A DNA stretch of 64,000 nucleotides from Candidatus Versatilivorator sp. (lineage in GTDB: Bacteria > Acidobacteriota > Terriglobia > Versatilivoradales > Versatilivoraceae), in contig OZ242296.1 in the NCBI GenBank assembly GCA_965207735.1, positions 4,448,001 to 4,512,000 on the forward strand, read 5' to 3'. How positions within the stretch are numbered: the stretch's first letter is position 1; the number at the start of each line of letters is the position of its first letter. This document shows, in pieces, positions 1 through 64,000 of the stretch. The position numbers were made by a program, and so were the translations under genes. The notes under the pieces were generated by a model. That model saw only the letters and a list, made by a program, of their open reading frames with translations. It searched no databases and was not told the DNA's origin.

Positions 1-26
1 AGGGCAAGACCTGAATGAGCCGCCGT

Positions 27-1046
27 TTACATGCCGCGCCCATCCACGCTCACATATTTCCTGACTCCCTCCATCAGCGATTCGAATTCGGCGGGCAGCA
101 GTGACTGAGGTCCGTCGGAGAAGGCCTCCTCCGGCTTGGGGTGAACCTCCACCAGCAGGCCGTGGGCGCCCACGGCGACTGCAGCGTTGGAAACGGGAGC
201 AATGAGGTTGCGTTTGCCGGTGCCGTGGCTGGGGTCCACCACCACCGGCAGGTGGGAGAGTTGCTGCAGGGCCGGCACGGCCGAGATATCGAGGGTATTG
301 CGGGTGTAGGTCTCGAAGGTGCGGATACCGCGCTCACAGAGAATGACCTGGGAATTGCCCTGGGAGAGGATATATTCCGCGGACATGAGGAACTCCTTGA
401 GCGTCGACATCATGCCCCGCTTGAGCAGGACGGGCTTGCGGGTCCTGCCCAGCCGCTTCAGCAGGGCAAAGTTCTGCATGTTCCTGGCTCCGACCTGGAA
501 GATATCGGTGTATTCGTTCACCAGATCGACGTTCTCCGTATTGACGACCTCGGTAATGATTTTCAGCCCGGTTCGCTCCCGAGCCTCCGCCAGTAGCTTG
601 AGCCCTTCCTCCTCCAGGCCCTGGAAATCGTAAGGAGAGGTCCGCGGCTTATAGGCCCCGCCTCGAAGAACCTTGGCGCCGGCTGCCTTGACGCTTTCGG
701 CCGTCTGCATGAGCTGTTCCCGGTACTCGACCGAGCAGGGACCGGCCATGACTACGAACTGGTCCCCTCCGATGGTGAATCCGTCCATCCGGACAACGGT
801 ACGCTCCTGCTTCAACTCCTTGCCCACCAGCTTGAAAGGCTGCTGGATGGGAATGACCGATTCCACCCCGGGGACCGATTCCATGACCGAGATGACCCGG
901 TCCTTGTCTTTTCCGTCGCCGACGGCTCCGATGACCACTCGTTCCGCACCCTGGATGGGATGGGCTGCATAGCCGAAACTCTTTATCTTGTCGCACACGT
1001 AATCCACCTGTTGGCTGGTAGCCTGACGGATCATGGAAATGATCAT
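27..1046 (-). CDS. aroF: 3-deoxy-7-phosphoheptulonate (DAHP) synthase, type I-beta, with N-terminal regulatory domain
   Basis: Motifs [40 protein letters not shown]. Start moved to MIISM at 1046, preceded by AAGGAG. Confidence 0.95.
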
Positions 1047-1064
1047 GAGACACTCCTTAACCGC

Positions 1065-1091
1065 AAAAAAGCCCGCCGGGGAGGCGGGCTT
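1065..1091 (-). terminator. Intrinsic terminator of the aroF attenuator
   Basis: Minus strand AAGCCCGCC-TCCCC-GGCGGGC-TTTTTT, ending about 19 nt before the aroF start. Confidence 0.85.
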
Positions 1092-1123
1092 GAATTCATT
1101 CCAAGGATCATCCTCAGCTCGAT

Positions 1124-1237
1124 TCAATCCGCCCGCCTGCCCCAAAAATACCAGGACAGGCTGCTAAAGGAACCGAATCTGGAATAAGGCCGATTCTGGC
1201 GCGGCGCCGGTCGGCGGACTTCACAACGCGACCGCAT
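1124..1237 (-). CDS. Aromatic amino acid attenuator leader peptide (37 aa)
   Basis: Manual translation [37 protein letters not shown]; WYFW cluster followed by AGGCGGGC, complementary to the terminator 5' arm. Absent from the ORF track. Confidence 0.8.
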
Positions 1238-2262
1238 TGTCAGTTTCGATATGCAAGTTTGCGAAGACACGGACAAACCTCAAGATAACTTCACCGACCC
1301 TAACCTGCAAAGCCATCATAGTCCATCCACGGGCATTGTCAATACGAAATGGGATTCGCAGCTTGTCTGAAACAAACGACAAAAGACAAAGAAAAAGACT
1401 TGTCCACGAAGGAGCACGAAGAACGACGAAGGGGCACTAAGGGGCTGAGGTTGGCCGCGACGGGATACCAAGGTCGCGAAGGGATTGTCGATTTCTGATT
1501 GTTTCACCCTCGGATGATCTGCCCGGCAGGGCAGGGGCCCGGCTTGCCTGAAACAACCGACAAACGACAAAAGATAAAAGACTTATCCACCAAGGGGCAC
1601 GAAGAACGACGAAGGGGCACTAAGGGGCTGAGGTTGGTCGCGACGGGGTACCAATGTTCGCGAAGGGTTGGTCGATTTCCGATTGTTTCACTCTATGTAT
1701 GATCCGCACACCAGGGCGGGGGCCCGGCTTGCCTGAAACAACCGACAAGAGACAAAAGAAAAAGACTTATCCACGAAGACACACGAAGGACAACGAAGGA
1801 CACAAGGGACAAAGAGGATTTGTCCGCGAAGAAGCAACAAGGACCGCGGCCGAGCCAGTGGGGGGCTTCCGACCCCATCGTGATTTAAGGAGATCATTAA
1901 CATCGATGCACAGGATTCACAGGATTCTTCAGGAAACGGCTGGCTTCTACTGCCGGGAATCCGCAAATCCGCACCGGATCATCGCCCGAGTTGGCTTCTG
2001 GTGCAGGAAGCTCTCGTCCTGTTAATCCTGTGCATCCTGTGCATCCATGTTCAATTCTTAGTCCTTCTCGATTGATCTTCCCCGTGGCGGGCCTTGGCCG
2101 TGCCCAACGCCCCGATTCCCAGTCAGCGTCCCGTGCAGCGGCCTCTGGTCCTATTAATCCTGTCTCTTTCCAAAACGCAAACAGCTGGCTGTTTCTCCTC
2201 TGAATGATCCGCACGGCAGGGCGGGGGCCCGGCTTGTCTGAAACAACCGACAAAAGACAAAG

Positions 2263-3749
2263 GAGCCTTTTGCAAAATTCGGAATCGGGCATGACATTGG
2301 GCTGGCAACAGTGATGTTCCGGCGGTGACTACCCAGCTGCAAAGACCCTTTTGAAGGAAAAAGCCCGAATCTGATGGCCGGATGGCCAGCGGTCGCCGGA
2401 CGCAGGCACAGCTTACCCTCTCCCGGCCTTGAGGCGGGCGAACCTGCTGTGCGGTTGGGGGTGGCAACCCGGTCTTCAGAGCGTCAGGCGCATCAACTGA
2501 TCCACCGTCAGGGCCAGAATGCCGAACATCAGGTGGCACCTCACCTTGTCGGGGCCGCGAACCCTCACCTGCCTCCCGCCAAACTCCTCCTTGAGCCGTC
2601 CGTTGACCCGCTCCACCGTCGAGCGTTCCCGGTAGCGCCGCGCCTCGGGAGTCACTTGGCCGATACAGCGCCGGGCCAGTGCCTCCCGCTTCCGCTCGGC
2701 TTTCAAGGTAGCTCTTCGGCGGGGGTTGACGTCAATAATCGGCACATGCCCCAGCTTCTCACTGAAGGCCCGGATCTCCGGCGCATCGTAGGCGCTGTCC
2801 ATCAAGTCGTAGAGACTCTCGACCCGCCTTGCCGTCAGCGTCGCCAGCGGAATGGCTGCCTGAGAGTCATGCACCGAGGCCGAGGTCAGCAGACAACTGA
2901 CCGGAATCCCGCCGTCAATGGCGTCGAGGTGTAGCTTGTAGCCGGTCCAGCTCTCCTGATGCCCCTTGGCGTTGCGCTTGACGCCGATGTCGCAGGCCTT
3001 GGGCAACTCCTTCAACATTTCCTCCAGCGTCATCGACCCCTGCCGCTCCAGCCGGCTCAACCGCTTGGGCCGTCGCTCGCCCTTCGGCGGCCGGCCCCGC
3101 CGGCGTTTCCGCTTGGCCTCCGGCGCAGCCTTGGCCGCTGGCTTTTCCCGTCCCGCAATCGCCGTCGAGTCCCTCGACACATGCCCCGCCAAGTGGCCCT
3201 TCAGCGTCTCCTCCAGCAATGCCTCGTGCAAACGCCCCGGCAGGTCGCTCTCAGCGAATTCCGCAAAGGCCCGCGAGAAGGTCGACTCGCTCGGTACCTC
3301 CCACGCCCTCTCCCAGCCGCACAGCCGCCGCAGCCTCCCCTCACTCCTCAGCCGCTCCACCAATCCCCGCGTGGTCGCCACCTCCAGCATCGACTTCGCC
3401 AGATAGGCTCGCGCCAGCACTGCCCGATCCTCCAGCGGCCGGCCACGCCAGCCCCGACTGTAAGGCAGCAACTCCTCCACCCGCACCAACTCCAATACCT
3501 GCACCAGCCGCTGGTAACGCTCTCCCAGAGGCCCCAAAACTTCCTCCAGCAGGGGAAACAGCTCTCGTTGAAACCGGAACCAGTGTCGTGATAGGGTTTC
3601 CCTAAGGGGCAAGTTCCACCTCCGTTCATCATGTGGTTCAGACACCTTCATGATACAACAGACAGTGGTCTTGCCCCTCCTTCCACCTGCCCTCCTTGAT
3701 CTTTCCCCACGTGAAAATTCCCGCTATCTGCGAATTTTGCAAAAGGCTC
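2263..3749 (-). mobile_element. IS element (IS4/IS5/IS1182-like) inserted into a repeat unit
   Basis: Terminal inverted repeats GAGCCTTTTGCAAAATTCG / CGAATTTTGCAAAAGGCTC; AAAG duplicated at 2259-2262 and 3750-3753; removing it restores the repeat unit. Confidence 0.9.
2476..3612 (-). CDS. DDE transposase
   Basis: RDSTAI, GYKLHL, SVHDS, MDSAYD, YRERSTVERVNGRLK motifs. Likely TTG start at 3612 after GGAGG; the ORF track starts at 3651. Confidence 0.9.
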   Translation of the reverse strand: MPLRETLSRHWFRFQRELFPLLEEVLGPLGERYQRLVQVLELVRVEELLPYSRGWRGRPLEDRAVLARAYLAKSMLEVATTRGLVERLRSEGRLRRLCGWERAWEVPSESTFSRAFAEFAESDLPGRLHEALLEETLKGHLAGHVSRDSTAIAGREKPAAKAAPEAKRKRRRGRPPKGERRPKRLSRLERQGSMTLEEMLKELPKACDIGVKRNAKGHQESWTGYKLHLDAIDGGIPVSCLLTSASVHDSQAAIPLATLTARRVESLYDLMDSAYDAPEIRAFSEKLGHVPIIDVNPRRRATLKAERKREALARRCIGQVTPEARRYRERSTVERVNGRLKEEFGGRQVRVRGPDKVRCHLMFGILALTVDQLMRLTL

Positions 3750-4400
3750 AAAGAAAAAGACTTTTCCACGAAGGGGCACGAAGAACGACGAAGGGGCACT
3801 AAGGCGCTGAGGTGAATTGCAACGGGGTACCAAGTTCGCGAAGGGATGATCGATTTCTGATTGTTTCACTCTATGTATGATCCGCACACCAGGGCGGGGG
3901 CGGGACTTGCCTGAAACAAACGAAAAAAGACAAAAGAAAACGAGTTATCCACGAAGGGACACGAATGAACACCAATTGACGGATTGATGAGGTGTTGATT
4001 GGGGGGTGTGACCACCGATATTGAGGGGTTATCTAACACGGACACGAAGTCATTCCAAGGTGACAAAGTTGCAGAAGCATTATGATGCCGCTTGTCGCTT
4101 GAGTGAGTCCACCTGGATTCGTGTGTATTCGTGTCCATTGGTGGTTCGACTTCATTGAGTGATCGCCCGTTTTTCCTCAAATGAACCGCACGACAGGGCG
4201 TGGGCAGGACCGATTGGGATTCGCGGGATTCGGGTGGTGTCGCCCTGAGGCGCCACTGCAGTCCGTCCCTCCAGTCCCCGGAATCCATGCTACCATTTTC
4301 CCCTGGCGACCCCGTCCGTTGCCCAAGAAGTGAATCGGCGGCGGCCGCCGATTCTCCTTCCAACACCCGTTCGACCCGGAGGTTGGTCAGACCGCCCACC

Positions 4401-5333
4401 ATGACAGCCAGGATCATCGACGGCAAGAGGATCGGACAGGAAATCAAAGAGGAAGTGCGCCTTGAAGTGGCGCACCTGAAAGACAGGGGGGTGGTTCCCG
4501 GCCTGGCGGCCGTGCTGGTGGGCAACCACCCGGCCTCGCGCGTCTACGTCAGGAACAAGATCAAGGCCTGCCAATCGCTGGGTGTGTACAGCGAACTGGT
4601 GGCCTTGCCTGAGGAAACCACTACGGCCCAACTCCTTGAATGCGTCTCCGATCTGAACCGGCGAAGCTCGATCCACGGCATCCTGGTTCAATTGCCGCTG
4701 CCGGGCCAGGTAGACGAGCAAGCCGTGCTGCCGGCCATCGACCCCGCCAAGGACGTGGATGGCCTGCATCCCATGAATGCCGGAGCGCTGGCTTTGGGCC
4801 GGGAGGGCTTGCGGCCCTGCACCCCGAGCGGGGTCATGGAGGCCCTTCGCCGGGAAAGGGTTCCCCTCCGGGGCGCCCGCGCCGTGGTGATCGGGCGCAG
4901 CAACCTGGTGGGCAAGCCATTGGGCCTGCTCCTGTTGCAACAGCACGCCACGGTCACCTTCTGCCACTCCCGAACCCACGACCTGGCAGCGGTCGCCAGA
5001 TCCGCGGACATTCTGGTGGCCGCCGTGGGAAGACCGGCCATGGTGACGGCCGATTTCGTCAAGCCCGGAGCCGTGGTCATCGATGTCGGAATCAACCGGG
5101 TCGAGGGGCCCGGACTGGAAAAGCTGCTCGCGGAGGACCCTTCGCTGCAGCCTCGATACGAACGCAATCGCAGCAAAGGGATCCACTCGATCCTGGTGGG
5201 CGATGCCCAGTGGTCAAGCGTCTCCCGAGTGGCCTCTGCCGCCACCCCCGTTCCCGGCGGGGTCGGTCCGCTGACCATTGCGCTTCTGATGAAGAACACG
5301 GTTCAAGCGGCTCGTGTTCTGTCTCGGAAATAG
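4401..5333 (+). CDS. folD: Bifunctional methylenetetrahydrofolate dehydrogenase/cyclohydrolase
   Basis: MTARIIDGK, YVRNK, GILVQLPLP, KDVDGLHP, PCTP, GRSNLVGKP, TPVPGGVGPLT. Confidence 0.97.
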   Translation: MTARIIDGKRIGQEIKEEVRLEVAHLKDRGVVPGLAAVLVGNHPASRVYVRNKIKACQSLGVYSELVALPEETTTAQLLECVSDLNRRSSIHGILVQLPLPGQVDEQAVLPAIDPAKDVDGLHPMNAGALALGREGLRPCTPSGVMEALRRERVPLRGARAVVIGRSNLVGKPLGLLLLQQHATVTFCHSRTHDLAAVARSADILVAAVGRPAMVTADFVKPGAVVIDVGINRVEGPGLEKLLAEDPSLQPRYERNRSKGIHSILVGDAQWSSVSRVASAATPVPGGVGPLTIALLMKNTVQAARVLSRK

Positions 5334-5354
5334 AAACTTGGACAGCCCTGAGCT

Positions 5355-5966
5355 ATGCTTAGAGTAGGCTTGACGGGGGGCATCGCCTCCGGGAAGTCAA
5401 CGGTCTGCAACTGGCTTGCGGAGCGCGGTTTCAACGTGATCGACGCGGACCGGGTGGCCCATGGCCTGATTCGGAAAGGGCAACCCTGTTTCGATCCGGT
5501 GGTAGCCGTCTTCGGGACCCGGATTCTGGATGCGGGTGGAGAAATCGACCGAAACCGGCTGGGCGAGGTGGTCTTCAACGACCCAGCCCGACTGCAGGAG
5601 TTGAATGCTCTGGTGCATCCGGACGTCATCCGGAATATTCTGGAACAACTGGACCGGCTGGAACGGTCCCATCCGCCGTCGAAGGTGGTGGTGGACGCCT
5701 CGCTGATGATCGAGTCGGGATTCCACAAACAGTTCAAACACTTGATTGTGGTCAGTTGCGGCATCGACCAGCAGGCGGAGCGCCTGATGGCGAGAAACCG
5801 GTTCTCCCGAGCCCAAGCCCTGCAACGCATCGGGCTGCAGTGGCCCTTGCAGACCAAGCTGCCCCTGGCAACGGTCGTGATCGACAATTCGGGAACGCTC
5901 GAGCAGACCCGGCATCAGGTGGACCGGCTGCTGGAGACCCTGGAGGCGGAAAAGGCGAAATGCTGA
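5355..5966 (+). CDS. coaE: Dephospho-CoA kinase
   Basis: VGLTGGIASGKSTV P-loop, IDAD, LNALVHP. Confidence 0.95.
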   Translation: MLRVGLTGGIASGKSTVCNWLAERGFNVIDADRVAHGLIRKGQPCFDPVVAVFGTRILDAGGEIDRNRLGEVVFNDPARLQELNALVHPDVIRNILEQLDRLERSHPPSKVVVDASLMIESGFHKQFKHLIVVSCGIDQQAERLMARNRFSRAQALQRIGLQWPLQTKLPLATVVIDNSGTLEQTRHQVDRLLETLEAEKAKC

Positions 5967-7948
5967 CCCGTTTCACCATTCGATGGGGCTGGATCTGTGG
6001 ACTCTTCCTCTGCCTGGCCCTGGCTCAGCCGCTCCTTCCGGCCCAGGGCAGCCGCCGGGTCGTCAGTCTCGAGGCCTTTCCCTCCGTGGATGGGGTGCGG
6101 TCCGGAGACGCCTTGCAAATAGCCATTGTGCTGACCATTCAGCCGGGTTATCACATCAACGCCCACGTCCCCTCCCTGGACTATCTGATTCCCACCCGGT
6201 TGGCCTTCGACTCCTCCGGCGCCGTCCGGATGGCCGAGCCGCAATACCCCCAATCCATTCGTCGCACCTTCGAGTTCGCCCCCGGACAGCCGCTGGACGT
6301 GTACGAGGGCCGGGTCATCATTGCCGCCGCGGGAGAAGTTGCCCAAATCGATAGCGCCGCCTCGATTCCGGTACGCGGCAAGGTAACCGTCCAGGCCTGC
6401 AGCCACAACCAGTGCCTGGCTCCGGTCAACCTTCCCTTCTCCATCTCCCTCGAGGTGCTCGAGGCCGGGGGCGCTCCCAAACCGATCAACCAGGAACTGT
6501 TTCGATCGTCGCAGCCCTCGCCCGAGACGGCCGGCTCGGAGTCGGAGCCGGCGACGCTGCAGGAATTCGCCGGCGCTCGGCGAGAGGATAGGCTGTCTGA
6601 AACCATCGCTAGCCAAGGCCTGTTGGTCACCCTTGGGCTGGTGTTTCTGGCAGGATTGGCCCTGAACACCACGCCCTGCGTCTACCCCATCATTCCCATC
6701 ACCATCGGGTTCTTCTCGAACCAGACCGAGGGACGGCTGAGCCGCACCTTTCTGATGGCCGCCGCCTACGTCCTGGGCATGGCGGTCACCTACTCCGCCT
6801 TGGGTGTGGCAGCCTCCCTGACCCAGGGGATTTTTGGGGCGGCGCTCCAGCACCCCCTGGTCCTGCTGGGGCTGGCGGGTCTCATGGTGGCGATGGCTTT
6901 TTCGATGTTCGGACTCTATGAATTCCGCCTGCCGGTCAGCTTGAATCGACTTGTCCCCCAGAGTTCCCAGGGAAACCTGGGAGCGCTGATGATGGGGCTC
7001 ACCATGGGCATCGTGGCGGCACCCTGCATCGGGCCATTCGTGATCGGGTTGCTGGTTCACGTCAGCAACAAGGGAGAACCGGCCTATGGATTTTTCATGT
7101 TTTTCGTCCTGGCGCTGGGCCTGGGACTTCCCTACCTGGTGCTGGGGACCTTCTCAGGCGCTCTGAAGAAGCTTCCCCGCTCCGGACAATGGATGGAGAC
7201 CGTGCGGCGCTTCTTTGGCCTGGTTCTGCTGGGCATGGCTCTCTACTTCCTGAACCCGCTGATGGGCCACTACGGCGCCTGGGCATTGGTGGCTTTCTTG
7301 GCGGCTTCGGCAGCCTACCTGATTCTGGTGGAGGCCCGGCGCGCCGCCTCCCGGGTCTTTGCCGGGCTGTTGGTCTGTCTGGGAGCGGGGCTGGGGCTGG
7401 CGGCGGTGCTGCTGGCTCCGGGCCAACCCAAGGAGGGCATTGTCTGGGCAACCTACTCGGAAGAGGCGTTGGCTCAGGCTCGCCAGCAGGGGAAGTCGGT
7501 GATGATCGACGCCTATGCCGACTGGTGCCTCCCCTGCAAGGAGCTGGACACGTTTACCTTCACCGATCCCGCGGTGCGGAGCGCCGCCGAGGAATTGGTG
7601 AGGCTCAAGCTCGACCTGACCCTGATTGAATCGGGCTCGGATGCCGAGCGCGCCCGGGGGCGTTTCGGCATCCTGGGGGTGCCGACGATCCTCTTCCTGG
7701 ATTCCTCGGGCCGGGAGCGCACCGATCTGCGCCTGGAAGGATTTGAACCGCCGGCGCGGTTCCTGACCCGGATCCAACGGATCGAGGCCTCCTCCAATTC
7801 CAGCCGGGACACTCGTTCCCCGCTCCGAGAAGAACCGGAACCGGGGGTGTCTCGGGCTGAAGCTTGTGCGCCCGAGCGGGAGGCAAATACAATGGCAGCA
7901 ACAATGATTAGTCGAACCGTACCGGGGTCTTACTGGGAGAGCCGATGA
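5960..7948 (+). CDS. dsbD: Thiol:disulfide interchange protein DsbD-like (N-terminal DsbC-type domain, CcdA-type TM domain, thioredoxin)
   Basis: Signal peptide, QACSHNQC, TPCVYPIIP, APCIGP, ADWCLPCK. Start overlaps the coaE stop region. Confidence 0.88.
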   Translation: MLTRFTIRWGWICGLFLCLALAQPLLPAQGSRRVVSLEAFPSVDGVRSGDALQIAIVLTIQPGYHINAHVPSLDYLIPTRLAFDSSGAVRMAEPQYPQSIRRTFEFAPGQPLDVYEGRVIIAAAGEVAQIDSAASIPVRGKVTVQACSHNQCLAPVNLPFSISLEVLEAGGAPKPINQELFRSSQPSPETAGSESEPATLQEFAGARREDRLSETIASQGLLVTLGLVFLAGLALNTTPCVYPIIPITIGFFSNQTEGRLSRTFLMAAAYVLGMAVTYSALGVAASLTQGIFGAALQHPLVLLGLAGLMVAMAFSMFGLYEFRLPVSLNRLVPQSSQGNLGALMMGLTMGIVAAPCIGPFVIGLLVHVSNKGEPAYGFFMFFVLALGLGLPYLVLGTFSGALKKLPRSGQWMETVRRFFGLVLLGMALYFLNPLMGHYGAWALVAFLAASAAYLILVEARRAASRVFAGLLVCLGAGLGLAAVLLAPGQPKEGIVWATYSEEALAQARQQGKSVMIDAYADWCLPCKELDTFTFTDPAVRSAAEELVRLKLDLTLIESGSDAERARGRFGILGVPTILFLDSSGRERTDLRLEGFEPPARFLTRIQRIEASSNSSRDTRSPLREEPEPGVSRAEACAPEREANTMAATMISRTVPGSYWESR

Positions 7949-8493
7949 ACCCGTTTCGTAACCTGGCCCAGAGGAGCCGCTTGCTTGCCGTCACCCTCTG
8001 CCTTCTGCACGGGTTGTCCTGGTCCTGTGTTTCCCCGACCACGAACGGACCCGGGGATTCGGGAGCCCGGAAGGTATCGAGCTTGCCTGATTTCTCACTG
8101 ACCACCCTGACCGGGGAAACCGTAAAATCGCAAGACTATGATCAGAAGATCCTGGTGGTGAACTTCTGGGCCACCTGGTGCACACCCTGCGTCTACGAGA
8201 TTCCGCACTTGAACGACCTCTACAGGGACTTTCGTTCCAAGGGGGTGGAGGTCCTGGGCATCTCCATGGATTCGGCCGACCCCGAACACGTCCTGCGATT
8301 CACCCGGCAACACCGCATTAAATATCCGGTCGTGGTGGGAGCCCCCTCGGTGGGAGACGATTTCGGAGGCGTCCGGGCCATTCCGACCACCTTCATCGTG
8401 GATCAGCAGGGAGAGATCGTCAAAAGGTACGACGGCTATCGGCCCGCCTATATGAAGGATACCCGACGCACCATCGAGGAACTCCTGGGGTAG
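7945..8493 (+). CDS. TlpA/ResA-family thiol-disulfide oxidoreductase
   Basis: VNFWATWCTPC, IPTTFIVD; ATGA overlap with dsbD. Confidence 0.9.
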   Translation: MNPFRNLAQRSRLLAVTLCLLHGLSWSCVSPTTNGPGDSGARKVSSLPDFSLTTLTGETVKSQDYDQKILVVNFWATWCTPCVYEIPHLNDLYRDFRSKGVEVLGISMDSADPEHVLRFTRQHRIKYPVVVGAPSVGDDFGGVRAIPTTFIVDQQGEIVKRYDGYRPAYMKDTRRTIEELLG

Positions 8494-8509
8494 CAGAGGC
8501 CATTTTGCG

Positions 8510-9093
8510 CTTGCCTGAAACACCTGAAACAAACGAAAAAAGACAAAAGAAAAAGAGCTATCCACGAAGGGACACGAAGAACGACGAAGGGCCACTAAGG
8601 CGTTGAGGTTCACCGCGACGGGATGCCAAGGTCGCGAAAAGACGGGTCGATTTCTGATTGTTTCCCTCCCGTATGATCCGCCCGGCAGGGCGGGGGCCTC
8701 GCTTGCCTGAAACAAACGGCGCGCCTAGTAGCGGGAAACCGGTTCAAATTCAAGCATGAGTTGAGGGTTTATTGACATGGATGGACAGGATGCACAGGAT
8801 TATTGGGCGAAAGCTTCCACCGTCTTGCGCTCAACCATCGCCCCGGTTTCAACCAGGATTCCAAATCCCGCTCCCGAGCTCCTGGAACCCCTCGAAGACG
8901 GACCCGATCATTGAGCGAGTCCGCTCGCTGTGCGGCAGCGTCTCGCCCTGATTATCCTGTGCATCCTGTCCATCCATGTTCAATAATCCGTGAATCCGGA
9001 TTCACGGGACAGAGTCCTTGCGCCCGATAGGCCATGAAGATTTGTTGTTTCATTCTCGTATGATCCGCCCCGCCGTCGGGGGCGGGGGCGGAA
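8510..9093 (-). repeat. Two tandem IS110-ended non-autonomous elements (8510-8701 standard; 8702-9093 with cargo)
   Basis: Same left and right end motifs as the other arrays; minus-strand flank TTCAGGTAAG resembles the right-end TTCAGGCAAG. Confidence 0.85.
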
Positions 9094-9220
9094 CTTACCT
9101 GAACTCCACCCCTGGTTCGAAAATTCCGGACCTGACCGGTGGCGTTCCAGGGCATCCCGGGTTGAGGGGGTCTCGGCCGAACCGACAGCGGGTAAACCCC
9201 AGCCCGCATCTCTCAACACC

Positions 9221-10381
9221 ATGAAGCTGAACCTTCGTTTGTCGACGCTGCTGTTCCTGCTGGCCCTGGCCTCCGCTCTCACCTGGCTGCTGGGGCGTCC
9301 GACCCGGGAGGACCTGACGCCTGCTCCCTATCCCGGTCAATCCACCAGCGTGGTGGCGGCCCCGCTGCCGGAGGGGCCCCTCAGCCAGGACGAATCGGAA
9401 AATATCGAGATCTACCGCCGGGTAAGTCCCGGCGTGGTCAACATCACCTCCACCACCCTCGGCTTCGACTTTTTCTTCAGCGCCGTCCCCCAGCAGGGCT
9501 CCGCTTCCGGTACCATCATCGACACCCAAGGCCACATCCTGACCAACTTCCACGTGATCGAAGAGGCTCGACTCCTGGAAGTGACGCTGCTGACCGAAGA
9601 GCGCAAGTTCGAAGCCAAGGTTATTGGCGCAGATCCACCCAACGACCTGGCTATCATCAAGATCGATCCCGCCGATGCGCCGCTTACCGTCGTCCCCCTG
9701 GGAGCTTCGGCCGATCTGAGGGTGGGGCAGAAGGCGCTGGCCATCGGGAACCCCTTCGGACTGCAGGGAACCCTGACGGTGGGGGTGATCAGTTCCCTGC
9801 AACGGTCGATTCAGGACCAGAGAGGCCGGCTGATAGACGACGTCATCCAAACCGATGCCGCCATCAACCCGGGGAACTCCGGAGGTCCTTTGCTCAACGC
9901 CCGGGGCGAGATGGTCGGCATCAACACCCAGATCTTTTCCACCAGCGGCGGCAGCATCGGCATCGGCTTCGCCGTGCCGGTGGATACCGCCAGACGCATC
10001 ATTCCCGACCTGATCTCAGCCGGACGGGTGCGGCGCCCCTTCGCACGCCTGGAGGGCTATCGCATCACCCCGCGGTTGGCTCGGATCCTGGATCTTCCGG
10101 TGACTCAGGGAGTCCTGGTGGCCCGCACGGCCAGTGGAGACTCCTTTTCCAAAGCGGGGGTCCGGGGCGGGAGACAGACCTACCGGGTCGGCAACAGAAG
10201 GCTCCTCCTGGGAGGGGATATCATCGCGGAGGCCGATGGACAGACGGTTGACTCCCTCGCTCGCCTGAAGCGGATCGTCGACAAGAGACGACCCGGAGAG
10301 ACCATCGATCTCCAGATCTACCGCGACGGCCGCCCGATGACCATTGCCATGACCCTGCTGGAACGGCCTCGCTACTTGTAG
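9221..10381 (+). CDS. HtrA/DegP-family serine protease (trypsin + PDZ)
   Basis: LTNFHV, DLAIIK, IQTDAAINPGNSGGPLLN, C-terminal PDZ (GDII). Confidence 0.93.
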   Translation: MKLNLRLSTLLFLLALASALTWLLGRPTREDLTPAPYPGQSTSVVAAPLPEGPLSQDESENIEIYRRVSPGVVNITSTTLGFDFFFSAVPQQGSASGTIIDTQGHILTNFHVIEEARLLEVTLLTEERKFEAKVIGADPPNDLAIIKIDPADAPLTVVPLGASADLRVGQKALAIGNPFGLQGTLTVGVISSLQRSIQDQRGRLIDDVIQTDAAINPGNSGGPLLNARGEMVGINTQIFSTSGGSIGIGFAVPVDTARRIIPDLISAGRVRRPFARLEGYRITPRLARILDLPVTQGVLVARTASGDSFSKAGVRGGRQTYRVGNRRLLLGGDIIAEADGQTVDSLARLKRIVDKRRPGETIDLQIYRDGRPMTIAMTLLERPRYL

Positions 10382-10475
10382 CTGCCGGCGCGGCCATGCG
10401 CGCCGGGCGGCTCCTGTATTTCCGACACCCCACGCGGGAGGTCTCGAAGGCGGGGGGCCTCGACGGAGTGAAGAC

Positions 10476-10874
10476 ATGGTGCAGCTGGCCAAGAATCGAC
10501 TCTTGAAAACGCCTCTGATTCTGGCGGGAGTCCTGGTCTTTTTGGGGATTCTGATCTATTTCTTTGCCAACTTTCGGGAAGAGCGTGCCGTGCGGCGGTG
10601 CTTCGAGGCTCTGCAGAAGGGAGACATGGCCGCGGCCTATCAGATCTGGGGCCCCACCGAGGAGTACACCCTCAAGGACTTCCTGCAAGACTGGGGAGAC
10701 GGCGGGTACTACGGGCGGGTCCGCTCCTTCCGGATCGTCGAATCCGAGTCGCAGGGCAGCGGGGTGATCGTGAGGGTGCAAATCAGGACAGACGAGGGCC
10801 AACTCAGAATACCCATCCCCTTTTGGGTCGAACGCAAGGACCGCACCATCGGCTTTGCGCCCACCGATTTCTGA
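10476..10874 (+). CDS. Hypothetical membrane-anchored protein
   Basis: N-terminal hydrophobic helix, plausible RBS, same strand as neighbours. Confidence 0.7.
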   Translation: MVQLAKNRLLKTPLILAGVLVFLGILIYFFANFREERAVRRCFEALQKGDMAAAYQIWGPTEEYTLKDFLQDWGDGGYYGRVRSFRIVESESQGSGVIVRVQIRTDEGQLRIPIPFWVERKDRTIGFAPTDF

Positions 10875-10877
10875 ATC

Positions 10878-10963
10878 CGCAGGGGCGTCGCTTGTGGACG
10901 CCCAATGGCGGGAGGGTTGCGACGTTCGCGAACAAACGGGCAGCCACAAGGGTTGCCCCTACG
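10878..10963. repeat. Inverted pair of GTAG-type REP-like palindromes
   Basis: CGCAGGGGCGTCGCTTGTGGACGCCC ... GGGCAGCCACAAGGGTTGCCCCTACG. Confidence 0.7.
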
Positions 10964-11007
10964 CTGGGGGATACGGCAGGGCGTTTGAATCGTCGACCAA
11001 GGTTCCC

Positions 11008-11514
11008 ATGGAATACTCATTCTGTCCCCGGTGCGGAGGCTCCCTGGCCTCCAGGAAACTGAAAGCCAACGAGCCGGAACGGCTGGTCTGCACCCGTTGC
11101 GGCTTCGTATTCTTTCTGGACCCCAAGGTCGCCGCCGGGACCCTCTTCGCCATCGAGGGCAAGATCCCGCTGCTGAAGCGATCCATCGAGCCCAGCTACG
11201 GAAAATGGGTCTTTCCGGGTGGGTTCGTGGACCGGGGTGAAGCCATCCAGGACGCCGCCGTCCGGGAAACCCGGGAAGAAGCCCACCTGGAGGTACGCCT
11301 GGTCAGCCTGCTCAATGTCTATTCGTATTCGGGGAGTCCGGTCATTCTGGTGGTCTATGCCGCCGAGGTCATCGGCGGCACGCTCGAAGCCGGAGACGAG
11401 TGCCTGGAGGTAGGGCTCTTTGCCCCCGGGGAGATTCCCTGGCAGGAACTCGCCTTCCCCAGTACCCGGGAAGCCGTGAAAGAGTACGTCGAGCGGTATC
11501 TTTCCAAGGATTAG
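11008..11514 (+). CDS. NUDIX hydrolase with N-terminal zinc ribbon
   Basis: FCPRCG..CTRCG; Nudix box GGFVDRGEAIQDAAVRETREE. Confidence 0.92.
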   Translation: MEYSFCPRCGGSLASRKLKANEPERLVCTRCGFVFFLDPKVAAGTLFAIEGKIPLLKRSIEPSYGKWVFPGGFVDRGEAIQDAAVRETREEAHLEVRLVSLLNVYSYSGSPVILVVYAAEVIGGTLEAGDECLEVGLFAPGEIPWQELAFPSTREAVKEYVERYLSKD

Positions 11515-11569
11515 TCCGCATTTCTCAGCAGAGGCAGGAAGCATCGTTTCTCTGAATGAGGTTGCACCT

Positions 11570-13315
11570 ATGGCCAGCATAGATCGCGAGATTCACGTCG
11601 GGTCCTTGGCGGAGGTGCAGGCCAGGAGTCCGCTCCTCGTCTCGGACGGTCCCGTCCCGATCGTACTGTTCCACCATGAAGGAAAGATCTACGCAGTCGA
11701 CAACCGGTGTCCGCACATGGGTTTCCCCCTTAATCGCGGCACGGTCGAGGATGGGATTCTCACCTGTCACTGGCACCACGCCCGCTTCGACCTGGCCAGT
11801 GGCTGCACCTTCAATCTGTTCGCCGACGATGTGGATGCCTATCCGGTCATAGTCAAGGGGGGCGAGGTCTATCTGAGCACGGTCAGGCCGCAGCGGGATC
11901 CGGTCGCACGTTGGTCGCGCCGGCTTCGGGAAGGGATGGAGCAGAATCTCAGTCTCATCATCGGCAAATCGGTCATCGGCCTCTTGCACAGCGGCGTCAC
12001 ACCCGATGAGATCGCGAAGCTCGGCGCACTCTACGGCGTACGGCACCGGCAGGACTGGGCGTCGGGTCTGACCATCCTCAGCGCGATGGCCAACCTTTGT
12101 GATCACCTGGAGGGGGATGACCGGATTGCACCTTTGTTTCACGGACTTGTTCACGTAGCACGGGACTGTGCAGGAATGACGCCCAAATTCGAGATCAGCC
12201 CCCTGGACAATGAGGAGATTCCCCATGAGCACCTCAAGCGCTGGCTGCGCTATTTTGTCGAGGTCCGCAGTACGGAGGGAGCGGAACGGTGCGTGCTGAC
12301 CGCGGTGCAGAAGGGCATGTCCGGCGCCGACATCGCCGACATGATCGTGACCGCGGCGACCGACCATTTCTATCTCGACGGCGGCCACGTGGTCGACTTC
12401 ATCAACAAGGCGTTCGAACTGCTCGACCGTATCGGATGGGATCATGCGGACCGGATTCTGCCATCTCTGGTCAACCGGCTGTGCACCGCAACCCGCAGCG
12501 AGGAGCGGAATGCCTGGCGCCATCCTATCGACCTTCTTCCGGTGTTGCGCGGCACATTCGAAGAGCTTCCCGGCATACTGGCTGAAGGCGCGGGGAAAAC
12601 CTGGGTCCGCAAGCCAGGTTTCGCGGATCAACTCCTCCTGGATGATCCGTTCGTCTGCCTGGACGCGCTGAAGGGCGCCTTGCGCGAAGGGGCCAAGCCG
12701 GTGCAGTTGGCGCAGGCCGTTGCCTACGTTGCCGCGCTGCGGATCGTGCGCTTCCACGTGCAGAATGAGTTCGCGGACTGGATCGCGGCGCTCCACACCT
12801 TCACTTATGCCAATGCGTTGCATCAACTGCTCAAGCGGACCGAATCGGCCGACCTCCTCCGCGGCGTCTTCCACGGCGCAATGCGGTGCTACCTCGATCG
12901 TTTCTTCAACATCCCCCCCGCCCGAGCGCCATCGGGCAACGGGGAAGCGAGCCAGCGCCCAGAGGCCGCTCTGCAGGATCTGCTCAACCTGATGAACATT
13001 CAGCAACAAACCGACGCTGCCGGGCAAAGGGTCTACGGCTATCTGCACGGTCGGGGCGACAGCGCTGCGCTCTTCCGCACGTTGACTGAGAGTCTGCTCC
13101 GTGAGGACGCCGAGTTCCACAGCTTCCAGGTCCTGGAAGCTGCGATCCGTCAGCACGACGAGTTGGAGGATGAAGAAGAAAAGCGGCTGGTCATGGTCGC
13201 GGCTGCCCGATACCTTGCCGCCCACGCACCTACCCAGCGGGCGCTAAACCAGACCCTGCGAATCGCCGTGCGGCTTCACCGGGGCGATCCCGTGTACGAG
13301 GCGGAAACGGAATAG
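11570..13315 (+). CDS. Rieske [2Fe-2S] domain protein with long helical C-terminal region
   Basis: CPHMG..TCHWHHARF Rieske motif; GAGG RBS. Confidence 0.85.
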   Translation: MASIDREIHVGSLAEVQARSPLLVSDGPVPIVLFHHEGKIYAVDNRCPHMGFPLNRGTVEDGILTCHWHHARFDLASGCTFNLFADDVDAYPVIVKGGEVYLSTVRPQRDPVARWSRRLREGMEQNLSLIIGKSVIGLLHSGVTPDEIAKLGALYGVRHRQDWASGLTILSAMANLCDHLEGDDRIAPLFHGLVHVARDCAGMTPKFEISPLDNEEIPHEHLKRWLRYFVEVRSTEGAERCVLTAVQKGMSGADIADMIVTAATDHFYLDGGHVVDFINKAFELLDRIGWDHADRILPSLVNRLCTATRSEERNAWRHPIDLLPVLRGTFEELPGILAEGAGKTWVRKPGFADQLLLDDPFVCLDALKGALREGAKPVQLAQAVAYVAALRIVRFHVQNEFADWIAALHTFTYANALHQLLKRTESADLLRGVFHGAMRCYLDRFFNIPPARAPSGNGEASQRPEAALQDLLNLMNIQQQTDAAGQRVYGYLHGRGDSAALFRTLTESLLREDAEFHSFQVLEAAIRQHDELEDEEEKRLVMVAAARYLAAHAPTQRALNQTLRIAVRLHRGDPVYEAETE

Positions 13316-13317
13316 CA

Positions 13318-13378
13318 GGTACCCCCGTCCCCGACGACGGGACGAATCAAACGGAGTGAAACAGGGGTTCAGAACAGG
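13318..13378 (+). repeat. Degenerate minimal IS110-ended element
   Basis: CCCCCGTCCCCGACGACGGGACGAATCAAACGGAGTGAAACAGGGGTTCAGAACAG aligns by eye with the minimal unit at 24714-24781. Confidence 0.55.
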
Positions 13379-13452
13379 TACCAACCGGGCGGCGCGACCA
13401 ACCCCGACGCCTTGCAAACCCTCTTGATTAAAATCCGGGCTAGCGGTGGCGG

Positions 13453-14100
13453 CTAAGGAAGGATGACGACCTTCCGCATCACCAGCGGCCGAGTGGGCCG
13501 GCTCATCTCACCACTGCTGCTTCGAGCGGTTGAAACGCTTGCCAGGGCGTCCACCACCTGCTGGCCTTCCACCACCTTGCCGAAGATCACGTAGTTGGGC
13601 TGAAGCCGCGAGTTGCCGTGCATGATAAAGAACTGGCTGCCGTTGGTGTCGGGCCCGCTGTTGGCCATGGCCACGATGCCGCGACGATAGCCCCGCCGGT
13701 AGAGGGCGGAGTCGCGATCGATGTCATCGGCGAAGGAACCTCCCCAGGCGCTTTCGCCCCCGGTCCCATCCCCCCTGGGATCTCCTCCCTGGATCATGAA
13801 GCCTTCCACCACCCGGTGAAACGTCAGCCCGTCATAGTAGCCATTCTCGGCCAGCAGACGAAAGTTCTCCACCGCCGTGGGAGAGTCGTCTTGATAAAAT
13901 TCGATGGTGATGTTGCCTATTTCGGTTTCGATCCGGGCTTGCTTTCCACTCGAGCTCTTGGCCCCCTTGGGCACCTTCGGGTTGCTCGGGCCCGAGGCGG
14001 AGCAGCCCATCAAGGCCGCCGCCACGAACCAGACGGCCATGAGTTGCCAATAGAAACCGACTCCCATATCCACCCAAAGCGTTCGCAGTAACAATGTCAT
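13453..14100 (-). CDS. Cyclophilin-type peptidyl-prolyl isomerase, probable lipoprotein
   Basis: FHRVVEGFMIQGGDP, AMANSGPDTNGSQFFI; LMGC lipobox. True start may be downstream (~14041). Confidence 0.92.
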   Translation of the reverse strand: MTLLLRTLWVDMGVGFYWQLMAVWFVAAALMGCSASGPSNPKVPKGAKSSSGKQARIETEIGNITIEFYQDDSPTAVENFRLLAENGYYDGLTFHRVVEGFMIQGGDPRGDGTGGESAWGGSFADDIDRDSALYRRGYRRGIVAMANSGPDTNGSQFFIMHGNSRLQPNYVIFGKVVEGQQVVDALASVSTARSSSGEMSRPTRPLVMRKVVILP

Positions 14101-14327
14101 ATGCAGGCTTCCTTTCCTTCAGGTTCCGGTGGTGGCTGTTAAACGCACGGGCCTGGATCGCGTTGGCTCCAGATCAGGCCCCCTTGATTGTACCCTCTTG
14201 GGGCAAGAGTCCTGAAAATGGCCGCCCCGTTCCCCCTCAGGAACAGGCAACGGTCCGGCCAACATTTCTCCGTGGATCTCCTCCACTTTCGTTTGTGTTC
14301 TGAGACTACATGGTGTTAAGCTACAGT

Positions 14328-14345
14328 TTGTGAGATTATTCACAA
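14328..14345. promoter_or_regulatory. Rex- or CRP-like operator palindrome
   Basis: TTGTGAGATTATTCACAA in the divergent cyclophilin/nqrA intergenic region. Confidence 0.65.
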
Positions 14346-14607
14346 CATGGTGTGAGGGATGATTGTTTCCGTTGTCCGCCCTGCATTCCGTTTACTCTCG
14401 AATGGCGACGCCCTGGATCAATGCTCCCGCCGCCGTCACAGCGGTGGCTGCATCTTTCTGTTTGGCACCGGACAATAGAGAAACCGGACGGTTGATGGCG
14501 CCACGGCCCCACGAGTTGATTCCGGGAGACTGCCCTGGATTGGCGGAGACATCTCCACGGCTCCGCAGCCCGGGCCGGACTTTCCGGTGGCCCCGCCCAT
14601 AGGTCGC

Positions 14608-15975
14608 ATGCTTCACTGGAACACCAAAGGTCTGGATCTGCCAATCGCCGGGGAGCCCGAGCACCGGATCGAGACGGCCTCACCGGCGCATCAGGTGGCC
14701 TTGCTGGCTGCCGACTACCCGGGCATGAGTCCGACCATGCACGTGCGGGTCGGGGACGAGGTTCGCCGAGGCCAACTCCTTTTCGAAGACAAGAAAACCT
14801 CCGGGGTTCGATACACCTCACCGGGCTCGGGCCGGGTGACGGCCGTAAACCGGGGGGAGCGGCGCGCCCTTCGGTCTCTGGTCATTCAACTGGACGCCTC
14901 CGAGTTGAGCGGCCGCGCCGACAGCGTCAGCTTCAGCGCCTACACCGGGCGACACCCCGGTTCCCTCACCAGGACCCAGGTCCAGGAACTGCTGCTCGAA
15001 TCCGGCCTATGGACGGCTTTGCGGGCTCGGCCCTTCGGCAAGGTGGCCGACCCGGCTGAAACTCCGCGGTCGATCTTCGTCACCGCCATGGACAGCCACC
15101 CCCTGGCTCCCCCTGCCCGCTTGGCGCTGGAAGGACAGGAGGCCGCCTTCGAACGGGGATTGCGGGCCGTGGCCAAGCTGACCCAAGGGCCGGTCTTCGT
15201 TTGCGAGAGTCCGGAGAGCGGGTTCCCCGTTCCTTCCGATTCCCAATTCCGACGGGAAGAGTTCAGAGGGCCCCATCCTTCGGGAACCGTCGGCTTCCAC
15301 ATCCACACCCTAGACCCGGTGGACAAGAATCGCCTGGTCTGGCATTTGAACTTCCAGGACGTGGTGGACATCGGAAACCTCTTCGGTGACGGCCAGTTGC
15401 ACCCGGAGCGGATCATCTCTCTGGCCGGCCCCTCGGTCAGACGGCCGCGCCTGCTCAGGACCCGAATGGGCGCCTCCACCGGAGACCTCACCGAGGGGGA
15501 GTTGACCGACGGCGAATCTCGCATTATCTCGGGGTCGGTCCTGTCCGGACGGACAGCCTCGGGCGGGATCTTCGGCTTTCTGGGACGCTACCATCAACAG
15601 ATTTCCGTTCTCCCGGAAAACCGCTCCAGGGAGTTCCTGGGATGGCTTTCTCCCGGGGTCAGCCGCTATTCCACCATCAACACCTATTTGTCCAAGCTTT
15701 TACCGGGCAGGAAATTCCGCTTCACCACCTCGACCAACGGATCCTCCAGGGCCATGGTTCCCATCGGGATGTACGAGCGCGTCTTTCCCTTCGACATCCT
15801 TCCAACCTTCGTTCTGAGAGCCCTGCTGGCGGGCGACACCGAGAAGGCCGAAGAACTGGGTTGCCTGGAGCTGGATGAAGAAGATCTGGCCCTGTGTTCG
15901 TTTGTTTGCCCCGGCAAGGTCGAGTACGGACCCCTCTTGCGGCAGGTTCTGACCACTATCGAGAAGGAAGGCTGA
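14608..15975 (+). CDS. nqrA: Na+-translocating NADH:quinone reductase subunit A
   Basis: [35 protein letters not shown]. Confidence 0.95.
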
Positions 15976-17198
15976 TGAAGATCCTGCGCACCATTCTGGA
16001 TTCACAGGCCAAGCACTTCCACAAGGGCGGCCCGCTGGAGTTCGCCTATCCCTTCTACGAAGCCCTCGACACCTTTCTGTATACGCCGGGACAGGTCACC
16101 AAGGGCAGTTCCCACGTCCGGGACGGACTCGACCTGAAGCGCATGATGGTGACCGTGGTCATCGCCCTCATTCCGGCGGTGCTCATGGCCATGTACAACA
16201 CCGGCTTGCAGGCGCATCGGGCAATCTCCCAGGGAGCGCTGCCCCTGGAAACCTGGCAGACGGCCGTAATGATCCACCTGGGACTGAATGGGTTCGATCC
16301 GAGCGACCCATTGGCCTGCATGCTTCACGGGGCGCTCTACTACCTTCCCGTGCTGCTGGTCACCTTCCTGATCGGGGGCCACTGCGAGGCTCTTTTCGCC
16401 GTCGTGCGCAAGCACGAAATCAACGAGGGATTCCTGGTGACGGGAATGCTCTTCCCCTTGACCCTGCCGCCAACCATTCCCTTGTGGCAGGTGGCCCTGG
16501 GCATTGCCTTCGGGGTGATCATCGGCAAGGAGATCTTCGGGGGGACGGGAATGAATATCCTGAACCCGGCGCTGACGGCCAGAGCCTTCCTCTTCTTTGC
16601 CTATCCCGCCGAGATCTCGGGGAACAAGGTCTGGGTGGCGGCCCAAACCAGCGCCGACGGCGTCAGCGGGGCGACATGGCTGGCCGAGGCGGCTACCCTG
16701 GGGCATCAAGTACTCCTGGAAGGACTGAGCTGGTGGGACGCCTTCCTGGGGTTTATCCCCGGGTCCATGGGCGAAACCTCAACCCTGGGATGCCTCATTG
16801 GAGCCTTGATTCTGATCGTGACAAAGGTGGGCTCCTGGCGCATTATGATGGGTGTTGTGATCGGCTCTTTTGCGGCCTCGATGGTGCTCAACACCCTCCC
16901 CTCCGACACCAATCCCCTGCTGGCCGTCCCCTTCGGATGGCACGTGGTCTTGGGGGGGTGGGCCTTCGGAGCGGTCTACATGGCTACCGACCCCGTCTCA
17001 GCCTCCCACTCCAATATCGGCCGATACATTTACGGCCTGTGCATCGGGATCCTGGCGATCCTGATTCGGGTGGTCAACCCGGCCTATCCCGAGGGAATGA
17101 TGCTGGCCATTCTCTTCGTCAATCTGTTTGCCGGCCTGATCGACTACTTCGTGGTCCAGGCCAACGTCAAGCGCAGGAGGGCCCGCTATGCAGCATAG
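15975..17198 (+). CDS. nqrB: Na+-NQR subunit B
   Basis: [21 protein letters not shown] (FMN site), MATDPVS. Confidence 0.96.
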
Positions 17199-17970
17199 CG
17201 TCGCTTACACCATTCTCTTTGCCGGCCTGATTTGCGTCGTCTGCGCCGTGCTGGTTTCCTCCTCGGCGGTATCGCTCAGCGAATTGCAGCAGGCCAACGC
17301 CGCCTTGGACAAACGCAAGAACGTCCTGCTGGCGGCCGGCCTGGCTCAACCCTCGGAGAGGCTGGACGCCGCCCAGGTTCAGGAACGATTTCGGGTGGTG
17401 AAACCGGTGGTCATCGACCTGCAGTCCGGGAAGGCGGTTCCCGAAGCTGACGCCTCCACTTTCGATCAGAGGAAAGCCCGCAACGATCCCGATTCCAGCC
17501 GTCCGGCCCCGGCCAACAACTCAAGCATCAGCCGTTTGCCCAACCACGCCGTGGTCTACCGGGTCCTCAACGACGCAGGGGCATTGCAGATGGTGGTGCT
17601 GCCCATCGAGGGATACGGACTCTGGTCTACCCTCTACGGCTTCCTGTCCCTGGACGCCGATACCCGAACGGTGCGAGGGCTCACCTATTACCAACACGGC
17701 GAGACCCCGGGATTGGGGGGCGAGGTGGACAATCCCAGCTGGAAGGCCCGCTGGCCCGGCCGGATCGCCTTCGACAGCACCGGTCAAACGGTGATCGAGG
17801 TGATCAAGGGCCGAGCCGGTCCTCCGGAGGACGACCCTCATCGCGTTGACGGACTGGCCGGCGCCACCATAACCAGCCGGGGTGTCACCAACATGCTGCG
17901 GTTCTGGCTGGGAGAAAACGGATTCGGACCCTATTTGAACAGACTTCGCGACAGCCGAAAGTCATCCTGA
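17188..17970 (+). CDS. nqrC: Na+-NQR subunit C
   Basis: [28 protein letters not shown]. Confidence 0.95.
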
Positions 17971-17979
17971 GGAAGCGAA

Positions 17980-18606
17980 ATGGCAGCTCCCGGGCGCAAG
18001 GCGCTACTCGATCCACTCTTTGAAAACAACCCCATTGCCCTGCAGGTGCTGGGGATCTGTTCGGCCCTGGCCGTGACCACCAAGATGGAAACCTCGGTGG
18101 TGATGTGCGGGGCGGTGATCTTTGTTCTGACCTTTTCCAACTTCTTCGTCAGCCTGCTTCGCAACAACATTCCCAGCTCCATCCGCATCATCGTGCAGTT
18201 GACCATCATTTCTTCCCTGGTGATCATTGCCGATCAGTTCCTGAAGGCCTACCTCTACGACATCAGCAAGCAGTTGTCGGTGTTCGTGGGATTGATCATC
18301 ACCAATTGCATCATCATGGGCCGGGCTGAAGCCTATGCCATGCAGAATCGACCCAGCTTGAGCATCATGGACGGCTTGGGCAACGGCTTCGGTTACAGCC
18401 TGATTCTGCTGGCCACCGGCTTCTTCCGGGAACTGTTGGGTTCCGGAAAACTCTTCGGCCACACGGTGCTGCCCCTGGTGACGGAGGGAGGCTGGTATGC
18501 GCCCAACGGGTTGATGACGCTATCGGCCGGCGCGTTTTTCATTATCGGCGGCTTCATCTGGGCGCTTCGTGTTTGGAAGCGCGACCAGGTGGAAGAGGAG
18601 GGCTGA
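17980..18606 (+). CDS. nqrD: Na+-NQR subunit D
   Basis: [34 protein letters not shown]. Confidence 0.96.
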
Positions 18607-18612
18607 GACATC

Positions 18613-19230
18613 ATGCTGGAACATTACCTCGGACTGGCGGTCAAAACCATCTTCGTGGAGAACATGGCCCTGGCCTTCTTTCTGGGCATGTGCTCGTTTC
18701 TGGCGGTTTCCAAGAAGATCAACACCGCTTTCGGCCTGGGCCTGGCGGTGATCTTCGTGCTCACGGTGACCGTGCCGATCAACAACCTGCTGTTCAACTA
18801 CGCCCTCAAGGGGGGGTCTCTCTCCTGGCTCCATCCCGATCTGGCGGGCTACGACCTCTCCTTTCTGGGATTCCTCTGCTACATCGGCACCATTGCCGCC
18901 ATGGTCCAGATCGTGGAAATGACCCTGGACCGCTTCGTACCCACCCTCTACGCGGCGCTGGGTGTGTTCCTGCCCCTGATTGCCGTCAACTGCGCCATTC
19001 TGGGCGCCTCGCTCTTCATGGTGGAACGGGACTACAACTTCGGTGAGAGCGTCGTTTTCGGCCTGGGTTCCGGGATCGGCTGGTTCCTGGCGGTAGTGGC
19101 CCTGGCGTCGATCCGGGAAAGAATGCGCTACAGCAACGTTCCCCCGGCGCTGAGGGGGTTGGGCATGACCTTTATCCTGACCGGCCTGATGGCCATCGGG
19201 TTCATGGCCTTTGGAGGCATTCAGCTTTAA
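18613..19230 (+). CDS. nqrE: Na+-NQR subunit E
   Basis: [23 protein letters not shown]. Confidence 0.96.
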
Positions 19231-19288
19231 CAGACAAGCCGGCCAGGCAGGCTGGATTGGCTGAAGCATCGTAGGAGGACGGTTCCTC

Positions 19289-20515
19289 ATGACTGTGATT
19301 CTGGGCGTGATCATGTTCACCGTGGTCATTCTTTCGCTGGTGGTGGTGTTGATGGTCGCCAGGAGCAAGCTGGTGGCCGGCGGCGAAGTGAACATCGTGA
19401 TCAACGACGACGCCGACAACACCATCCAGGTACCCGCGGGAGGGACCCTGCTGGGCGCCCTGGCAGCCCGGAAGATCTTCATCCCTTCGGCCTGTGGAGG
19501 CAAGGGGAGCTGCGGCGTATGCAAGGTGGACGTCTTCGACGGCGGCGGCGCCATGCTGCCCACCGAGCCCCCCCATATCACCCGCAGGGAGGCTCGGGAA
19601 GGGTGCCGGCTCTCCTGTCAGGTCAAGGTCAAACAGGACCTGAGGATCGGTGTGCCGCCCGAGGTCTTCAGCGTTCGCCAGTGGCGCTGCAAGGTGCGGT
19701 CGAACCACAACGTGGCCACCTTCATCAAGGAACTGGTCCTGGAGCTGCCTGCCGGGGACGAAGTGCCGTTTCGCGCCGGAGGCTACATCCAGATCACCTG
19801 CCCTCCCCACACCGTCAATTACAAGGACTTTGAAATCGAGGATGAGTTCCGCCAGGACTGGGACCGGTTCAACCTGTGGGAGGTCCAGTCCATGGTGGAG
19901 GAACCTGTCGACAGAGCCTACTCCATGGCCAACTACCCGGAGGAAAAGGGGATCATCATGCTCAACATCCGGGTGGCCACCCCGCCGCCCCGCAGCCCCA
20001 AGGGCACGCCTCCGGGAAAGATGTCCTCCTACACCTTCGGTCTGAAGCCGGGCGACGAAGTCACCATCTCAGGCCCCTTCGGCGAGTTCTTCGCCAAGGA
20101 CACCGAGTCGGAAATGGTCTTCATCGGCGGCGGGGCCGGAATGGCTCCCATGCGGTCCCATATCTTCGATCAGTTTCGCCGCTTGAGCACCCAACGCAAG
20201 GTCACCTTCTGGTATGGGGCTCGCAGCCTCCGCGAGGCTTTTTACATCGATGACTTCAACCAGATCCAGGCTGAAAATTCCAACTTCAAGTGGCACCTGG
20301 CCTTGTCGGAGCCCCTGCCCGAGGACCAGTGGACCGGGTACACCGGTTTCATCCATCAGGTCCTCTACGACAACTACCTCAAGGACCACCCCGCCCCGGA
20401 AGACATCGAGTACTATATCTGTGGTCCTCCCCCGATGATGAACGCCTGCTTCAAGATGCTGGATGACCTGGGGGTTGAGCCGGAAAACATAGCCTTCGAC
20501 GACTTCGGCGGTTAG
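19289..20515 (+). CDS. nqrF: Na+-NQR subunit F
   Basis: [40 protein letters not shown]-terminus. Confidence 0.97.
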
Positions 20516-20669
20516 CCCGGAGGGCTCACCGAAGGGTTGCACTCTCGAGAAGGCCGTGGCGATTGACGCCGTGTTCAGCCGCACTTTGGAGAGGTTTTGC
20601 GTTCCGGAAGGATGCTGCTAAATCGCCGCCTGCGCGGCTACGGCAGCGTAGAGTCCACACCCGCCGCCG

Positions 20670-21030
20670 CGCCAGCCTTCGCCATTCGGCGCTACCGTTC
20701 GGAGGCGCCGCGTTGGCCCCCCTCCGCATCAGCCTTCGCCTGCGGCTCGGCTTCTGCGACTCCCCCTCAAGGGGGGGGTGATATCCGTGTTATGAAGGGG
20801 GAACGGAGTTTTTGCGTTAGACCGGGAACATGGTTTACATCCCGCCCAGCAATCGGGCAATAAGCCTTGTGCGGGCCTCAAGTATCACTCCCCCCTTGAG
20901 GGGGAGTCGGAGAGACAAGGGCGAAGCCCGCAGTCGATCCGGAGGGGGGCATACTCGGCGCCCCGTGAGTGGAAATCGGAGAAACAAGCGCGCAGCCCGC
21001 AGTCGATCCGGAGGGGGGCCAACGCGGCGT
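20670..21030. repeat. Composite repeat family B (paired CTCCCCCTCAAGGGGGGAG-type palindromes around a conserved GATGTAAACCATGTTCCCGGT core)
   Basis: Near-identical copies at ~29150-29650, 38015-38230, 49480-49800, 53540-53830, 56490-56640, 56840-56990. Confidence 0.85.
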
Positions 21031-22104
21031 TCCGGATCGGCGGCCGGCTGTCTCCTGCTGGTCCTGCTGACGGCCGCGACGGGATGTCGGGCGCCCGTCT
21101 CCATCCAGGAATACCGCTTCCAGGGCAGCAGCATGGGAACCACTTTCGAGGTGAAGGTGGTGGCCTCCCTGCTGCCGGAGCAACAACAGGAGCTGGTGCG
21201 GGAGGCCATTCAGGCTCAACTGCAGGACATCGACGGCAAGATGTCGACCTACCAGGAAGCTTCCGAAATCTCCCGCCTGAACCGCTCGCGCGAAACCACC
21301 CCCCAGCCGCTATCCCGGGAAACCTTCACGGTGCTGACCGAGGCCCTGAGAATCAGCCGGATTACCGACGGAGCCTTCGACATTACGGTTGGCCCCCTGG
21401 TCAATGCCTGGGGGTTCGGACCCGCGCCTCACCCGGCAGCCCTGCCCACGGCCGTCGAGATCGAGCAGTTGAAGTTGCAAAGCGGTTGGGAGAAAATTAA
21501 GCTGAATCCCCGGGCTCCCACGATTCGCAAGGGCGAGCCGGCCCTTTACCTGGACCTCTCGGCAATCGCCAAGGGCTATGCTGTCGATCGACTCTCGCAA
21601 GTCCTGGACGAAATGAACCTCACCAGACACATGGTGGAGCTGGGAGGCGAGGTAAGAACCAGTGGCCGCAATGCCGGCGGAAACCCCTGGAGGATTGCGA
21701 TCGAGAAACCCGTATCCGCCGGCAGGGCTTTGCAGCGGATTCTTCCCCTGGAGAACTTGGCCGTTGCCACCTCCGGAGACTACCGCAATTTTCACCGGGC
21801 GGAGGGGGGACACCTCTCTCACACCATCGATCCCAGGACGGGGCGACCGGTCCGACACGAGCTGGCTTCAGTCAGCGTGGTGGATGCCTCCTGCATGCGG
21901 GCCGACGGCTATGCCACCGCCCTGATGGTTTTGGGGGAAGGCGACGGCTATCGCCTGGCAACCGAGCAGGATCTGGCGGCGCTTTTTCTGGTGCGGACCC
22001 GTGAGGGATCTTTCCGGGAGATGGAGACGCCCGCCTTCCAGCGTCTTTTCCGGGCAAAGCCTACCGGGACCGGTCCGGACTCGGAAAGGGAGAGCGAATC
22101 GTGA
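20965..22104 (+). CDS. apbE: FAD:protein FMN transferase (lipoprotein)
   Basis: GSSMGT, GAFDITVGPL, LDLSAIAKGYAVD, ATSGDYRN, SHTIDPRTG; lipobox LTAATGC. Start uncertain (GTG 20965 or ATG 20830). Confidence 0.92.
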   Translation: MSGNRRNKRAARSRSGGGPTRRSGSAAGCLLLVLLTAATGCRAPVSIQEYRFQGSSMGTTFEVKVVASLLPEQQQELVREAIQAQLQDIDGKMSTYQEASEISRLNRSRETTPQPLSRETFTVLTEALRISRITDGAFDITVGPLVNAWGFGPAPHPAALPTAVEIEQLKLQSGWEKIKLNPRAPTIRKGEPALYLDLSAIAKGYAVDRLSQVLDEMNLTRHMVELGGEVRTSGRNAGGNPWRIAIEKPVSAGRALQRILPLENLAVATSGDYRNFHRAEGGHLSHTIDPRTGRPVRHELASVSVVDASCMRADGYATALMVLGEGDGYRLATEQDLAALFLVRTREGSFREMETPAFQRLFRAKPTGTGPDSERESES

Positions 22105-22294
22105 GTCTTTTCCTTGTCACGCTGGTTGTGGTCGGCTTGGTCATGGTCCTTATGGCGGTGGGTCTTTTCTTCAAGAGACCCTGCCTGCGCGGCTCATGCG
22201 GAGGCCCCGACCTGTTCGACTCCAAAGGAGAGTCTCTCACCTGCGCGGCCTGCCCCCGCCGGCGATCCCTCCACTCGGAGAAGGAACCTTCGGG

Positions 22295-22298
<4 letters not shown>
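22101..22298 (+). CDS. nqrM: NQR maturation protein NqrM-like
   Basis: TM helix then LRGSCGG..CAAC, directly after apbE. Confidence 0.8.
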
Positions 22299-23977
<1,679 letters not shown>

Positions 23978-24033
23978 GCAATACCTCCAGAATCACGAGA
24001 ATTCCCGGCCGAAGCTGCCGGAATTGGGGTGAG

Positions 24034-25147
24034 GGCCCGGCCGTGCGGATCACACAAGAGTGAAACAATCGAAAATCGGCCATCCTTTCGCGACCTTGGC
24101 ATCCCGTCGCGGTTAACCTCAACGCCTTGGTGGCCTTTCGTCGTCCTTCTTGTCCCTTCGTGGATAGCTCCTTTTTCTTTTGTTTCAGGAGAGCCGATCT
24201 CCGGTGCCTCGCGCTTTCGGCAATCTGCTGTCGCCGCCTTCGCGGCTCGACCTGGAGCTACCCCTTTCCATGGGCTCACGCCCACGGCTACCTGCTGCCG
24301 CCGCTCCGCGGCTCGATGGATCGCCCGGGCGTTCGCCCGGGATTTCTTATTGCCAACAAGTGTCGCCCCCGCCCTGTCGTGCGGATCATACGAGAGCAAA
24401 ACAATCAGAAATCGATCATCCCTTCGCAACCTTGGTACCCCGTCGCGGTTAACCTCAGCGCCTTAGTGCCCCTTCGTGGTCCTTCGTGGATCACTCTTTT
24501 TCTTTTGTCTTTTGTCGGTTGTTTCAGGCAAGTTCCGCCCCCGCCCTGCCGTGCGGATCATTCGAGAGTGAAACAATCAGAAATCGACAATCCTTTCGCG
24601 AACTTGGTATCCCGTCGCGGTTAACCTCAGCGCCTTCGTGTCCCTTCGTGGTCCTTCGTGCCCCTTCGTGGATAAGTCTTTTTCTTTGTCTTTTGTCGGT
24701 TGTTTCAGGCAAGCGAGGCCCCCGCCCCCCACGACGGGGCGGATCATTCGAAGGTGAAGAAACAGGGTTGTTTCAGACAAGCCGGGCCCCCGCTTTGCCG
24801 TGCGGATCATACATAGAGTGAAACAATTGGAAATCGACCATCCCTTCGCGACCTTGATACCCCGTCGCGGTCAACCTCAGCGCCTTCGTGCCCCTTCGTC
24901 GTTCTTCGTGCCCCTTCGTGGATAAGTTTTTTGTCTTTTGTCTTTTTTCGGTTGTTTCAGACAAGCCGGACCCCCGCCCTGTCGCGCGGATCATACGAGA
25001 ATGAAACAATCAGAAATCGACAATCCCTTCGCGAACTTGGCACCCCGTCGCGGTTAACCTCAGCGCCTTAGTGCCCCTTCGTGGTCCTTCGTGCCCCTTC
25101 GTGGATAAGTCTTTTTCTTTTGTCTCTTGTCGTTTGTTTCAGGCAAG
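24034..25147 (+). repeat. Tandem array of six non-autonomous IS110-ended elements (24034-24193, 24361-24532, 24533-24713, 24714-24781 empty, 24782-24965, 24966-25147)
   Basis: Each begins ..CCCCGCCC..CGGATCA..GAGTGAAAC (with variants) and ends TGTTTCAG(G/A)CAAG (first unit ends CAGGAGAG); the array abuts the IS110 element. Confidence 0.9.
24229..24314. repeat. REP-like repeat family C
   Basis: CCATGGGCT.ACGCCCACGGCTACCTGCTGCCG motif; copies at ~35257-35304, 50044-50240, 57174-57259. Confidence 0.8.
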
Positions 25148-25199
25148 TCCCGCCCCCGCCCCCCACGACGGGCGGATCATTCGAGGGTGAAACAACGGA

Positions 25200-25390
25200 T
25201 CATTGTGAAAGAATAAGCACCTGGCGAGACTCCGGCAGCTACGCCCCGTTCCAGCATTGGTGCCCCGTGCCCCAAGACAAGTCTGGGTCCGAGCAGGTCA
25301 TCATTCATTAGTGAGGCTTCCCGGGAAGCTCTCCTCAAGGCAAGAATCCGAACGACCACGCCAACTCGGGCCGGAGCCCTCGCCCTGGAG
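25200..25390 (+). ncRNA. Putative bridge/seek RNA in the IS110 5' non-coding region
   Basis: GGCGAG-A-CTCCGGC can pair with GCCGGAG-CC-CTCGCC; inner hairpin GCTTCC-CG-GGAAGC; position matches IS110-group bridge RNAs. Expression not shown. Confidence 0.6.
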
Positions 25391-25402
25391 GAGGCCAATC
25401 TC

Positions 25403-26809
25403 ATGCAAAAGAGCAGGAAAGTCAACACGAAGGCGAAGAAGACCCCGAAGAAGAAGCGCAGCCGTTCGACAGCCTTGTCGCGGATCCACCCCGAGGTGGC
25501 AGGGATCGACCTGGGGAGTCGGGAGCACTGGGTGTGCGCTCCGGAGGTGACCCCAGGGAAGCCGAACGTGCGCACCTTCGGCACCACCATGGAGCAGTTG
25601 CAGCAACTGGCCGACTGGTTGCTGGAGCAAGGGGTGGAGTCGGTGGCGATGGAGAGCACCAACGTGTATTGGATTCCCCTCTACGAACTGCTGGAGTCCT
25701 GCGGCATCGAGGTCTTGCTGGTCAACGCCCGGCAGTTGCGCTACGTTCCGGGCCGCAAGACCGACATGCGGGACTGCCAGTGGATCCAGTTGCTGCACAG
25801 TTGCGGCTTGCTGCGGGGATCCTTCCGTCCGCACGAGGCGATCGTCCGGGTTCGGACCCTGCACCGGCAACTGAGCACTCTGGGGGCCGAGAGTACCCGC
25901 TTTGTGCAGTGGATGCAGAAGGCGCTGGATCAGATGAACGTCCAGATCCATCGTGCGGTCACCGATCTGACCGGTCAGACGGGGATGGCGATCGTGCGGG
26001 CGATTGTCGACGGCGAACGGGACCCGGTCCGTCTGGCGGGTCTGCGGGACCGACGGTGCAAGAAGTCCAGCCGGGAGTTTGCCGAGCACCTCAGAGGCAA
26101 CTGGCGAGAAGAGCATCTGTTCAACCTCAAGTCGGCGCTGAAGCTCTACGACATGACTCAACGCGAGATTGCGGCCTATGAGGCCCGCATCCTGGAGGAA
26201 ATCCAGGCGCTGCAACCGGTGGAGCGCCACGACCAGCCCGTGCCGAAGCATCCCAATGCGATCAAGGAAAAGGCGATTCGCCGCCGCGGTGGGCACCACC
26301 TGCGCACCGAACTGTGGCGCTTTGCCGGAGTCGATCTGACGCGTATCGACGGCATCGGCACCGAAGCGGCCCTGACCCTGCTGACTGAGGCCGGCCTCGA
26401 CCTGACGGCCTTCCCCTCGGAGAAGCACTTTGTATCCTGGCTGCGCCTGGCTCCAAAAACGGCCGTCTCCGCAGGCAAGCCGCTCCACTACAAGAAGGCC
26501 AACAGCACCGGGTCTACTCGCGCCGCCGCCGTCCTGCGCATGGCAGCCGTCTCTCTGAAGCACTCCAAGACCGCTCTGGGGGCCGCCTTCCGTCGCAAGG
26601 CCCGCCACAAGGGATGGAGTGTCGCCGTCTTCTCCATGGCTCGCCGGCTGGCCGTTCTCGTCTACCGCATGCTGCGCTACGGCCAGGACTACATCGACAT
26701 CGGGGAAGCGTGCTACGAGGACCGGTTCCGGCGACGACGCCTCGCGGGCCTCAAAGATGCCGCTAAGTCTCTTGGTTTCAACCTGGTTCCACAAATCGCA
26801 GCCGCTTGA
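25403..26809 (+). CDS. IS110-family DEDD recombinase/transposase
   Basis: AGIDLG, VAMESTNVYW, GRKTDMRDCQW, IDGIG, FVSWLRLAP..SAGK; GGAGG RBS. Confidence 0.95.
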   Translation: MQKSRKVNTKAKKTPKKKRSRSTALSRIHPEVAGIDLGSREHWVCAPEVTPGKPNVRTFGTTMEQLQQLADWLLEQGVESVAMESTNVYWIPLYELLESCGIEVLLVNARQLRYVPGRKTDMRDCQWIQLLHSCGLLRGSFRPHEAIVRVRTLHRQLSTLGAESTRFVQWMQKALDQMNVQIHRAVTDLTGQTGMAIVRAIVDGERDPVRLAGLRDRRCKKSSREFAEHLRGNWREEHLFNLKSALKLYDMTQREIAAYEARILEEIQALQPVERHDQPVPKHPNAIKEKAIRRRGGHHLRTELWRFAGVDLTRIDGIGTEAALTLLTEAGLDLTAFPSEKHFVSWLRLAPKTAVSAGKPLHYKKANSTGSTRAAAVLRMAAVSLKHSKTALGAAFRRKARHKGWSVAVFSMARRLAVLVYRMLRYGQDYIDIGEACYEDRFRRRRLAGLKDAAKSLGFNLVPQIAAA

Positions 26810-26860
26810 ACTGCGGGGTTGTTTCAGGCAAGCACCCCCCGTCCCCTACGAGGGGCCGGA

Positions 26861-27511
26861 TCAGCGCCGCCGCAAGAGAATATAGAGGGCTCCGCCGCCT
26901 CCGTCTGCGAGACGAGCCGATGCATAGGCGATGACGTGACGGCTCATGCGCCGGGTGTCCAGCCATTTCGACAGCCTTTCCTTCAATGTCGGCCGACCCT
27001 CCCTCGAGTGGTTTCCCCGCCCGTGAACCACCCGTACGCATCCATGGCCCTGCTTGAGGCTGGAATGGATGAAATCCTCGAAGGCTTTCCTGGCCTCGGT
27101 GGCGACAAGTCCGTGCAGATCGAGGTGAGCCTGTACCGAAAAACGCCCCTTCCTCAGGCTGCCGATCCAGCGGCGGCCCTCGGGATGCGGTGTCCCCTCC
27201 AGGTATTCTCCACTCATGGTCAAGTCGAAACGTCCCTTCCCGGAGACAAACTCCTGTAGCAAGCGCAACCCTTCCTCCTCGTCGTCAATGGGACCCGGGA
27301 TTTCGAGCACCGGAGTCGCCCGGGATGGAGCGGAACTCCAACCCAGGGGAGCCACCTCCCGCATGGACCGGGCGAACAATTGGTCGTCGCTGAGGGTCTC
27401 GGGCAATCCGACCGGGGCCTTCGCCTTTTCCGGAACTGCCACGGGGGATCGCCGACGAATCCGAGCCAATTCGGCAAACGACTTGAAGGCTCGATAGGCG
27501 GGCTTCTTCAT
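26861..27511 (-). CDS. Smr/MutS2-domain endonuclease
   Basis: LDLHGL, VVHGRG, GGGGALYILL. Confidence 0.9.
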   Translation of the reverse strand: MKKPAYRAFKSFAELARIRRRSPVAVPEKAKAPVGLPETLSDDQLFARSMREVAPLGWSSAPSRATPVLEIPGPIDDEEEGLRLLQEFVSGKGRFDLTMSGEYLEGTPHPEGRRWIGSLRKGRFSVQAHLDLHGLVATEARKAFEDFIHSSLKQGHGCVRVVHGRGNHSREGRPTLKERLSKWLDTRRMSRHVIAYASARLADGGGGALYILLRRR

Positions 27512-27804
27512 GTCATGAATTCCTTCAGGACAGGCAGAGCCAAGACTCAACCTCACAGAAACACACCGACGATCAGAGCCGCTCTGACAGCCAGCACAAC
27601 TTTCATGATCAGAGCGATCCTGCGCCTCTGAAAACAGAACAGGCACTGCGCGGGTTGGCTCAACTCAATCATCGGCGCCGGAAAGGGAGGGAGGGTACAA
27701 CCGGAGCCATTTTACGCCAGAAGGGGACCACGGGTAAACTGACTGCAGAGGGAGCGAGGCCGGCGGCGGGCTGAATCCGCACCAGCGTTTCCAGGTATGT
27801 TCGG

Positions 27805-28284
27805 TCAGGCCGCTTCCACGTCGGCGGAGACGACTGGCGACTCTCCCCAATGCGGACCATAGAGTTGAATCAAATGGGAGGTCGTCTTCTCGAACCCGTT
27901 CAGGTAGGCGCCCTGGAGAAGACGGCGGTTCTGTCCGACCCAGGGACCGGCGAGTCCCTCCAGGTAGTGGCTGCGGAGAATCCGGCGAATCTCCCGGCCC
28001 AGCCGGTCGGAAACACCCGGGGCCAGGGAATCTCGAGACGACGCCGGGGTTTCCCGAATGCTCTTCAACCGGGCCTGAATATCGCGGTGAATGTCGAAGG
28101 CCGCCCCGGCAAACCCCCAGGCGATCAGCATCCCAAGTATCTGGCGCTCTCTGTGGACCCCGTCTCGAAATCGGTCCAGCCATTCACCCGTCTCCACCGG
28201 CAGTGTCAGTTCCATGGCAACCTCCTGGATATCTTCCCTCGAAAGAAAACTTTCCGAATGACCGGCAGGAAATTCATCTGCCAC
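27805..28284 (-). CDS. Hypothetical protein downstream of lexA
   Basis: 159 aa, GAGGGG RBS before GTG, 20 nt after the lexA stop. Confidence 0.65.
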   Translation of the reverse strand: MADEFPAGHSESFLSREDIQEVAMELTLPVETGEWLDRFRDGVHRERQILGMLIAWGFAGAAFDIHRDIQARLKSIRETPASSRDSLAPGVSDRLGREIRRILRSHYLEGLAGPWVGQNRRLLQGAYLNGFEKTTSHLIQLYGPHWGESPVVSADVEAA

Positions 28285-28303
28285 GCCCCTCAGGACGAGG
28301 TGA

Positions 28304-28912
28304 CTAGAACCGTCGAAAGACTCCGATCACCTTGCCGACGATTTCAACCTCTTCCGGCCCCAGCTCGATGACCTGGTAGCGGGGGTTTTCCGGCTTCAGA
28401 CGAATCTTTCCGTCCGATCGATAGAAACGCTTCAGCGTGGCTTCGTCCCCGTCGACCCGAGCGACCACGATCTCTCCGTTTTCGGCCGTGGGCTGTTTTC
28501 TGACCAGAACCATATCTGCCGGCAGAATGTGAGCGTCGATCATGCTGTCCCCTTCCACTTTCAGCAGGAATACGGTTTCGTCCCCGACCCAATCGCGTGG
28601 CAAAGGAACCGTCCCCTCCCGGTTCTCCTCGGCCAGAATGGGGAGGCCGGCCTGAATGCGTCCCAGCAAAGGTAGCTCCACGGACCGTTCATTTCCGGTC
28701 ACCCCGCCTCGGGGCACGTTGGCCCGCGACTTGGACGGCTGGTGGTCCAAATATCCCTTGGCCCGCAGCACCTCGATATGTTGCTGGATGGCCTGGGCTG
28801 ACTTTCCCAGCGCCTGGGCCACCTCTCTCACCGAGGGAGGCAACCCCTGACGGATGCAGTAATCGTGTATATATTCGTACACTCGACGCTGCTTTTCGGT
28901 TAACGCTCTCAT
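28304..28912 (-). CDS. lexA: SOS repressor LexA
   Basis: LTEKQ..PPSVREVA wHTH, IQAG-LP cleavage site, GDSM serine, ATLKRF lysine; start MRALT after AGGAGG. Confidence 0.95.
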   Translation of the reverse strand: MRALTEKQRRVYEYIHDYCIRQGLPPSVREVAQALGKSAQAIQQHIEVLRAKGYLDHQPSKSRANVPRGGVTGNERSVELPLLGRIQAGLPILAEENREGTVPLPRDWVGDETVFLLKVEGDSMIDAHILPADMVLVRKQPTAENGEIVVARVDGDEATLKRFYRSDGKIRLKPENPRYQVIELGPEEVEIVGKVIGVFRRF

Positions 28913-29018
28913 GAGCCTGCCCTCCTGGAGGCCGGCACCCACCTCGAAGCCCCAGCCGCCACCTCGGTCCGGCCGACCGCGCGCTCTGGAGACTGCAATC
29001 GACGCCACATCAGGATAC

Positions 29019-29058
29019 GGACACACGTCAATATAGACATCTGTCCATATATTGTCAA
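29019..29058 (-). promoter_or_regulatory. lexA sigma70 promoter with two GAC-N4-GTC palindromes
   Basis: Minus strand TTGACA-17 nt-TATATT; GACACACGTC (29020-29029) and GACATCTGTC (29036-29045). Confidence 0.75.
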
Positions 29059-29149
29059 GGGGAACATTACGTGGACCGGCACTGCGTTCCCGAAGGGCGG
29101 ACCTGATTCTCCGCCTACGCGGCTGCGGGTGTCGGCGATCGTCACTTAC

Positions 29150-29650
29150 GGGGCGCCGCGTTTGCCCCCCTCCGGATCGACTGCGGGCTTCGCCCATTCG
29201 TAGTCGCTCTCGGGGCGCCGAGCTTGCCCCCCTCCGGATCGACTGCGGGCTGCGCCCTTGTCTCTCCGACTCCCCCTCAAGGGGGGAGTGATACTTGAGG
29301 CTTGCATGGGGCGCCTTGCCCAATTGGCGGGCAGGATGTAAACCATGTTCCCGGTCTACCGCATTAACTCCGTTCCCTCTTTATAAAACGGATATCACTC
29401 CCCCCTTGAGGGGGAGTCGCAGAAGTCGAGCCGAATGGCGAAGGCTGATGCGGTGGGGGGCCGACGCGGCGCCTCCGAACGGCAGCGCCGGATGGCGAAG
29501 GCTGATGCGGTGGGGGGTTCGCACAAGGCGAGCCACAGGCGAGATCTTGTGCGCCGTAGCGGTAACCGCCGGCGTGCGTCGGTTGCGGTGGGGGAGTCGC
29601 AGCCGAGCCGAATGGCGAAGGCTGATGCGGTGGGGGGCGGACGCCGGGCC
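29150..29650. repeat. Repeat family B cluster
   Basis: CCCCCTCCGGATCGACTGCGGGC twice, paired palindromes, GGCGAAGGCTGATGCGGTGGGGGG three times. Confidence 0.85.
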
Positions 29651-29871
29651 GCCCTTACTGGCGGGGAAAACCACCCGCGCCCGCGCTGCCGCTTTCAGTT
29701 CCTCTCCGGAACCGTCATAATCGTGATGACCACTCCGCCGATGGCTTGGGAGCTCCTCGGGGCTTCCACCGGTCGGGGACCGGGATTTGGACCCATTCCA
29801 TGAGCCGGCCCTGCAGACGGGCCGGATGTCATCAAAAAATAGAAACCGAAGCAGCCGGGCTTTCGTTGTAA

Positions 29872-30498
29872 ATGTATGACAAAAGAAGCCGGGCTGCGGG
29901 CAGGAACACCGGGACGATGACGCCGCAGACCGAACTGGTTCGACGCAGCCAGCAAGGCGATGTACAGGCCTTCGAAGAACTGGTTGCCAGTTGCCAGCAA
30001 CGGGTGTTCGGTCTGATCTACCAGGTCCTTAGATCGCCGGAGGAGGTGGAAGACGTCGCGCAGGAGGTTTTCACCAAGCTGTACTTTTCTCTACCTCAAT
30101 TTCGTTTGGATTCCTCCTTTCAGGCCTGGCTCTACCGAATCGTAGTCAACCAGTGCTATGACCATTTGCGAAAGCGCAAGCGCACCCCTCAAATCAACTA
30201 TTCCGATCTTTCGGAAACCGAGGCCTCGGTCTTTGAAAGTCTACCGTCGCTCACCAAATCCAGGCCTCCCGATATCGGGAAGACCGTGGAAATGCGGGAG
30301 ATCGCGGACCGCTTGCTGAGCCTGCTGCCGCCCGCGGATCGCATGATGCTGGTGCTGAAGGAAATGGAGGACTTCTCGATCGAGGATTTGTCGGGTGTCT
30401 TCAAGATCTCCAAGAACGCTGTAAAGCTGAGGTTGTTCCGAGCGCGCCACCAATTGCGGCGTGCCTATGAGAAGGGGAGGCTCCCTCGGGGGAAGTAG
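29872..30498 (+). CDS. ECF RNA polymerase sigma factor
   Basis: EDVAQEVF, FQAWLYRIVVN, VKLRLFRAR; start could be 29916. Confidence 0.92.
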   Translation: MYDKRSRAAGRNTGTMTPQTELVRRSQQGDVQAFEELVASCQQRVFGLIYQVLRSPEEVEDVAQEVFTKLYFSLPQFRLDSSFQAWLYRIVVNQCYDHLRKRKRTPQINYSDLSETEASVFESLPSLTKSRPPDIGKTVEMREIADRLLSLLPPADRMMLVLKEMEDFSIEDLSGVFKISKNAVKLRLFRARHQLRRAYEKGRLPRGK

Positions 30499-30502
30499 CC
30501 AT

Positions 30503-31030
30503 ATGGGCCATCGAACAGTCCGGTCTCAGTTGGAAGAATTTGCCGAATCCAAGCTGTCGCCGGAACAAAGGAAAGTGGTTGAGCGGCACTTGGCGAATTG
30601 TTCCGCCTGCAACCGGCACCTGCGCGCCCTGGGGTGGATCCGAGCATTGATGCGGGCGACCAGTCTGACCAACCATCCGGAACCGTCCCCGGGTTTTGCC
30701 CGGAGGCTGGCAAGGCGCCTGGAGAGCCACCGGGAAGTCTACCTCTTCTGGCTACCGCTTCGTGCCATGGCCCTGAAAGCCATCCCGGTGATGGCGCTTC
30801 TGACGATTCTCCTGGGAGCCATGGCTTTCCTTCAAGGACCCTCGGAAGCACCGACCCTTGCCGCCTGGGAAGATCCCCTGCTCGAATCCTACTCGGAGCA
30901 GCAAGACGGAATGACGGAAGCCGTATTCTCGGAAGCCGTTGCCGGAGATCCGAACCTGGCCGTCCGAACATTGATGGGAGATCCCGCGATTGGAATCGCG
31001 GTGGATGATGACTATGATGAATCTTTCTAA
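30503..31030 (+). CDS. Zinc-finger anti-sigma factor
   Basis: HLANCSAC (HxxxCxxC) plus TM helix, directly after the ECF sigma. Confidence 0.85.
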   Translation: MGHRTVRSQLEEFAESKLSPEQRKVVERHLANCSACNRHLRALGWIRALMRATSLTNHPEPSPGFARRLARRLESHREVYLFWLPLRAMALKAIPVMALLTILLGAMAFLQGPSEAPTLAAWEDPLLESYSEQQDGMTEAVFSEAVAGDPNLAVRTLMGDPAIGIAVDDDYDESF

Positions 31031-31406
31031 GTTCAAGGCCCTGTTGGTCATTGCGGTTGTCTTCGTGCTGGGGGCGGTGGCCGGCGCCTCGCTCAGCCGG
31101 ACCGTTCTTCGGTCGATTTCCGCTTGGGGACCCCACCACCACTCCCGCGGACCCTTCATTGAGAAGCTACAGAAACGGCTCGACCTTTCCGGTGAACAGA
31201 GGACGCAAGTTCAAGCCATACTGGATGAATCCCACCAACAGTTCGGCAGGCTGCACAAAAGCGTCAAGCCTCAGTTCGAAACCATTCGCCAACAGATGGC
31301 GGAGAGGATTCGCAAAGAGTTGAATCCGGACCAAGCCCGGGAATTCGCGGCCATGCGCGCCGAGTACGAACAGCGCAAGGCCAAGCGTGAGAAGAAGTAC
31401 CGGTGA
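31014..31406 (+). CDS. Periplasmic Spy/CpxP-like helical protein
   Basis: TM helix then LDLSGEQ..LNPDQ (LTxxQ-like) motifs. Confidence 0.7.
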   Translation: MMNLSKFKALLVIAVVFVLGAVAGASLSRTVLRSISAWGPHHHSRGPFIEKLQKRLDLSGEQRTQVQAILDESHQQFGRLHKSVKPQFETIRQQMAERIRKELNPDQAREFAAMRAEYEQRKAKREKKYR

Positions 31407-31462
31407 GATTGCCTGCACTCTCCGCAAGTCCTTTCCCTATCCCGCCGATCGGCATCCGTTTA

Positions 31463-32158
31463 ATGCACCCCCTTTTGGTCCTCTCCTTTTCCCTGATGCT
31501 GACGGTCCCGTTCGCCTCAGCATGCCTTGGCTCCGATGCGGACAGGAGCGCCAAGGGCCCTGCTCGGTACAAGGGACGCATCATTGCTCCGGTGATGAGC
31601 GCCTCCGGGGCCGATTGGCTGAATCGGCCCGAACGGGAGAAGATGGAGATTCCCGATCGCCTGCTGGATGCCCTGCAGATCGAATCCGGGATGACGGTGG
31701 CGGACGTGGGGGCCGGAATCGGTTACTTCAGTTGGAGAATCGCCAAACGGGTGGGCCCCGAGGGTCGGGTACTGGCGGTGGAAATCCAGCCTGAGATGCT
31801 GGAACGTCTAGGTGCGGAGATGAAGAAGCGGGACATCAGGAATGTCCGGTCCATCCTGGGAACGCCGGTGGACCCGAATCTGCCCGCCCAATCGGTGGAC
31901 CTGGCGCTCATGGTGGACGTCTACCACGAGTTTCAGCACCCGGAGGCGATGGTTGCCAAGATCCGCGAGTCCCTCAAGGAGAACGGCCGCATGGTCCTGG
32001 TGGAATACCGTGGCGAGGACCCGACGGTGCCCATCAGGCCTGAACACAAGATGACGGTCAAGCAGGTCCTGCTGGAAGTCCTGCCCATGGGCTTCCAACT
32101 TCAATCCAGGCTCGACTTTCTTCCCTGGCAGCACGTTTTTGTCTTTGTCAAGGACTAA
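31463..32158 (+). CDS. Class I SAM-dependent methyltransferase, probably exported
   Basis: VADVGAGIGYF, VDVYHEF, LPWQH; N-terminal signal-like segment. Confidence 0.88.
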   Translation: MHPLLVLSFSLMLTVPFASACLGSDADRSAKGPARYKGRIIAPVMSASGADWLNRPEREKMEIPDRLLDALQIESGMTVADVGAGIGYFSWRIAKRVGPEGRVLAVEIQPEMLERLGAEMKKRDIRNVRSILGTPVDPNLPAQSVDLALMVDVYHEFQHPEAMVAKIRESLKENGRMVLVEYRGEDPTVPIRPEHKMTVKQVLLEVLPMGFQLQSRLDFLPWQHVFVFVKD

Positions 32159-33036
32159 CGCAAGCCGGAGAGTTGTTCCAGCAGCGTGAAGATGACCGAG
32201 TGATCCTTCTGTCCCTTGCCTTGGGCACTGCAGGAAGAAAACAGCTCATGCACCAGGCCGGTGGAGGGCAGCGCCACTCCCAAGGCCTTTCCCGCCAACA
32301 GAGCATTCTTGACGTCCTTGATATGCAGGTCCATCTTGAATCCGGGTTCGAACTTGCCCTCCACAAAGGCCGGGATCTTCATGTCCAGGGTCCGGCCGCC
32401 GGCCATGCCGCCCCGAATGGCCTCATACACCAGCTGGATGTCGACACCGGCTTTCTTGGCCAGGACCATGGCTTCGGAGACAGCCTGAAGCACACCGGCG
32501 ACAATGATCTGATTGGAGAGCTTGGCGAATCCTCCGGCGCCGACTTCTCCCACGCGCACCACGCTCTTGCCCATGCTGTCCAGAATGGGCTTGACCCGAG
32601 AAAAGACCGATTCCTCGCCCCCGACCATGATGGAAAGGGTCCCCTGAATGGCGCCGATCTCGCCGCCGCTGACGGGAGCGTCCAGCATGGCGACGCCCCG
32701 ACCTTTCAATTCGGCGGCAATCCGCTGTGTGGTGATGGGAGAAATGGAGCTCATGTCCACCACGACGCCACCCTCGGCAATGCCCTCGATCACCCCGTTG
32801 CCTCCCAACACGACCGACTCCACCTCCGGGGAATCGGACACGATGGTGATGACCACCTCCGCTCTGGCCCCCACCTCCTTGGGAGACTCGACCTGGCGTG
32901 CTCCCAATTCCACCAGTTCCGCGGCCTTTGAAGCCGTCCGGTTGTAGACCACCAGCGGATACCCAGCCTTGATGAGGTTCCTGGCCATGGGTTTTCCCAT
33001 GATGCCAAGACCTATGAATCCGATCGTTTGTGCCAT
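32155..33036 (-). CDS. garR: 2-hydroxy-3-oxopropionate reductase / beta-hydroxyacid dehydrogenase
   Basis: IGFIGLGIMGKPMARNL, LDAPVSGGE, FEPGFKMDLHIKD. Confidence 0.8.
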   Translation of the reverse strand: MAQTIGFIGLGIMGKPMARNLIKAGYPLVVYNRTASKAAELVELGARQVESPKEVGARAEVVITIVSDSPEVESVVLGGNGVIEGIAEGGVVVDMSSISPITTQRIAAELKGRGVAMLDAPVSGGEIGAIQGTLSIMVGGEESVFSRVKPILDSMGKSVVRVGEVGAGGFAKLSNQIIVAGVLQAVSEAMVLAKKAGVDIQLVYEAIRGGMAGGRTLDMKIPAFVEGKFEPGFKMDLHIKDVKNALLAGKALGVALPSTGLVHELFSSCSAQGKGQKDHSVIFTLLEQLSGLR

Positions 33037-33062
33037 GACGCTCTCCTGTGCATTCCTTCGCA

Positions 33063-34106
33063 TCAAACCGGCGGCAACTCCACCGGCCTTTTCTCTCTGG
33101 CCGAGCGGTAGACCGCGAGAACAATCTCCAGGGCCTTGAGCCCCTCTTCCCCATCCACCAGGGGAGGCCGGTCCTCCCGAATGGCCGCAATGAAATCCTC
33201 GAACTGCCGTCGGTGGTTGGCCACCTCCGACTTGATGGAGGCTGAAAACGGATCGGAGCTCCCCGACCCGGCTACCGTTCGGCCCCGGCTCCCGCCGGTC
33301 ATTCCGGGGACGTCCCAGCGGGCCAACTCATCCCCCTCCAGAAGCAGGCTTCCCTTCTCGCCAAACAGCTCCAACCGCCGCGGGAACCCCGGCCGCAGGG
33401 AGGTGGATCCCTGAACCACGCCCAAGGCGCCGCATCCGAATTCTATAACAGCCACCGCGGTATCCTCCGTCTCGATCGAAGCGTGCAGGAGATTCCTGGC
33501 AAGTCCAAACACCGACCGGGGGCGGCCCACCAGGTATTGCAGCAGGTCGATGGTGTGAATCGACTGGTTGATCAGCGCTCCTCCGCCGTCCAGGGCCCAG
33601 GTAGCCCGCCAGGGTCCGGCCTGGAAATAGTCGGGCTTGCGGAACCACCTCACCGACGCTTCCCCCAGGAGCACCTTCCCCAGAGCTCCGCCCTGCACCG
33701 CTGCCCGAATTCTTTGGACCGCCGGCAGAAATCGGGACTGAAAAATGACCCCTAGTCGGACGCCGGCCTCCCGGCAGGCGGCGGTCAGAAGTCTGCCCTT
33801 CTCCAGGTTCACCTCAATGGGCTTCTCCACCATGACGTGCTTGCCGGCCCGGGCCGCCAGCATTCCCAGCTCACCGTGAGTTCCACTGGGAGTGCAGACA
33901 CTCACGGCATCCATTCCGGGGCGCTCGAGAAAACGATCCAGGTCCAGGTCCCAACTGACGCCGTAGCGTTCGGCCTGCCGTTCGGCCCGAGGCCGGGTCC
34001 GGTTGTGGAAGCCGATCAGCCTGGCCCCGGGAATGGATTGAATGGCCTGAGCGTGCACATCGGACACCCCTCCGCACCCGATGATTCCAATTCCGATTTC
34101 CGCCAT
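33063..34106 (-). CDS. Gfo/Idh/MocA-family oxidoreductase
   Basis: GIIGCG, GKHVMVEKP, GGGALINQSIHTID. Confidence 0.92.
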   Translation of the reverse strand: MAEIGIGIIGCGGVSDVHAQAIQSIPGARLIGFHNRTRPRAERQAERYGVSWDLDLDRFLERPGMDAVSVCTPSGTHGELGMLAARAGKHVMVEKPIEVNLEKGRLLTAACREAGVRLGVIFQSRFLPAVQRIRAAVQGGALGKVLLGEASVRWFRKPDYFQAGPWRATWALDGGGALINQSIHTIDLLQYLVGRPRSVFGLARNLLHASIETEDTAVAVIEFGCGALGVVQGSTSLRPGFPRRLELFGEKGSLLLEGDELARWDVPGMTGGSRGRTVAGSGSSDPFSASIKSEVANHRRQFEDFIAAIREDRPPLVDGEEGLKALEIVLAVYRSAREKRPVELPPV

Positions 34107-34125
34107 GCCGTCAGCCCTTTCCAGT

Positions 34126-34154
34126 TTGCCTGATGTTTCACTCTCGAATAATCC
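34126..34154 (-). repeat. Degenerate fused IS110-type left and right ends
   Basis: Minus strand GGATTATTCGAGAGTGAAACA-TCAGGCAAA. Confidence 0.55.
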
Positions 34155-34172
34155 TTTTGCCAGGCAGTTCGG

Positions 34173-35231
34173 CTACCCCGCGCCGCCATCCCACAGGTGA
34201 TCCAGTTGAACCGCCCGGCCCGATCGGGCCGACCGATAAGCCGCCGCCAGCAGCAGGGACGCTGTCATCCCTTCTTCCCCCGGAACGGTGGGTGGGCGGT
34301 CCTCCAGGATCGCGCCATTGAAATCCTCGATCAGGGGCCGATGGACGTTCTCCGCCTTGGGGACCGGATACGCCTTCCCGCCGGCTCCGGTCAACTCCAG
34401 TCGATCTCCGTTGAGGGGCGCTGCCCTGAGACATCCCCGCGCCCCCAGAATTTCGAAATCGTCTCGCGGAGGCTCCACGCAATGGCTGGCGAAGACCATG
34501 GCGTGAATCCCCCCGGCGAAACGGATGAGCAGACTTCCGGTGTCTTCGACTTCGATGGGACAGACACGGGTATCGGTGAAGGCCGACACCGACTCGGGAG
34601 TCCCGAAAAGCATGGCCAGCACGTCCAGGCGGTGGCTGGCCATATCCATCAGCAGGCCGCCGCCCCCCTGGTTCCGGACAAACCTCCAGCCTGGATGGCC
34701 TCCCTCCTTCAACCGGGCATGTTCCACCAGGGTGGACCGCGCCAGAATGGGCCGGCCGATCGCCCCTTGATCCAGCAGCTCTTTCATCTTCAGCACCACC
34801 GGATAGAAGCGCCGGTAGTAGGCGACACCCAGCTTGACTCCGTTGCCGCGGCAGGCGTCGATCATGCGCCGGCATTCCTGCGGGTTCATGGCCATCGGCT
34901 TCTCACACAACACGTGTTTGCCGTTTTCGGCCGCCTCAATGGTCTGGGCGCCATGCAGCCACACCGGCGTCGCCAGGTATACGGCTGTCAACTCGGAGTC
35001 GCCGAGCATTTCCCGGTAGTCGGCATATCCCTTGGGAATGGAATGCCGGGACTGAAACTCGGCCAGGCGTTGAGGATTGCGGCGAGTGCAACCTGCCAGT
35101 CTGCCCTGCGCCGATTCCTGAATGGCCCTCACCACCCGCTTTTCGGCGATGTCGCCGCATCCCGCCAAACCCCAGGTTACTTCCCCGTCCACGGTTAATG
35201 ACCCGATCCTTCCTGTCCTCTTGCCCGGCAC
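34173..35231 (-). CDS. Gfo/Idh/MocA-family oxidoreductase
   Basis: GLAGCG, GKHVLCEKPMA, GGGLLMDMASHRLD. Confidence 0.9.
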   Translation of the reverse strand: MPGKRTGRIGSLTVDGEVTWGLAGCGDIAEKRVVRAIQESAQGRLAGCTRRNPQRLAEFQSRHSIPKGYADYREMLGDSELTAVYLATPVWLHGAQTIEAAENGKHVLCEKPMAMNPQECRRMIDACRGNGVKLGVAYYRRFYPVVLKMKELLDQGAIGRPILARSTLVEHARLKEGGHPGWRFVRNQGGGGLLMDMASHRLDVLAMLFGTPESVSAFTDTRVCPIEVEDTGSLLIRFAGGIHAMVFASHCVEPPRDDFEILGARGCLRAAPLNGDRLELTGAGGKAYPVPKAENVHRPLIEDFNGAILEDRPPTVPGEEGMTASLLLAAAYRSARSGRAVQLDHLWDGGAG

Positions 35232-35701
35232 GTGTCTGCCCTCGGCACCCCGCTGTCCATGGGCTGACCCCCACGGCTACCTGCTGCCGCGGCTTCGCCG
35301 CTCGAAAAGGGAGCCGGCACGAGCAGCGTTTTCTCGGGTGCGAACCATCAATCCCGGCCACACCGCACCACTCGAACCCCTGGGCCATTATCCAAAAAAA
35401 AGCACGTTTCCGCTTGCAGTGTCGTGACTTACGGGAGAGCTGCGAAGCTGCGGTTGGCGTGGCTAACCGAGGAAACGCCCCCTATGAGCCATCCTTATAG
35501 AGCTGCGGAGCTGCGGCCTCGTGTAGCCCCGGGCGGCAGCCCGGGGTCGTATCGATTTTGCACCAACCCAGCCGCGAATGCGGCGAATAGAAAGCACCCG
35601 TTCCAGAACGCATTGCTTCCCCAAAGAAACGCCGCCCCACACCGCGATCACCCGCTGCCGCGACCTTCGGGGTTCTACCGGCAGCATTTGGCCGGACGCC
35701 T

Positions 35702-36379
35702 TCAGGACTGGTTGGCGCGGCTTTTCCCGAACAGATAGGCGCCCAGGACTCCACCCAAGGTGGTCAAAATCCCGCAAAGGATCAACTTGGTCAACAGGCT
35801 GACGATGATAAAAACAGGATCGAGCGGATCACTCAAGAACTCCATCGCCTGCTCCACGAACTCGGGCGGAAGGCCTTCTATTGCAGCAAACTGCTCTCGA
35901 ACACTGTCCAGGTTCTCCGGCCCGGAGACCAACCTGACCAGAACCTCCAGGAACAGCCAGACCAGGGAGCCGAACAGGCCGGTGAGAAGCCCCAGGCTGG
36001 CACCGGTCCCGGACGAAATCAATCCCGGCGTCTCGGTCCGGAGAAAATAGACCGCCAGGACTCCGCCGCCTGCCACCCAGAGCAGACAGCAGATGTTCAC
36101 GTAGGGCATGGCGGAGAGCACTCCCAGAACGGCTCCGGCCATCAAGGCCGGCTTGGTCAGACTGGGACCGGGAGTGGGTGGGAACGGGGGTGGCGAAGAC
36201 GCCTGCGGTGGTGAAGGTTCGACGGGGGCGGGTTCGCCGGCAGCAGAAGAGGTTTGTTCCAAGGGGACGTTTACGGGCTTGGGATTGGGATCCACGTGAC
36301 CCACGGGCGCTCCGCAAATGGGGCACAAGCTTGCACTGTCGTCAAGCATCTGCTGGCAACTGGGACACTGTTTGGGCAT
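35702..36379 (-). CDS. Zinc-ribbon membrane protein
   Basis: CPSC..CPICG, Pro-rich linker, about four TM segments. Confidence 0.75.
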   Translation of the reverse strand: MPKQCPSCQQMLDDSASLCPICGAPVGHVDPNPKPVNVPLEQTSSAAGEPAPVEPSPPQASSPPPFPPTPGPSLTKPALMAGAVLGVLSAMPYVNICCLLWVAGGGVLAVYFLRTETPGLISSGTGASLGLLTGLFGSLVWLFLEVLVRLVSGPENLDSVREQFAAIEGLPPEFVEQAMEFLSDPLDPVFIIVSLLTKLILCGILTTLGGVLGAYLFGKSRANQS

Positions 36380-36454
36380 GGCCTGAAAACCTCCGGCCCC
36401 AAAGCTTGAAAGCAAGGAGGCAGGTTGTCAAGCCAGAAGAAAAAGGGGGGTGAA

Positions 36455-36487
36455 GAAAAGGACGGGGAGACAACCAAATCTCCCCGC
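36455..36487 (-). terminator. Possible intrinsic terminator
   Basis: Minus strand CGGGGAGA..TCTCCCCG followed by TCCTTTTCTT, just after the 36514 stop. Confidence 0.5.
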
Positions 36488-36513
36488 GACAGGTGGGATT
36501 GGCGGTGCCATTG

Positions 36514-37902
36514 CTACTCTAATTCCTTGAGATCGTACAGGTCGTGCTTCCGTTCCAGCGTGAAATGCCCCTTGTCGAATCGCTCCATTCCATCAAAGTA
36601 GATGGTATCGCCGCTCATCATCTGACCTTCGACTTCGTCGGCAAACATCCGGTAGCCGATAAAGGGGGGGAGAGAATCCCTGGACGGGGGAGCGTCGAAG
36701 AAATTTTGGATTTCCAGGAGAATCGATCCGTTGATGACCTCCCCTGTAATGAGAAATTCCCGGTCGATAGTGGGGAAGGTCCCGCTCAGAATCTGAAGCG
36801 CCCCATAGAGCATGTCTCTCTCCTGATGGAGCGCCACCTTGACATCAGCGTTCATGATTGTCCCCCTGAGTTCACCCTCCCAAATTCCGGCGATAGCCAT
36901 GGTATCGGGTTGGGGCATTGCAAAGGCGGGGAAGAACCCAGCAAAGGGACCGGTGGTGCTTTCAACCAGGGAGGTGGCAACGATTACCGGCTCACCATCG
37001 TACTCCTCGGGGTAATCCACCTCGATGACGATCTGACCGTAGCTACCGGGCACCGACGAACGAATGTCGTCGCTCACAAACATTGCATGTTTGCGGACAT
37101 CGACGGGAGGCAGGGACCGTTGCAAGGCTCCGTTTCGATCGAAGAGCTTGATCCGGAGCCGTCCCGTCCCCACGCCGATGTTGACCACCGCCAACCGCGA
37201 CTGGAAGGAGCCCGCCTTGACCGAGGACTGTATGAGAAGCGGGTTGGAGGGATTCCCCTGGCTCTCCACGAAGGACAAGGGTTTGAAGATCTGGTCCGCG
37301 ATGGCCAGCTCCATGGCGGGGTCGTTGCTCATCCGGTCCAGAATGACCGAGGCCCAAGCGGTGATGGGTTCATCCGAGAAAATATGCAGCCATCCGGTGG
37401 TTGCCGTCCCTCTTCCGGATTCAGGTACCATATCTCTATGGCTGAAGATATCGTTGATTTGAAGCATCTGGTTCGACCGCACGTCATAGAAACCGTATCG
37501 GTCCAGTTCTCCGGATGGATCGTACAGTAGAATCAATACGCTGGCTTTCGGATCGGCCCCCTTCTGTACTGAATACCGGGTGAAGTTGTTGAGTCCGACG
37601 TTGGTTCGGGCTCCGCCCTCGCTGGTGACCATGGGTATCACGATGGAATAGTTGTCGAAGTCGCCGTCTCCAGAGCCTTCCTGATTGGCTTGCTGCAAGT
37701 GGCTGCGCAGTTGCAGCACGGACCCACTAAGGTTGGATCGGCTGAGGCGGATGGCCCTTAACCGTTCATGCATCGCGTCCCTTCCCCCGACCGTCCTCCT
37801 CGCGGAGGCCTCTCTCCCCGCGCTTCGGTCTTGAGCCCAGGCCGCCGGGGACAGCAGCAATGCGGCACTCAGACACCAGGTTGCCCGTTCAAGAGTTTTC
37901 AT
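36514..37902 (-). CDS. Hypothetical secreted protein with two repeated beta-rich domains
   Basis: Signal peptide (AWA), AGGAGG RBS; related segments RTNVGLNN and QSRLAVVN. Confidence 0.75.
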   Translation of the reverse strand: MKTLERATWCLSAALLLSPAAWAQDRSAGREASARRTVGGRDAMHERLRAIRLSRSNLSGSVLQLRSHLQQANQEGSGDGDFDNYSIVIPMVTSEGGARTNVGLNNFTRYSVQKGADPKASVLILLYDPSGELDRYGFYDVRSNQMLQINDIFSHRDMVPESGRGTATTGWLHIFSDEPITAWASVILDRMSNDPAMELAIADQIFKPLSFVESQGNPSNPLLIQSSVKAGSFQSRLAVVNIGVGTGRLRIKLFDRNGALQRSLPPVDVRKHAMFVSDDIRSSVPGSYGQIVIEVDYPEEYDGEPVIVATSLVESTTGPFAGFFPAFAMPQPDTMAIAGIWEGELRGTIMNADVKVALHQERDMLYGALQILSGTFPTIDREFLITGEVINGSILLEIQNFFDAPPSRDSLPPFIGYRMFADEVEGQMMSGDTIYFDGMERFDKGHFTLERKHDLYDLKELE

Positions 37903-38014
37903 GGCCTTCCTCCTTACTGATCGACTGGCTGGATCGACTCCCAAGAGAATGCTGGTTGTGATGCCCCCGACGCCCAAAGAGTTTCAGGGCGTGTCGCTGG
38001 TAGTCACTTACGCG

Positions 38015-38230
38015 ACGCCGAGTCTGCCCCCCTCCGGATCGACTGCGGGCTGCGCCCTTGTCTCTCCGACTCCCCCTCAAGGGGGGAGTGATACCCGAGG
38101 CTTGCATGGGGCGCCTTGCCCGTTTCCTGGGCAGGATGTAAACCATGTTTCCGGTTTATTGTGTAAACCATGTTCGGCTTGCACACAGAAGTCGAGCCGT
38201 ATGGCGAAGGCTGATGCGGTGGGGGGCGGT
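38015..38230. repeat. Repeat family B copy
   Basis: Same motifs; TGTAAACCATGTT core duplicated. Confidence 0.8.
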
Positions 38231-38270
38231 CGCCGGCGCGGCTTTGCGGCAACCCCAGGTCACTTCAGCG

Positions 38271-38315
38271 AAGGGGCGGTTTATTCGGAATGAAACAGAA
38301 CTGTTTCAGGCAAAG
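38271..38315 (+). repeat. Degenerate minimal IS110-ended element
   Basis: GGGGCGGTTTATTCGGAATGAAACAGAACTGTTTCAGGCAAAG. Confidence 0.6.
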
Positions 38316-38316
38316 G

Positions 38317-40236
38317 TCAGAATTGGGCGGAAATTTCGTCCAGGCGGGCCTGGTTCACCAGGATATCTCCCCGGTCCTGCATCCGGGTCCTGGCCCCTTC
38401 CAGGAAGGCGTCGAAAACGGTCTGCCGCTTCCGGGTCACCAACCGGTTGCGTATCTCCTCTTTTTCCACGGCAAACTTCTCCGGATCGATATCCTGTCTC
38501 TCCGTGAGAACAGCCACCACCAGCCGCCTGCCCACCTGGATGGGCTCACTGACCTCCCCCTCCTTGGCCGAAAAGGCAAACTCATCCAGTGGGGTGCTCG
38601 CACCCAGATCCGGAATGGAACCATTGCGGCTGAAGGGATCGCTGAGCTTGACCTCGATACGGGCTCGCCGAGCCGCTGATGACAATTTTCGACCGGCCTT
38701 CACATTCTTGACCAGGTCCTCGGCCTTGGATTGAGCCACAGCATTGGTTTTCTGAGTGAGTACGTCCTGGTCCACCCTGCCACGCACCTCTTCCAATTCA
38801 GGAACTCCGGAGGGCTTCACCTGAACCAGGCGGGCCAGAACGAATCCGTTGGGGACCCGCTGGGGTGCGCTGATGGCTCCCTCCGACATGGAGAACACCC
38901 TGGTCGAAAGATCGGGTGCATTTCCGATCCCGGGAATGGCGGCTCCCGGAGAGAACAAGGGCGAGGTTTCAGACACCAGGTCCAACTCCTTGGAAATTTC
39001 CTCGAAGGAGCGTTCATTCCTGGTTTGCCGGTAGGCCTTGTCGGCCAGATCCCTTGCCGCCGCCTCGGCCTTTTCACTGGTGATCGAGGACCGAATGAGG
39101 CCTTCCACCTCTTCGAGGGCCTGGGTGCGAGCGGCCTGCTTCTCAAGCACCTTGATGATGTGAAATCCAAACTGGGTAGTCACCAGCCCGCTGATTTCAC
39201 CCTTGGCCAGGCCGAATGCCGCCCGTTCGAATTCAGGCACCATCCTGCCGCGGCCAAAGAACCCCAAGTCTCCGCCGCTTGCAGCCGAACCGTCCTCGGA
39301 GTGCCGCCTCGCCAATTGGGCAAAATCCTTGCCCGCCTTGGCCTCTTCAAGAACCCTCTGGGCCTTCTGCCGAATCTTCTGCACGGACTCGGGCGACTCG
39401 CCGGCGGTCTTGAACAGAATATGAGCAGCCTGAACCTGTTCCTGAACCTGAAATTCGGACCGGTTCTTCCGATAGTAGTCCTGCATATCCTCGTCAGTGG
39501 GCTCGAAGGTGGCCCTGAGCCGGCTGGTGTCCGCCAGCAGATACTCGATCCGACGCTGCTCCGGAAGACGGTAGGTCGCCTTGTTCTCCTCGTAGTGGGC
39601 CGTGATCTCATCCAGAGCAACGAACACCGATTCCTTGAACGAATCGGGGTCAATGACCGCGTAGCGGATTCTGGCCTTCTCGTTCCGAAGCCGATAGTCT
39701 TCTTCGGCCTCCCAATCGGAGACATTCACATATTCAGTGACCAGACCACGCAATTTTTCCTGCATGATCTCATAACGAATCGATTCCTCGAATTCCTCCA
39801 CCGTCAGTCCGTTTTGGCGCAGGATCGCCTTGTACCGGGCGAGAAAGAAGTTCCCCTCTTCGAGAAAGGCCGGAACGGTCAGGATTTTCTCCTGAATCTC
39901 CTCGGAGGTGGCATCCACTCCCAGCCGGCGGCCCTGTTGGAAGACGATCTCGCGGCTGATGAGTTGATTGAGGATCTGCTGTTCGATCCTTAACTGTCTC
40001 AACAATTTGCGATCGTAGGGCACTTGGCTGCTTCGCAGAAACCGGAACAGGGCAACCTTCAGTTCCGCCGCTGAGATCTCGTTGCTTCCCACGCGGGCGA
40101 CAAAGGGCACGCCGATCTCATGGCCCCATACCCCGCCGACTCCCGGGATCAGGTAGCTCACCAGGCCCACCACCAGCAACGGCAGAACCACCCAGGCGAA
40201 CACCCGTTTTTGCCGACGCATGACATCCAGGATCAT
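38317..40236 (-). CDS. ppiD: PpiD/SurA-like periplasmic chaperone with parvulin domain
   Basis: N-terminal [37 protein letters not shown]. Confidence 0.88.
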
Positions 40237-40744
40237 TGGTCTTCACACCCCCTGGTGAGAAATGCGGGTTAACCCGTCAACCCTGAAACAGCCATTATAG
40301 CAGAGCGGGAATCGTCTCAAAACATGTACCTCAAGAGTGCGTTTCACCCCTGAGAAAATGAGGGTTAAGTGTTTGTAAATCAAGGGAAACTTTGCTACTC
40401 TAGGACGAACCGAAACACAGTTGCCGCCTGCTTTGACAGCGGTCCGGGCACGACGTTTCCCAGCGCAACCTGAATCCGTTCGAACCAAGGCGGACCCTCC
40501 GGAGAGCCAATCAGGCAACGGCAGCCTCTAATTCCCGACTGGAGAATCGGAAGACCTTCTTGAGCATTGGACCACCGCAACCCGCCAGAGTTGGAGAATC
40601 CTGTTTGGAAACCGGTTTCAATCCGACTGCATTGGTGTTGGGCGCCTGTTCAAAGTTGATCATCGGTAACTCGTGTCGACAGCAAGCGCACGCTGGACCC
40701 GTTCCTGCTGAGGGAACGATGCCGGTCGAGGAGCTAGCCACTGA

Positions 40745-41776
40745 ATGAGTTTGCGAACTGCCTTCCACCTCTTTTCCAGCGACCTTGCCATAGATCTGGG
40801 CACGGCCAACTCCCTGGTCTTTGCCAAGGGGAAGGGAATCGTGGTCGATGAACCCTCCATCGTGGCCGTCAACGAATCCACGGGTGATGTGGAAGCCGTG
40901 GGCCGCGAGGCCAAGTACATGCTGGGGCGCACCCCAGCCAACATCGTCGCCATCCGTCCGCTGAAGGACGGCGTCATCGCCGACTTCAAGATCACCGAAA
41001 GGATGCTGACCTACTTCATCCGCAAGGCCCATGGCCGGAAGTTGCTGGTTCACCCCAGGATTGTCATTGGAGTTCCCTCGGAAATCACCCAGGTCGAGAA
41101 GCGGGCCGTCATCGACTCGGCCTACAGGTCCAAGGCCAGCGAGGTCTACCTGGTGGAGCAGGCAATGGTAGCGGCCGTGGGAGCGGGACTTCCGGTCTCC
41201 GAACCCTCGGGGAATCTGGTGGTGGACATCGGAGGCGGCACCACCGACATCGCCGTCATCTCCCTGTCTGGGATTGTCTACGGCCGCTCAGTCAGGCTGG
41301 CCGGCCATGAGCTGGACGACGCCATCATTCGATACATTCGAGCCAAGCACAACCTGCTGATCGGTGAGCGCACCGCGGAACAGATAAAGATCGAAGTCGG
41401 TTCGGCCTACCCCCTGGACGAACCGGTAACCATGGAGATCAAGGGGCGGAACCTGGTCGAGGGAATTCCGAAAACCGTTGTCATTACCGACGGTGAAATC
41501 CGCGAAGCGCTGGCGGAGGGCGTGGGGGCCATCGTCAATGCGATCCGGGCGGTGCTGGAAAGAACGCCACCCGAACTCTCGGCCGACATCGTAGACAAAG
41601 GCCTCATCCTGACGGGAGGAGGCGCCTTGCTTCGGAACCTGGACAAGTGTATCCGGGAGGAAACCGGATTGCCGGTCACCGTGGCGGAAGATCCCCTGTC
41701 CTGCGTGGTCCGGGGGACCGGACAAATGTTGGGAGACTTCAATCTCCTCAAGAAAATCTCTGTCGATTCCTTCTGA
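40745..41776 (+). CDS. mreB: Rod shape-determining protein MreB
   Basis: IDLGTAN, RPLKDGVIADF, VDIGGGTT, LTGGGALL. Confidence 0.97.
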   Translation: MSLRTAFHLFSSDLAIDLGTANSLVFAKGKGIVVDEPSIVAVNESTGDVEAVGREAKYMLGRTPANIVAIRPLKDGVIADFKITERMLTYFIRKAHGRKLLVHPRIVIGVPSEITQVEKRAVIDSAYRSKASEVYLVEQAMVAAVGAGLPVSEPSGNLVVDIGGGTTDIAVISLSGIVYGRSVRLAGHELDDAIIRYIRAKHNLLIGERTAEQIKIEVGSAYPLDEPVTMEIKGRNLVEGIPKTVVITDGEIREALAEGVGAIVNAIRAVLERTPPELSADIVDKGLILTGGGALLRNLDKCIREETGLPVTVAEDPLSCVVRGTGQMLGDFNLLKKISVDSF

Positions 41777-41832
41777 CGACGTCACGACCGGACTAGAAAC
41801 CGGGCTCGGCCCCCTCCATTGGCGTGACATCC

Positions 41833-42654
41833 ATGAAGACGCTATTCAAGTCGCGAAAAGAAGCGGTGATCGTCATTGTAACCCTGGCGGCTCACCTGGC
41901 CCTGCTCTCCACCCAGATCCCGAAGGTCAGTTCCACTCCTCTGTTGCGCAACTGGGCCATGGAGGTCGTCCTGCCGTTCCTGAGGGGCGCTGTCGGTGGC
42001 GTCAGCAGCCTGAGTGGGCTTTGGGAGGACTACGTCCGCTTGAGGGTCGACAAGGAGGAACATGAGCGCCTCAAGAGCCAGGTTCAGGACTACAGGCAAG
42101 CCCTCCTCGTCTACGAAGAAGAGGTTCGCAGGCTCAAACGGCTGGAGGTTCTGGATCTGGTCAAGGTCACTCTGAACCGACCCAGCGTGGCGGCCAACGT
42201 GATTGGCGGAGACGGTCGCATGGGGTATAGCTCCAGAGTCGTGGACAAGGGTTCCAGCTCGGGAATCAGTCGGGATTCCCCGGTGATCAACGCCGAAGGC
42301 GTGGTGGGCCGGGTGGTGCACGTTTCCAGGAACAGCGCGGTGGTGCAGCTGATCTCGGATATGGACAGCGGCGTCGGCATCCTGCTGGAAACCAGCCGCG
42401 CTACCGGCGTATTGAGGGGCTCCGGCCAACAGACGGCCACTATTCACTATGTCCCCCTCACCGAAAAGGCTTCACCCGGAGAGCGGGTGATCACCTCGGG
42501 ACTGGATCAGATTTACCCCAAGGGGCTGCTGGTTGGGAACGTGCTGTCGGCAACCTCAGGCCGGACCGGCTCGCAACAGCTCAAGGTTGCCATCACAGCC
42601 CGGATGAAAAAGCTTGAAGAGGTCCTGATCCTCAAAAAAGAGTCGACAGGCTGA
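41833..42654 (+). CDS. mreC: Rod shape-determining protein MreC
   Basis: TM, coiled coil, VDKGS, GVVGRV, TSGLDQIYPKGL; operon position. Confidence 0.92.
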   Translation: MKTLFKSRKEAVIVIVTLAAHLALLSTQIPKVSSTPLLRNWAMEVVLPFLRGAVGGVSSLSGLWEDYVRLRVDKEEHERLKSQVQDYRQALLVYEEEVRRLKRLEVLDLVKVTLNRPSVAANVIGGDGRMGYSSRVVDKGSSSGISRDSPVINAEGVVGRVVHVSRNSAVVQLISDMDSGVGILLETSRATGVLRGSGQQTATIHYVPLTEKASPGERVITSGLDQIYPKGLLVGNVLSATSGRTGSQQLKVAITARMKKLEEVLILKKESTG

Positions 42655-43148
42655 TGCAATCCCTCATTCAGGCCCTTGTGGACGTGCTGCTGCTGACGGG
42701 GATGGTGGTCATTCAGGGCGTGTCCGCCCACTTCTTCCCAAACGCCGCTTCCCTGCTGAATCTGCCGTTGATTGTCCTGCTCTACATGACACTGACCCAA
42801 GCCGACCTGCTCTGGATCCTTTTCCTGGGAGCCCTGGTCGGCCTGCTGCAAGACAGCCAGGGTGTCCATCTTCTGGGACTCAGCGGATTCTGCAACCTGT
42901 CGGTATGCGTCCTGGTCTACATGGGCGGCACCATGATTGCAATGGACGGCTGGATGATGCGCACCGGCATTCTTGGGCTGTCCTTTGTCGCCGCCGGCTT
43001 CATCTCCTGGGTCCTGCGGGTGGCTTTCCTGGATCGGTTCGAGAGCCTCCCTTTCGACCAGTTGCTGATGGGCGGCCTGGTTTGCGCCGGGCTCGGGCTG
43101 CCGATCTTTACCCTCTTCGATCGATACCTGAAAGAACGGGCACGCTGA
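42654..43148 (+). CDS. mreD: Rod shape-determining protein MreD
   Basis: Hydrophobic, GLLQD motif, between mreC and mrdA. Confidence 0.85.
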   Translation: MQSLIQALVDVLLLTGMVVIQGVSAHFFPNAASLLNLPLIVLLYMTLTQADLLWILFLGALVGLLQDSQGVHLLGLSGFCNLSVCVLVYMGGTMIAMDGWMMRTGILGLSFVAAGFISWVLRVAFLDRFESLPFDQLLMGGLVCAGLGLPIFTLFDRYLKERAR

Positions 43149-43151
43149 CCG

Positions 43152-45032
43152 ATGCAACTCCGGGACTTCTACAAGGACAAGGAGACGATTCAAGCTCGAA
43201 TCCCGATTTTTCAGGTGTCGGTGATCCTGGGGTTCCTGGTGCTGCTGGGCGGGCTGTGGAAGGTGCAGATCCTGCGGCACAACCACTATGCCGCCTTGGC
43301 CCAGCAGAATCAGATCCGATCCATCCGCTGGGTGGCCCCTCGCGGCAAGATTCTGGATCGCTATGGACGGCCGCTGGCCAACAACCGGCGTTCCTACACA
43401 CTCAGCGTGACCAGGAAGGACCTTCCGGAGCTCGAGTCCTCCCTGGACCTCCTGACCCAGGGCCTCCAGTTCGAGCCCGACTTCCTGCGGTCTCAGATCG
43501 AGAAGCAGCGAAGACGCCCCAGGTTCCTACCCCTGGTTCTCAAGGAGGATGCGGGAATTGACGATATTTCCTTCATCGAGGCCCACCGCCAGGAGCTTCC
43601 GGCCATACAGGTGGTTCCCCATCCCATCAGAAACTATCCCGAAACCGAGGTGGCGGCTCACCTGCTGGGTTACGTGACCGAAATATCGGAGGTTCAACTG
43701 GACTCGGGGATATTCGGCGATACGGCAAAACCCGGCGACATCGTTGGCCAAAAAGGGGTGGAACGTGTCTATGACCACATCCTCAGGGGTGTGGACGGGG
43801 AAAAGACGGTGCGGGTCGACAGTCGCGGCCGCGAGATCGAAACCATCGAGATGATCTCGCCCCAGGCCGGAAACAACCTGCGTTTGACCATCGATATCGA
43901 TATTCAGCAAGCCGCCGAGAAAGCCTTCGGCGACAAGGCGGGAGCAGCCGTCGCCGTCGATCCGCGCACCGGGGAAGTCCTCTGCCTGCTGAGCCGCCCC
44001 GCTTTCGATCCCAACAGCTTCGCCACCCGAATCAGCCGGCAAAAGTGGAACCAACTGCTGCTGGATCCCCGAAAACCCATGCAGAACCGCGCCATTCAGA
44101 GCCGCTTCCCCCCGGGTTCGGTGTTCAAGATTTTCCTGGCCGTCGCCGGCCTGCAGGAAGGGATGCTGACCCCGACCCACACGGAGTACTGCACCGGGGG
44201 CACGCGGATCTACGGCCGCCGCTTCGCCTGTTGGAAAAAGGGGGGGCACGGAAGGGTGAATCTCCACCGCGCCATCGTGTCTTCCTGCAACGTCTTTTTC
44301 TATCGCCTGGGTCGAAAGCTGGGGATCGAAAAGATCGCCGTCCATGCCAAAGCCATGGGATTGGGATACAAGACCGGAATCGACCTGCTTGGCGAAAACC
44401 CGGGAATCATTCCCTCCCCAGAGTGGAAGCGGCGGATCTACAACGCCAACTGGTATCCCGGAGAGACCATTTCGGTGGCCATCGGTCAGGGGGCGGTTTC
44501 TCTGACACCCATTCAACTCGCCCGGGCCCTGGGAGGACTGGGCCTGGGAGGCGTCTACAACGTTCCCCACGTGGTGCCGGCCGCGGAGCGGCATCGCGCG
44601 GGCAAGCAATTGCCTGCCGCATTCAAGCCGGACCCTCCTCTCGAGCCCCGGACCGTGCGCCTCGTCAGCCAGGGTCTGTGGGGTGTCGTCAACCAGTACG
44701 GCACCGGCAGGCGGGCTGCCGTGCAGGGATTCGACGTCTGCGGCAAGACAGGGACGGCCCAGGTCATCGGCCGGGAATCACGGGAGCGCTTGAAATCCGA
44801 CGGAGAGTCATTCCAGGACAACGCCTGGTTCGTGGGCTTCGCCCCCAGGGACCTTCCTGAAATTGCGGCCGCCGTATTCGTGGAAGAGGGTGGAAGCGGC
44901 GGCGCCAGTGCGGCGCCCGTCCTTCAGGCCATGTTCCAGGTCTACTTCGACAAGCACAAGAAAAAGCAGCCCCAAAACGGGAGCGACTCGGAGCAAATCA
45001 CGTTTTCCCTGCCGTCCGAGAGGGTGGACTGA
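43152..45032 (+). CDS. mrdA: Penicillin-binding protein 2
   Basis: APRGKILDR, PPGSVFK (SxxK), SCN, GKTGTAQ. Confidence 0.95.
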   Translation: MQLRDFYKDKETIQARIPIFQVSVILGFLVLLGGLWKVQILRHNHYAALAQQNQIRSIRWVAPRGKILDRYGRPLANNRRSYTLSVTRKDLPELESSLDLLTQGLQFEPDFLRSQIEKQRRRPRFLPLVLKEDAGIDDISFIEAHRQELPAIQVVPHPIRNYPETEVAAHLLGYVTEISEVQLDSGIFGDTAKPGDIVGQKGVERVYDHILRGVDGEKTVRVDSRGREIETIEMISPQAGNNLRLTIDIDIQQAAEKAFGDKAGAAVAVDPRTGEVLCLLSRPAFDPNSFATRISRQKWNQLLLDPRKPMQNRAIQSRFPPGSVFKIFLAVAGLQEGMLTPTHTEYCTGGTRIYGRRFACWKKGGHGRVNLHRAIVSSCNVFFYRLGRKLGIEKIAVHAKAMGLGYKTGIDLLGENPGIIPSPEWKRRIYNANWYPGETISVAIGQGAVSLTPIQLARALGGLGLGGVYNVPHVVPAAERHRAGKQLPAAFKPDPPLEPRTVRLVSQGLWGVVNQYGTGRRAAVQGFDVCGKTGTAQVIGRESRERLKSDGESFQDNAWFVGFAPRDLPEIAAAVFVEEGGSGGASAAPVLQAMFQVYFDKHKKKQPQNGSDSEQITFSLPSERVD

Positions 45033-45038
45033 CCCAAC

Positions 45039-46133
45039 GTGGCAAGACAAATCCTGCCCTATCTCAAGCAATGTGACTGGGTGATCCTCTCCCTGGCCCT
45101 GGCCGTCGCCGCCCTGGGAGTTGCCGAGATCTTCAGCGCCACCCAATACGAACTGTCGGAATCCTTTTACGTCAAACAGATCTACTTTATTATCCTGGGA
45201 CTGGCGGTGCTGGCCCTGGTCGTCAGCCTGGACTATCGACTCCTGTCCCAGCAGGTGCCCCATATCTACCTGGTTGCAATTCTGTCGCTGCTCCTGGTCC
45301 TGTTCGTTGCCCCGGCCATCCACGGCACCCGTGGATGGATTCCGCTGGGCGCCTTCAAGATCCAGCCCGCGGAATTCGCCAAGGTAGCCGTCGTTCTGAC
45401 GATGGCCCGCTTCCTCAGCGAGAACCGCACCCACTTTCTGACCTCCGCTCAAATCCTCAAGGCCTGTCTTTTGGTGGGACTGCCCCTGGGACTGATTCTG
45501 CTGCAACCCGACCTGGGTTCAGCCATCACCCTGCTTCCACCGCTCGCGCTCGGCCTGGTGCTTGGAGGACTCCGCCGGAAGTGGATCCTCGCCTGCCTGC
45601 TCGTGTCGACCTTGATTACTGCCGCCGGATGGTATAGTCTCAAACCGTATCAAAAGGAACGGGTCTACACGTTCCTGGAGCCGGAGAGAGACCCTCGCGG
45701 CAAGGGTTACCAGGCGATTCAGTCCCAGATAGCCATGGGCTCCGGCGGTCTGCTGGGAAAGGGAGTCACGCAGGGAAGCCAGACGGCGCTGGGCTTCCTT
45801 CCTGAACGCCATACCGACTTCATATTTTCGGTGGTGGGAGAAGAGCTTGGCTTCTTCGGATCGTTCACCATCCTGGCTTTCTACTTTGTGATCATCATGC
45901 GTTCGATTCGGATTGCACAGACCGCGCGCGACAAGCTTGGAGTTTTTCTCGCCCTGGGAGCGGTGAGCGTGCTCTTTTTCCATATCCTGGTGAACGTCGG
46001 CATGGTGGTGGGCCTGGCGCCCATCACGGGCATTCCCCTTCCCCTGTTGAGCTATGGAGGATCTTCCATGCTCACCACCTTCATATTGCTGGGATTGATC
46101 ATGAATGTCGGAATGAGACGGTACATTTATTAG
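45039..46133 (+). CDS. rodA: SEDS glycosyltransferase RodA
   Basis: IQPAEFAK, QPDLGS, PERHTDFIFS, LSYGGSS. Confidence 0.95.
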   Translation: MARQILPYLKQCDWVILSLALAVAALGVAEIFSATQYELSESFYVKQIYFIILGLAVLALVVSLDYRLLSQQVPHIYLVAILSLLLVLFVAPAIHGTRGWIPLGAFKIQPAEFAKVAVVLTMARFLSENRTHFLTSAQILKACLLVGLPLGLILLQPDLGSAITLLPPLALGLVLGGLRRKWILACLLVSTLITAAGWYSLKPYQKERVYTFLEPERDPRGKGYQAIQSQIAMGSGGLLGKGVTQGSQTALGFLPERHTDFIFSVVGEELGFFGSFTILAFYFVIIMRSIRIAQTARDKLGVFLALGAVSVLFFHILVNVGMVVGLAPITGIPLPLLSYGGSSMLTTFILLGLIMNVGMRRYIY

Positions 46134-46499
46134 CCCGGACGGTCTAATGACGCCGGTCGGGGCTGCCGGAGTTGAAGCTCCTCGCCAGTCCCGAGGTTTA
46201 CCAACGTTTTTTCTGAAAATTGAAACCCGGTCCCGCTTCGACAGGAATGGTCGAGCGGATCGGAATCATCGAGAAACACCAAAGAGCTTGAACGGTAGTA
46301 TTCCCGGCGAGCTCGACTTGCTCGTCCGCGGAAGCCAGGCATTGGCATGGCCACAGGAGTAGATCCGTGATGGGATCGACAGGATACTCGCTCGATTTAG
46401 GGTTGAGTCCGCCCTACCAACCCGGGCATTCGACCCGCTCAAAACCACCCTCTGCCCCGCCGAACAGCTCCTCGGTGTTTCACCAAGGAGGAGTACCTC

Positions 46500-49358
46500 A
46501 TGTCGAAGGAGCTTATTGTTTCCTCGTCGTCACAAGAAACCAAGGCCGCCATCCTGGAGGGCGGCGAAGTCGTTGAAATCCACATTGAGCGTGAAGGGGA
46601 CCAGGGAATCGTAGGAAGCATCTGCAAGGGTCGAGTGACCAAGGTGCTTCCGGGAATGCAGTCCGCTTTTGTTAATGTCGGTCTGGAACGGGATGCCTTC
46701 CTCTATGTCTCCGACTTTTTCGAAGACACGGACGAATATGACCGGATCGTAAGCACCGCCGAAGAGCAGGTCGCCAAGCTGGACAAGGAACCCGGTTCCG
46801 AAACCACCAAGGAATCCACCACCGGCGGAGAAGACTTCACCGGCTCCCGCAACCCGGATCGCCGACTGCGTTCCCGCCGTGCCAGGCGGGGCCGCTTGCG
46901 AGGAAAACGCCAGGAAGCTGCTCCTTCCGAATCGCCCGCCACGCCACCACCCACTGCGCCACCGCCCACTGCGCCACCGCCCGCCGCGCCACCGGCCAGC
47001 CCTCCGCCCTCCCCGGCTCCGGTTTCCGCCGAAACCGAGACTCTTTCCGTGCTTCCCGGGGAATCGCTGGCCAAGTACGCCGCGGTTACCGAATCCCTCC
47101 CGATAGAGGGAACCGAACGCGCTCAGGCGGCTGCAGCTCCGACTGAAACGCCCGCGGTTCAGTCCGAACCGAGCGCGGCAACCGAGCCATCCGAAGCAGC
47201 TGAGCCTACCGCTGCGACTGAACCCACCGTTGCTCCCGAGGCACCCGCTGCCGCAGAACCGACCGGAGCGGCCGAGGTCACCGAAGCAGCCGAGCCGGAG
47301 CCCGCGCCCCTGAAGGGTAGAAGGGGCCGAAGGCGCTCCAGGCAAACTGCTGCCGAAAGCGCTGAGGCGGGCTCTCCCGCGCCAGCCCCTGAAGAAACGC
47401 AGACCGCGGACACGGAAGCGGCGGAGGTGACTGCCGAAGTCGCCCCCTCCAGTGGCGACTCGGTGCCGGCCCCCGAAGCTTCCTCCGAGGAACCCGCGGA
47501 AACAGTCACGGCTTCGGCAGAGCCCGAGGCAGTTGCGCAGGAGAACCCTCCCGGCCCGACGCAGGAAGAGTCGGTGGCCGAGGAGGTCAGTGAGCAAGTG
47601 GAAGCCTCCCCGGAATCGAACGCCCCGGCGCCGCCCGAAGCGGTTCCCGCCGAGGACGCCGGAGCCGTCACGGATCCGGCTCCCGAAGTCGCCGAGCCGG
47701 CCGCGGAGGCCGCCGCCGATGAATCCGGCGCCTCTTCTGCCACAGCCCAGGATGGAGACCAGGCGGAGGCGGCCACCGCCTCGACCGAGACGGACCAGCC
47801 TCAGGAGCCGGCTGCGGCGTCGATCGCCACGGACGAGACTCCGGAGCCGGCCGCCGTCGAGGACGCCGAACCTCCCTCCTCCCAAGCCGCCGAGCCGGCC
47901 GTAGGCACCGGAGAGAGTGCATCCGACCCGGCTCAGCCCGAAGACCCAAGCTCGACCGGGCAAGCGGCCGCCGAACTCGAACTCGAGACGGTCGGGGCAT
48001 CCCAATCACCCTCCGCTCCCACCTCCAGACCCCGAGCCTCCAACGCCCAGTATCGCAGCCGTCCCAACACTCCCCGGTTTTTTCGCCGGTCACCGGACCG
48101 GCGGCGCTCCCACTTTCGCGGCGAGGAGCGCCAGAATCGGGAGGCAGCCTCCCCCGCGCCCATGATCGCCGACCTGCTCAAGGAGGGTCAGGAGATCCTG
48201 GTCCAGATTGCCAAGGAGCCGCTGGGCACCAAGGGAGCCCGGATCACTTCCCACATCGCTATTCCGGGGCGCTACCTGGTCTACATGCCGACGGTCAACC
48301 ACATCGGGGTCTCCCGCAAAATCAGCTCCAGCGAGGAGCGCCAGCGACTCAGGAAGATCATTCAGGACAACCGGGGAGATCTGCCGGGCGGGTTCATTGT
48401 TCGTACGGCCGGGGAGTCCAAGGGAGAAGACGAATTCAAGGCGGACATCGGGTTTCTCCGCGCCCTCTGGATAGAGGTCAGGACTCAGTCCGAGAAAAAG
48501 TCCGCCCCCGCCATCATCCATCGGGAACTGAACCTGGTGCAACGGATTCTCAGGGACCAGTTCAACCGGGATTTTTCTGCGATCCGGGTGGATAACGAGC
48601 TGTCCTACGCCTCCATCGTGGAGCTGATCCATCGATTCCAACCCAACCTGGTCAAACGGGTCAAGCTCTACACCCGAGAGACACCCATATTCGAAGAGTT
48701 CGGGGTCCAGTCGGAACTGGACAAGGCCCTGCGCTCCAAGGTCTGGCTGAAATCGGGAGGCTATATCGTCATCGACCAGGCCGAGGCTCTGGTGGCCATC
48801 GACGTGAACACCGGCAAGTACGTGGGCAGGTCGAACAAGCTGGAAGACACCATTGCCAAGACCAACGTGGAGGCCGCCAAGGAGATCGCCCGGCAGTTGC
48901 GGTTGCGCGACCTGGGAGGCATTATCGTTTGCGACTTCATCGACATGGAGGACCGCAAGAACCGGCTCAAGGTGACCCAGACGCTGGAGACGGCCTTGAG
49001 GCGCGACAAGTCGCCTTCCAAGGTGCTTCAATTCAATGACTTCGGCCTGGTGGCCGTTACCCGCAAGCGGGTCAAGCAATCGCTGCTGAAGGTGTTGTGC
49101 GAGCCCTGTTCCCAGTGCTCCGGGTCCGGAATGGTGAAGTCTCCCCAGACCGTCTGTTACGAGATTCAAGGGGAAGCGCGGAAAATGGCCGGCGCCATCG
49201 AAGACCCGGAGATCACAGTCAGGGTGCACCCCGTGGTCGCCAAAGCCCTCAAGACCACCGAGGCCTCGGTGGTCGACGAACTGGAGTCGAGCCTGAAGAA
49301 AGACGTGGTGATCAAGAGCGATCCCCTCTTCCCCCAGGAACGCTTCGACATCTTTTGA
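46500..49358 (+). CDS. rne: Rne/Rng-family ribonuclease with long low-complexity insertion
   Basis: VLPGMQSAFV, KEPLGTKGAR, IDVNTG, LRLRDLGGIIVCDFIDM, CSQCSGSG. Confidence 0.9.
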   Translation: MSKELIVSSSSQETKAAILEGGEVVEIHIEREGDQGIVGSICKGRVTKVLPGMQSAFVNVGLERDAFLYVSDFFEDTDEYDRIVSTAEEQVAKLDKEPGSETTKESTTGGEDFTGSRNPDRRLRSRRARRGRLRGKRQEAAPSESPATPPPTAPPPTAPPPAAPPASPPPSPAPVSAETETLSVLPGESLAKYAAVTESLPIEGTERAQAAAAPTETPAVQSEPSAATEPSEAAEPTAATEPTVAPEAPAAAEPTGAAEVTEAAEPEPAPLKGRRGRRRSRQTAAESAEAGSPAPAPEETQTADTEAAEVTAEVAPSSGDSVPAPEASSEEPAETVTASAEPEAVAQENPPGPTQEESVAEEVSEQVEASPESNAPAPPEAVPAEDAGAVTDPAPEVAEPAAEAAADESGASSATAQDGDQAEAATASTETDQPQEPAAASIATDETPEPAAVEDAEPPSSQAAEPAVGTGESASDPAQPEDPSSTGQAAAELELETVGASQSPSAPTSRPRASNAQYRSRPNTPRFFRRSPDRRRSHFRGEERQNREAASPAPMIADLLKEGQEILVQIAKEPLGTKGARITSHIAIPGRYLVYMPTVNHIGVSRKISSSEERQRLRKIIQDNRGDLPGGFIVRTAGESKGEDEFKADIGFLRALWIEVRTQSEKKSAPAIIHRELNLVQRILRDQFNRDFSAIRVDNELSYASIVELIHRFQPNLVKRVKLYTRETPIFEEFGVQSELDKALRSKVWLKSGGYIVIDQAEALVAIDVNTGKYVGRSNKLEDTIAKTNVEAAKEIARQLRLRDLGGIIVCDFIDMEDRKNRLKVTQTLETALRRDKSPSKVLQFNDFGLVAVTRKRVKQSLLKVLCEPCSQCSGSGMVKSPQTVCYEIQGEARKMAGAIEDPEITVRVHPVVAKALKTTEASVVDELESSLKKDVVIKSDPLFPQERFDIF

Positions 49359-49479
49359 TTAGACGCTCCGCAAGGCTTTGCGGTGCGGCAGGAGTGCCTG
49401 GCACCAGGCGTTTTTGGCCTGCTTGGGAGCTTGGCGGCATACCGGCGCCGCCAACCCATCGCTGGTAGCCACTTACCAA

Positions 49480-50240
49480 GCGCCGCGTTTGCCCCCCTCC
49501 GGATCGACTGCGGGCTTCGCCTTTTGGTAGTCACTCTCGGGGCGCCGAGTATGCCCCCCTCCGGATCGACCGCGGGCTGCGCCCTTGTCTCTCCGACTCC
49601 CCCTCAAGGGGGGAGTGATACTTGAGGCTTGCATCAGGCGCCTTGCCCGATTCCTGGGCATGATGTAAACCATGTTCCCGGTCTACCGCATAAACTCCGT
49701 TCCCTCTTCATAACACGGTATCACTCCCCCCTTGAGGGGGAGTCGCAGAAGCCGAGCCGGATGGCGAAGGCTGATGCGGTGGGGGGCAGACGCCGGGCCA
49801 GCTATGGGCGCGGGGTTGTAGCCCCGGCGGGAAGTCCAAGGTCGTGGTAGCCCCCGCAGCCGCGACGCGGCGAATCAATAGCGTCCTTCGGGAACGCACG
49901 GCCCCATCGAAAAACCCACCAACCCCACCCCTCCCACCGAACAAAACCCCTGCGAGCCGGGTGCAGGGACAGGGACAATTGCGGCGCTTGAGAAGATGAA
50001 TTTTTCCAATAGAACGCCCCGGGCGCCAGCCCGGAGATCCCCTCGAGCGGCGAAGCCGCGGCAGCAGGTAGCCGTGGGCGTAAGCCCATGGATTGCGTCG
50101 CGTAAGAGTCGAGCCGCGTAGGCGGCGGCAGCAAATGCCGGTGAGCCCACGTGAAGCGCAGGGCAACGCATTGACCTTTCTCACCTGCAAAAACGCATCT
50201 TGAGCCGGCTTCCCTGAGAGCCGCGTAGGCGGCGCCAGCA
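49480..50240. repeat. Cluster of repeat families B and C
   Basis: Family B composite 49480-49800, then family C palindromes GAGCCGCGTAGGCGGCG. Confidence 0.8.
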
Positions 50241-50266
50241 CCTAACCCGCCCCCCACACCCTCGCC

Positions 50267-51118
50267 CTATCCCCTCTCACCCGCAATCAGCGCCTCATAC
50301 CCTTCCCTAAACGTCGGATAGCGAAACGCATAGCCCGAATCCAGCAACCGGGCGTTACTGCACCGCTTGGTTCCGCGGGCGGGCTTGCCTGCCTCGGGAG
50401 ACACCCGGGGAGGCGCCGGAACCTTCAGCCGGCCGGCGATCCAGCGCAGGACCTCACACTGCTCGGCGGGCTCATGGTCCACCAGCAGGTAGAGGGACCG
50501 CGGGCTGTCGAGCCCCATCAGATGGGCCAGCGCTCCCGCGCAGTCATCCCGATGGACGTGGTTCAGATAGCGCGGCGGCCCTTCGAAACAGCAAGCCTCA
50601 CCGCTCCCTACGCTGTCGATCAGGCGGTGCCGGCCCGGCCCATAGATCCCTCCGATGCGAACCAGGGTGCCCGCGATCGGGCCCCCCAACAGCACCTGCT
50701 CGGCGGCTCTGAGCAACTGCCCCCTGAAGTGGCCGGCCTCGGCCGGTGAATCCTCGTCCACCCATTCTCCTCCGGACTGCCCGTAAACCGCCGTGCTGGA
50801 AGTAAAGAAGAGGCGGCCAACGGGCGGGTTCTGCCCTTGCAGGGCTCCAATCAGGTTGCCCAGGCCCTGCAGGTAGGCCGACCGGTAGCCCGCCTCCGAG
50901 CGACGATCGGCCCCCGCGGTGTAGAACACCGCATCGAAAGGTCCCGGCAGGTTCCCCAGCGTTTCAGGCCGGGTGAGATCGGCGCTGAACCCGCCCAGCC
51001 CCGCCGGCAGCCGACCCGGCCCACGCCGCAAGCCGCAGACGGAGTGACCCTCCCGAACCAGGCGCAGACCCAGCTCCTGCCCGACGTAGCCGCAACCGGC
51101 AATGAGTATGCGAGCCAT
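50267..51118 (-). CDS. NAD-dependent epimerase/SDR-family oxidoreductase
   Basis: ILIAGCGYVG, SSTAVYG, GIYGPGR, YPTFREG. Confidence 0.9.
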   Translation of the reverse strand: MARILIAGCGYVGQELGLRLVREGHSVCGLRRGPGRLPAGLGGFSADLTRPETLGNLPGPFDAVFYTAGADRRSEAGYRSAYLQGLGNLIGALQGQNPPVGRLFFTSSTAVYGQSGGEWVDEDSPAEAGHFRGQLLRAAEQVLLGGPIAGTLVRIGGIYGPGRHRLIDSVGSGEACCFEGPPRYLNHVHRDDCAGALAHLMGLDSPRSLYLLVDHEPAEQCEVLRWIAGRLKVPAPPRVSPEAGKPARGTKRCSNARLLDSGYAFRYPTFREGYEALIAGERG

Positions 51119-51251
51119 GGAGTTTAATTAACCCTGGATGGGGGCCGGGACATGCCACGGCGCCTCCGGAATACCCGAATAGGTTGAATCCGGATTCGCT
51201 GTCGGCCTACTACGTCTGGATCCCCTCCCCCAACCGACCGCGGCTCCCCGA

Positions 51252-53402
51252 TCACACCGCCCGATAGGAGAACAACCTGGCTGAGTTGGGAGCCAGCGGG
51301 ACCGAGAGCCCACCGTGCATCAACTCACTTCCCGACAGGGTCCGGCTTTCTCCGGTGCCCTCGTCCCGCAGGCGATAGCGGCGGCCGGCATCCAAAGACT
51401 GCAGGAAAATGGTTTGGCGAGGCCGGCGCCCCAGATAACGGAAGACGAACACCACCCCTTCCTCGGCGCCATCGCAGAACTGGGCGGCGTCCCAATCGGC
51501 TTCACTGTTGGGAACCGACAGCAACCGGTAGTAGTCCTTCACCAGCAGCGGCCGGATCTTCTTGTAGACCCCCACCCAGTGCTTGGCCCGCCGCAGCACT
51601 TCGGGCGGCCAGGCGGCCAGTCCGCCGTGCAGGAGCAGCTGCCCGCTCATGCGGCTCAGAAAGGCCTGATCCGAAAAGCCGGCATCCAGGCCGTTGTCCC
51701 GCCCCTCCCGGTCGGGTCCCACCGCCGATCCCATGTAGTTGGCCGGCAGGAAGGCATTGGCCCCCAACTGGATCATGCGGCAGGAGTGGGGATGCCCGCT
51801 CATGTCGTTGGCCCAGGCGCAGTGGTGACGCCTGAGGCTGCCCAGATCGATGGCGTTGCCGCCCCCGGCGTTCAGCTCCAGCATCAGGCGAGGGTGCCTG
51901 CGGGTCAGGGTCTCCCACACCCGATAGAGCCCGCGCACGTGAGCGAAGCGGGTCTTGCCGTCGTTGTCCACCAAGTCCCAGTGAAACGATTCCTCGCCCC
52001 GCATGGGATCGGTGTAGAAATCGGCCCGGATGTAACGCAGGTCGTAGCGCTCCACGAAGCCGCCGATGAGGTCGATCCAGTGGTCGCAGGCTTCGGGCGA
52101 GCTGAAGTTGTACTTGAGCGGATGGAAACCCTCGGGAAGTTTGTAGAAGAATTCGGGATGCTCCCGAGGCAAATTGGTCCAGGGAAAGGCCACGGCTTCG
52201 AAGTAGAGTCCCATGCCCATCCCCTTGGAGCGGACATATTCGGCAAAGGGCTCCATCCCCCGGGGGAACTTCTCGGGGTCCACCTCCCAGTTTCCCCTGC
52301 CCTTGGAGTGCCCTCCCTTGTACCAGTCGGCGTCCACGCAGAACATCTCCACACCGGTCTCGGCTGCCGCGTCCACCTGACTGCGGAGCTCCTCTTCGGT
52401 GTAGGTCACGCTGATGCCGGGCCAGAGCGTGTAGGCCACGTGCGGCACCATGGGCTTTCCCCGGTAGTGGGGCGTCAGGCGCTGGTGAATGTAGCGGCGC
52501 AGGCCGTTGGAACCCGACTCGAAGCCCTTCTCGAAAAACCCCAGGTGGACCACCGGCAGGTCCAGGCTCTCCCCCGGGTTCAGAACCAGGTCCTTGATCA
52601 AGGGGCCGACCTCGATTTTCAGGTCGGTGGGAGATCCGTCGAAAGCGACGCGAGCCTGCCAGAAGGTGGACCACTCCATGCCGAAGAAGATCCCGGGCTG
52701 GTCCGAATCGGGACCCTGGCTAACCATGAACAGGGGAAGATCCTGGGAAGAGGATCCGGTCCAGCGTTCTCCGAAGCCTCGCTGCTTGACGGGAACTCTT
52801 ACTTCACAGGAGCCGGTGGGGCACCCGGTCAGGTTTCGGTGGCTGGCAAACTCCACCGGGCGATAGTGAAAGGGTTCGATCCAGCGGGGACGAAAGGCGT
52901 CCGAGGGGAATTCGCGGGCGTGGGGAAAGTAGGAGGCGCTGCCGGCCCCGGAACAGCCCATGATACGGGGGGCGGTCACCCCGCCCAGCCGCAGAAAGAG
53001 GGAATAGAGGCGGGTCAGGGGCAGAGAACGCCCGTCGGAGGTGTTGGTCAACTTCACCCGATATTCAGCCACTCGGAGGGTCCGGTCCAACCGCAGGCTT
53101 CCGGCCGCCTCGAGCCCGTCCTCGGAACGGTAGCGAAACTGCCACAGATCGCCGGTGTCCGCCTCAAGCGACTCCAGTTTCCAGCCCAGCATCTCTCCGT
53201 TGCGCTCCATGGCGAATCCGGGACCCGGTTTCAGCGACACCCCCTCGGGCGCCAGCTCTGCCACGACTTCCACCAGGCTCGCCGGCTTCCCGGACTCCTG
53301 GGCGGCAGCCGTTGCGGCTCCGACCCAGGCGGGCGCGGCAGCCATGACCGCGGTGCTGCCCAGGAATTGACGGCGGTTGATCCCCTTCAACGGCGTTTCC
53401 AT
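51252..53402 (-). CDS. Alpha-galactosidase-like glycoside hydrolase (GH36), Tat-exported
   Basis: NRRQFLG Tat motif; VDADWY, GNW..EKFPRG, GMGMGLYFE, YIRADF, NAGGG. Confidence 0.8.
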   Translation of the reverse strand: METPLKGINRRQFLGSTAVMAAAPAWVGAATAAAQESGKPASLVEVVAELAPEGVSLKPGPGFAMERNGEMLGWKLESLEADTGDLWQFRYRSEDGLEAAGSLRLDRTLRVAEYRVKLTNTSDGRSLPLTRLYSLFLRLGGVTAPRIMGCSGAGSASYFPHAREFPSDAFRPRWIEPFHYRPVEFASHRNLTGCPTGSCEVRVPVKQRGFGERWTGSSSQDLPLFMVSQGPDSDQPGIFFGMEWSTFWQARVAFDGSPTDLKIEVGPLIKDLVLNPGESLDLPVVHLGFFEKGFESGSNGLRRYIHQRLTPHYRGKPMVPHVAYTLWPGISVTYTEEELRSQVDAAAETGVEMFCVDADWYKGGHSKGRGNWEVDPEKFPRGMEPFAEYVRSKGMGMGLYFEAVAFPWTNLPREHPEFFYKLPEGFHPLKYNFSSPEACDHWIDLIGGFVERYDLRYIRADFYTDPMRGEESFHWDLVDNDGKTRFAHVRGLYRVWETLTRRHPRLMLELNAGGGNAIDLGSLRRHHCAWANDMSGHPHSCRMIQLGANAFLPANYMGSAVGPDREGRDNGLDAGFSDQAFLSRMSGQLLLHGGLAAWPPEVLRRAKHWVGVYKKIRPLLVKDYYRLLSVPNSEADWDAAQFCDGAEEGVVFVFRYLGRRPRQTIFLQSLDAGRRYRLRDEGTGESRTLSGSELMHGGLSVPLAPNSARLFSYRAV

Positions 53403-53539
53403 AGTCGTTCCTCCCTCGTTCCTCCGGAGCCGGCATCATACCACGGCGGTCCGCGACTCCACGCCCTGCCACTACGCCGTCCAGCGTTCGAACGACGCCG
53501 CCAACTCAGCGCTTCCCGTACCGTCGGATATTCACTAAC

Positions 53540-53830
53540 GGGACGCCGCGCTTGCCCCCCTCCGGATCGACTGCGGACTGCGCACCCTCGTGACGCCGCG
53601 TCTGCCCCCCTCCGGATCGACTGCGGACTGCGCACCCTCGTGACGCCGCGTCTGCCCCCCTCCGGATCGACTGCGGGCTTCGCCCTTGTCTCTCCGACTC
53701 CCCCTCAAGGGGGGAGTCGCAGAAGTCGAGCCGGAGGCGAAGGCTGATGCGGAGGGGGGCCAACGCGGCGTCTCCGAACGGTAGCGCCGAATGGCGAAGG
53801 CTGATGCGGTGGGGGGCAGACGCCGGCCCA
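53540..53830. repeat. Repeat family B with a 50-bp tandem triplication
   Basis: GACGCCGCG..CCCCCTCCGGATCGACTGCGG starting at 53542, 53592 and 53642. Confidence 0.85.
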
Positions 53831-54013
53831 TCAAACTGGAGCCCGCGCATTCGCCCCCAGACCACCCAGCGCAACCTCCACGCCCCAAGCTCCCAAAAAA
53901 CACAGCCACGTCTCCGCCACACGAACACCTTCTGGTAAACTTGGGCTAACCTGTAGACGACCCGCAAAGCGGGCCTGCCGAACCATTCAACTGCCACGGG
54001 AGAATAGAGAGAC

Positions 54014-54871
54014 GTGCTCAAACAAAATGATCGCAAAGATCGCATCGTTGACACCGATTGGGCCGGGATGACCCTGGGGGAACGCATCGAGCACCTGGAG
54101 GTGGAAGGCTACCTGGTCCTGCCCGACCTGCTGGACTCGGACCACATCCAGCGGCTTCAGGCCGAGGCCGGCAAGTTGGAGACCTTCCACGTCGACTACA
54201 GCGTCCATCAGAGGGGGTGCCAGGATATCCAGTTCCGGGGCGGACCCATCACCGAACTTATCGCCCATCCTCCCCTCATCAGCTTCCTCAAAGCCATGTG
54301 CGGCCCCGAGCTGATCTTCATGAGCTACGACTACGCCCGCTCCGAGCCCGGCCATCCCGGAATCAGCCTGCACTGCGACGGGCAGCCCTGGGGGTCGGAG
54401 ATCTTCGGGTACGAGCAGAGCTGCCCCCGCCTGATTCGAGTGCTCTACTACCTGCAGGACCTCACTCCCGAAGTGTCGGCCTTCAAGGTGGTGCCGCGCT
54501 CTCATCTGAGCTTTCATCATGACGGCAATCCCTACCTCCGCTACGATGAGCATCCAGAGCAGGCCATGGTCACCTGCAAGGCAGGCTCGGCCGTACTGAT
54601 CAACCAGAACGTCTTTCACGGAAACTATCCCAACATCGGCACCTACGCCCGGGAAATGCTGGGACTGGCCTACCGCCCCTCCTGGGCCGGACCCAGCGAC
54701 AAGATCAAGCCCTGGGATCCGGAGGAACTGGCCAAGGTGCCCCCCGCCGTGCGGGAGCTCATGGGCGATCCCAACACCCGCATCTGGCACTTCGAGGGCG
54801 GCAACAAGCCTCCCAACATGGCCAGCGAGGGACCCGGCATCGACGCCAGCCGCTGGGAGCGGACCGAGTAG
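54014..54871 (+). CDS. Phytanoyl-CoA dioxygenase (PhyH)-family Fe(II)/2OG oxygenase
   Basis: EGYLVL, LHCD (HxD), VVPRSH, AGSAVL, FHG. Confidence 0.85.
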   Translation: MLKQNDRKDRIVDTDWAGMTLGERIEHLEVEGYLVLPDLLDSDHIQRLQAEAGKLETFHVDYSVHQRGCQDIQFRGGPITELIAHPPLISFLKAMCGPELIFMSYDYARSEPGHPGISLHCDGQPWGSEIFGYEQSCPRLIRVLYYLQDLTPEVSAFKVVPRSHLSFHHDGNPYLRYDEHPEQAMVTCKAGSAVLINQNVFHGNYPNIGTYAREMLGLAYRPSWAGPSDKIKPWDPEELAKVPPAVRELMGDPNTRIWHFEGGNKPPNMASEGPGIDASRWERTE

Positions 54872-54910
54872 CGCCCGGAGGCGGGCAAGACTTGAACCCA
54901 AGGAGGACCC

Positions 54911-55252
54911 ATGGCGGCCAACTGCATGAAATGCCACACCGAGTTGCCTCGCCATCTGCTTTGGAAAGCATTGAAATCCGGCACCCTGGACAAGGCCGAG
55001 GTCATATGTCCCCAATGCGAGCAGGTGCTGCGCATCACACCCAAGAGTCTCGCGACCATCCTGGTGCTGACCCTCCTGCCCGACGTGCCGATAATCCTAT
55101 GGCTCATCCTCAATCCGGCCCCGCGTTCTCCCGAAATCATCATCCCTGTTTTGCTGCTTCTGATCCCCCTGACTTTCGCCCTGCTGATCGTTTTCTACCT
55201 GAAGCTGGCCCGGTTCGAAGAAAAGCCATCGACCACTTCCATCAGGGGCTGA
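54911..55252 (+). CDS. Small Cys-motif membrane protein
   Basis: AGGAGG RBS, CMKC..CPQC, two TM helices. Confidence 0.7.
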   Translation: MAANCMKCHTELPRHLLWKALKSGTLDKAEVICPQCEQVLRITPKSLATILVLTLLPDVPIILWLILNPAPRSPEIIIPVLLLLIPLTFALLIVFYLKLARFEEKPSTTSIRG

Positions 55253-55321
55253 CCGACACTTCCCTGCCCCTGAGACAATTCGGGGGCAAGGCAATCGATG
55301 GTGCTCTGGAGTCTTGATCCT

Positions 55322-56275
55322 ATGAACAACAAAGCATTAGCTCCGCTGCTCGTCATCCTGATCGCCCTCTCGGCCATTGCGGCCGCAACCGACCAGGCGG
55401 AGAGCGAGCAGCGATGGCACAGCATGAGCGGGCCCGTCGTCAAGACCCTGGAGGCCCTGCAGGCACACAACGCCACCCTGCCTCCCCCGACCGAGGGCCG
55501 CGACACCGGGCTGCGGCTTCGGGTGTTGACCTTCAACATTCACAACTTCAGAGGCTATCCGGAGGACCTTGGAACGGCGCGCTGGAAGAGCGACCCCCAG
55601 GAAAAGCTGGACATCCAGCTCAGAACCCTGGGGATGCTGGACGCCCACCTGGCTTCCCTGCAGGAATGCGACTACGACAAGCCCCTGCAGCTCCGGCTGA
55701 TCGACCGGCTGGGGTACCTGGCCAGCTTCTTCCCGGCTTCCCACCACAAGCACTGCGCCGGGGCCACCTTGAGCCGATACCCGCTGCTGGACAACCTGAA
55801 TCTGACCTTCCTGGAGATGGAGGGCCAGGTGGTTATCAAGCGGTTCCTGGGCCGTTCTCTGGCTCGCCTGCCGGGGGGACAGGAGATCCTGATCTACGGA
55901 GGGCACTACGATCCAAACCCCGACGCCGAGATGGACCTCATCGAGGAGGTCTGCCGCCTGGACCGCGCCCTCGAGCGCCCCATGATCTGGATGGGCGACT
56001 GGAACATCCAGCGGACCCACGTGCTGTACAAACGATTCCACCGGATGGGACTGGTGGATGCCTTTGCCCACCTGGGCCTCCCTCATACCACCACCAGCCT
56101 CAAGGGAGACCGCACCCGGGGCGGCATCGACTACATCTTCTGCACCCCCGACATCGCCGACCGCCTGGAGTCCATCGAGATCGTGGCTCGCGGCGCAGCC
56201 GCCCTCGACCCCAACGACCCCAAAAGCATCGCCGCCAGCGACCACCTCCCCGTGCTGGCCGTGTTCCGATTCTGA
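55322..56275 (+). CDS. Endonuclease/exonuclease/phosphatase-family protein, secreted
   Basis: LTFNIH, LQE, MGDWN, IDYIF, SDHLPV. Confidence 0.9.
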   Translation: MNNKALAPLLVILIALSAIAAATDQAESEQRWHSMSGPVVKTLEALQAHNATLPPPTEGRDTGLRLRVLTFNIHNFRGYPEDLGTARWKSDPQEKLDIQLRTLGMLDAHLASLQECDYDKPLQLRLIDRLGYLASFFPASHHKHCAGATLSRYPLLDNLNLTFLEMEGQVVIKRFLGRSLARLPGGQEILIYGGHYDPNPDAEMDLIEEVCRLDRALERPMIWMGDWNIQRTHVLYKRFHRMGLVDAFAHLGLPHTTTSLKGDRTRGGIDYIFCTPDIADRLESIEIVARGAAALDPNDPKSIAASDHLPVLAVFRF

Positions 56276-56302
56276 GCCTCTTGAAAAAAGTCGTAGACGC
56301 CC

Positions 56303-57027
56303 CCCGGGAGCGCGGGCGTCCCGCCCGCATCCTTATTCCTGCAAACAGCCTGCGGTCCAGGCACTCCCTTACAACGCGCACCGAACCCGCCTTTTCGGGG
56401 ACCTCTTCCATCATGCCGGGTCTAGTGCGGGCGAGACCCCCGGGCTGGCGCCCTGCACCACCGACGCAATGCTGACTCTCACTTACGGAACGCCGCGTTG
56501 GCCCCCCTCCGGCTCGACGGCGGGCTCCGCCCTTGTCTCGCCGACTCCCCCTCAAGGGGGGAGTGATTCTTGAGGCTTGCATAAGACGCCTTGCCCGATC
56601 ACCGGGTACGATGTAAACCATGTTCCCGGTTTAGTGTGCGGACGACGACCACCCGGGAGCGCGGGCGTCCCGCCCGCATCCTTATTCCTGCAATCAGCCT
56701 GCGGTCCACGGCACACCCTTACAATGCGCACCGAACCCGCCTCGACGGGGACATCTTCCATCATGCCGGGTCTTGTGCGGACGAGACGCCCGGGCCGGCG
56801 CCCTGCACCACCGACGCAACGCTGACTCTCACTTACGGAACGCCGCGTCGGCCCCCCTCCGGCTCGACGGCGGGCTCCGCCCTTGTCTCGCCGACTCCCC
56901 CTCAAGGGGGGAGTGATTCTTGAGGCTTGCATAAGACGCCTTGCCCGATCACCGGGTACGATGTAAACCATGTTCCCGGTTTAGTGTGCGGACGACGACC
57001 ACCCGGGAACGCGGGCGTCCCGCCCGC
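56303..57027 (+). repeat. Tandem ~350-bp duplication of a composite REP unit
   Basis: CCCGGGA(G/A)CGCGGGCGTCCCGCCCGCA at 56303, 56652 and 57002; each full unit includes half of a family B element. Confidence 0.88.
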
Positions 57028-57388
57028 ACAAGCCCTGGCGCAGCCACACCGATCTGCCCCACGTCGATCAACCGGGAACGGCGCCGCTCCCCGTTTCCTG
57101 CGTAAAGGATGTATGGGATCTGAACCCACCGGCAGCTGCAGTCTTGAGACAAACGTCAGCCTGGGGTTCGAGTGGAGCCGCGAAGCGGCGGCAGCAGGTA
57201 GCCGTGGGCGTAAGCCCATGGGAAATTGGGCATAAGTGTTGAGCCGCGTAGGCGGCGACTACATCAAAAAACTTGTAACTGCTCATTATAATAGACTTAT
57301 GGTGGATTGTCCTGTTGTAATCCCCTCATTGTATCCCTCTATTTGAACGGGAATCCACTGGACTGTTCGGGACGTTGGTGGACAGGTC

Positions 57389-57664
57389 TTACGATGTTGC
57401 AACCCCCGAGACTCTGCCTCCGAGACCGTCGAGCCGGGTGGTAGGCTGCCCTTGGGTTCGGATCGGAGATATCGGGTTGTGAGCATCCTCCAGCCTTGCC
57501 CTTCTCGGCCTCTGGCCATCTGTGGTCTTCTGTTCTTCGAGGGCTTCATAGACGAGGGCGCGCAGCCAGGAGCCGACGTTGAGGTGCCGCTGGATGACGA
57601 GGCACTGGAAACCTTGACGGGTTTCGGGAGAGACATGGATATGAAGCGGTACACGGTGCAACAT
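57389..57664 (-). CDS. Putative ribbon-helix-helix (CopG/MobC-like) protein, 91 aa
   Basis: MLHRVPLHIHVSPETRQGFQCLVIQRHLNVGSWLRALVYEALEE fits the strand-helix-helix pattern; internal Met of ORF 57389..57946. Confidence 0.55.
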   Translation of the reverse strand: MLHRVPLHIHVSPETRQGFQCLVIQRHLNVGSWLRALVYEALEEQKTTDGQRPRRARLEDAHNPISPIRTQGQPTTRLDGLGGRVSGVATS

Positions 57665-57787
57665 AGAGACACACAACAACACATGGAGCGACAAGCAGGT
57701 TACAACGCTACACAACGCTACATGGAGACACACGCAGCCACCGTGAGCGCGAAAAAGTGCTCGATGGCCTTCCCGCCAGGGATCACT

Positions 57788-57877
57788 GTGGAGGGAGCGA
57801 CCCCGGAAAGGGGAGGGGAGGTGGTGGATTTTGGCGTGCACCACCTCCCCTCCCCTTTCCGGGGTCGCTCCCTCCAC
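57788..57877. repeat. Perfect 39-bp inverted repeat with 12-nt loop
   Basis: 57788-57826 is the reverse complement of 57839-57877. Confidence 0.95.
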
Positions 57878-58020
57878 TTCCTCTCCCTCCTGTGCGGCGC
57901 CACGACGCGCAGTGCGAGGCGGGGACGCCCGGCGCCGGCGCCGCACTACGCTTTACGGCAGACGACTCGGGGAATCCGTGCCAATCCGCTTCCCATGCGG
58001 GTTTCCGGGCACAACCTGGA

Positions 58021-58176
58021 CCACGACGGCGAGGACTTCGCCCTCTGAGAGAGGAGCGTTGGGGTTGTCAAAAGCGTGAGCCACTTGGTGCGCCACCTAC
58101 GTGAGCCACCCCCCTTTTGTAAGGTGGTCACCCATACGACGCCACGTCCTTGACCCCCGGAGGCGGAAATCGTCGA
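58021..58176 (+). other. Conserved structured non-coding element, copy A
   Basis: CCAC.A.GGCGAG..CGCCCTCTG.GAGA ... TGACCCCC.G.GGCGGAAAT shared with copies B and C. Confidence 0.75.
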
Positions 58177-58760
58177 TCATGTCGCGGCCGTTGGAGGCCG
58201 GGTCTTCCTGCTCCCATTGGTCGATCTTCTCCATGACGACACCGCGGCCGCCATGGCGTTCGACCGTGTCCTGACCCCTGAATCCGCGAGCTTTGCGGGG
58301 GGCTGGCTGGACTTTCTCACTCCCTGGCATAGCAGGACACCCCGGAACGCCTCCTGGACCGATTTCCGTCTCAGGGACCGCAGGGACCGCCGCCGGTGGG
58401 GAAATCGGATTGGCCGGCTCGCTCAGCGGTCCCGGGGTCGCCATGCGGAGAGAGCGACCTCCGCGCGGGGGCAAAGGGTGTCCGGACCCCTGGCCACCTT
58501 TGCCCTCCTCCGTGGCGCGCGAGCGCCGAAAAAGGAAGCTCTCACCGCCGGCACCCGTCTCGTGTGGCGCGCCGACGCGCCGGGCGAGGCGGGGACAGCG
58601 AGGCCGGTGCCGCACCGCGTCGTGCCGGGGAGCCAGCCTACCCAATGTAGTACATTGGGGCTGGCGAGGGGCTCCCACCCCTTCGAACCCGCGACCGGGG
58701 GGAAGTTCTCCCCTGGCCCCCCATCACGGGGGCGACGCGCCGTATCGGGGAAGCTTTCGA

Positions 58761-58904
58761 CCACAATGGCGAGGGCTCCGCCCTCTGGGAGAAAGGTGTT
58801 GTGGTTGTCAAAAGCATGTCACCCTTCGATGTCACCCCCCCCTTCCAAAAGGGTGACAGTTATACGACGCCATATCCTTGACCCCCGGGGGCGGAAATGA
58901 TCGA
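58761..58904 (+). other. Conserved structured non-coding element, copy B
   Basis: Aligns by eye with copy A over its whole length. Confidence 0.75.
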
Positions 58905-59170
58905 CCCATCCCGCGTCGGCCGAAGCCGTTGTCGCGTTCGCCGGTGATCTCATCACTTCCCCCTGTGTGGCAGTGAGTTGAGATACTATAAGATAGAAGG
59001 GCGTAGACCTCTGAAATCCTAGGTGCTACAAGTTGCCAGACGCTGAGAACGCCTAGCCCGAAGTTCCCCCCATTTTACACCCGAAAAATCGCCTTAAGCC
59101 ATTTGTTTTCTTAGGGAAGAGGATTGAGGTGTGTGGATTTGTGTTCCCATGTATATGATTAGTATTTAGA

Positions 59171-59198
59171 TTGACATGATAGTTCTATGTGATAGTAT
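59171..59198 (+). promoter_or_regulatory. Transposase sigma70 promoter
   Basis: TTGACA-16 nt-TAGTAT, ending 6 nt before the ATG. Confidence 0.65.
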
Positions 59199-59204
59199 AG
59201 TCCC

Positions 59205-60926
59205 ATGTACGTCGAAACCGTCCCCAACCGCAACTCTCCCCCTGCCATCCTCCTGCGCGAAGGCCGCCGTGAGGGTAAAAAGGTCCATAAACGCACCTTG
59301 GCCAACCTCTCCCATTGGCCCAAGGACAAGATCGAGCGCCTCCGGCGCGTGCTCAAGAACGAACCCCTGGTCCATCCCGACCAACTCTTCGCCATCGAAC
59401 GCTCCCTGCCTCATGGCCACGTCGAGTTGCTGCTGGAAGTGGTGCGGCAGCTGAAGCTGCCGGCGCTGATCGATTCCCGACCCTCTCCCCAACGGGACCG
59501 GGTCTTGGCCATGATCCTGCAGCGTCTGCTCCATCCGGCCTCCAAGCTGGCCACCACCCGTCTTTGGCACACCACCACGTTGGGTGAGGAACTGTCCCTT
59601 GAGGACACCGACGAGGACGATCTCTATGAGGCCATGGACTGGTTGCTGGAGCGTCAGGACCGGATTGAGCGCAAGCTGGCCAAGCGGCACCTGGCGGAAG
59701 GGGATGCGGTGCTCTATGACGTCAGCAGCAGTTACTACGAAGGCCAGACCTGCTCGCTGATGCAGTTCGGCCACAACCGGGACGGCAGGCGGGACCGGCC
59801 CATGGTGGTCTACGGGGTGCTGGCCGACCAGATGGGGCGGCCGCTGTCGGTGCAGGCCTATGCCGGCAACACGGGGGATCCGACCACGGTGGGGGATCAG
59901 GTGGAGAAGGTGCGGGGTCGGTTTGGTCTGGAGCGGGTGGTGCTGGTGGGGGACCGCGGGCTGCTGACCGAGACGCAGATCAGCCATCTGAAGCGTCATC
60001 CGGGAGTGGGGTGGGTCTCAGCCCTGCGCCACCACCAGATACGCCGTCTGGTGGAGAGCGAGGCGGTTCAGCTCTCCCTGTTCGACGAGCGTCATCTGGC
60101 CGAAGTCCGCAGCCCGGACTATCCGGGCGAGAGGCTCATCGTCTGCCACAACCCGCTGCTGGCCGAGCATCGGCGGCGGAAGCGCGAGGCTTTGCTGACA
60201 GCCACCGAGGAGGCGCTGGCCGGAATCGCCCGCCAGGTGGCCAGACGGACCCGCACGCCCTTGTCGGCGACCGAGATCGCCGAGAAAGTCGGCCGGGTCA
60301 AGAACCGCTTCCAGGTGGCCAAACACTTCCGGACCCAGATCGCAGACGGGTCCTTCCACTATGAACGGCGCACCGACGCCATCATCCGGGAGGCGCAACT
60401 GGACGGGTTCTACATGCTGAGGACCAGCGAGCCAGCCGATCGCCTGCCAACAGCCGCGGTGGTGCGCCGCTACAAGGACCTGACGCGGGTGGAGCGGGCC
60501 TTCCGCTCCCTCAAGACCGTCGACCTGCACATCCGTCCCATCCGTCATCGGGTGGAGAACCGGGTGCGGGCTCATCTGTTCCTGTGCCTGCTGGCCTATT
60601 ACGTCCAGTGGCATCTGCGGCTGGCCCTGGCTCCGTTGCTGTTCGATGACGAGGAACTGGAAGCGGAACGGGCACGGCGAGACCCGGTGCTGGCGGCCCA
60701 GCCGTCGGACTCCGCCAAACGGAAGAAGAACAAACGCCTCAGCCAGGACGGCTTGCCGCTGCAGAGCCTGGAGACGCTGATGGCGCAGATGGCGACGCGG
60801 GCCCGCCACCAGTGCCGATTGCCCTCCGAACCCGATGGTCCGCGAGTCCAGCGATTGACCGAGCCGACCCCGCTACAGCAACGGGCCTTCGAGCTCATCA
60901 GGATGTTCCCAGGCAAGACAACCTGA
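59205..60926 (+). CDS. IS1634-family DDE transposase
   Basis: VPNRNSPPAILLRE, LYDVSSSYYEG, GNTGD, VGDRGL, YKDLTRVERAFRSLK. Confidence 0.93.
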   Translation: MYVETVPNRNSPPAILLREGRREGKKVHKRTLANLSHWPKDKIERLRRVLKNEPLVHPDQLFAIERSLPHGHVELLLEVVRQLKLPALIDSRPSPQRDRVLAMILQRLLHPASKLATTRLWHTTTLGEELSLEDTDEDDLYEAMDWLLERQDRIERKLAKRHLAEGDAVLYDVSSSYYEGQTCSLMQFGHNRDGRRDRPMVVYGVLADQMGRPLSVQAYAGNTGDPTTVGDQVEKVRGRFGLERVVLVGDRGLLTETQISHLKRHPGVGWVSALRHHQIRRLVESEAVQLSLFDERHLAEVRSPDYPGERLIVCHNPLLAEHRRRKREALLTATEEALAGIARQVARRTRTPLSATEIAEKVGRVKNRFQVAKHFRTQIADGSFHYERRTDAIIREAQLDGFYMLRTSEPADRLPTAAVVRRYKDLTRVERAFRSLKTVDLHIRPIRHRVENRVRAHLFLCLLAYYVQWHLRLALAPLLFDDEELEAERARRDPVLAAQPSDSAKRKKNKRLSQDGLPLQSLETLMAQMATRARHQCRLPSEPDGPRVQRLTEPTPLQQRAFELIRMFPGKTT

Positions 60927-61181
60927 GATTCCTGATTGATGATTGAAGGTAAAGGAGTTATCTTGTCGGTGGGTCAGGAACTTCGGCCTAGCACAGGGCA
61001 ACTGTGCGCGTTATTTTCGCGCTTGTTCGGATGAAAACCCCGGATGGCCCGTAACGAGCGAGGGCTGCGGCATCGAAGAGATCTAGAATCGCCAAGGTAT
61101 CGTAATGCGGTCATTGGGGCACGCCGGAGGCCGGGAAATCTCAGCCTGGCCGACAAATCTCAAGGATTTGGGGAGAGCCTG

Positions 61182-61748
61182 ATGGATATTAGCAAGACGA
61201 TATTAGATGCGATAACGCATGCGTTGGAATCTGAGGAACTGCGGCTCAAACCACGTTCGGAGCGACCGGGGGAACCGCTGTGGCCTTGGACCGTGCTGGG
61301 GTACCGTGAGGACTGGATTCGCTATCTCTTGGTCCGAGAGATCTCTGGCCGGATTCCTGACCGAGAGTTAAGGATAGAAACTGAAGTTGGCGGATTGTCT
61401 CAAGTGGATCTGTCAATTCACGGTCTTTTTTCTGTGGAACTGAAAGGACCATATGAGGTCAAAGAGAACTTTGACCAAGGCCTCTACAACAAAATTCTAG
61501 AAGATTTTGAGAAGCAACGATGCCGAGCGAATAAGAAACCAAACCTCAAACACTTCGTCCTCCTGATCCTGCATGCCCCCAAGGCGTGCTTCTATTCCGG
61601 GTTCCTTCAGGGATGGCTTACGGAACTGGAAACGGAAGTTCGGAATAAAAATCACGGCATCTGCATCGAGGTGGTGCCGTCCAAGCCGCTCGTCCTCAAC
61701 GGCAACGAGCCCTGGCTGATGGAGTGTTGCCTCTACAGAGTTTCCTAG
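61182..61748 (+). CDS. Hypothetical protein with PD-(D/E)xK-like motif
   Basis: E..IETE..VDLSI..SVELK; GGAGAG RBS; visibly AT-richer than the core genes. Confidence 0.6.
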   Translation: MDISKTILDAITHALESEELRLKPRSERPGEPLWPWTVLGYREDWIRYLLVREISGRIPDRELRIETEVGGLSQVDLSIHGLFSVELKGPYEVKENFDQGLYNKILEDFEKQRCRANKKPNLKHFVLLILHAPKACFYSGFLQGWLTELETEVRNKNHGICIEVVPSKPLVLNGNEPWLMECCLYRVS

Positions 61749-61914
61749 AGAGTAGTTCACACTTCCGATAACGTCGAGTATGTCAACTGTCGAGGGCAAC
61801 GTGTAGGGGCTGATGGAAACCATGGTCAGCGAAGCCATGGACGCCCTGATTGACGATGGTCGCTATGAAGCTAGGGTTGCCAAGAGGACTTGTCCGCGAA
61901 TGAGGTAACTACCA

Positions 61915-63051
61915 ATGCCGGTTCATCACCGACATATATGGATGCGGTTCTTGTGCCTGCTCTTGATCCTGCTAGCCCAAGCCTGCACGTCACAGACCCC
62001 CACGCGGCAAACCGAGCTCGGCCGCTACGCTGCATCCGTGGGGCTAACCGAAAAAGACCTAGTGGACGCGACGATAGCGCTAGCCAACGCGGGACTTCCC
62101 GAATCTCAACACGCCCTTGGCGTCATGTTCTATCAAGGCGATAACGGATTGGCGCAGAACTACGTGATGGCAGCCAAGTGGTTCCGGGAGGCCGCCTTTC
62201 AAGGATTCGCCCACTCTCAACTCGCCCTTGCCGGTATCTACACCCGAGGTCACGGCGTAACGACTGATCTTGTCGAAGCCTGCGCGTGGACCATTCTTGG
62301 CGCCGGTGCACTGCCAGGAGACAGTGAGGTTCAAACCCAAATGGCCAAAGTGACAAGACACGCGCCCCCGCATATACTCGCCGCCGGGCAGGAACGCGCT
62401 GTCGAGCTTCTCCAGCAGATCGAGGGCCGAAAGAAGCGCCAGAGGCAGGCGGCTCCAACCAGGCCTCCTTCCGATTCCCTCCAAGAGCTTCAAGAAACGA
62501 CCCGTCAGGGATCGCCCACGGTAGCCAAGGGGCACGGCCAGATGTACGCCACAGACCAGGGAGTGCCCCGGGACCTCATCAAGGCCGCCACCAGCCACCC
62601 GCCCAAACTCTCCCAAGCCACACCGAAGTTTCACGAACGCCCGCAGGCGGTCCCAGCGCAGTCGCCAGAACTGGCTTGGCAAAAACACAACGAATTGGAG
62701 GAGGCATTGACGGAGAGCGGAACGACCACAACGGTGCCAGAACCGACCGACAAGTGTGCTTTGCCTGGGGAGGTAATTTCACCCACAGTGCTGTCCCGAA
62801 TCGAACCAGTCTACTCTGAAGCGGCCCGTAAAGCTAACCTTGAAGGAACGGTCGAGCTTTCCGCCATTGTCCGTAAGGACGGATCTATTGAATCCGTGAA
62901 GGTTTTGCGCGGGCTAGGCCTCGGATTAGATGGGAGCGCCATTAAGGCTCTAAAGAGTTGGCGGTTTCGTCCTGGCATGAAAGACGGAAGACCCGTCGAT
63001 TTACGCGTGAAAATCGAGGTTAAATTTAGTATGCGGCCGGAGCAGGACTAA
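61915..63051 (+). CDS. Sel1-repeat / TonB C-terminal fusion, probable lipoprotein
   Basis: LAQAC lipobox, SQHALGVMFYQG and AAKWFREAA Sel1 repeats, PVYSEAARKANLEGTV..WRFRPG TonB_C. Start may be MRFL. Confidence 0.85.
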   Translation: MPVHHRHIWMRFLCLLLILLAQACTSQTPTRQTELGRYAASVGLTEKDLVDATIALANAGLPESQHALGVMFYQGDNGLAQNYVMAAKWFREAAFQGFAHSQLALAGIYTRGHGVTTDLVEACAWTILGAGALPGDSEVQTQMAKVTRHAPPHILAAGQERAVELLQQIEGRKKRQRQAAPTRPPSDSLQELQETTRQGSPTVAKGHGQMYATDQGVPRDLIKAATSHPPKLSQATPKFHERPQAVPAQSPELAWQKHNELEEALTESGTTTTVPEPTDKCALPGEVISPTVLSRIEPVYSEAARKANLEGTVELSAIVRKDGSIESVKVLRGLGLGLDGSAIKALKSWRFRPGMKDGRPVDLRVKIEVKFSMRPEQD

Positions 63052-63343
63052 TGGACAATTTCCGCCTCTGGGGGTCACGCCGATGCCGTTAGATGGGCCG
63101 CCACCTTCCCGACGGGGGGGTGGCGGTCTAACCTGGCGGCGATCCTGCTACGCACAACGCCTTTCTCTCAGAGGGCGAAGTTCTCGCCGTTGTGGTGGAG
63201 GACTTCCCTGAAACGCTGTACCAGACGCGGGACGACACGGATTTCCCGCGTCCGTTGCGGAAAGGCGAAGCGAGGCTGCGCCTTGCGCGTCCCCCCCTTG
63301 CGGGGAGGTCGCTCCCTCCACATTGATCCCCTGCGGGAAGGCC
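63052..63343 (-). other. Conserved structured non-coding element, copy C (inverted), with extended homology to 57766-58176
   Basis: Reverse complement reads GGCCTTCCCGC..GATCA.TGTGGAGGGAGCGACC ... AATCCGTG ... GGCGAGAACTTCGCCCTCTGAGAGA ... TGACCCCCAGAGGCGGAAAT. Confidence 0.75.
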
Positions 63344-63541
63344 GAATTGCAGACGACGTGGGCCTCAGGTTGTCTTGTCTTGCTTAACCTGGCTTTGACT
63401 GCTGCCGGTCTTCGAGCTTCCGGGTCAGGTAAGACAACGCCTTGCTCCGAAACCACTAGCTTGAGTATGGTTGATGGTATCTTTCCAAGAAATCAGGGGC
63501 GGTACAGAGCTTGAAGTTGAGCACGATGAAAGGAGTATCTA

Positions 63542-63949
63542 ATGGATCCAAGTCAAATCAATAGACCGAAAGAGGTCACCATCGCAGTTATACTTCTTTG
63601 CCTCTTGATGGCGACAGGTTTCATCCAGCTCATCCTGAACGCATCTATGCTCTTGAAAATAGCACCTCCAGCGTTCATAGCATTCACCGTCTCCGCTTTC
63701 TTAGGGATTGGGATTCTATTGACATATATGATTTGGAACGGGCGTAACTGGGTACGCATAACTTTCTTGGTGTTGTTTATCATCGGCACACCGTTCTCAA
63801 TTCTCCAAACACTGCAAATCCTCATCGTGGCCCCTATTTCTGGACTGCTTAATATCGGAGGGATAGTCATCCAGATAATTGCACTGATCCTTCTCTTCCA
63901 GAAACCATCTTCTGACTGGTTCAAGGAGATGAAAGTGAATCGTGGATGA
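63542..63949 (+). CDS. Hypothetical four-TM membrane protein
   Basis: AAGGAG RBS, four hydrophobic segments, GRNWVR motif, low GC. Confidence 0.8.
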   Translation: MDPSQINRPKEVTIAVILLCLLMATGFIQLILNASMLLKIAPPAFIAFTVSAFLGIGILLTYMIWNGRNWVRITFLVLFIIGTPFSILQTLQILIVAPISGLLNIGGIVIQIIALILLFQKPSSDWFKEMKVNRG

Positions 63950-64000
63950 GGGTGAGGGCCTTGAACGAGTGGCGCTTAAGCAGTTTTTTCTTTAAAGCTG

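Follow-up and report, generated by a model that had tools for sequence, protein, structure and literature searches.

Stacked non-autonomous relatives of an IS110-family element are already known from Pseudomonas putida KT2440, in the form of ISPpu9 and MITEPpu9 (PMC12288879, PMC8450116). Tandem non-coding units beside IS110 genes, with one-sided matches, were described by Hu et al., according to whom insertion does not regenerate the target (10.64898/2026.08.14.744561). Insertion at half-matches and single-stranded excision have been shown for IS621 (10.64898/2026.08.31.748434), and copy-out for CazIS110-1 (10.1101/2025.10.25.684509). In two preprints IS110 is copied out and the donor is kept; in one of them, the product is a single-stranded circle that is assumed to be made double-stranded by the host.

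We have analyzed a 64,000-nucleotide stretch of the Candidatus Versatilivorator sp. genome (contig OZ242296.1, positions 4,448,001 to 4,512,000; hereafter, the window) with an array that has a dihydroxy-acid dehydratase gene on one side and smr on the other. The array consists of six short mini-elements, one intact IS110 and a stub (Table 1). Every unit starts immediately after an AG dinucleotide; 5 nt precede a hairpin, which is followed by a short segment and then TGAAACA, and the unit closes with a right end that reads TTGTTTCAGRCAAG. AG is present at every junction. The initial annotation of six mini-elements and an intact IS110 with common ends and AG joints was confirmed, coordinates included. 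Its contiguous array is limited to U2-U6 and the IS, which abut (24361-26832), but U1 is set apart by a 167-bp gap with an Acido-Lenti-1 match. The left-end-like stub that it had placed after the IS is present but older than U3-U6 and the IS, being found in the related genome G002, and its final bases are the smr stop codon. No target duplication is visible in the window, as had been stated, but genome-wide (G000) an extra 5-bp RCAAG follows the right end at 17 of 150 terminal ends. This extra RCAAG may come from a self-overlapping guide with 5-base periodicity, i.e., from a register slip.

Table 1. Features of the array in the window (positions count from the first nucleotide of the window).
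Feature	Position	Strand	Remark
U1, old mini-element, 160 bp, degenerate right end ..TTTCAGGAGAG	24034..24193	+	shared with G002
Gap module, 167 bp; Acido-Lenti-1 match at 24268-24313	24194..24360	.	12 genomic repeats
U2 mini-element, 172 bp	24361..24532	+	G002 has a unit at the same place
U3 mini-element, 181 bp	24533..24713	+	
U4, empty, 68 bp: the two ends of a mini-element fused to each other	24714..24781	+	
U5 mini-element, 184 bp	24782..24965	+	
U6 mini-element, 182 bp; the IS inserted at its right end, 25134-25147	24966..25147	+	
Full IS110, 1685 bp	25148..26832	+	
IS left end: 5 nt, DNA hairpin (~25156-25175), segment ATCATTC (25176-25182), sub-terminal repeat TGAAACAA (25188-25195)	25148..25195	+	
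Predicted bridge RNA, two internal loops	25228..25377	+	covariation and alignment fold
Predicted target guide 25275-25281 and 2 handshake nt	within bridge RNA 25228..25377	+	
Same-strand donor segment 25300-25306; donor guide 25338-25344	within predicted bridge RNA	+	
IS110 recombinase, 468 aa, intact, PF01548 and PF02371	25403..26809	+	
IS right end TTGTTTCAGGCAAG, with sub-terminal repeat, donor site and AG core	26819..26832	+	
Stub, 31 bp: remnant of an older left end, from the hairpin to GGATCA, fused to smr gene end	26833..26863	+	

The recombinase belongs to the IS110 family, with matches to the DEDD RuvC-like domain PF01548 (E 2.7e-22) and the Transposase_20 domain PF02371 (E 8.8e-12) and a 2-nt AG core at both ends of the element. 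The motif positions correspond to D36, E84, D121, D124 and S356. The IS's left end is 255 bp and the right end 23 bp long, and it is the long left end, upstream of the gene, that holds the RNA, as in the IS110 group, and not a long right end, as in the IS1111 group; sub-terminal repeats (TGAAACAA / TTGTTTCA) of 8 bp are nevertheless present, a length within the 7-17 bp of IS1111 elements. Close relatives of the recombinase come from Terriglobia / Candidatus Versatilivorator, and no PDB match was found by sequence.

Ten copies of the IS (protein identity 96-100%) are present in the genome and account for all ten PF01548 matches. All ten carry the shared ends and lie directly behind a right end; copies lacking these ends, a check proposed in the initial annotation, were not found. 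Right flanks vary, a full mini-element following three copies and none following seven. The copies are accompanied by about 170 gene-less mini-elements. The right-end motif matches the 5.26-Mb genome 274 times, compared with 3 times for each of two shuffled versions, and 124 of the 274 are directly followed by a left end; among left ends, 86 of 197 do not lie behind a right end. A stricter census, which splits some arrays, that of the window included, retrieved 181 elements at 109 loci, 42 of them with at least 2 units, in agreement with the arrays at several loci that had been claimed. The gap module of the window has 12 full genomic copies, nearly all between a degenerate (mostly GGAGAG-type) right end and a left end, and since it recurs with similar neighbours, composite multi-unit blocks probably move together.

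Typical mini-elements carry no genes, and the bridge-RNA model described below matched only the ten IS copies and no mini-element of this genome (of 2270 candidates, 150 were scored). Long foreign ORFs are present in twelve large elements, which can be grouped into four classes; of the one member scanned per class, three proved to encode DDE transposases and one a group II intron RT. These ORFs represent nested mobile elements, not cassettes. The group II intron RT lies antisense inside mini-elements at four loci (G000:C1:1237085-1239242 and three similar ones), and DDE transposases are found in eight others.

By description, the layout resembles that of MITEPpu9, in which non-autonomous modules with the same boxes form tandem B-AG-A joints (PMC12288879). 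Both systems have the AG core at both ends, a hairpin-containing left box of ~43 nt and a short right box (ISPpu9 and its MITEPpu9 ssr9 module; PMC12288879, PMC8450116), and the mini-elements are like MITEPpu9 in that they share both IS ends and the AG joints and lack a recombinase. However, ISPpu9 inserts in REP sequences and has the MITE, present in 8 copies, behind the IS (PMC12288879), whereas here the IS lies behind the mini-elements, of which there are ~170. Another difference is that MITEPpu9 bears a small-RNA gene related to the IS leader (PMC12288879, PMC8450116), whereas the mini-elements here have no RNA gene and the predicted target guide corresponds to the right end.

The orthologous locus in 13 same-genus genomes is an empty interval of ~110 bp in 11, contains a different insert in one, and carries two units in G002, the closest relative, where the order is U1, gap, one more unit, 14 nt and stub. 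The stub is therefore the older part, and U3-U6 and the IS were placed before it later. Among the full-size mini-elements of the window, identity is 80-91%, and three of the four have closer copies elsewhere (U3, 95%; U5, 96%; U6, 94%), an indication that they arrived separately. Exact tandem junctions were found in 11 of the 13 same-genus genomes and in 0 of 27 other genomes searched. Tandem junctions (84, 15 and 10, respectively) and no recombinase match were found in G009, G011 and G012; G009 keeps one decayed bridge RNA (L258). A pattern scan of metagenomes yielded 7 IS-linked loci out of 120, plus the RNA-only locus L168, and scans of the phylum and of viruses gave no usable homologues.

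The left non-coding regions of 19 homologues were next aligned and folded, since the fold of a single sequence was uninformative (z +1.3). The alignment fold consists of two stem-loops with internal loops, and double changes are seen in 14 of 39 pairs. Covariation was evaluated with one representative per lineage (17 lineages, with self-type copies collapsed to one). The 3′ side of loop 1, the predicted target guide, agrees with the 7 nt left of the insertion at 113 of 119 positions (permuted mean 75.9), and the 3′ side of loop 2, the predicted donor guide, agrees with the right end at 101 of 105 (permuted mean 75.6; 15 lineages with a right end); both P values are ~1e-5, which is too optimistic given that the lineages are related. 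Kinship alone does not explain RNA-DNA identity at changed positions. In L035 and L050, the donor guide and the right end disagree. The first handshake base, after guide 1, is the same as the first left-end base in 14 of 17 lineages (P 0.001). No covariation with the right flank was seen for the 5′ side of the target loop (P 0.49 in the sense and 0.28 in the antisense reading); the target thus looks one-sided, and every right end would qualify. No σ70 site was found in 24900-25500.

As expected for the IS110 family, then, a two-loop RNA is predicted in the non-coding end, with guides that covary with target and donor. DEDD and Tnp domains, a two-loop RNA upstream of the gene and a 2-nt core are shared with IS621 (PMC11208160, PMC11208158), as are handshake bases beside the 3′ guide (PMC11208158). 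Unlike in IS621 (PMC11208160, PMC11208158), the non-coding strand is apparently read (AG being CT reversed), so that in IS621 terms the core would be CT, and 8-bp sub-terminal repeats are present despite the upstream RNA; in addition, the 5′ target-loop segment shows no covariation, and the 5′ donor-loop segment matches the same DNA strand as the 3′ one. The IS621-type geometry, where each loop pairs with both strands beside the core, was not found.

In this genome, target and donor guides read AGACAAG or AGGCAAG and are at most 1 base apart. Because the two are nearly identical, the predicted target is the element's own right end. Of 27 self-type copies from 6 assemblies, a script placed 26 behind a right end, and inspection of L031 by eye raised this to all 27. 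In comparison, a sister lineage with 79-80% protein identity has the same right end and a donor guide that matches it, with the target guide AGGTCAG; none of its 9 copies (2 assemblies) lies behind a right end, and it sits in GTGGTCAG repeats. One assembly holds both sister-lineage and self-type copies. The two guides differ in 19 copies; the target resembles the target guide more in 14 of these and the donor guide more in 5, and in L031 and L277 the targets fit variant target guides at 7 of 7 positions. We consider it probable that arrays grow through a predicted target guide aimed at AGRCAAG, the 7 bases that end every unit, since a further landing site would come with each unit that is added. 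The initial annotation had proposed that each insertion recreates a target, and the fit of the predicted target guide to the right end, together with the position of all ten IS copies, supports this.

The guide alone does not explain site choice, as perfect sites behind an inverted repeat are occupied far more often (116 of 218) than others (19 of 1241), a difference that is also seen outside long ORFs (83 of 118 versus 13 of 216). Protein binding of the repeat, or local hopping or closeness, likely adds a preference beyond the guide. The system is similar to the expanded IS110 loci in the stepwise growth of repeat units beside the IS110 gene and in the one-sided donor-end matches at boundaries (10.64898/2026.08.14.744561). 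It is different in that the target guide appears programmed on the right end and in that a natural control lineage is available.

On the covariation data, and by analogy with IS621 and ISPpu9, array growth can be pictured as follows. Recombinase and RNA would be supplied by the ten full copies, the sole source found in the genome, and the two AG cores of a unit would be the points at which it is excised or copied. The donor loop would then read the unit's own right end and the target loop the right end of another unit, with joining at AG. The base to the right of the target is seemingly unconstrained, which would make any right end usable, and an adjacent inverted repeat or physical closeness would add preference. 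Some mini-elements may have been moved by sister recombinases that are now lost. No IS circle joint was found among contigs listed from public runs, where a circle junction reads like a tandem junction.

In relatives, mini-elements that bear an RNA and lack a recombinase were observed at L277:1445-1815 (G005), L052:3940-4300, L064 and L065 (from ~3105) and L168:170-530. Each comprises a left end, a complete bridge RNA and a right end, and the target guide of each corresponds to the right end of the element in front. Contigs of two RNA-library runs of one study are identical to the donor-loop half of L277 over 114-115 nt, which is no proof of transcription. Tandem IS110 elements are present on Burkholderiaceae plasmids (L286, L287 and L310), the target guide of the downstream element fitting the upstream right end at 6-7 of 7 positions. 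Distant plasmid relatives (L282-L285, L288, L304, L307 and L309; 44-47% amino acid identity) have an A-rich target guide, the core AA and insertions in A-runs, several of which are apparently inside the reading frame of another IS.

Arrays could also be built by recombination at donor half-matches (donor loop against donor loop), a mechanism suggested for IS110 elements in general, and the similarity of the target guide would then be incidental. Half-match insertion is documented for IS621 (10.64898/2026.08.31.748434), repeat units beside IS110 keep LD-only matches (10.64898/2026.08.14.744561), and full right ends are preferred here beyond what 7 nt give. The sister lineage speaks against this: its donor guide fits the right end, yet none of its 9 copies lies behind one, even in the assembly that also holds self-type copies, and targets track the target guide, including the variant guides of L031 and L277. 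We therefore regard donor half-matching as an unlikely source of the arrays. Still less credit can be given to local tandem duplication or the insertion of ready-made multi-unit circles in place of unit-on-unit targeting. The recurrent gap module suggests that multi-unit blocks probably do move, and modular circles have been shown for ISPpu9 (PMC12288879), but neighbouring units are just 80-91% alike, U3, U5 and U6 have closer copies elsewhere, and each near-identical IS copy has a different left neighbour.

Like integrons, the system forms arrays of head-to-tail units, and these share ends and have variable interiors in 11 of the 13 genomes of the genus. That it is a domesticated, integron-like store of ordered and adaptive cassettes is nonetheless highly improbable. 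Integrons differ in having a tyrosine integrase, a fixed attI-type entry site and gene cassettes; here the enzyme is of the DEDD type and itself mobile, the 109 loci are scattered with no fixed entry site, no gene cassettes were found among the elements with long foreign ORFs, no conserved, expressed cargo was observed at orthologous arrays, and 11 of 13 relatives have an empty interval at the window locus. The ordered, integron-like arrays of the initial annotation thus did not hold up, as any right end can serve as a target, the IS, which is first in none of its 10 arrays, takes an internal place in 3 and the last place in 7, and typical mini-elements are gene-less. We conclude that the system is a real IS110 with a large MITE-like family, i.e., selfish DNA and not an integron.

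In addition to the predicted target guide, the 5′ segment of the donor loop, at the place of the left donor guide of IS621, was found to fit a segment of the left end, 20-29 nt past the core and beyond the hairpin, in the same sense as the 3′ donor guide. The sense match was 112 of 119 positions versus 91.6 in permutations (40 of 42 versus 30.2 with one row per distinct guide), and the antisense match was 76 versus 72.2. In distant plasmid relatives (44-47% amino acid identity), the same-strand signal is weaker and eroded in several (26 of 35, anchored by eye; P 0.13). From 8 further plasmid loci, only 3 were parsed, with rows close to the earlier ones (20 of 28; P 0.08); pooled, the match is 51 of 70 versus 46.1 (P 0.002). 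Judging from the sequences, the non-coding strand would be the pairing partner of both donor guides.

When the modelled junction is folded as a single strand, the repeat stem forms in 14 of 15 lineages, the two guide-matching segments being only partly unpaired. In integrons, a folded single strand, attC, serves as the substrate, a possible likeness. We tentatively propose, at less than even confidence, a non-canonical bridge RNA with a target loop aimed at the element itself or its siblings and with both donor guides on one strand around the hairpin, within a stem closed by the repeats; the substrate would be a folded single-stranded circle from copy-out, attC-like but read by RNA. An extruded hairpin also fits same-strand guides, and templated copying between the two donor segments is a further alternative. 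Mutation of the A-box repeat of ISPpu9 did not stop circle formation, the step assayed, which speaks against a strict need for the hairpin (PMC12288879).

Neither a target guide directed at the end of its own element nor a same-strand donor guide was found described in the accessible main texts of the IS110 literature, which include PMC11187229, PMC13626964, 10.64898/2026.03.19.712850 and 10.64898/2026.10.21.760802 and do not extend to subscription papers, figures and bioRxiv supplements. The self-aimed target guide and a third, same-strand guide beyond the left-end hairpin thus appear to be new here, though bioRxiv supplements may already show the guide layout.

IS110 enzymes are genome-editing tools, and in current models insertion destroys the target. 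Should both ideas put forward here fail, the elements are an ordinary MITE family, if a large one. With the same-strand donor guide, the alternative to second-strand synthesis by the host, in which a folded single strand is used directly, becomes testable. Self-aiming by a natural guide, if true, would show how repeat families of hundreds of copies arise and would provide a template for iterative DNA stacking.

Follow-up and report, generated by a model that had tools for sequence, protein, structure and literature searches.

An IS110 element at the end of a miniature-element array

We analyzed a window of 64,000 nucleotides from Candidatus Versatilivorator sp. (contig OZ242296.1, positions 4,448,001 to 4,512,000 of the forward strand); the coordinates below are window positions on the + strand unless stated otherwise. 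The window carries a full IS110 element at 25148..26832, counted from the first base past the left AG core through the right AG core, with ends common to 10 copies in the genome. The element encodes an IS110 recombinase of 468 amino acids (25403..26809) with matches to Pfam DEDD_Tnp_IS110 and Transposase_20 and to NF033542 over the cutoff. We found that D36, E84, D121, D124, and S356 are conserved in at least 90% of 58 sequences, and we infer that S356 is the counterpart of S241 of IS621. The predicted model matches the IS621 and ISCro4 structures (Foldseek E value, 1e-11; 18% identity); a PDB sequence search found nothing. Compared with the IS621 chains, the protein has about 150 additional residues. 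In the predicted model, residues 435 to 467 form a C-terminal helical extension past the Tnp domain, a candidate reader of the repeat or hairpin described below. At least 7,849 relatives were found at an E value of ≤1e-50.

On its left, the element abuts AGGCAAG (25141..25147), which comprises the left target and the AG core and at the same time forms the right end of the miniature element before it. Its own right end (26818..26832) consists of the inverted repeat GTTGTTTC, then the left-donor bases, and then the AG core. To the right of the element we read a decayed left-end-like sequence (26833..26864). One contig of a related strain fuses a right end to this flank without the IS, at a depth of 3.5, which makes it weak evidence.

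Five miniature elements with the same ends precede the full element in a head-to-tail array (24361..25147), at 24361-24532, 24533-24713, 24714-24781, 24782-24965, and 24966-25147. The 68-bp unit at 24714-24781 consists of the left and right ends only and is a natural minimal substrate; the genome holds 14 units of 60 to 79 bp. In a Pfam search of the open reading frames across the miniature array, none of the four had a match. Just upstream of the array, 24268-24313 matches Rfam Acido-Lenti-1 above the cutoff. Since many left ends in the genome have a similar palindromic repeat ahead of them, an Acido-Lenti-1-like site may repeatedly serve as the first place of landing. Another palindromic repeat family, REP-like and with no relation to the element ends, occurs at window positions 20689, 29132, 37932, 49459, 53527, and 56407, and a DDE transposase (DDE_Tnp_1, DUF772; 2476-3651, - strand) lies between miniature-element sequences of another array.

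Searching the genome with the IS110 family model gave no match besides the 10 full copies. In all 10, the same left end lies directly 3' of a right end of the form TGTTTC-N5-AG, and each copy terminates in an end of this kind too. Strict right ends number 221 in the genome (119 AGACAAG, 86 AGGCAAG, 13 AGGTAAG, and 3 AGATAAG) and left-end motifs number 219; most of these ends are on miniature elements of about 60 or 140 to 200 bp.

A predicted bridge RNA upstream of the recombinase gene

The initial annotation had located AGACAAG at 25275-25281 and AGGCAAG at 25338-25344, inside a foldable region closed by a long outer stem, and had equated both with the right-end variants found at array junctions. 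Both positions are correct, and the same words recur at the junctions (AGGCAAG at 24526, 24707, 25141, and 26826; AGACAAG at 24775 and 24959). The outer stem is real, but it is only 7 to 8 bp long (25230-25236 with 25370-25376) and is stacked on a second stem of 5 bp.

The predicted bridge RNA spans 25230..25376 and has covarying stems; its G-U pairs favor the + strand. Assembled RNA contigs cover the region without establishing expression or the RNA ends, and the contigs of four sequencing runs show neither RNA ends nor circles. When we placed the structure on an alignment of 47 of the 55 relatives, 98.1% of cells were paired, against 30 to 58% for slid controls; this score is favored because the structure was drawn from the same sequences. 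Two-sided changes occurred in 12 of the 32 pairs of the drawn structure, a number that 0 of 500 shuffles reached, and the RNAalifold fold was nearly the drawn structure. Folded alone, the region had a z score of +1.52, and 192 of 200 shuffles were at least as stable. Both loops follow one plan: the closing stem leads into a 5' strand whose last base is an invariant C, after which come a central stem with a bulge and a 3' strand that carries the 7-mer. The target loop is closed by 25243-46/25285-88 and the donor loop by 25289-98/25360-69. Both 7-mers lie in loops; in the RNAalifold fold, the first is unpaired and the second is unpaired save for a 2-bp pairing. We conclude that 25230-25376 is very likely the bridge RNA of the IS110 element.

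Two other placements were dropped. The alignment and RNAalifold favored an internal loop over a terminal hairpin loop for the first guide. The segment 25237-25246, which resembles the core and the start of the left end, scored 0.336 against 0.322 shuffled as a guide (positions +2 to +5) and is a linker plus stem. Rfam has no model for the predicted RNA, and a search of 25100-25420, a stretch that holds a natural right-end/left-end junction, found no promoter or terminator consensus.

The two left guides covary with the landing site and the right end

Relatives were gathered by protein and by an RNA pattern with fixed flanks and AG and with five guide bases free. At least 194 sequences matched the RNA pattern; among the matches listed, 157 passed the structure filter, 140 had a left junction, and 83 had a right end. 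Left junctions and right ends were defined independently of the guides. Dereplication at 95% gave 55 relatives for the target test and 43 for the donor test.

We found that the left target guide, AGACAAG plus one base that follows the first left-end base (25275..25282), agreed with the left flank and AG core at an identity of 0.909 (shuffled null, 0.388; 36/55 exact), with 38 distinct target guides among the 55 relatives. The left donor guide, AGGCAAG (25338..25344), agreed with the element's own right end at an identity of 0.981 (null, 0.744; 40/43 exact). Crossed guide-site pairs gave 0.404 and 0.433 against nulls of 0.375 and 0.409, and the signals of both guides persisted at 90% and 80% dereplication. 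Across edge-disjoint tree pairs, the DNA followed the RNA at 41 of 52 differing positions for the target and 9 of 10 for the donor, with 1 of 52 for the control. The base after the first guide equals the first left-end base in 45 of 55 relatives (54 of 55 with wobble) and does not track the right flank. Relatives L015, L030, L117, and L147 are exceptions to guide-site agreement. In relatives of 37 to 48% identity, both left guides agree with their sites, as judged by eye.

The 7-mers had been proposed as target and donor guides, and the covariation test suggested with that proposal gives 25275-81 as the target guide and 25338-44 as the donor guide, with null cross-controls. Since they vary in step with the landing site and the right end across dozens of relatives, they are very likely guides, and we are nearly certain of these two assignments. 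The segment AATCC after the second guide was rejected as a guide; it showed no change alongside the hairpin's C-to-T change in the few relatives compared by eye.

The two forms of the guides, A (AGACAAG) and G (AGGCAAG), can be followed in individual copies. In all 10 genome copies, the donor word is identical to that copy's right end; word and right end take the A form together in 2 copies, counted as one event. Across the genome and the protein-collected relatives, the A/G state of the donor word was that of the own right end in 33 of 34 copies. The target word agreed with the left junction in 12 copies and disagreed in 3 for A guides, with 8 and 3 for G guides (Fisher p, 0.015; copies are non-independent). 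All 26 full copies in the genus with an AGRCAAG target guide lie behind a TTTC-type right end. Among the three A-guide exceptions is the copy in the window: its left junction, AGGCAAG, mismatches its own A-type guide, and the insertion may accordingly have been made with the G-type RNA of a sibling.

An earlier statement that target and donor guides differ by one base holds for the copies with A/G (4 of 10) and G/A (2 of 10) target/donor pairs and fails in the 4 of 10 with identical G/G guides; because the pairs vary in this way, the one-base gap is not a rule. All 10 copies lie behind own-family right ends. Each 7-mer accounts for no more than the left half of its loop, and the target and donor loops are accordingly not near-identical. 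Among relatives, 10 of 54, in several separate groups, lie behind a TTTC-type end, which the target guide fits in most, and the two guides are at most 1 mismatch apart in 7 of 55. As judged from these guides, self-end targeting is a recurrent but minority state.

In L117/L142, L031/L035, and L085/L170/L174, which are separate groups, the target guide equals a sibling family's right end and the own donor guide is shifted, a form of hitchhiking on kin. In the proteobacterial plasmid relatives L202 and L204-L209, the target guide fits an A-run, and we take the flanks to resemble the slippery site of IS3-type elements.

A third segment matches an internal site of the left end

The right target guide appears vestigial (25254..25255): it comprises the invariant C, for which pairing with the core G is predicted, and a single base with weak covariation (16/42, p = 0.07; 11/23, p = 0.016), and positions farther out carry no consistent signal. 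No right target guide reaching 5 nt in length emerged, and 36 flanks gave no 5-mer signal. The first base of unique right flanks in the genome is C in 47 of 94, against a background of 28%, which fits the G of the RNA.

The donor loop differs. Its likely right guide, ATCATTC at 25300..25306, matches in the same sense an internal left-end site, ATCATTC at 25176..25182. The left end has the layout AG core, 8 nt, hairpin, matched 7-mer, 5 to 7 nt, and inverted repeat; here, the DNA hairpin is at 25156..25175 (stem 25156-61 with 25170-75) and the subterminal inverted repeat, GAAACAAC, is at 25189..25196 and covaries with the right repeat. A perfect stem of at least 4 bp stands at offset 8 from the core in 50 of 55 relatives, compared with 11, 11, and 14 at offsets 5 to 7. 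The stems are 4 to 7 bp long and varied in sequence, and the loops are 3 to 20 nt. The distance from core to site ranges from 20 to 38 nt across relatives, and that from stem to repeat is 12 to 14 nt in 53 of 55.

We compared the third segment with the 7 nt directly after the hairpin in 50 relatives, excluding the 5 of 55 with imperfect hairpin stems. The identity was 0.891 (shuffled null, 0.748; highest shuffle, 0.814), with 26 of 50 exact. The segment had no match to the core-adjacent bases at offsets 0 to 3 in either sense. At one highly variable position, the RNA base equals the DNA base in 42 of 50, the top of 151 RNA columns, with the runner-up at 23; the pairs are AA (16), GG (15), TT (6), and CC (5), plus 5 GA wobbles and 3 others. 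Independent contrasts at this position gave 5 of 8 to 9 that follow and 0 opposite. The third guide is looser than the first two: in pairs picked on RNA differences over all seven positions, the DNA follows at 5 of 21 and is unchanged at 11; among the pairs listed, treekit gave 2 to 4 well-supported ones for the third guide, so that test is underpowered. Mismatches favor wobble between the RNA and the bottom strand (34 versus 10, plus 28 others). Taken together, we consider it highly probable that 25300-25306 truly pairs with the internal left-end site.

In distant relatives, the same-sense internal match scored 4.85 for own pairs, 4.66 within groups, and 3.38 between groups (13 of 15 parsed); it is clear in L037 and L207 and significant at the group level only. 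In relatives of 37 to 40% identity, the hairpin is apparently weak or missing, by eye. Post-hairpin words of left ends in the genome are chiefly ATCATTC (58), ATCATAC (40), and ATCATCC (25; n = 136); ATCATAC resembles the guide of an L017-type sibling, which suggests earlier mobilization by another RNA.

The subterminal repeats, of about 7 bp, also covary: positions 6 to 8 are complementary in 67 of 105, against 34.8 shuffled. Their mismatches show no clear strand bias.

Comparison with known IS110 systems

On sequence evidence, the element is an IS110 member whose predicted bridge RNA is not of the IS621 type. As in IS621 and ISCro4/IS622, it has DEDD and Tnp domains, the same fold, and an RNA upstream of the gene (PMC11208160, PMC11208158), together with target and donor internal loops, a 2-nt core, and left guides on the bottom strand (PMC11208158). 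The accessible parts of these reports describe for IS621 a contiguous 14-bp duplex with right guides on the top strand, whereas the right donor guide here fits the bottom strand 20 to 38 nt away, and they describe a CT core, 2- to 3-bp repeats, and a junction promoter, whereas we found an AG core and 7-bp repeats (PMC11208160, PMC11208158). The left guide comes first in IS621, on the 5' side of the loops, and IS621 has a right target guide; both left guides here are on the 3' side, and almost nothing of a right target guide is evident (PMC11208158). In the portion of the Durrant supplement available, at least 15 rows carry the clade's motif, all without an ISfinder name, and the motif is absent, by eye, from the ISHne5 and ISAar29 rows (PMC11208160).

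The closest layout is that reported for ISPpu9/MITEPpu9 of Pseudomonas putida; this likeness is one of layout. Like our element, ISPpu9 combines an AG core and a short right end with a 43-bp left box in which AG, 8 nt, a hairpin, about 14 nt, and an AAAC word follow one another. It has a miniature partner directly behind its right end that shares one AG, and its circles are joined at AG (PMC12288879). The target of ISPpu9 is a host REP palindrome, whereas it is the own family's right end here, and the available sections of that paper contain neither guide mapping nor a fold-back donor (PMC12288879).

IS1111-group seekRNA elements share with ours subterminal inverted repeats and a top-strand guide ahead of a bottom-strand guide; they are described with the RNA downstream of the gene, repeats of 11 to 13 bp, and terminal extensions of 7 + 3 nt (10.1101/2024.04.26.591405). 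Our element, in contrast, has the RNA upstream, repeats of 7 to 8 bp, and a hairpin and internal site between core and repeat. In ISPpu10, a DNA stem-loop beside a guide-matched site is likewise reported to contribute to recognition; that stem-loop is in the target, whereas here it is in the element's left end, between two donor-guide sites (10.64898/2026.03.19.712850).

A proposed folded donor strand and its alternatives

We lean toward a reading in which the bridge RNA directs insertion behind own-family right ends and the donor is gripped not as a 14-bp duplex but as the bottom strand alone, folded on itself; for the folded strand taken by itself, we put the chance just above even. Two guides on opposite sides of one loop that both read the bottom strand would require the donor strand to turn back. 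According to this model, the two subterminal repeats would pair in the bottom strand and give a pseudo-duplex donor, in which the right-end 7-mer and the internal site would sit diagonally across an internal loop of about 15 by 13 nt. Diagonal sites on one strand would mimic the opened duplex of IS621, with one guide per strand. If the protein geometry is kept, the bottom strand would be cut first and copied out as a single-stranded circle, which would integrate via one strand exchange resolved by replication. Such an exchange takes place at integron attC sites, and we infer both the cutting order and the attC-like single exchange. When natural junctions from the window were folded, the repeats paired, and in 3 of 3 the bottom strand gave the lower energy; the folds are modest (z scores of -0.9 to -2.6) and have rival inner pairings. 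More broadly and more tentatively, at somewhat less than an even chance, a large IS110 clade would employ bridge RNAs with three guides, acting on a donor folded from a single strand; the bottom strand would be copied out, its ends would pair as a pseudo-duplex, and one strand exchange like that of an integron cassette would follow. In our element, a 7-nt guide retuned to the family's own right end would have made it an array writer and the source of about 220 ends in the genome.

Related reactions have been reported. Single-stranded copy-out is described for IS621, whose authors propose conversion to double strands before insertion (10.64898/2026.08.31.748434), and copy-out with top-strand integration is described for CazIS110-1 (10.1101/2025.10.25.684509). 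A search of full-text literature, mostly without subscription papers, found none on a fold-back donor or a right-end-directed target guide.

The strongest alternative, which we consider unlikely but substantial, keeps the same guides on a double-stranded donor: the third guide would open the left end as an R-loop, with the hairpin or spacer looped out, and the repeats would be symmetric protein sites or matched by conversion. Double-stranded circles are reported for IS110 elements (10.64898/2026.08.31.748434), and ISPpu9 circles form without the hairpin. The left-end hairpin mutants of ISPpu9 still gave intact circles by end-point PCR, which counts against a required hairpin; the mutants described in the accessible part of that paper leave out the post-hairpin site and the repeat pairing (PMC12288879). 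The lack of a clear strand bias in the repeat mismatches also fits a duplex. In contrast, the order in the RNA, with the internal-site guide 5' and the right-end guide 3' in one internal loop, needs a DNA strand that turns around. Moreover, the distance of the site is fixed to the repeat and not to the core, and the letters of the repeats differ among relatives while complementarity is kept.

For the arrays, the target guide would direct insertion behind right ends of its own family, and the recombinase likely moves the miniature elements in trans. Each insertion recreates the target at its own right end, and arrays would therefore grow; the guides likely make the element stack behind its own family's ends. 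That the arrays arise mainly from donor-donor recombination or homologous expansion is improbable in our view, even though the internal junctions of the array all constitute complete donor junctions, reactions through the donor loop alone are reported (10.64898/2026.08.31.748434), and tandem expansion with left-donor-only matches is described as general in IS110 loci (10.64898/2026.08.14.744561). Set against this, the A/G state of the target guide tracks that of the junction (12:3 versus 3:8; p = 0.015, with non-independent copies), and the target guide fits the TTTC-type end in most of the few relatives that lie behind one (10 of 54). Among CAGRCAAG sites, 63 of the 210 at right ends and 11 of the 361 others have a left end after them (both undercounts, from a strict left-end finder); this difference suggests that a feature beyond the guide, probably the adjacent repeat, favors right ends.

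Small duplications occur near the ends. Tandem micro-repeats of 7 bp adjoin element ends in the L017-L025 flanks and at positions 107407 and 2081795 of the genome (G000), and in L017-L025 the repeated unit is similar to the target word of the element itself. Of 155 terminal right ends in the genome, 14 are followed by a 5-nt RCAAG duplication. Both are possibly products of off-register recombination.

A little less probable than array formation mainly by donor-donor recombination or homologous expansion is that the two 7-mers are guides and 25300-25306 is not, its left-end match being a regulatory or historical duplication and the donor loop working by a right-end half match. Half-match recombination is reported for IS621 (10.64898/2026.08.31.748434), the target loop already seems nearly without a right guide, and the DNA often stays when the RNA changes. 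What speaks against this is the four-state identity at the variable position, the best of 151 columns (42 versus 23), the wobble-biased mismatches, and the place of the segment, which is equivalent to that of a right guide and has the invariant C at its end in both loops.

Finally, chance, which the initial annotation had left as an explanation for such short words and which the failure of the single-sequence fold to beat shuffles might seem to favor, has a negligible probability and is ruled out by guide-site covariation across relatives (38 different target guides among 55, at 0.91 identity to their own flanks) and by the tree contrasts. The genome background predicts 0.023 AGRCAAG-type words per 190 nt on one strand (probability of at least two, ~2.5e-4); because this figure is post hoc, the weight falls on covariation as the test proper.

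Implications

The folded-strand reading bears on the open question of whether IS110 donors are single or double stranded, and it gives exact base pairs. If it is true, a bridge recombinase could accept cargo in single-stranded form, and this clade would be misread by screens in which the donor is reconstructed from the roughly 25 nt surrounding the core (10.64898/2026.10.21.760802). If it fails, a well-supported bridge RNA that accounts for a large family of miniature elements remains. Self-end targeting, for its part, would be a natural route to ordered, repeated insertion at a harmless site.

Follow-up and report, generated by a model that had tools for sequence, protein, structure and literature searches.

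The window, a stretch of 64,000 nucleotides from Candidatus Versatilivorator sp., contains three copies (A, B and C) of a short element, which raises the question of its function. The first-pass annotation described an element of ~150 bp and considered it either an RNA switch or an oriT/ori-like DNA signal with variable specificity. The three copies, their central stems and the doubled 5' arms were found where it had placed them, but a third repeat in copy A (GTGCGCCAC at 58088) had been missed. The element is real but makes up only the 3' third of a unit of ~450-520 bp. Counted from where the 150-bp core begins, the unit extends from about -265 to +260, and a long 5' hairpin is part of it. 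This unit is likely the transfer start site of a family of integrative mobile elements, as predicted here. We consider it probable that it represents an oriT family of MOBC-like type that has a specificity code and owes its spread to integrases directed at dispersed repeats; nicking and transfer are predictions. The features are listed in Table 1.

Copy A is near-complete, and its type is matched by four intact resident genes. It is devoid of the GTG(G/C)CGCACCAGCG side loop, which is kept in most copies. Copies B and C are damaged relics, and this genome holds no intact cognate gene for their types. The hairpin apex and 3' arm of copy C are gone, and thus its predicted nic (see below) is lost too. 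The facing arrangement of B and C is as annotated but not general: 22 neighbours at a distance of up to 7 kb comprise 11 direct, 8 facing and 3 divergent cases. A role of B and C as ends of a composite transposon was rejected, as orientation is mixed across the genome and both are truncated. An attL-like core matching the attR-like one is found just past the end of the window (G000:C1:4512893). The arm sequence that follows the attR-like junction recurs at 10 loci, with a copy 630-960 nt away in every case. In the ESM Atlas, RHH families, the type to which the small ORF next to copy A was assigned by eye, show up solely as leads.

Table 1. Features around the three copies (positions are those of the window)
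Feature	Positions	Strand	Remarks
Likely attR-like left end of island	57243..57262	-	integrase core beside Acido-Lenti-1-type repeat 57176-57221; putative att role
Small ORF, RHH-like (by eye)	57389..57664	-	points away from copy A; recurs beside several copies; no Pfam match
5' boundary of unit	57765..57780	+	antisense of coupling-protein Shine-Dalgarno; also core for second integrase group
Copy A long inverted repeat	57787..57877	+	arms GAGCGACC (57795), GGTCGCTC (57863); apex motif GTGCACCAC (57836)
Copy A core	58021..58176	+	three direct GTG(A/C)GCCAC repeats (GTGAGCCAC at 58076 and 58101; third at 58088), one inverted (58123-58131); candidate binding array
3' remnant (residues 239-310) of wHTH + PD-(D/E)XK-like gene	58115..58330	-	overlaps copy A; tblastn 49%, E 1e-12
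Degenerate hairpin upstream of copy B	58445..58550	+	5' arm 58452, apex 58479, 3' arm damaged 58537
Copy B core	58761..58904	+	ATGTCACCC at 58816 and 58829; inverted GGGTGACA at 58851; 3' side truncated
DDE transposase, independent insertion	59205..60926	+	Pfam DDE_Tnp_1 E 1.5e-10; presumably IS1634-like; further copies elsewhere in genome
Cargo: 234-aa ORF, Sel1 and TonB_C gene	61044..63051	+	no Pfam match for 234-aa ORF; GC lower in 61000-62000
Copy C	63052..63340	-	CCGCCA repeats 63119-63139, inverted copy 63098; 5' hairpin arm kept (63307)

With an HMM built from copies A, B and C, 60 copies of the unit were detected in the genome at E<1e-5, far beyond chance, and 13 of 13 congeners have matches. 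Integrase sequences are found within 3 kb of 48 of these 60 copies (6.4% of random positions), and 43 abut a remnant of a gene for a protein with a winged helix-turn-helix (wHTH) and a PD-(D/E)XK-like domain. The hairpin core is kept in 44 copies and the whole gene in five; 39 have the hairpin core but not the whole gene. Outside the intact T4SS element, copies are mostly located beside P4-type integrases or fragments. A metagenome scan gave two loci, while a collection of 72,556 plasmids gave neither a blastn match to the unit nor a tblastn match. In the main texts searched, mostly of open-access papers, the element is undescribed, and neither an acidobacterial oriT nor integrases targeting Acido-Lenti-1 are described.

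The islands show an integrase and att-like cores; no circle junction was found among the joints listed (contigs only). Targeting of tRNA genes was rejected for most copies. In three complete cases, which belong to one integrase group, the insertion lies at the border of the candidate oriT, the site being the coupling-protein RBS beside the hairpin. The number of ~60 copies is likely explained by P4-type integrases that attach at abundant dispersed repeats, with one group attaching at the oriT boundary.

In intact T4SS elements, the order is virB8, the gene for a 315-aa protein, the unit and the coupling protein gene. The unit overlaps the 3' end of the 315-aa protein gene, the 3' ~60 nt of the core being antisense of a gene's C-terminus, and occupies the gap from the gene stop to the coupling-protein RBS. 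In small elements, the order is integrase, gene and unit. The unit is directly downstream of the gene in 29/29 unique close-clade gene loci, 19 of which consist of integrase, gene and unit with no coupling protein adjacent. The placement at virB8 and the coupling protein holds in distant homologues too, and a sample of 301 genomes from the phylum includes 30 with the gene family. The full T4SS element codes for VirB3/4/6/8/9/10/11, a coupling protein, a RepB primase, ArdC and four ICE proteins without family; it thus has a primase-helicase separate from the 315-aa protein. Among the 21+2 proteins scanned there is no Pfam relaxase.

The model of the 315-aa protein has a wHTH domain (residues 1-95), which matches MarR/ArsR wHTH domains in VIA (Z 7-8), and a second domain with PD-(D/E)XK nucleases as best structural matches (SdaI, Z 7.3; NucS, 7.2). 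The best nuclease match in VIA has an rmsd of 4.2 over 130 aligned residues, and all Z-scores are under 8. The second-ranking Foldseek BFVD match is a Replic_Relax protein (prob 0.99, with a non-significant E of 0.016), and a profile-profile comparison with Replic_Relax members (hhalign) gave a remote match (72%, E 3.5e-5, 198 collinear columns). The corresponding Pfam family PF13814 matches 0/76, 0/56 and 0/12 family members and nothing in the genome. Other Pfam families gave nothing relevant, profile comparisons with a single sequence (gp146) were negative, Foldseek pdb returned no match at E<=0.001, a viral structure search with the C-domain gave nothing significant, and the ESM Atlas returned only Acidobacteriota clusters without a name. 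The Glu of the ExD motif is replaced by Tyr/Phe throughout. The Asp of the PD motif is kept in 13/18 distant homologues but is not among the common residues of the near clade. Judged from these residues, the nuclease may be dead.

A hairpin core (GAGCGAC...GTCGCTC) is located downstream of 26/37 distant homologues and upstream of 0/37; it was not found near 19 genuine PF13814 loci (19 of 21 examined). The commonest 3' arm is GGGGG/GTCGCT (10/26). The oriT of CloDF13 likewise includes an inverted repeat whose arms enclose a ~60-nt loop and whose 3' arm contains a G-rich/GTCG sequence; on the 5' side, a Walker-A mobilisation gene, which we take to encode the coupling protein, points away. CloDF13 differs in being a plasmid, while the elements described here are integrative, and in having the relaxase gene on the opposite side. 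No protein match to the CloDF13 record was found by HMM, and the mob frames of that record look broken. The likeness of the arm to the CloDF13 nic, given as GGGTG/GTCGGG in the accessible part of the source (PMC5935869, citing Nunez and de la Cruz 2001), amounts to 8/11 bases in G-rich sequence. By this analogy, the nic of copy A is predicted between 57863 and 57864. Several traits of an oriT are present: a non-coding site by a putative relaxase gene, an inverted repeat, and repeats for which covariation suggests protein binding. Linkage to a VirD4-type coupling protein and a T4SS, a trait of MOBC systems, is present too.

The copy-specific motif of the core recurs ~200 bp upstream in the hairpin apex. 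Apex and core have a common 7-mer in 67/86 copies, compared to 38.9 (max 52) in 2000 shuffles. This sharing is weak in 11 mid-distance loci (reached in 5/2000 shuffles) and absent in 15 far loci (470/2000), and in several intact loci the apex type differs from the core type. Across 28 loci, the motif type tracks the predicted recognition helix (residues 41-55), same-motif versus different-motif pairs being separated with an AUC of 1.0 (0.99 without the largest group), values that are optimistic as the motif types were set by eye after seeing the helices and the loci are kin. The C-domain, although physically nearer, separates the pairs less well (AUC 0.87, 28 loci). At least seven motif types exist in this one genome; for three types, the predicted recognition helices read GYAKSSANRF, RLTRRTAQRF and GTSQPTAWRF. 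Because the repeats covary with the DNA-reading helix of the neighbouring protein, they likely form a lock-and-key code with the wHTH protein, whose binding is predicted from sequence, and not an RNA switch. Gene context, protein fold and this covariation favour the second option of the first-pass annotation, an oriT-like DNA signal with variable specificity.

In the mechanism that we propose, the 150-bp element would be the repeat-bearing half of a conjugative oriT, with a winged-helix protein of MOBC-like nuclease fold as its reader. The 7-9-bp motif would be bound by the wHTH domain at two places, the apex of the hairpin and, about 200 bp further downstream, the array of repeats. The strand would be cleaved within the hairpin's 3' arm, at GGGG/GTCGC, and the cut DNA would be handed to the coupling protein. 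Elements may shed the T4SS and then the protein gene. Those stripped in this way could be mobilisable in trans, given a resident or incoming protein with a matching helix.

The protein could instead be a DNA-binding regulator, or an organiser of the relaxosome, without catalytic activity. The repeats would then be operators for the downstream coupling-protein genes, the hairpin would serve in termination or priming, and nicking would be left to another factor or occur elsewhere. The degenerate catalytic motif would fit, as would a unit that fills the space up to the coupling-protein RBS. RepB-type primases prime at hairpins, and the element encodes one; the four ICE proteins without family possibly include another nickase. 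However, the 19 close-clade loci lacking an adjacent coupling protein have nothing of the kind to control, 39 copies retain the hairpin core without the whole gene, and a known relaxase is absent from the element. We regard this regulatory function as unlikely.

A replication origin of excised circles, consisting of iterons and a hairpin with the protein as initiator, is rather improbable. It would account for iteron-like repeats in specificity groups and for small elements with no other replication gene beside the unit, and the Pfam name Replic_Relax spans replication and relaxation; its position is, however, fixed in the T4SS cluster even in distant homologues, and the full element has its own primase-helicase. 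A dual role as oriT and replication origin is possible.

It is even less probable that the copies are functionless debris of decayed islands (MITE-like or pseudogene), with stems kept by gene conversion. Broken genes adjoin most copies, B and C are damaged, and 48/90 copies look chimeric. The midpoints of the breakpoints fall after the apex in 31 of these 48 (columns 140-239), a cluster which does not locate the nic, since detection is easiest and homology longest there too. Conservation in step with codons, as in a pseudogene, had been named in the first-pass annotation as a point against its reading, and it partly holds: the 3' part is indeed coding, but codon periodicity is weak (0.11/0.11/0.14). 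Debris accounts for many single copies but not for the phylum-wide hairpin core, the covariation of motif and helix or the common boundaries, and is disfavoured for the family as a whole.

A structured RNA switch with alternative pairings is very hard to credit. In its favour, folding beats that of shuffled sequence for copy B (z -2.8; -1.7 for A and -1.6 for C), and in the long-range stem about 90 one-sided changes are G-U compatible versus about 60 broken cells. Against it, two-sided changes number 0 and 4 in the two flanking helices over 90 copies, the large one-sided classes lie in codons of the gene that overlaps, the motif covaries by identity with a site at a distance of ~200 bp, and on the element every Rfam family stays below its gathering score. 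The long-range pairing reported at first is retained, albeit mostly by invariance (4 two-sided changes in about 810 cells), and its 3' arm is coding. The doubled arms are real, whereas the two alternative pairings are an automatic outcome of direct repeats plus one inverted copy. The helices GGCGA/TCGCC and GCGAGGCG, mis-anchored or misaligned, were left out of the covariation evidence. Acido-Lenti-1 is the sole Rfam family at gathering score and lies outside the element; sub-threshold miRNA-like matches reflect the perfect hairpin. In the RNA run (n=1), 0.05 of words were found, on contigs devoid of information on strand, start and level. Gene context led us to drop, by eye, integron attC, retron msr-msd, group II intron and bridge RNA.

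The general logic of a MOBC-like oriT, of IMEs and of iOriTs (islands with oriT alone) is already known. According to the available portions of the sources, TraX of pAD1, a MOBC relaxase, carries a wHTH at its N-terminus and binds to direct repeats that lie 70-120 bp away from nic (PMC12857230). The candidate MOBC-like oriT shares with this system the combination of an N-terminal wHTH and a restriction-endonuclease-like fold (PMC12857230, PMC5714925, PMC8152469), a direct-repeat binding site (here predicted) far from the cut site, and a linked VirD4-type coupling protein. As far as those portions permit a comparison, it differs from pAD1 in the missing PF13814 match, the replaced ExD Glu and the PD Asp lost in the near clade, in a spacing of about 200-240 bp between the repeats and the predicted nic, in extra repeats at the apex of the hairpin and an inverted one within the end of the gene, and in the number of motif types, at least seven in one genome. 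The usual order in known MOBC plasmids is coupling protein first and relaxase after it, while here the putative relaxase gene precedes the origin (10.1101/2024.01.30.577996, in part). The consulted sections on IMEs and iOriTs, described in six nosocomial species (10.64898/2026.01.13.699239), report integrase plus oriT with an optional relaxase, more hitchers than helpers, tandem accretion and a MOBC oriT between MPF genes and relaxase, all as in the candidate system here. Hitchers are unrelated to helpers there; here, they arose by decay within the same family, reach ~60 copies per genome and sit in dispersed repeats. Streptococcal IMEs integrate in an ICE oriT, similar to the integrase group that inserts at the candidate oriT edge, but, in the excerpt available, have Rep_trans relaxases, and the site here is the coupling-protein RBS beside the hairpin (PMC7563843).

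Acidobacteriota have few genetic tools. If the prediction is true, a testable relaxase and nic site would be at hand for acidobacterial T4SS elements missed by Pfam. The natural series of helix-motif pairs would make relaxase specificity directly testable, and orthogonal transfer tools for Acidobacteriota could follow. It would also mean that oriT-only hitchers reach dozens of copies when integrases target dispersed repeats. It is tempting to speculate, though we hold it to be rather doubtful, that the relaxase family is one not yet catalogued, that its nuclease site is non-canonical and rewired, and that it reads a modular helix-to-motif code, with at least seven orthogonal oriT classes on one chromosome. 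Together with integrases that insert into REP-like repeats and into one another's origins, it would make up a gene-shuttling network spanning the genome in Acidobacteria of the sponge type, and may explain the T4SS elements of the phylum that are scored as relaxase-less.

In the window, the three elements described in the first-pass annotation were located with their stems and duplicated 5' arms as described, and copy A carries a third direct repeat in addition to the two reported. An HMM built from copies A, B and C detects 60 copies (E<1e-5) in the 5.26-Mb genome. According to an all-against-all comparison, the common unit spans about -265 to +260 from the core start. Unit DNA is matched in 13/13 genomes of the same genus, in 0/17 other genomes of the family and, weakly, in 5/30 further genomes; 48 of 90 copies look chimeric. 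The hairpin of copy A is nearly perfect, lacking the side loop that most copies retain, and may have arisen by conversion or resolution. We read the unit, with reasonable confidence, as a candidate MOBC-like oriT family with a specificity code, dispersed by integrases that target dispersed repeats. An oriT-like signal with variable specificity had already been proposed, and is favoured by the gene context, the predicted protein fold and the motif-helix covariation.

Recurrent neighbours are a P4-type tyrosine integrase and a gene for a 315-338-aa protein (hereafter, the gene), which is encoded on the strand opposite to the unit and overlaps it with its last codons. Among the 60 genome copies, integrase sequence lies within 3 kb of 48 (background 6.4%) and coupling-protein sequence within 600 bp of 6; a gene remnant adjoins the unit in 43, the hairpin core is retained in 44 and the whole gene in 5. 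One copy is inside a full T4SS element (integrase, AlpA, primase-helicase, virB3/4/9/10/6/8, gene, unit, coupling protein, virB11, RepB primase, ArdC). No Pfam relaxase was found among its scanned proteins, four of which match no family. The unit is directly 3' of the full-length gene in 29/29 unique close-clade loci; the coupling protein comes next in 8, integrase sequence precedes the gene in 19, and 2 have neither. A defence-like cluster (SNF2 helicase, PHP/SMC-like ATPase, DUF1156 methylase) follows the T4SS element. A 234-aa cargo ORF in the window has low GC and no Pfam match; by eye, it contains a nuclease-like D...ExK motif.

The predicted protein model combines a winged HTH with an alpha/beta domain. 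Structure matches at Z 6-8, which can be generic, are MarR/ArsR wHTHs and PD-(D/E)XK nucleases, and the second BFVD match, gp146 of phage G (prob 0.99, E 0.016), belongs to PF13814. This Pfam entry corresponds to the relaxase domain of MobC (PMC5357655, excerpt). Pfam Replic_Relax was detected in 0/76, 0/56 and 0/12 family members (three sets), and direct comparisons of the family with the single sequence gp146 gave no match; profile against profile, 43 family members match 15 PF13814 members (72%, E 3.5e-5), collinear across 198 columns. The ExD of the catalytic motif is altered to (Y/F)xD, and the PD Asp is retained in 13/18 distant homologues and not common in the near clade. Judged from sequence and model, the protein would resemble MOBC in architecture; it is not classed as a MOBC member. 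The family is present in 30 of 301 sampled Acidobacteriota genomes and in Gemmatimonadota records. Among named records, the closest genes are from Ca. Versatilivorator, a lineage that we take to be sponge-type (judged in part from record names), and other Acidobacteriota MAGs. In some homologues (proteins P0149, P0157, P0180), the family protein is fused to the end of ArdC-type domains; in others, at loci L099, L101, L047 and L052, the reading frame stays open into the T4SS sequence upstream.

About 200 bp upstream of the core is a long hairpin whose apex carries the copy-specific motif again, in most cases twice. Apex and core have a 7-mer in common in 67/86 copies (2000 shuffles give 38.9, maximum 52), counted on 90 unique copies less 4 with missing segments, after exclusion of 7 partial genome copies and with kinship ignored. 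This is covariation by identity, of the kind that protein-binding sites would show. Sharing is weak in mid-distance loci and absent in far loci. The predicted recognition helix (residues 41-55) separates motif types with AUC 1.0 (0.99 without a 13-member group), and residues 96-300, nearer to the motif, with AUC 0.87; the set consists of the 28 intact close-clade loci that are left from 37 unique loci once 8 distant ones and a frameshifted one are removed, and the AUC is neither blind nor tree-aware, motif types having been assigned by eye once helices were seen. In the tree, loci with new helix and new motif nest within the ATGTCACCC group. Seven motif types account for 56/60 genome copies, and the intact genes match two types; the commonest (31 copies, including A) is matched by four intact genes. 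Two intact T4SS loci (L022:980-1640 and L024) have two tandem repeat arrays. At L022, the new-type array matches the apex while the older type persists at the gene end, possibly a snapshot of a specificity switch.

The hairpin core GA(G/A)CGAC...GTCG(C/T)TC is conserved, its outer arms being complementary but variable. It lies 10-604 nt past the gene stop in 26/37 distant loci and upstream of the gene in 0/37. In the near family, its stem has 42 two-sided cells, of which 36 fall in two columns and are probably inherited events. The commonest 3' arm in distant loci is GGGGG/GTCGCT (10/26), where nic is predicted by analogy: the arm resembles the CloDF13 nic GGGTG/GTCGGG (PMC5935869, excerpt), which in the sequence record is part of an inverted repeat and falls in its 3' arm, 67 nt downstream of the partner arm. 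In several distant loci, the hairpin is separated from the coupling protein by a small RHH-like gene (RHH_1 match in 1/9, sub-threshold), as expected of relaxosome helpers.

The first-pass annotation had also considered an RNA switch. RNAfold z-scores are -1.7 (A), -2.8 (B) and -1.6 (C). The switch is disfavoured by the ACCACAACG/CGTTGTGGT helix, with 0 two-sided changes, and by the long-range stem, which shows 4 over about 810 cells (some 90 one-sided changes would still permit a G-U pair, and some 60 cells are broken) and has a 3' arm coding for F-R-L-W of the gene. A known Rfam family, also considered, was not found on the unit; a coding origin holds for that 3' arm, yet codon periodicity is weak in the gene-overlapping segment, which thus appears to be under mixed constraint.

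As to dispersal of the candidate oriT, integrase 5' flanks terminate at cores specific to each integrase group. The group-1 core falls within an Acido-Lenti-1-type repeat. Its 138 matches are 31 intact repeats, 66 unrelated, 19 with the left repeat arm and a variant right side, and junctions (2 repeat-left/element-right, 13 other element-right, 7 repeat-right). Sequence assigned by Rfam to 'Acido-Lenti-1 sRNA' acts in this genome like a dispersed repeat, of which at least 31 copies are intact, and the core of this repeat is likely the attachment site of one integrase group. The second group targets the 5' boundary of the unit (coupling-protein RBS); insertion at this candidate oriT boundary results in ~830-bp tandem copies. 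No excised circle was found among the joints listed for assembled contigs. Third and fourth integrase cores seem to lie in other large dispersed repeats. Short integrase 3' fragments (about residues 376-425) flank many copies on both sides and sometimes repeat the terminal part of an intact integrase that lies upstream.

Coordinates of features in the window and in the source genome (G000:C1, contig coordinates)
Feature	Window	G000:C1
Copy A, hairpin	57787-57877	
Copy A, third direct repeat	58088	
Acido-Lenti-1 repeats (Rfam)	57176-57221; 50046-50091; 24268-24313	
Island, likely extent	from 57243-57262	to 4512893
Cargo ORF, 234 aa	61044-61748	
Several further families of large dispersed repeats (bearing GTTTCAG/CTGAAAC; CCCCTCAAGGGG hairpin)	1361-26847; 20660-57058	
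Second-group elements, 2.7-2.9 kb, paired cores		636430-639327; 1013913-1016810; 2496225-2498938
Integrase 3' fragments, examples		1939600-1939794; 3182265-3182471; 3850401-3850520; 4588951-4589132
Defence-like cluster (locus L095:4124-14993)		1865123-1875992

No description of the unit was found in the literature that could be searched or in a term search of one preprint. Relaxase-less T4SS have been noted, and conjugation in clades such as Acidobacteria was wholly uncharacterised (PMC3548315, excerpt). The closest systems, in the excerpts covered, are pAD1 TraX/oriT, CloDF13 and IMEs/iOriTs (10.64898/2026.01.13.699239). Like the predicted protein here, TraX of pAD1 has a wHTH; the five direct repeats that it binds lie at a distance of 70-120 bp from nic (PMC12857230, excerpt). 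As far as these excerpts go, the kind of system is known and the unit is a variant of it; this analysis adds the 60-copy expansion, integrases targeting repeats and the candidate oriT, a nic candidate resembling that of CloDF13, a link to Replic_Relax at profile level and the finding that the catalytic site is degenerate.
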